The position numbers and the translations under genes were made by a program. A stretch of DNA of 11,870 bases from a candidate division WOR-3 bacterium (GTDB taxonomy: Bacteria; Hydrothermota; Hydrothermia; Hydrothermales; Hydrothermaceae): the NCBI GenBank assembly GCA_039803745.1, contig JBDRZD010000049.1, positions 1-11,870 of the forward strand, in the 5' to 3' direction. The notes below the pieces were generated by a model, which ran no database searches, was not told the origin of the DNA, and was given only the letters and a program-made list of their open reading frames with translations. Positions 1-11,870 of the stretch are shown here, in pieces. Within the stretch, counting starts at the first letter, position 1, and every line of letters starts with the position of its first letter.

Positions 1-15
1 AGTTAAAATTTAACT

Positions 16-1152
16 ATGAAATTTTCAGAAAGAGTTGAAAAATTTCCTCTTTATTTTTTTGAAGAAATTGATAGGTTAAAAAAGGAATATGGGGAAGAAG
101 TTATTGATTTTGGAATTGGTGATCCTGACATTCCCACAGATGAAAGAATAATTGAAGCACTTTGTAAGGCGGCAAAAAATCCAAGATATCATAAATATTC
201 ACCATATCAGGGTTTTAAAGAATTAAGAAAAAAAGTAAAAGAATGGTATGAGAAAAGGTTTGAGGTAGCGCTTAATGAAGATGAAGAAGTTCTTATTCTT
301 ATAGGGAGTAAAGAAGGTCTATCCCATCTTCCTTATGTAATCATTGATGAAGGAGATTATGCAATAATTCCTTCTCCTTCTTATCCTGCATATAAAAATT
401 CCTGCAAAATGGCAGGTGCAGAGATATTTGAAATATTTTTAAAAGAGGATAATGATTTCTATCCTGATTTATCCTTGATACCTGAAGAAATTCTTAATAA
501 AACAAAGGTTTTTTATATAAATTATCCTAACAATCCAACAGGACAGACAACAAATCCAGAATTCTTTAAAGAAATTTTAAAAATTGCACAAAGATACGAT
601 TTTTTAGTTGTAAATGATTTTGTTTATTCAGAAATTTATTACAAAGAACCTACTGAAAGCATTTTAAAATATGATAGGAATAAGGAATTTTCTATTGAAT
701 TCCATTCTTTTTCAAAAACCTTTAATATGACAGGATGGAGACTTGGATTTTGCTGCGGTAATAAAAAAGTAATAGAGAATTTATTAAAATTTAAATCAGT
801 AATTGATAATTCCCAATTTGGTGCAATTCAGGAAGCAGGAATGGTTGCCCTTGCGCTCATAGATGAGATAGGGGAAAAAATGAGAGAAATTTATAAAAAA
901 AGAAAAGAGAAAATTTTAGAATTTTTAAAAAGAAAAAAAATAAAATTTTTTGAACCTAAAGCAACATTTTATATATGGATAAAAACTCCTTATTCTTCCT
1001 ATGAATTTTGTATAGATACTTTAAAAAATACTAAAGTTTTGATAATTCCCGGTGATGGATTTGGTGAAGGTGGAAAAGGATTTGCAAGGTTTTCTTTAAC
1101 AATTTCTGACGAAAAAATAGAAGAGGGGATTAAAAGGCTTGAAAGAATATAA
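16..1152 (+). CDS. dapL: PLP-dependent aminotransferase class I/II, probably LL-diaminopimelate aminotransferase (DapL-like)
   Basis: 378-aa ORF with DFGIGDPD, GSKEG, NYPNNPTG, DFVYSEI, the PLP-lysine motif SFSKTFNMTGWRLG and PGDGFG..GKGFARFSL. The family is secure; the DapL assignment is inferred from overall pattern and adjacency to aspartate kinase. Confidence 0.7.
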   Translation: MKFSERVEKFPLYFFEEIDRLKKEYGEEVIDFGIGDPDIPTDERIIEALCKAAKNPRYHKYSPYQGFKELRKKVKEWYEKRFEVALNEDEEVLILIGSKEGLSHLPYVIIDEGDYAIIPSPSYPAYKNSCKMAGAEIFEIFLKEDNDFYPDLSLIPEEILNKTKVFYINYPNNPTGQTTNPEFFKEILKIAQRYDFLVVNDFVYSEIYYKEPTESILKYDRNKEFSIEFHSFSKTFNMTGWRLGFCCGNKKVIENLLKFKSVIDNSQFGAIQEAGMVALALIDEIGEKMREIYKKRKEKILEFLKRKKIKFFEPKATFYIWIKTPYSSYEFCIDTLKNTKVLIIPGDGFGEGGKGFARFSLTISDEKIEEGIKRLERI

Positions 1153-2359
1153 GATAAGAGTATTAAAATTTGGGGGAAGTTCAGTTGCAAGAATAAATTT
1201 TATAAAGAGAATTGCTTCAATGATAAAAAAATTAAGAGAAGAGGGGATATTTCCTGTAATTGTTGTCTCTGCAATGGGTGATACAACAGATAAACTCTTA
1301 TATATGGCTAAAAAGATTTCAAAAAATCCTGATAAAAGGGAACTTGATATGCTTCTTTCATCAGGAGAAAGAATATCAATGGCGCTACTTGCAATGGCTC
1401 TAAGAGAAAAAGGTGTGCCTGCAAGGTCATTCACAGGTTCACAGGTCGGAATAATAACTGATACAAGACATGGAAATGCGAGAATAATTGATATAAAATG
1501 TGAAAGAATTAAGGAGGCAATTAAAAAAGGAGAAGTTCCCATAATTGCAGGGTTTCAAGGAATAAGTCTTGAAAAAGAGGTAACAACCCTTGGAAGAGGA
1601 GGAAGTGATTTAACTGCTGTTGCAATTGCAAAGGCATTGAATTTAAAAGAAGTTTATATTTATACTGATGTGGATGGTGTTTATACTTTTGATCCAAAAT
1701 TACTTAAAAAGCCAAAAAGGATTGAAAGACTTTCATATGAAGAGATGCTTGAATTTTCAAAATATGGGGCAAAAGTTTTGCATGATAGGGCTGTTTCACT
1801 TGCAGGTAAGGAAGGGATTATAATAAAAGTTCTTTCTTCTTTTAATTCAAAAGGAGGAACTATTATTGAGGAAATAAAATATATGGAAAAAAGAGAAGTA
1901 AAAGGGATGACATTGGATAAGGATAATACTCTTTTTTTAATGAAAGATGTTCCTTTGAATCCAGAATACGTCTCTCAGGTTTTAACCCGTCTTGCAGAAA
2001 ACGGAATAAATGTTAAAATTTTTCTTCATGGAATCCCTTTAAAAAATAAGTTTGATATGAGTTTTGTTGTTTCAAAAGATGAGGATGAAAAAACTGAGAA
2101 TCTGTTAAAAAAATTTTTAAAAGAACTTAAAGGAGAAAATCTTATAAAAAAGAAAAACCTTTCAATTTTGTCACTCATTGGTTATGGAATAGGTGAAGAT
2201 ACCAGTATAATTAAAAAAGTGCTTGAAATATTTGCAAGAGAAGAAGTGCATATTGAGGGATTTTTTCCTTCACAGGTCAGGGTTTCATTTTTATTTTCAA
2301 AGAAAAATGTAAAAAGAATAATTAAAGAAATAGCAAGAGAATTCAATCTTTCTAAATGA
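1139..2359 (+). CDS. lysC: Aspartate kinase (kinase domain plus two C-terminal ACT domains)
   Basis: Motifs VLKFGGSSV, VVSAMGDTTD, SSGERIS, AGFQG, TTLGRGGSDLTA, YTDVDGVYT.DP and GAKVLH. TTG start overlaps the upstream gene, with a GAGGGG SD-like sequence upstream. Confidence 0.95.
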   Translation: MKEYKIRVLKFGGSSVARINFIKRIASMIKKLREEGIFPVIVVSAMGDTTDKLLYMAKKISKNPDKRELDMLLSSGERISMALLAMALREKGVPARSFTGSQVGIITDTRHGNARIIDIKCERIKEAIKKGEVPIIAGFQGISLEKEVTTLGRGGSDLTAVAIAKALNLKEVYIYTDVDGVYTFDPKLLKKPKRIERLSYEEMLEFSKYGAKVLHDRAVSLAGKEGIIIKVLSSFNSKGGTIIEEIKYMEKREVKGMTLDKDNTLFLMKDVPLNPEYVSQVLTRLAENGINVKIFLHGIPLKNKFDMSFVVSKDEDEKTENLLKKFLKELKGENLIKKKNLSILSLIGYGIGEDTSIIKKVLEIFAREEVHIEGFFPSQVRVSFLFSKKNVKRIIKEIAREFNLSK

Positions 2360-3708
2360 GAAAAATAAAACCAGCACTATTTATACTCTTTGGGTACCTA
2401 TTTATAATTTTTTCAGGAACAATAATTCTGCTTCTTCCATTTTCAAGAAAAGGAAATTTAAGTTTTATTGATGCACTCTTTACAGCAACTTCTGCAACAT
2501 GTGTTACAGGATTGATTGTAAAGGATACAGAAAAGTTTTTCACACCTTTTGGTAAAATTATAATTCTTATTTTAATTCAAATTGGTGGACTTGGCTATGT
2601 AACACTTGTATTTTTAATTACAAGGCTTATGGGAAGGAAGATACCCTATTTTTTAAAATTAACTGCTCTTGAGAGTTTTGAAAAATTAGACCTTTCAAGT
2701 GTATGGTTTTTCTTTAAAAGAATTTTGCTTTTTTCTCTATTTATTGAATTCGTTTTTTTTATTTATTTTTTTATTTTTTTATTGATAAATAATTATTCAC
2801 CCCTATACTCACTTTTTCATTCAATATTTCATACAGTTTCAGCCTTTTGTAATGCAGGTTTTTCATCATTCTCAGAAAATTTATCAGGATTTTCAAAGTT
2901 TCCTCTTTTTTATCTTCCCATTTCTTTTTTATTTATTCTTGGAGGATTGGGTTTTCCTGTAATTGATGATTTTTATATGAAAATATTTAAAAAGGAAAAA
3001 AGAAAATTATCGCATCATTCAAGAGTTGTAATAAAGACTACAATTTTTTTGATATTAACGGGATGGATTTATATATTTTTAATGGAATACAAAAATTCCC
3101 TTTCAAATTTCAATTTTTTTGAAAAAATAGGGATTTCATTTTTTCATGCAGTAACTCCAAGAACAGCAGGTTTTAATTTAATAAACATATCTCTTTTCCA
3201 TCCTTCAACACTTCTTTTTATAATATTTTTAATGATGATTGGGGGTTCACCAGGTGGAACAGCAGGTGGATTTAAAACAACAGTTTTTGCCTATTTTTCG
3301 GCATGGGTAAGAAGTGTTATAAAAGGTGAAGAAGAAGTTATTTTAAGAGAGAGATTTGTAAATAAGGAAGAAATTTTAAGAGCATTTTCAATCATACTCT
3401 TTTATATCTCATTTTCTTTAATAAGCCTTTTCTTTTTACTTATAACAGAATATAAAGTATACAACAATAGAGGATTTTTACCAATACTATTTGAAATATT
3501 CAGTGCCCTTGGAACAGTTGGACTTTCAACAGGCTCTTCAAAAGTTTCTAATTTAAGTCTTGCACATGATTTCTCAATTTATGGTAAATTGATTCTTATA
3601 ATTCTTATGTTTTCTGGAAGAGCGGGAATGCTAACCTTATATTCAGCCTTTATAAAAAAGAAAAAATTACCTTATAAATATCCTGAGGCAGAATGTTATC
3701 TTGCTTAA
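2356..3708 (+). CDS. ktrB: KtrB/TrkH-family potassium uptake membrane subunit
   Basis: Very hydrophobic 450 aa with four pore-loop motifs (SATCVTGL, SAFCNAGFS, PRTAGF, SALGTVGLSTG), the intramembrane loop GGSPGGTAGGFK and the gate Arg in MFSGRAG. ATGA overlap with lysC. Confidence 0.92.
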   Translation: MRKIKPALFILFGYLFIIFSGTIILLLPFSRKGNLSFIDALFTATSATCVTGLIVKDTEKFFTPFGKIIILILIQIGGLGYVTLVFLITRLMGRKIPYFLKLTALESFEKLDLSSVWFFFKRILLFSLFIEFVFFIYFFIFLLINNYSPLYSLFHSIFHTVSAFCNAGFSSFSENLSGFSKFPLFYLPISFLFILGGLGFPVIDDFYMKIFKKEKRKLSHHSRVVIKTTIFLILTGWIYIFLMEYKNSLSNFNFFEKIGISFFHAVTPRTAGFNLINISLFHPSTLLFIIFLMMIGGSPGGTAGGFKTTVFAYFSAWVRSVIKGEEEVILRERFVNKEEILRAFSIILFYISFSLISLFFLLITEYKVYNNRGFLPILFEIFSALGTVGLSTGSSKVSNLSLAHDFSIYGKLILIILMFSGRAGMLTLYSAFIKKKKLPYKYPEAECYLA

Positions 3709-3711
3709 CTC

Positions 3712-3740
3712 TTGACAAAAATTTTTTTTAAAAGTATTAT
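3712..3740 (+). promoter_or_regulatory. Sigma70-type promoter of groESL
   Basis: TTGACA (3712-3717), 17-nt spacer, TATTAT (3735-3740) in the intergenic gap. SD AAAGGAGG at 3773-3780 precedes the groES ATG at 3788. Confidence 0.85.
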
Positions 3741-3787
3741 TTAAATTCTTCATTTCAAGGTCAATTGAACTTAAAGGAGGTTTAAGT

Positions 3788-4096
3788 ATGGCAAAAACTA
3801 AAAAAATCGGGGTAAAACCCCTTGCTGATAGGGTTCTTATAAAAAGGATTGAGGAAGAGGAAGTCAAAAAGGGTGGAATAATAATTCCTGATACTGCAAA
3901 GGAAAAACCACAAAAAGGTGAAGTTATTGCTGTTGGTCCTGGAAGACTTGATGAAAATGGTAAAAGAATTCCTATGGAAGTTAAAGAAGGTGATAAAGTT
4001 CTTTTCTCAAAATACGCAGGAACAGAGGTGAAGATTGGTGAAGAAGAATATTTAATAATGAGAGAGGATGATATACTTGCAATAATTGAAGAGTGA
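3788..4096 (+). CDS. groES: Co-chaperonin GroES (Cpn10)
   Basis: Motifs [52 protein letters not shown] and [13 protein letters not shown]; strong SD. Confidence 0.99.
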
Positions 4097-4106
4097 AAGG
4101 AGGTAG

Positions 4107-5738
<1,632 letters not shown>

Positions 5739-5748
5739 AGGAGGAAGA

Positions 5749-6012
5749 ATGCCAGTTTATGAATATGAATGTGAAAATTGTGGGAAAAGAATAGAGTTTT
5801 TTTTAATGGGTAGAGAAAAAGAGCCTGAGAAATGTGAAGACTGTGGAGGAAGTTTGAGAAGATTAATTTCAGGTGGAGTTGGGTTCATATTTAAGGGTTC
5901 TGGTTTTTATGCAACTGATTATAAGAAAAATAGCAATGAAAAGGAAAGTGGAGAAAGTTCAAAAAGTTCCTGCTCCTCCTGTTCAGGAGGGAATTGCTCA
6001 ACCTGTAAATGA
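5749..6012 (+). CDS. FmdB-family zinc-ribbon protein (CxxC-CxxC-SSSS type putative regulator)
   Basis: MPVYEYECENCG...CEDCGG...FIFKGSGFYATDY followed by a Ser-rich tail ending in CSSCSGGNCSTC; SD AGGAGG upstream. Confidence 0.9.
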   Translation: MPVYEYECENCGKRIEFFLMGREKEPEKCEDCGGSLRRLISGGVGFIFKGSGFYATDYKKNSNEKESGESSKSSCSSCSGGNCSTCK

Positions 6013-6848
6013 AAAGTAAAGAGATAGATTTAGGTAAGTTTAAAATAGGAGGGGGAAGTTTCTTTTTTGTTGGTGGTCCTTGCGTTATAGAAAGTGAAGA
6101 TATAGTATTTGAGACTGCTGAGAAAATAAAAGAAATAGGTAAAGAACTTGAAATAAATTGTATATTTAAATCTTCTTATTTAAAGGATAACAGGTCTTCA
6201 GAAGAAAGTTATCAAGGGCCGGGAATTGACAAAGGTCTTGAAATACTCAAAAAAGTTAAAGAAAAAACAGGATTGCCTGTTCTTTCAGATGTTCATTCTG
6301 TAAATGAAGTTGAAAAGGCAAAAGAAGTCCTTGATATATTACAACTTCCTGCCTTTTTATCAATGCAAACATCCTTAACAATTGCACTTGCTAAAACAAA
6401 TAAGCCAATAAATGTTAAAAAAGGACAATTTTTATCTCCTCATAGTGTTAAAAATATAATAGGTAAAATAGAAAGACAGGGAAATAAAAATATAATTTTG
6501 ACTGAAAGGGGAAACTTTTTTGGTTATAATAATCTCATTGTTGATATGCGCTCAATTAAAATACTCAAATCCTTTGGATATCCTGTTTTGATTGATGCAG
6601 GACATTCTGTAAGAATGTATGGAATACCTTCTTCAGCACCTGAGGGTGGAATGCCAGAATTCATTCCTTTAATTGCAAGAGCAGGGATTGCAGCAGGTGC
6701 TGATGGATTATTTTTAGAAGTTCATCCAGAGCCAAAATGTGCATTATGTGATGCATCAACTCAGTTTCCGCTTTCAAAATTAAAGGATTTGCTTTTGTTT
6801 TTAAGAGATTTACACGAATTTGTAAATAAAAGATTAGATTCTTTATAA
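6009..6848 (+). CDS. kdsA: KdsA-like 3-deoxy-8-phosphooctulonate synthase, metal-dependent type, divergent
   Basis: Motifs GPCVIES, FKSSY.K.NRSS, DVH, QLPAFL..QT, NVKKGQF, LTERG..FGYNNLIVD, D..HSV and FLEVHPEP..ALCDA. Putative Cys/His/Glu/Asp metal ligands are present. ATGA overlap with the upstream gene. Confidence 0.88.
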   Translation: MKSKEIDLGKFKIGGGSFFFVGGPCVIESEDIVFETAEKIKEIGKELEINCIFKSSYLKDNRSSEESYQGPGIDKGLEILKKVKEKTGLPVLSDVHSVNEVEKAKEVLDILQLPAFLSMQTSLTIALAKTNKPINVKKGQFLSPHSVKNIIGKIERQGNKNIILTERGNFFGYNNLIVDMRSIKILKSFGYPVLIDAGHSVRMYGIPSSAPEGGMPEFIPLIARAGIAAGADGLFLEVHPEPKCALCDASTQFPLSKLKDLLLFLRDLHEFVNKRLDSL

Positions 6849-6849
6849 T
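6820..6849 (+). promoter_or_regulatory. Probable sigma70-type promoter for tRNA-Ala, inside the kdsA 3' end
   Basis: TTGTAA (6820-6825), 18-nt spacer, TATAAT (6844-6849), ending 12 nt before the tRNA. The AT-rich background lowers specificity. Confidence 0.5.
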
Positions 6850-6861
6850 TTAAAATCTTTT

Positions 6862-6933
6862 GGGGCTGTAGCTCAGCGGGAGAGCACCTGGTTTGCAACC
6901 AGGGGGTCGGGAGTTCAAATCTCCCCAGCTCCA
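6862..6933 (+). tRNA. tRNA-Ala (anticodon TGC), CCA not encoded
   Basis: Acceptor stem GGGGCTG/CAGCTCC with the G3:U70 Ala identity pair; D arm GCTC/GAGC; anticodon stem CCTGG/CCAGG with loop TTTGCAA (TGC at 6894-6896); T loop TTCAAAT; discriminator A6933 followed by TTA. Confidence 0.97.
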
Positions 6934-6938
6934 TTATT

Positions 6939-7508
6939 TTGAATTTCAAAAATTTTGTTTTTATATTCATTTTTTTATTTTCCTGCTCAAATTCTTCTCT
7001 TTATGTTGATAGAGTAATAGATGGTGATACATTTGTTCTTGAAAATGGGGAAAAAGTAAGGATTCTGGGTATTGATGCCCCTGAGAAAGGCGAGCCATTT
7101 TCAGATAGTGCAACAATTTTTATTGAAGAATTAATTTTAAACAAAAAAGTTAAACTTGAATATGATTTACAGAAATATGATAAATATGGAAGAGTTCTTG
7201 CCTATGTATTCTTTGATAAAAAATTTTTGAATGAAGAAATTTTAAAAAGAGGGTTTGCCTGGGTTTATATTATTCCTCCAAATTTTAAATACTTCCATAG
7301 ATTAAAAATTGCAGAAGAAAAGGCGAAGAAAGAAAAAAAAGGATTATGGGGTAAACCCTATTATGTGGCATCAAAAAAAGGTAAAAAATTTCATGCCTTC
7401 TGGTGCCCGTCATCTAAAAGGATTGCGGAAAAAAATAGAATAATTTTTAAGTCAAGAGAAGAGGCAATTAAAAGGGGATATAAACCTTCAGGAGATTGTA
7501 ATCCATAA
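6939..7508 (+). CDS. Thermonuclease (SNase-like) lipoprotein with a C-terminal Ada-type metal-binding-like domain
   Basis: Hydrophobic N-terminus with lipobox-like LFSC; SNase motifs RVIDGDT, VRILGIDAPE, DKYGRVLAYV, LNEEILKRGFA and KKGLW; tail YVAS..KKFH..WC..FKSREEAIKRGYKP..CNP. TTG start. Confidence 0.88.
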   Translation: MNFKNFVFIFIFLFSCSNSSLYVDRVIDGDTFVLENGEKVRILGIDAPEKGEPFSDSATIFIEELILNKKVKLEYDLQKYDKYGRVLAYVFFDKKFLNEEILKRGFAWVYIIPPNFKYFHRLKIAEEKAKKEKKGLWGKPYYVASKKGKKFHAFWCPSSKRIAEKNRIIFKSREEAIKRGYKPSGDCNP

Positions 7509-7535
7509 AAAGTTTATCTATATAATAATAATCTT

Positions 7536-7859
7536 ATGAAATTTTTTAATTTTTTGATTTACTTTTTAACTTTATCCTTTTTCTTTTTTATTCTTATTTT
7601 TAAAAAAGAAGAGAAAAATAAAGGAGCGCCTTATGAAGGTGGCGCACCTTCAGATTATAATTTAAATATAAAAGTTGAAATAAAATTTCTCAAAATTGTT
7701 ATTTTATTTTTGATTTTAAATACATCTATAGTTTATCTTTTACCATGGGCTTATAAACTGGAAAAGATGGGATTTTTTGGTTTATTTTTTGGTCTTATAT
7801 TTTTATTCATTTTACTTTTTTCTTATTTTTACATTTTAAGAGAAAAAGGAATTGAATAA
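7536..7859 (+). CDS. nuoA: NADH-quinone oxidoreductase subunit A-like (NuoA), divergent
   Basis: Three hydrophobic segments, loop motif PYEGG (canonical PYECG/PYESG) and LFLI...YLLPWA; lies directly upstream of nuoB. Confidence 0.8.
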   Translation: MKFFNFLIYFLTLSFFFFILIFKKEEKNKGAPYEGGAPSDYNLNIKVEIKFLKIVILFLILNTSIVYLLPWAYKLEKMGFFGLFFGLIFLFILLFSYFYILREKGIE

Positions 7860-8283
7860 GAGTATATTTTGGAGTAAATTGGATAAATTTGTTTCATGGT
7901 CAAGGAGTCTTTCATTATCAGTGAATTTATTTCCTCAAGGATGCTGTGGAGTTCAAATTTTATCAATAATTTCTTCGGAATTTGATTTAAAAGTTTCTCC
8001 AAGAGGGGCGGATTTACTGATAGTTGCAGGACCAATTTCAAAGAAGATGGTTCCTTTTATAAAAAGAATATATGAGCAAATGCCTTATCCAAAATGGGTG
8101 ATAGGATTTGGAGCCTGTGCATTAACAGGTGGTCCTTTTTATAGAAGTTATTCTGTTTTAAAATGTTTAGATGAAATAATACCGGTTGATTTTTATGTTT
8201 CGGGTTGCCCTCCTTCTTTTGATTCCTTAATCAAGGCAATTAATATGATCCAGGAAAAAATAAGAAAGGAGAAAGGAATTTGA
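7852..8283 (+). CDS. nuoB: NADH-quinone oxidoreductase subunit B-like (NuoB, N2 cluster)
   Basis: Tandem Cys GCCG, SPRGADLLIVAG, YEQMPYPKWVIGFGACALTGG and VDFYVSGCPP. TTG start overlaps nuoA by 8 nt. Confidence 0.93.
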   Translation: MNKSIFWSKLDKFVSWSRSLSLSVNLFPQGCCGVQILSIISSEFDLKVSPRGADLLIVAGPISKKMVPFIKRIYEQMPYPKWVIGFGACALTGGPFYRSYSVLKCLDEIIPVDFYVSGCPPSFDSLIKAINMIQEKIRKEKGI

Positions 8284-8759
8284 TAGAGGAGATTAAAAGT
8301 ATTCTTAAAGAGAAATTTGGAGAAAATATAGAATTTGAAGAAAAAGGAAAAGAATTTATGATAATTGTGGATAAAGATTTTCTTTTTGAATGTTTAAAAC
8401 TTTTGAGGGAGCATCCCTTTTTATTTTTTGATTTTTTAACTGATATTACTGCAATAGATCATTATCCTCAGGATAAGAGGTTTGAAATTGTTTATCATCT
8501 GTATTCTTTCAAATTCTCAAGAAGAATAAGGGTGAAAAGCAAATTGGAAGAACCTGAAATTAAATCATGTGTATCAATATGGAAAAGTGCATCGTGGCCT
8601 GAAAGAGAAATTTATGAAATGTTTGGAATACATTTCTTTGACCATCCAAATTTAAAAAGCCTTCTTTTATGGGATAAATTTGAAGGTTTCCCTTTAAGAA
8701 AAGATTTTCAAATTGATTCTGAGATTCGGAGTCCTGATTTTAAAGATTTAGAGGAATGA
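8280..8759 (+). CDS. nuoC: NADH-quinone oxidoreductase subunit C (NuoC)
   Basis: Motifs FDFLTDITAIDH, RFEIVYHLYS, WPEREIYEMFGIHF.DHPNL and EGFPLRKDF. TTGA start/stop overlap with nuoB. Confidence 0.93.
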   Translation: MIEEIKSILKEKFGENIEFEEKGKEFMIIVDKDFLFECLKLLREHPFLFFDFLTDITAIDHYPQDKRFEIVYHLYSFKFSRRIRVKSKLEEPEIKSCVSIWKSASWPEREIYEMFGIHFFDHPNLKSLLLWDKFEGFPLRKDFQIDSEIRSPDFKDLEE

Positions 8760-9874
8760 TGGAATTAAATATAGGACCACACCATCCATCAACTTGTGGA
8801 TTCAGAATAAAACTTTTTGTGGAAGGTGAAAAGATAATTAAGGCAGAATTAATGATAGGTTATATTCATAAAGGGATTGAAAAAATTTTTGAAAATCTTA
8901 ATTATATTCAAGGAATGATTCTTTCTCATAAAATTGATAATATTTCTCCATTTTCTGGCAGTTTCTCTTATGTTCTTGCAGTTGAAAAACTCCTTGATAT
9001 ACAAATTCCATTAAGAGCCCAGTATATAAGGGTAATAATTTCAGAGTTTTCAAGGATAAGTTCTCATTTATTCTGGCTTGGAACATTTTTAAATAATCTT
9101 GGCTTTTATCTTCCCTCTATTTTTGCATTAAGGGAGAGAGAAAGATTAAATAACTTAATTGAAGAGGTAATACCAAAAGGAACTTTATATTTAAGAATAG
9201 GTGGTGTTGCAAGAGATTTACCTTCGGGATGGATGGAAAGAACTTTGGATTTTCTTGAAGATTTTGAAAAAAAAGTTTATCAAATTGAGAAAACTGTTTA
9301 TGACAATGAATTTTTTATTTTAAGAACAAAAGATATAGGGATCATAAATATTGACTTGGCATTAGAACTTTCATTAACAGGACCTGTATTAAGGGGATGC
9401 GGGGTTGCATGGGATATAAGAAAAGTTTTTCCTTATTCATCTTATGATAATTTTGATTTTAAAATTCCTGTAGGTGAAAAGGGAGACTGTTATGATAGAT
9501 TTTTTGTAAGGATGGAAGAAATAAAGGAATCAATAAAAATTATAAGACAGGCAATCAAAAATTTACCCGAAGGAGAGATAATTGCTAAAGATCTTGATAT
9601 TATTCCTCCTAAAACAATTCCCCATTTTAAAGTTATTGCAGAAGGAATAAATATAAAAGAAGGGGAGGTGTATTCAAGTATTGAGAGTCCAAGGGGTGAA
9701 TTTGGATTTTATATAGTTTCAAAAAATTCTACAAAACCACACAGAGTAAGAATTAGAAGCCCTTCTTTTTATAACCTTCAGGTTCTTGAATACATATTAC
9801 CAGGAAATTCAATATCAGATTCAATTATAATCATAGGAAGCCTTGATGTTTCTCCTTTTGAAGTTGATAGATGA
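8756..9874 (+). CDS. nuoD: NADH-quinone oxidoreductase subunit D-like (NuoD, 49-kDa family), divergent quinone site
   Basis: Motifs LNIGPHHPST, GYIHKGIEK, LAVEKLL, EFSRISSHL, RIGGVARDLP, TGPVLRGCGVAWDIRK..PY, GDCYDR, ESPRGE, RSPSF and C-terminal EVDR. No CxxC Ni-binding motifs. Confidence 0.93.
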   Translation: MMELNIGPHHPSTCGFRIKLFVEGEKIIKAELMIGYIHKGIEKIFENLNYIQGMILSHKIDNISPFSGSFSYVLAVEKLLDIQIPLRAQYIRVIISEFSRISSHLFWLGTFLNNLGFYLPSIFALRERERLNNLIEEVIPKGTLYLRIGGVARDLPSGWMERTLDFLEDFEKKVYQIEKTVYDNEFFILRTKDIGIINIDLALELSLTGPVLRGCGVAWDIRKVFPYSSYDNFDFKIPVGEKGDCYDRFFVRMEEIKESIKIIRQAIKNLPEGEIIAKDLDIIPPKTIPHFKVIAEGINIKEGEVYSSIESPRGEFGFYIVSKNSTKPHRVRIRSPSFYNLQVLEYILPGNSISDSIIIIGSLDVSPFEVDR

Positions 9875-11870
9875 TGGGCAAGATTAAAATAAATGGAAAG
9901 GAATTTAAATTCAATGAAGGTGAGACAATATATACTGTTGCAAAAAGAAATAATATATTTATTCCTGTCTTATGTTATCATTCCCAGTTGAGAATAACTG
10001 GTTCTTGCGGAATATGTGTTGTTGAAGTTAAGATAAATGGAAAATCCGAACTTTTAAATTCCTGTTCCGAATTTGCAAAAGAAGGGATGGAAGTTTTCAC
10101 AGATTCTGAAAGGGTTTTAAAGAAAAGAAAAGATATTATAAAATCTTTAATTTTAAATCATCCAGTGTATTGCTCCCTCTGTGATAAAAATGGTATTTGT
10201 TTGCTTCAGGATTATACATTGCTTTATGGAGAAAAATTGGAAGAATATAAATATGAAAGAGAAATAAAAGAGTATAAAATAGAACCATTTATAAAATTCT
10301 ATCCTGATCTATGTATATTCTGTGAAAGATGTAATAGATTCTGGAATGAAGAGCTAAATGAAGGTGAAATTATTTTAATTGATAAAGAAAAAAAAGAGGT
10401 AAGATTATTAAAAGATAAAGATATTTTAAAGGGTTTTTTGAATTATCTTATAGATATATGTCCAACAGGTGCATTTTCAGAAAATATATCCCAAATTTAT
10501 GCAAAACCATGGGATTTAGAAAGAATTGATACCTATTGTACTTTTTGCTCCCTTTTCTGTGAAATAAGACTTTACATCAAGAAAAAAACAAAAACAAGGA
10601 CATATGAAGGAGGAAGAAAATTTTTACCTGATAGAATTTTTGATATAAAATATCAAAATAAGGGATTAATTGACAGTGTAATATGTGATAATGCAAAATT
10701 TGGGAGGGATTTTATTTCAAATGATAAAATATTAAAGAGGGCAAAAATAGAAGGAAAGTGGAAAGAGATAGATATGGATGAAATAGTTTTAAATTTAAAA
10801 AATAAATTAAAAAAATATATAAGTGAAGAAACAGGAATCATTTTGTCCCTTAATATGGGTAATGAGGAGATTGACTCTTTAAAAGATTTTTTTGTAAATG
10901 AAAAAAGAATAAAAAATTTTTTGATTGTTCCAGGTTTTTTTGATACTTCTTTTAATTTAATGAAAACTAATTTCAAAATAGAAGATATAGAGGATAATAC
11001 ATTTATTTTACATACAGGTTATGATTTCTTTAATTCCCATCCTGTAATCGGATTTGAAATTTTAAGAAGATTGAGAAAATTTAAAAAAGTGAATTTATTT
11101 TCGCTCTCTTATGAAAAGGGGAAGATTCAAAGAGAAGCAAATGATTTCTTATTAATAGATAATAATACATTTAAGATTTTAAAGGTTTTATTTAAAAAAT
11201 TGTATAAAGAGTTTGGGGTTAAAAAGGAGATTGAGGAGGAATTTTTGAATTCCTTTCTTTTTTTAAGAAAAATAGAAAACCTAAATGAGGATAATATTTT
11301 AAAAGAGTTGAATTTTGAAAAGGGAAGATTTTCTAAAATTGTTAAAAGTATCATAAATTCAAAAAAATTGGTTGTTATCTATCAAGATTTTATACCCTTT
11401 GAAATCCAGAAATTATGTTATTCCTTTAAATATATAAAATTTCCAGTGAAAATTTTAATATTGAGAATGTGGCAGAATACAGAATATTTTTTAAATAAAA
11501 AATTTCCAATAATAGATATTTATGAATTCAAAAGAAAAGTTGAAAATGGTATGATAAAATTTGTGATGATTTTTAATGTTAATCCATTTTTATTTATAAA
11601 GGATGAAGAATTTTTAAAAAATATTTTTGAAAAATGCGAAATATTTGTTTTTGATTCATTTAATGGGACGCATGCAGATTTATCAAATAATGTGGTTCCC
11701 CTAAAAACATTTTATGAAAAAGAAGTAAAAGTTATGGATAATTTTTGCAATATAAAGGAAATTAAAAAGGTTTTTGAAAGTGAAAGAATTTATTTACCGG
11801 AAATAATTTCCAGATTAAAAGGAAAGGAAAGTGAAGAGATAAATTTTGAAGAAAAGATTGAAATAGATTT
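9871..11870 (+). CDS. nuoG: NuoG-like Fe-S subunit (75-kDa family), 3'-truncated by the window end; absent from the ORF track
   Basis: Manual translation from ATG 9871 (ATGA overlap with nuoD) is open for 666 codons to the window end: MMGKIKINGKE..IPVLCYHSQLRITGSCGICVVE..NSC (2Fe-2S, N1b), NHPVYCSLCDKNGICLLQD (N5), CIFCERC..DICPTGAF (N4), KPWDL..TYCTFCSLFC..ICDNAKFG (N7), then a weakly recognisable molybdopterin-oxidoreductase-like region. Confidence 0.88.
   Translation, partial: MMGKIKINGKEFKFNEGETIYTVAKRNNIFIPVLCYHSQLRITGSCGICVVEVKINGKSELLNSCSEFAKEGMEVFTDSERVLKKRKDIIKSLILNHPVYCSLCDKNGICLLQDYTLLYGEKLEEYKYEREIKEYKIEPFIKFYPDLCIFCERCNRFWNEELNEGEIILIDKEKKEVRLLKDKDILKGFLNYLIDICPTGAFSENISQIYAKPWDLERIDTYCTFCSLFCEIRLYIKKKTKTRTYEGGRKFLPDRIFDIKYQNKGLIDSVICDNAKFGRDFISNDKILKRAKIEGKWKEIDMDEIVLNLKNKLKKYISEETGIILSLNMGNEEIDSLKDFFVNEKRIKNFLIVPGFFDTSFNLMKTNFKIEDIEDNTFILHTGYDFFNSHPVIGFEILRRLRKFKKVNLFSLSYEKGKIQREANDFLLIDNNTFKILKVLFKKLYKEFGVKKEIEEEFLNSFLFLRKIENLNEDNILKELNFEKGRFSKIVKSIINSKKLVVIYQDFIPFEIQKLCYSFKYIKFPVKILILRMWQNTEYFLNKKFPIIDIYEFKRKVENGMIKFVMIFNVNPFLFIKDEEFLKNIFEKCEIFVFDSFNGTHADLSNNVVPLKTFYEKEVKVMDNFCNIKEIKKVFESERIYLPEIISRLKGKESEEINFEEKIEID

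Follow-up and report, generated by a model that had tools for sequence, protein, structure and literature searches.

The 11,870-nucleotide stretch analysed here (the window) carries, judging from its sequence, the peripheral-arm operon (NuoA, B, C, D and G) of a second complex I, in a genome (G000) that belongs to an uncultured hot-spring bacterium and is 93.5% complete. We consider it fairly probable that this second set of nuo genes, hereafter set 2, encodes a degenerate but maintained derivative of complex I that is no longer an NADH:quinone pump and that probably performs uncoupled Fe-S electron transfer. Across NuoG, NuoI and NuoB, 0 of 28 Fe-S ligands are replaced, compared with 12 of 17 quinone and coupling residues, the latter picked from the literature (Fisher p = 2e-7). 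The set-2 genes are not pseudogenes and are under purifying selection.

Gene content of the window and the D-G junction

All five open reading frames of the window fall in the expected families by Pfam and NCBIfam profile matches (Table 1). Successive genes in the order nuoA-B-C-D-G overlap by 8, 4, 4 and 4 nt and contain no internal stops, in agreement with the preliminary description of an overlapping cluster free of frameshifts. The nuoG2 reading frame, 9871-11868, is cut by the contig end; its orthologues are 702-737 aa long. Automated annotation of this genome would list "NADH-quinone oxidoreductase subunits A, B, C, D, G", and respiratory capacity would be exaggerated when metabolism is reconstructed from hot-spring genomes of this kind.

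Table 1. Set-2 genes and altered sites in the window
Feature	Positions	Strand	Description
nuoA2	7536..7859	+	107 aa; PF00507 (Pfam) and alignment to E. coli NuoA (PDB)
nuoB2	7852..8283	+	143 aa, TTG start; PF01058, TIGR01957; alignment to Nqo6
nuoC2	8280..8759	+	159 aa; PF00329, TIGR01961
nuoD2	8756..9874	+	372 aa; PF00346; alignment to Nqo4
D-G junction	9871..9874	+	ATGA overlap; site of nuoE and nuoF in G001 and G004
nuoG2	9871..11870	+	at least 666 aa, runs off contig end; PF13510, PF10588, PF22117, PF00384, TIGR01973
NuoA N62	7719-7721		in place of D79 (alignment to E. coli NuoA)
NuoA S64	7725-7727		in place of E81 (alignment to E. coli NuoA)
NuoB Q35	7954-7956		in place of Glu after the CC pair (alignment to Nqo6)
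NuoB L46/K47	7987-7992		between them, 8 residues of the quinone-cavity loop D-L-A-R-F-G-S-E-V-F deleted (vs Nqo6)
NuoD C14	8795-8797		in place of H38 (alignment to T. thermophilus Nqo4, PDB 2fug_4)
NuoD N62	8939-8941		in place of Y87 (same alignment)
NuoD N114	9095-9097		in place of D139 (same alignment)

The earlier observation that no NADH module lies adjacent to these genes extends to the whole genome, in which the NuoF (PF01512) and NuoE (PF01257) profiles gave 0 matches and E. coli NuoE and NuoF used as tblastn queries found none. In two relatives, G001 and G004, ORFs of 137-154 aa and 392-414 aa lie between nuoD and nuoG; we take these to be NuoE and NuoF on the basis of position, size and recognised N-terminal motifs, not of a family scan. 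The D-G junction of the window thus marks a clean deletion of nuoE and nuoF. Two contigs, from sequencing runs of separate studies, span it (X11 record 11, 8468-9936; X9 record 26, 8424-10371), differing from the window by 1 and 2 letters, respectively; most apparent joints were matches of ~20 letters in low-complexity DNA and were disregarded. Because independent contigs bridge the junction, the absence of nuoE and nuoF there is not an assembly artefact.

Iron-sulfur ligands, quinone site and coupling residues

NuoB2 retains C31, C32, C89 and C119. Comparison with the Cys columns of NuoG from E. coli and relatives revealed that NuoG2 retains C35/46/49/65, H97/C101/104/110, C148/151/154/197 and C223/226/230/272. 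We presume these ligand sets to be those of clusters N1b, N5, N4, N7 and N2; the claim that every ligand is retained is borne out by the NuoB and NuoG alignments. The ligands may have been kept simply as residues that hold the fold.

Quinone-site and coupling residues have been altered in NuoD, NuoB and NuoA at once (Table 1), and alignment to Nqo4, Nqo6 and E. coli NuoA confirms what had previously been read from the window. The NuoD substitutions are not a product of chance, the H/Y/D triad being otherwise strongly conserved: it is present in 116 of the 120 best NuoD homologues, the 4 exceptions all belonging to the same small derived clade as NuoD2, and in 52 of 54 further NuoD sequences from genome contigs. 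The other four members of the derived clade have Q / N / N or S at the positions of H38 / Y87 / D139, so that Asn at the Y87 position is invariant (5/5). Relative to canonical NuoD of the same family, nuoD2 also has deletions of 1, 2 and 10 residues in the clade alignment. The NuoB Gln and loop deletion are common to G000 and its sister species G003, while G001, G004 and the other nuo set of G000 (set 1) are canonical. Similarly, the NuoA motif reads FDVE in G001 and G004 and N-T-S/G in G000 and G003.

Inspection of nuoH-N, which the preliminary description had proposed as a check, traced the dismantling into unlinked set-2 genes. The charged residues of NuoH2 (E157 to Q; E216 to V or S), NuoK2 (E36 to M) and most of NuoM2 (E144 to G or A; K234 to N or Y; E407 to T) are replaced, and the NuoH2 TMH1-2 loop (43-53) is rewritten, but K265 of NuoM2 and 4/4 key residues of NuoN2 are kept. 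The derived forms of NuoB2, NuoH2, NuoM2 and NuoN2 come from only two genomes, and those of NuoI2, NuoK2 and NuoG2 from one. NuoK2 and NuoI2 of G000 are shorter than their orthologues. A nuoL2 orthologue was sought in the 93.5%-complete G000 and none was found; the genes downstream of nuoK2 there have no orthologues beside nuoL2 of G001 or G004, and since no neighbours are shared past nuoK2, the nuoL2 deletion cannot be placed by synteny.

The former catalytic positions differ among members of the derived clade (C/Q, N/S, G/A, N/Y, V/S), and a search of the clade alignments for a new conserved Cys or His found none. Considering that these positions vary and no new conserved ligand has appeared, the pattern looks like lost constraint and not like a new site.

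Origin of the derived set and selection acting on it

The second nuo set for which a search had been suggested was found on contig C9. This set 1 comprises another NuoD and a nuoA-L operon with canonical residues, and is of the 11-subunit type without NuoEFG. Pieces of set 2 lie on contigs C50, C16 and C60, and homologues of A, B, C, D, G, H, I, J, K, M and N were found. In G001, which belongs to the same genus, the syntenic locus with the same KdsA-nuclease flank carries a canonical nuoABCDEFG operon with canonical residues, and G004 has the same A-B-C-D-E-F-G order, also with canonical residues. G003 has A-B-C-D only, nuoG having been lost too, and its derived residues are as in G000. In the NuoD tree, the five derived sequences group together (100% support, stem 0.50) and nest within the family's canonical clade (100%). 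The canonical orthologous locus in G001 and G004, together with this nested position, indicates that the derived state of set 2 is secondary, and the loss is recent, within one genus. The genus ancestor had two nuo sets: set 1 of the 11-subunit type, and a split 14-subunit set 2 with nuoABCDEFG at the window locus and nuoH, nuoIJKL and nuoMN elsewhere. In G002 (75% complete), set-2 D, G, H, J and M were not found; as the flanking nuclease gene is likewise missing, their absence may be incompleteness.

These genomes form a natural series in one genus, from the canonical 14-subunit set (G001) to one minus E/F (G000) and one minus E/F/G (G003). From the series one can see what complex I is able to lose while selection keeps the rest. 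The Fe-S chain meets a different fate in it from the quinone and pumping machinery.

The dN/dS among relatives, put forward earlier as a test of pseudogenisation, was not near 1. Between G000 and G003 it was 0.217 (CI 0.187-0.252) for concatenated set 2 and 0.086 (CI 0.072-0.103) for set 1. Individual set-2 genes gave values of 0.12-0.33 at dS 0.47-0.78; nuoC2, 82% identical to its G003 orthologue, gave 0.13. No stops or frameshifts occur in ~2000 codons of set 2 in either species, at a distance of dS ~0.6, and a neutral simulation of 300 runs left the seven genes open in none of them, with as little as 0.03 substitutions per site. The five derived-type NuoD sequences are distinct and all intact. 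At codon positions 1+2, the derived stem branch shows a burst of 0.208 substitutions per site (set 1: 0.029) and is followed by slower change; relative to position 3, the stem gave a ratio of 0.26, and the branch lengths gave no sign of excess amino-acid change or positive selection. A set-2 dN/dS 2.5 times that of set 1, lineage-specific losses (nuoG in G003, nuoL2 in G000) and the shortened NuoK2 and NuoI2 together fit ongoing erosion.

Candidate roles and relation to known complexes

In the sublineage of G000 and G003, set 2 was stripped of nuoE and nuoF, with nuoG also going in the sister species. The triad was replaced, the NuoB loop deleted, the NuoH TMH1-2 loop rewritten and the carboxylates and lysines of NuoA/H/K/M replaced, and nuoL2 is missing in G000. 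In the reading we favour, NADH oxidation and canonical quinone binding would no longer be possible, nor would redox-to-proton-pumping coupling via the E-channel, NuoM or NuoL. Most likely, the subunits still come together in an Fe-S protein complex anchored to the membrane, and its residual role would be uncoupled, for example electron transfer from a ferredoxin-type donor through the NuoI/NuoB clusters to a non-quinone acceptor. NuoG would be an optional extra in this path; given that G003 does without nuoG, it cannot be essential. If active, set 2 would give the complex I scaffold a role outside NADH:quinone energy conversion.

We give a fairly low probability to a bolder reading, in which a canonical complex I was turned, within a single genus, into a smaller Fe-S "wire" that neither pumps nor uses quinone and that selection keeps because of a novel role in redox chemistry or sensing. 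Nature would then have dissected complex I down to a minimum and given it a new acceptor. Such a wire would be made up of NuoA, B, C, D, H, (I, J, K), M and N, and NuoG would be optional. The preliminary description had offered two interpretations. A paralogous complex I losing its Q-site while selection holds the Fe-S chain fits set 1 on C9, the canonical G001 orthologue, the 12/17 against 0/28 replacements and the dN/dS of 0.22, but its other proposal, a non-quinone complex, lacks a new conserved ligand and has sites that vary in the clade, and the two species have lost different genes.

Set 2 might instead be a functionless relic heading for loss, selection acting only against misfolded or half-assembled membrane proteins, or the function having been lost very recently. 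The different genes lost by each species, the truncated NuoK2 and NuoI2, the variable former catalytic residues, the raised dN/dS and the genes missing from G002 are all consistent with this, although the last may reflect the incompleteness of that genome. We regard a relic as unlikely, since the upper bound of the dN/dS interval is far under 1, reading frames have stayed open in two species where the neutral simulation preserved none, five NuoD lineages are intact, and the 4-nt gene junctions are tidy, including the new D-G junction. The raised stem-branch rate followed by slower change would also suit an enzyme that was re-tooled adaptively, still converts energy and passes electrons to a new acceptor other than quinone, as would the intact Fe-S chain and NuoN channel residues and the conserved N62. 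With the NuoA, H, K and M coupling residues replaced and nuoL2 missing, a pumping route is hard to see; the lack of a new conserved ligand, the stem ratio without excess amino-acid change and the dispensability of NuoG in G003 further make this explanation improbable.

Equally, we give little credence to a quinone or other membrane carrier still being reduced at a remodelled pocket. The whole triad changed together with the loops of NuoB and NuoH (TMH1-2), two of the three triad positions vary in the clade, dismantling has also reached the E-channel through which the redox energy would be used, and a canonical quinone site is already available in set 1. In favour of such a pocket are the retained N2-type cluster, the Asn at the Y87 position in 5/5 sequences and an encoded MenA-like prenyltransferase (100.6 bits on TIGR00751, under the cut-off of 102.15); Y87 mutants retain activity with short-chain quinones, according to PMC4758237. 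The men-gene search proposed in the preliminary description did find markers missing: PF02621 had 0 matches in G000 and matched in 0/4 of family f1 and 0/6 of f2, MenB scored above cut-off in 1 of 31 genomes, and E. coli MenC, MenD, MenF and MenH gave no tblastn match. The markers are missing with derived and with canonical set 2 alike, so the expectation of a quinone-lacking clade does not discriminate between the readings.

Set 2 is homologous to canonical 14-subunit complex I (NuoD E = 5e-89 vs Nqo4; NuoB E = 1.5e-35 vs Nqo6), with the same Fe-S motifs as canonical complexes including the G001 operon, whose chromosomal locus it shares. The Fe-S ligands of a 14-subunit NADH:quinone oxidoreductase are present, but its full subunit set (searches of the 93.5%-complete G000 turned up no E, F or L2), NADH/FMN site, quinone triad and most charged residues of the E-channel and antiporter-like subunits (NuoA/H/K/M) are not, and the NuoB and NuoH loops are replaced. 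In Campylobacterota-type complex I, which has NuoG, two other genes stand in for nuoE/F between nuoD and nuoG, and the quinone site works. NuoG without NADH-binding subunits is thus common to both, whereas nuoD2 and nuoG2 overlap directly and the quinone site is gone. MBH and MBS (PDB 6cfw, 6u8y), in which the acceptor is not a quinone, have distant NuoD homologues (E = 6e-47 and 6e-60); in contrast to these, NuoD2 has no NiFe-type Cys, its sole pocket Cys (C14) being Gln in the other 4 clade members. A group 4 [NiFe] hydrogenase (Ech, Mbh, Hyc) was rejected, as had been anticipated from the missing diagnostic Cys motifs: there is no Cys at the aligned positions and PF00374 scored 18.2 bits, below its cut-off of 25.8. 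The 11-subunit NDH-1/Fpo/Nuo11 type was also rejected, as NuoG is present, the Tyr87 equivalent is Asn, and set 2 is by descent a reduced 14-subunit set. Ehr complexes reportedly form a separate complex I-like clade without NiFe and quinone residues, a view ascribed to Marreiros et al. 2013; the position of the NuoD clade inside its own family's canonical Nuo argues against common descent with an old separate clade of this kind.

Our literature searches turned up no account of a Nuo14 derivative that had lost its quinone site secondarily. In the accessible text of a WOR-3 paper, the only statement is that nuo genes are widespread (PMC12542636). Degli Esposti 2015 (PMC4758237) describes NuoD without H38, Y87 and D139 in the Nuo of Sulfolobus, Nautiliales and Desulfurobacteriales, with a presumed non-quinone function, and reads these as ancestral, deep-branching forms in which vestigial NiFe Cys remain (Thermus positions 86 and 403). 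The H-bonding triad is likewise absent from NuoD2. Unlike MBX/MBS and the "ancestral" Nuo of that account, NuoD2 has Asp61 at position 86 and a C-terminal D-V-S-P-F-E-V-D-R without Cys, and its triad loss is recent, inside one genus.

Residue changes in the peripheral-arm genes

Every long ORF of the window, which comprises the entire contig C49 of the source genome G000 (1.67 Mb in 100 contigs, ~29% G+C, 93.5% complete), lies on the + strand. The preliminary description had read its last five genes as an overlapping nuoA-B-C-D-G series encoding a complex I-like module with its Fe-S ligands kept, its quinone site dismantled and no NADH module alongside. ORF analysis and Pfam and NCBIfam matches confirmed the gene order, with overlaps of 8, 4, 4 and 4 nt at the A/B, B/C, C/D and D/G junctions. 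Independent contigs, assembled from the runs of two separate studies, cross the D-G junction with 1 or 2 letters differing, which shows that the junction is real. There is no adjacent NADH module, and the NuoE and NuoF families had zero matches across the 93.5%-complete genome.

Features of the window in 5' to 3' order, followed by two loci outside it
Feature	Position	Strand	Identification
Aminotransferase		+	
Aspartokinase		+	
TrkH-like transporter		+	
GroES		+	
GroEL		+	
Small zinc-ribbon protein	5749-6012	+	PF09723
KdsA		+	
Staphylococcal-nuclease-like protein	6939-7508	+	
nuoA	7536-7859	+	Pfam, NCBIfam
nuoB	7852-8283	+	Pfam, NCBIfam
nuoC	8280-8759	+	Pfam, NCBIfam
nuoD	8756-9874	+	Pfam, NCBIfam
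nuoG (runs off contig end)	9871-11868	+	Pfam, NCBIfam
LuxC-like and LuxE-like genes 3' of nuoH2	Locus L011 (C50), 437-2681		
Second NuoG-like protein of G004	G004:C10:24157-25488		

The zinc-ribbon protein (87 aa), between GroEL and KdsA, has a Ser/Cys-rich C-terminal tail. The nuclease-like protein immediately 5' of nuoA, placed identically in the congeneric genomes G001 and G003, starts with a signal-like segment, and its C-terminus matches an Ada-type zinc-binding domain weakly, below cut-off.

The claimed substitutions were tested by residue-by-residue alignment to solved structures, which upheld both the changes at quinone and coupling positions in three subunits and the retention of the Fe-S ligands. 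Relative to T. thermophilus Nqo4, NuoD carries C14, N62 and N114 in place of H38, Y87 and D139. Relative to Nqo6, NuoB has Q35 in place of the Glu after the CC pair, and eight cavity-loop residues are deleted; relative to E. coli NuoA, D79 and E81 are replaced by N62 and S64. NuoB retains its four cluster ligands C31, C32, C89 and C119, and NuoG retains all four of its Cys/His motifs (C35/46/49/65, H97/C101/104/110, C148/151/154/197 and C223/226/230/272). The His/Tyr/Asp triad is found in 116 of the 120 best NuoD homologues, the remaining 4 belonging to the same small clade as the window NuoD, and in 52 of 54 NuoD proteins from other genome contigs. Loss of the triad is not background variation.

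Two nuo sets in the source genome

A second nuo set, whose presence the preliminary description had proposed to check, was found: contig C9 carries a canonical set of the 11-subunit type (set 1) in the order nuoA-B-C-D-H-I-J-K-L, with canonical residues in NuoD, NuoB and NuoA. An antiporter-like gene pair on C84, with orthologues in G001, G003 and G004 (a genome of the same family), is taken to be its nuoM and nuoN. The other set (set 2) is split between the window operon, a lone nuoH on C50, nuoI-J-K on C16 and nuoM-N on C60. A second nuoL was not found in G000, where the nuoL2 of G001 as query returned only set-1 nuoL at 40% identity. Outside the window, nuo genes thus occupy at least five loci (C9, C50, C16, C60 and C84), including one complete A-L operon and two separate antiporter-like pairs (C60 and C84). 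Aquifex aeolicus has a similarly scattered nuo layout. The C50 nuoH2 is flanked by a PBP1-type gene and a ligase-domain gene, and two genes 3' of it a LuxC-like acyl-CoA reductase and a LuxE-like acyl-protein synthetase are encoded. Three short contigs of the assembly (C69, C87 and C98), at 58-68% G+C versus ~29% for the genome, are likely bin contamination.

The unlinked set-2 proteins were aligned with E. coli K-12 proteins from NC_000913. In NuoH2 of G000 and G003 the TMH1-2 loop (E. coli 43-53) is rewritten, with Q at E157 and V or S at E216. NuoK2 has M at E36 and is missing its C-terminus, and NuoM2 has G or A at E144, N or Y at K234 and T at E407, and lacks the L-P-D-A-H motif. NuoN2 retains E133, K217, K247 and K395; NuoI2 retains both four-Cys motifs and is ~50 residues shorter than its orthologues. 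Set 2 of G001 and G004 is canonical at all compared positions except NuoK E72, which is absent there too. Replacements affect 12 of the 17 quinone/coupling residues compared, whereas all 28 Fe-S ligands are retained (Fisher p = 2e-7), a contrast that is descriptive because the residue list was picked from published work.

Polarity and selective constraint

The KdsA-nuclease flank is common to G000 and G001, and G004 has the same operon. In G001 and G004, nuoA-B-C-D is followed by two ORFs (137-154 and 392-414 aa) at the nuoE and nuoF positions and then by nuoG, and NuoD, NuoB and NuoA are canonical. G003 carries the derived residues: Q/N/N in NuoD, the same NuoB change and deletion as G000, and N and G in NuoA. 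Its operon comprises only nuoA-B-C-D, followed by an unrelated 265-aa ORF and then by the conserved ORF that trails nuoG in G001; nuoG was not found elsewhere in this 67%-complete genome. Protein searches returned three further intact NuoD of the derived type (94, 83 and 81% identity). Across the five proteins the Tyr87 position is always Asn, the His38 position is Gln in four and Cys in one, and the Asp139 position is Asn in three and Ser in two. The maximum-likelihood NuoD tree places all five in one clade (100% support; stem 0.50 substitutions per site), nested in the canonical clade of the family (100% support). Together, the relatives' canonical operons and this nesting show that the state of the window operon is secondarily derived from a canonical 14-subunit complex I.

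NuoD proteins without H38, Y87 and D139 are known from Sulfolobus, Nautiliales and Desulfurobacteriales and have been interpreted as pre-quinone, ancestral forms that carry vestigial NiFe cysteines (PMC4758237). The window NuoD resembles these proteins in lacking the triad, but differs in lacking the vestigial NiFe cysteines and in its recent origin from a canonical enzyme. A literature search, with most subscription journals outside its coverage, found no published description of a secondary loss of this kind.

The dN/dS among relatives, another check suggested at the outset, was far below 1. For the G000-G003 pair (dS 0.47-0.78, unsaturated), dN/dS of set-2 A, B, C, D, H, M and N was 0.245, 0.187, 0.132, 0.329, 0.120, 0.243 and 0.231, respectively, and 0.217 when concatenated (bootstrap CI 0.187-0.252). 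Set 1 gave 0.086 (0.072-0.103) and the two flanking genes 0.09-0.11, so that constraint on set 2 is ~2.5-fold weaker than on set 1. None of 300 runs of a substitution-only neutral simulation left the seven genes stop-free, even when divergence was set at 0.03 substitutions per site; with the dN/dS values, this shows that the set-2 genes are not pseudogenes. The stem of the derived pair displays a burst at codon positions 1+2 (0.208 substitutions per site versus 0.029 for set 1; branch lengths on a fixed tree), with no sign of positive selection on that stem (positions 1+2 to third-position ratio 0.26).

Quinone biosynthesis and possible roles of set 2

No MqnA/D-family gene was detected in G000, in four family genomes or in six order-level genomes; MenB exceeded the cut-off in 1 of 31 genomes, and E. 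coli MenC, MenD, MenF and MenH queries gave no match. Contig C53 of G000 encodes a MenA-like prenyltransferase (458 aa, score just below cut-off) with a 165-residue N-terminal extension. The absence of known menaquinone markers extends from G000 to genomes whose set 2 is canonical, and quinone biosynthesis does not help in choosing between readings. None of the 4 family and 6 order-level relatives searched has markers of either known menaquinone pathway, although the quinone site of their complex I is canonical; they may take up a quinone precursor from outside or use an uncharacterised pathway.

Because NuoE and NuoF were not found, we infer that the set-2 complex would be unable to oxidise NADH. 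It also lacks all known elements that hold the quinone head group, the carboxylate/lysine relay of the E-channel and NuoM, and NuoL. With these parts gone it would hardly be an NADH:quinone proton pump, and a remodelled quinone site is quite improbable. The preliminary description had also entertained an undescribed non-quinone complex; a new energy-converting enzyme is similarly doubtful, given the replaced relay, the missing NuoL and the lack of any new conserved ligand. Its other suggestion, a paralogous complex I that lost its quinone site under continued selection, agrees with the canonical relatives and the dN/dS values.

Genes that remain intact and constrained in two or more species, and in five protein lineages, argue for some residual role, and retention of all Fe-S ligands suggests either electron transfer or a fold that depends on its clusters. 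Residues at the former catalytic positions differ between clade members, no new ligand has become conserved and different genes were lost in the two species, all of which argues that the former active sites are simply no longer under constraint and that erosion is ongoing. These same signs would suit a functionless relic, an explanation that we regard as unlikely in view of the intact and constrained genes. Taking persistence, Fe-S retention and erosion together, we lean towards set 2 being a degenerate complex I derivative that is still maintained, with a residual function that would be uncoupled.

Two NuoD homologues, on Actinomycetota and Acidimicrobiaceae genome contigs, have His/Trp/Glu instead of His/Tyr/Asp. 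G004, which represents a related genus, encodes another NuoG-like protein besides its NuoG (929-aa open frame, 33% identity across the first 427 residues), which may be part of a formate dehydrogenase or hydrogenase.

Follow-up and report, generated by a model that had tools for sequence, protein, structure and literature searches.

Does a complex I operon whose NuoD lacks the residues that hold the quinone head group still encode a quinone reductase, and what else might have kept its genes intact? The question is raised by the window, an 11,870-nt stretch of DNA from a bacterium of candidate division WOR-3, which carries such an operon (Table 1), part of a second complex I set (Nuo-2 hereafter). 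In our preferred reading, Nuo-2 is probably a complex I paralogue, catalytically dead and dismantled in part, that is retained for a predicted role other than quinone reduction.

Table 1. Features of the Nuo-2 locus, in coordinates of the window.
Feature	Coordinates	Strand	Description
nuoA2	7536..7859	+	107 aa; NuoA/ND3 homologue; Pfam PF00507, E 2.7e-15
nuoB2	7852..8283	+	143 aa; N2 cluster subunit; Pfam PF01058
nuoC2	8280..8759	+	159 aa; homologue of the 30-kDa subunit, little changed; Pfam PF00329, E 3.9e-40
nuoD2	8756..9874	+	372 aa; NuoD/49-kDa paralogue with truncated N-terminus, without the quinone ligands
Cys14 codon (TGT)	8795..8797	+	Aligned with Nqo4 His38
Residues 57-62, SHKIDN	8924..8941	+	Stands for canonical TDRxDY; Asn62 (AAT, 8939-8941) aligned with Nqo4 Tyr87
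Asn114 codon (AAT)	9095..9097	+	Aligned with Nqo4 Asp139, the His38 partner
IPKGTLY	9170..9190	+	Shortened GQRMNxxF/GQRFHHNY segment with 2-residue deletion (alignment to Nqo4)
IPPKTIPHFK	9602..9631	+	10-residue deletion before HFK (alignment to Nqo4)
nuoG2	9871..11868	+	At least 666 aa, runs off the contig end; Pfam Fer2_4, NADH-G_4Fe-4S_3, Fer4_Nqo3, Molybdopterin

A NuoD paralogue without the quinone ligands

By both sequence and fold, the product of nuoD2 is a member of the NuoD family. A Pfam search assigned it to Complex1_49kDa (PF00346, E 1.6e-87), phmmer aligned its residues 2-372 with residues 26-409 of Thermus thermophilus Nqo4 (2fug_4, E 5.4e-89), and the best Foldseek matches of its AlphaFold model (pTM 0.80, with low confidence at 52-63 and 281-317) were 49-kDa chains of complex I (TM 0.75-0.79). 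The short N-terminus is real, because the open frame (376 aa) reaches only four codons upstream of the start. In the alignment with Nqo4, Cys14, Asn62 and Asn114 occupy the columns of His38, Tyr87 and Asp139 (Thermus numbering; codon positions hand-checked on the sequence), i.e. those of the quinone head-group ligands and proton donors, and Lys59 replaces Arg84, the canonical arginine before the quinone tyrosine. This agrees with the first-pass annotation, which had reported from the sequence alone that the quinone His, Tyr and Asp are absent and that a Cys stands at the His position; its two further observations, an altered TGxRxHxxY segment and roughly ten residues missing before HFK, recur against Nqo4 as deletions of two and ten residues. 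Extracts of PMC7434922 describe Tyr87 as essential for activity and His38/Asp139 as the proton-donating pair.

Among 30 NuoD loci, comprising that of the window and the best-match loci of 29 relatives, 27 carry His, Tyr and Asp at the three columns. The remaining three are those of the window (C/N/N) and its congener G003 (Q/N/N), and a distant NuoD-like gene in G012 (T/V/T; 37.5% identity). Judged from these sequence comparisons, the substitutions in NuoD2 are not chance variation. In the tree, the NuoD2 sequences form a monophyletic clade (SH-aLRT 100) nested inside ordinary NuoD sequences. Of 118 columns that are near-invariant among 25 canonical relatives, the clade keeps 92, while the other 26 are changed in all five clade sequences, in clusters at positions 14-15, 57-62, 114, 140-142, 285-289 and 366-368. 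Ser57, His58, Lys59 and Asn62 are identical in the five sequences compared, the pocket replacements fixed across the clade being H58, K59, N62, P140, G142 and C215; position 114 is either Asn or Ser. Two database entries, P0124 and P0125, are parts of a single protein, meeting at residues 110/111 within one contig, and were left out of the clade comparisons, as the break may be that of a broken gene or a contig/scaffold boundary. When genome contigs were searched with NuoD2, all matches were distant NuoDs (34-47% identity), none of them a member of the clade.

NuoD2 thus has in common with NuoD/Nqo4/NDUFS2 its fold, its family, its operon place after nuoA-B-C, the 92 conserved columns and its phylogenetic nesting. 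It differs from them in the absence of His38, Tyr87, Asp139 and Arg84, in the truncated N-terminus and two internal deletions, in its C-terminal motif (LDVSPFEVDR, as opposed to LDPVLGEVDR in canonical NuoD), and in being unaccompanied by NuoE or NuoF.

The window's genome holds two NuoD genes. The other, NuoD1, is canonical: it retains GPQHPASHG, DY and LD, and lies on contig C9 in a nuoABCDHIJKL set, Nuo-1, to which quinone reduction in the host would fall. Two UbiA-family prenyltransferase genes in this genome make it probable that a prenylated quinone or heme O is synthesised.

Gene and residue losses across the Nuo-2 set

The locus is syntenic with that of relatives (kdsA, SNase, then nuoA2), and the gene junctions within the operon overlap by 4-8 bases. 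In the sister genomes G001 and G004 the order is SNase-nuoA2B2C2D2E2F2G2, whereas the window reads A2B2C2D2G2, with nuoG2 directly after nuoD2 (4-base overlap) and neither nuoE nor nuoF between them; at the G003 locus, A2B2C2D2 is followed by an unrelated gene. NuoF (PF01512) had no match in the window's genome (93.5% complete), and tblastn with E2, F2 and L2 of G001/G004 detected no orthologue there, the best L2 match being the L1 paralogue (41.6%). In G003 (67% complete), nuoG2 is absent from the locus and was not found elsewhere in the genome. The NADH-oxidising genes nuoE and nuoF were accordingly lost in the clade ancestor, and later losses occurred lineage by lineage, of nuoL2 in the window's genome and of nuoG2 from the G003 locus; the L2 and G2 losses are read from these two draft genomes, with the ancestral locus itself seen without the gene in both. 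Nuo-2 therefore has no NADH-oxidising N-module (NuoE, NuoF), and the genome as a whole appears to be without any NADH-oxidising complex I module. The closest congener, G002 (75% complete), has Nuo-1 proteins 98-99% identical to those of the window's genome; D2, H2, J2, G2 and M2 were unmatched in it, which we did not count as gene loss, the flanking groEL-kdsA-SNase DNA being absent as well.

Residues are changed in other Nuo-2 subunits, too. NuoB2, aligned with Nqo6 (2fug_6), keeps C45, C46, C111 and C140, carries E49Q and R69K, and has a deletion of residues 61-68, the quinone-cavity loop; this state is shared with G003, while G001, G004 and G008 are canonical. In NuoA2, compared with E. coli NuoA (3rko_A), D79 is replaced by Asn and E81 by Ser, so that the acidic pair of TM2 is lost, and 11 residues are absent after TM1; the acidic motif reads FDVE in the sisters G001 and G004 and LNTG in G003. 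The NuoH2 alignment revealed replacement of the Q44-G56 motif as well as E157Q and E216V. NuoK2, readable in the window's genome only, lacks both TM glutamates, the second of which is already missing in the sisters. NuoM2 has lost three of four key charged residues (E144G, K234N, E407T), and NuoN2 keeps all four of its own. The changes in NuoA2, NuoB2, NuoH2 and NuoM2 are found in the window's genome and G003, not in G001 or G004. For the residue numbers of the key positions of E. coli NuoA, NuoH, NuoK and NuoM we rely on presumed assignments, the alignments themselves being computed, and the TM1-AH1 segment of NuoH (Q44-G56) is one that we take to line the quinone cavity. In extracts of PMC10212512, the cavity lining includes loops of NuoB and the TM5-6 loop of NuoH, and the E-channel glutamates are given together with the GluTM5/LysTM7/LysTM8/Lys-GluTM12 sets.

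As established by alignment, residues of the predicted quinone cavity are changed in NuoD2 (His38, Tyr87, Asp139 and neighbours), in the NuoB2 loop, in NuoH2 and in NuoA2, so that the cavity loops of NuoB and NuoH are not those of a canonical complex. The same holds for the predicted proton path, which is changed in NuoA2, NuoH2, NuoK2 and NuoM2: of the E-channel and the three antiporter-like subunits, NuoN2 alone is intact, and NuoL2 was not found. The earlier expectation that NuoD2 would be unlikely to bind quinone canonically is supported, as the cavity elements contributed by its partner subunits are altered as well. By comparison, the Fe-S ligands are all kept, i.e. the four N2 cysteines of NuoB2 and the motifs of NuoI2 and NuoG2, with the Cys/His motifs of NuoG2 conserved in the alignment with those of G001 and G004.

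Selection and possible roles of Nuo-2

The stem of the NuoD2 clade measures 0.58 changes per site, as against 0.05-0.09 for the sister branches, and NuoD2 is 58-61% identical to its canonical sisters. Percent identity to the outgroup G004, given for the window's genome versus G001, is 59 versus 86 for B2, 60 versus 79 for D2, 55 versus 75 for H2 and 51 versus 67 for M2. For NuoC2 the corresponding values are 65.2% and 69.6%, a slight acceleration, and the relative-rate comparison indicated little acceleration of G2, C2 and N2; for D1, H1, L1 and the neighbouring PBP gene, the two genomes are equal within 4 points. Between the window's genome and G003, dN/dS of the Nuo-2 genes (Nuo-1 in brackets) is 0.33 (0.074) for D2, 0.245 (0.080) for A2, 0.187 (0.064) for B2, 0.120 (0.049) for H2 and 0.132 (0.139) for C2. 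Relative to Nuo-1, purifying selection is hence weaker by a factor of 2.5 to 4.5 for NuoA, NuoB, NuoD and NuoH and not relaxed for NuoC2, and the values of NuoH2 and NuoC2 (0.12-0.13) denote selection of the strength seen on ordinary genes nearby. Because this selection is weaker but clear, we infer that the remaining Nuo-2 proteins, with their complete Fe-S ligands, are still made, folded and assembled.

According to the preferred reading of a dead complex, Nuo-2 would no longer reduce quinone or pump protons in one small clade of this uncultured hot-spring bacterium; the resulting pseudo-enzyme complex would serve a structural or otherwise non-respiratory role, and it is probably on its way to loss. 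Several observations sit less easily with this. The constraint on NuoH2 and NuoC2 is more in keeping with a real function that persists than with simple decay, NuoB2, NuoI2 and NuoG2 keep all their Fe-S ligands, NuoN2 has its full set of key charged residues, and a new ligand site could likewise account for the six clade-fixed pocket replacements. Tentatively, Nuo-2 might be a 'pseudo-complex I' that no longer oxidises NADH or reduces quinone and has given up most of the proton path, and in which a complete Fe-S wire, an intact NuoN-type channel subunit and the newly fixed His58/Lys59/Asn62/Cys215 stay under purifying selection for a new, non-respiratory job; such a job could be that of an uncoupled electron conduit to some acceptor or of a membrane scaffold. 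If true, this would be a living example of functional change in this enzyme family.

We find it rather doubtful that Nuo-2 is a repurposed redox module, whose NuoG2/NuoI2/NuoB2 chain would take electrons from some donor that is not NADH and pass them to a non-quinone acceptor in the remodelled pocket, without ion pumping. The complete cluster ligands and the clear purifying selection would suit such a module, as would the little-accelerated G2, C2 and N2, the fixation of H58, K59, N62 and C215 in five of five clade sequences, and a nuoG2-nuoD2 overlap that is still 4 bases after the E/F deletion, as in a working operon. However, with no nuoG2 found in the 67%-complete G003 genome, at the locus or elsewhere, the wire is not universally kept; clade members differ in the loop around position 14, which lies closest to where the head group would have bound; none of the Nuo-2 loci examined has a candidate gene for a donor or acceptor beside it; and the Fe-S cysteines may serve folding alone.

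Continued quinone reduction by non-canonical binding, with Asn62, His58 or Gln14, for instance, hydrogen-bonding the head group of menaquinone, strikes us as improbable. The lost ligands are replaced by polar residues, the N2 ligands are kept and the prenyltransferase genes are present, but the two proton donors are missing along with the Asp partner, Tyr87 being the residue reported as essential (extracts of PMC7434922). Changes also affect the NuoB loop, the TM1-AH1 motif of NuoH and E216, the electron-input module is absent, the E-channel and NuoM residues are gone, and a canonical paralogue is available for the job.

Known relatives offer partial likenesses to the dead complex that we favour. 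Ehr and Mbx/MBS are relatives of the group 4 [NiFe] hydrogenases and of complex I, and they resemble NuoD2 in being members of the same superfamily with a large subunit stripped of known active-site residues. Group 4 [NiFe] hydrogenases bind Ni-Fe by paired-Cys motifs at the N- and C-termini of the large subunit; NuoD2 has a single Cys in its N-terminal loop and a C-terminus (LDVSPFEVDR) without Cys. Nor does NuoD2 belong to the MbsL/MbxL lineage, since it nests in NuoD and the proposed catalytic Cys is unconserved. Its match to MbsL (6u8y_L, E 5.6e-60) is far weaker than that to Nqo4 and the ion-translocation residues required by MBS-type enzymes are largely lost, which leaves little of the loose analogy to MBS drawn in the first-pass annotation. 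As for Ehr, extracts of PMC6349859 describe a large subunit without the known active-site residues and an unknown or unusual substrate. The absence of ligands is thus shared, but Ehr is thought to keep ion translocation via Mrp-like subunits, whereas NuoA2, NuoK2 and NuoM2 have lost such residues, and NuoD2, unlike the Ehr/Mbx lineage, is a recent derivative of bona fide NuoD, a descent that argues against membership (in a tree built without Ehr sequences).

Another likeness, in retention, is to the bc1 complex and COX1-like protein of Acetobacteraceae, whose genes are described as kept intact without catalytic or cofactor ligands, a structural role being proposed (extracts of PMC10715153). 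In these 'deranged' complexes it is the metal ligands that are lost, whereas Nuo-2 keeps its Fe-S ligands and has lost the substrate site and proton path. The 11-subunit NDH-1 of cyanobacteria and chloroplasts, described in extracts of PMC3144371 as having no NADH module, shares with Nuo-2 the absence of NuoE and NuoF but keeps its quinone site and pumping residues. It is the Nuo-1 set on contig C9 that resembles this NDH-1, and not Nuo-2. In the literature searched, we found no description of a NuoD of a Nuo operon in which all three residues are missing, nor of a stripped complex I paralogue.

Complex I, membrane-bound hydrogenases, Mbx/MBS and Ehr are believed to have evolved one from another, through module swaps and rebuilding of the site beside the last Fe-S cluster. 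Nuo-2 may have captured such a step, or else the orderly dismantling of a redundant complex, within one genus, and canonical sisters allow comparison at every subunit. The locus could therefore be read as a natural list of the residues freed once quinone chemistry stops, as opposed to those fixed for folding or assembly. For annotation, it advises caution: the label 'NADH-quinone oxidoreductase subunit D' in this lineage is not evidence of a second working NADH dehydrogenase.

Position 14 and variation in public data

The first-pass annotation had also proposed that Cys14 supports thiol or persulfide chemistry, a suggestion that did not survive the conservation check. At position 14, 12 of the 17 database clade sequences covering the site have Cys and five have Gln. 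Cys14 is confined to sequences that share at least 98% identity with the window, and the 12 that carry it share 99-100%; Gln14 is found in all four more distant clade lineages, P0001 (94% identity), P0002 (83%), P0003 (81%) and P0004/G003 (74%), and in one 98%-identical variant, P0132. The codon is CAT (His) in the sister genomes, CAA (Gln) in G003 and TGT (Cys) in the window, and the flanking loop residues likewise vary within the clade. As far as these alignments go, Cys14 is a recent local variant, and position 14 would be unconstrained, with Gln in place of His in the clade and Cys in the window's population. The codon is not an assembly slip, because three public runs, from three studies, yield contigs that span it and agree, with no alternative letter listed, although one of these runs may derive from the sample that yielded the window. 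That Cys14 performs thiol, disulfide or persulfide chemistry beside cluster N2 is nonetheless very improbable. In its favour, Cys is the majority allele of the near-identical population (12 of 14 site-covering members of the 90% cluster) and recurs in all three runs; but besides the Gln14 carriers and the variable neighbouring loop, the remaining complex has lost its coupling residues and no sulfur-metabolism genes are adjacent to the locus.

Least conceivable of all is that the Nuo-2 genes are mere pseudogenes, or that assembly or binning produced them as an artefact: lost key residues, accelerated evolution and piecemeal gene loss might suggest as much, but pseudogenes are ruled out by dN/dS of 0.12-0.33 and by a neutral simulation in which nuoD2 stayed open in 0 of 5000 copies at 0.2 or more substitutions per site, in line with tight operon packing and intact nuoD2 frames of 371-372 aa in all five lineages, and an artefact is ruled out by the synteny with relatives and by recovery of the same sequence in independent public runs.

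The habitat label attached to the matching public data is 'hot springs metagenome'. Among the public contigs, nuoD2 differs at three sites only, too few for pN/pS: 8981 G>T, which changes Val76 to Phe, and two synonymous sites, 9136 and 9193 (codons read by hand).

Ligand sites of NuoD2 and their variation within its clade

A full-length alignment of NuoD2 with Thermus thermophilus Nqo4 (phmmer, E 5.4e-89) placed Cys14, Asn62 and Asn114 at His38, Tyr87 and Asp139, the quinone ligands that the first-pass annotation had reported missing, and Lys59 at the Arg preceding Tyr87. It likewise upheld the proposed changes further along, with a 2-residue gap in GQRFHHNY and a 10-residue gap ahead of HFK. 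The three codons start at 8795, 8939 and 9095 of the window, as annotated, and the frame is open for just four codons further upstream, so the absence of ~20 N-terminal residues is real. The available text of PMC7434922 places H38 of Nqo4 in the beta1-beta2 loop (33-QHPSTHG-39), paired with D139, names H38 and Y87 as proton donors to quinone, and describes Y87 as conserved and essential. An AlphaFold model of NuoD2 built on a 20-sequence alignment (pTM 0.80, mean pLDDT 77.4; low confidence at 52-63 and 281-317) had complex I 49-kDa chains as its best structural matches (TM 0.75-0.79). Sequence, fold and descent all place NuoD2 in the NuoD family, but it lacks the ligand triad that is the family's functional hallmark.

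His, Tyr and Asp were kept at 27 of 30 NuoD loci (the window and the best-match loci of 29 same-class relatives), the exceptions being the window, its congener G003, which has Gln/Asn/Asn, and a distant NuoD-like gene in G012, another relative of the same class. The latter gene (L032, G012:C1:80250-84338) carries Thr/Val/Thr at the ligand columns and IPRICVP in place of the NuoD TDRxDY, is 37.5% identical to NuoD2, and probably represents a different superfamily branch (Ehr/Mbx-like or hydrogenase-like).

The nearest proteins in a search, all 371-372 residues long, formed four clusters (P0001, 94% identity; P0002, 83%; P0003, 81%; P0004, of G003, 74%), beyond which the next matches were fully canonical proteins of 392-394 residues at 58-61% identity. 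Asn62 occurs in all clade sequences covering that site, and residue 114 is Asn or Ser. Residue 14 varies, as do the loop positions flanking it: in the window's 90% cluster (15 members, residue 14 covered in 14), PSTCG was read in 12, the window's own protein among them, and PLTQG in two, P0001 and the 98% identical P0132. The codon is CAT in the canonical sister genomes, CAA in G003 and TGT in the window, and three runs, each of a different study, have contigs that cover the Cys14 codon with no difference. Triad loss is thus a feature of the whole clade, and Cys14 a population-level variant at a position freed to change. The earlier interpretation thus stands for a non-canonical site; the thiol chemistry it envisaged at Cys14 was not borne out, as P0002, P0003 and P0004 also have Gln and Cys is limited to sequences 99-100% identical to the window's.

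S57, H58, K59, P140, G142 and C215 were fixed in all five clade sequences compared. Residue 215 (window 9398-9400), a near-invariant Ser (LRGSG) in canonical NuoD, reads RGCG, RSCG or RCCG in these five, a conserved cysteine gain unlike Cys14.

Two complex I sets and the losses from one

The window makes up all 11,870 bases of contig C49 in a draft genome (G000; 1.67 Mb, 29.6% G+C, 100 contigs, 93.5% complete). This genome contains two PF00346 genes, and the public runs in which window sequence occurs are labelled hot springs metagenome. NuoD1, the working paralogue, encoded within nuoA1B1C1D1H1I1J1K1L1 (Nuo-1), retains GPQHPASHG, DY and LD; since Nuo-1 is without E, F or G genes, it is of the 11-subunit type. 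NuoD1 has a longer gap near the HHFK segment than NuoD2 (~21 alignment columns) and, following the Asp139 helix, an inserted GGALGGGS. The second set (Nuo-2), to which nuoD2 belongs, is dispersed, a layout common to G003 and to two sisters with canonical NuoD2, G001 (same genus) and G004 (same family). Family-wide, its genes lie in four loci (A-G, a solitary H flanked by class A PBP and ATP-dependent ligase genes, IJK(L) and MN), even where the complex looks fully functional.

Positions of nuo genes in G000
Feature	Contig	Position	Strand	Remark
nuoA2	window	7536-7859		tight operon
nuoB2	window	7852-8283		tight operon
nuoC2	window	8280-8759		tight operon
nuoD2	window	8756-9874	+	tight operon
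nuoG2	window	9871 to contig end		tight operon
nuoH2	C50	3250-4176		alone, between class A PBP gene and ATP-dependent ligase gene
nuoI2J2K2	C16	22496-23604		
nuoM2N2	C60	209-2937		
nuoD1	C9	17640-18812 (locus L001 1498-2670)	-	His/Tyr/Asp kept

In the window, neighbouring nuoA2-G2 genes overlap by 4-8 bases each and follow housekeeping genes (aminotransferase, aspartokinase, TrkH, GroES/GroEL, KdsA and a staphylococcal-type nuclease). A 4,974-base contig of an independent public run also stops exactly at 11870. From 11634 on, loose ends occur in several contigs, and a group of six differences falls at 11787-11826, which suggests strain variation or a repeat just inside the nuoG2 3′ end.

Relative to the order nuclease-nuoA2B2C2D2E2F2G2 of G001 and G004, the window has lost E2 and F2. 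Searches of G000 with the sisters' proteins (tblastn) found no E2, F2 or L2 orthologue, L2 matching only the L1 paralogue (41.6%), and the slot after nuoK2, occupied by nuoL2 in the sisters, contains a peptidase gene. As the NuoF family (PF01512) had no match anywhere in this 93.5%-complete genome, the organism seems to be without any NADH-oxidising complex I module; the congener G001 has one. The gene after nuoD2 in G003 is unrelated, encodes 265 residues and has no Pfam match; nuoG2 was not found elsewhere in that genome (67% complete). This gene (L033 16142-16939, - strand), whose product is a predicted secreted protein, takes up the nuoE2F2G2 position and is flanked by nuoD2 and a convergent DUF72 gene.

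Residue states of the other Nuo-2 subunits were read by aligning each with solved chains and with its sister homologues; the E. coli positions named are those that we take to be key. NuoB2 keeps all four Nqo6 cysteines (C45, C46, C111, C140) and shows E49Q, loss of Nqo6 residues 61-68 and Lys for the next Arg. In NuoA2, Asn and Ser stand at D79 and E81 of E. coli NuoA. NuoH2 carries E157Q and E216V and a replaced Q44-G56 stretch; in NuoM2, E144, K234 and E407 have given way to Gly, Asn and Thr, and K265 is kept. NuoK2, read within the clade only in G000, has lost both transmembrane glutamates, the first of which the sisters keep. All four key residues of NuoN2 and all Cys/His motifs of NuoI2 and NuoG2 are retained. 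The altered states of A2, B2, D2, H2 and M2 recur in G003; G001 and G004 show the canonical state throughout. Stripping of the whole second complex is confined to this clade; apart from its Fe-S ligands, Nuo-2 lacks the hallmarks of an energy-converting NADH:quinone oxidoreductase. For complex I, the available text of PMC10212512 describes the NuoA TM1-2 loop as sealing the quinone cavity, the E-channel glutamates, and the GluTM5/LysTM7/LysTM8/Lys-GluTM12 sets.

Among PDB sequences NuoA2 matches 9tam_A (NADH-quinone oxidoreductase subunit A) best. Where the E. coli NuoA chain 3rko_A has FDVE, 9tam_A has FNVE, with Asn at D79, a state natural in NuoA2; 9tam_A may be an engineered variant.

Tempo and selection

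A NuoD tree was built from the window, NuoD1 and 22 of 120 listed matches (nearest plus spread), 24 rows in all. In it the five clade sequences grouped together (SH-aLRT 100), their stem measuring 0.58 changes per column, and nested with the canonical sisters (support 99), whose branches measured 0.05-0.09. Relative rates, gauged by the identities of G000 and G001 to outgroup G004, are listed below; these identities differed by <4 points for D1, H1, L1 and the PBP gene next to nuoH2.

Identity to outgroup G004 (%) and dN/dS between G000 and G003 for Nuo-2 subunits
Subunit	G000 vs G004	G001 vs G004	dN/dS Nuo-2	dN/dS Nuo-1 paralogue
A2			0.245	0.080
B2	59.4	86.5	0.187	0.064
C2	65.2	69.6	0.132	0.139
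D2	60.2	79.3	0.33	0.074
G2	54.9	62.5		
H2	55.2	75.0	0.120	0.049
I2	57.1	70.8		
K2	54.9	68.0		
M2	50.6	66.9		
N2 (NuoN2)	50.7	54.6		

Among 25 canonical NuoD relatives (one NuoD1-type row, one partly masked row and the G012 outlier left out), 118 columns were near-invariant. The clade keeps 92 of these; the other 26 depart from the canonical state in each of its five sequences and cluster at residues 14-15, 57-62, 114, 140-142, 285-289 and 366-368. The dN/dS ratios (Nei-Gojobori) compare two stripped genomes at dS 0.47-0.78. Simulated neutral substitution of nuoD2, with the base composition of G000, left an open frame in 2.5% of copies at 0.05 substitutions per site and in none of 5000 at ≥0.2; the real frames span 371-372 codons without indels in all five lineages. 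The clade's Nuo-2 genes thus remain under selection and are not pseudogenes.

Readings of Nuo-2

The simplest account, which we consider probable, is a redundant complex I copy that was partly dismantled and otherwise maintained. The NADH module would have gone in the clade ancestor, the quinone site and proton path would then have lost constraint or been reshaped, and single genes would go on being deleted; the remaining subunits would be maintained presumably because they still fold and assemble into something that the cell either uses or can bear only in intact form. The main rival, in which the intact Fe-S chain has taken on a genuinely new redox role and serves a non-quinone acceptor, is a realistic but lesser prospect: H2 and C2 are under strong selection, no cluster ligand has been lost, NuoN2 is intact and new pocket residues have become fixed, including the clade-wide Ser-to-Cys change at 215. 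Non-canonical quinone reduction at a site stripped of its triad is unlikely, thiol chemistry at the variable Cys14 highly improbable, and a pseudogene or artefact scarcely credible beside the intact frames.

The literature searched contained no account of a Nuo paralogue stripped in this way. The chief value of Nuo-2 is as a natural and well-controlled case of complex I being dismantled or converted. The available text of PMC6349859 describes Ehr-type complexes as superfamily members without catalytic ligands, and that of PMC10715153 ‘deranged’ bc1 complexes of Acetobacteraceae, apparently kept for structure. Nuo-2, probably a member of neither group, is closest to these two in behaviour.
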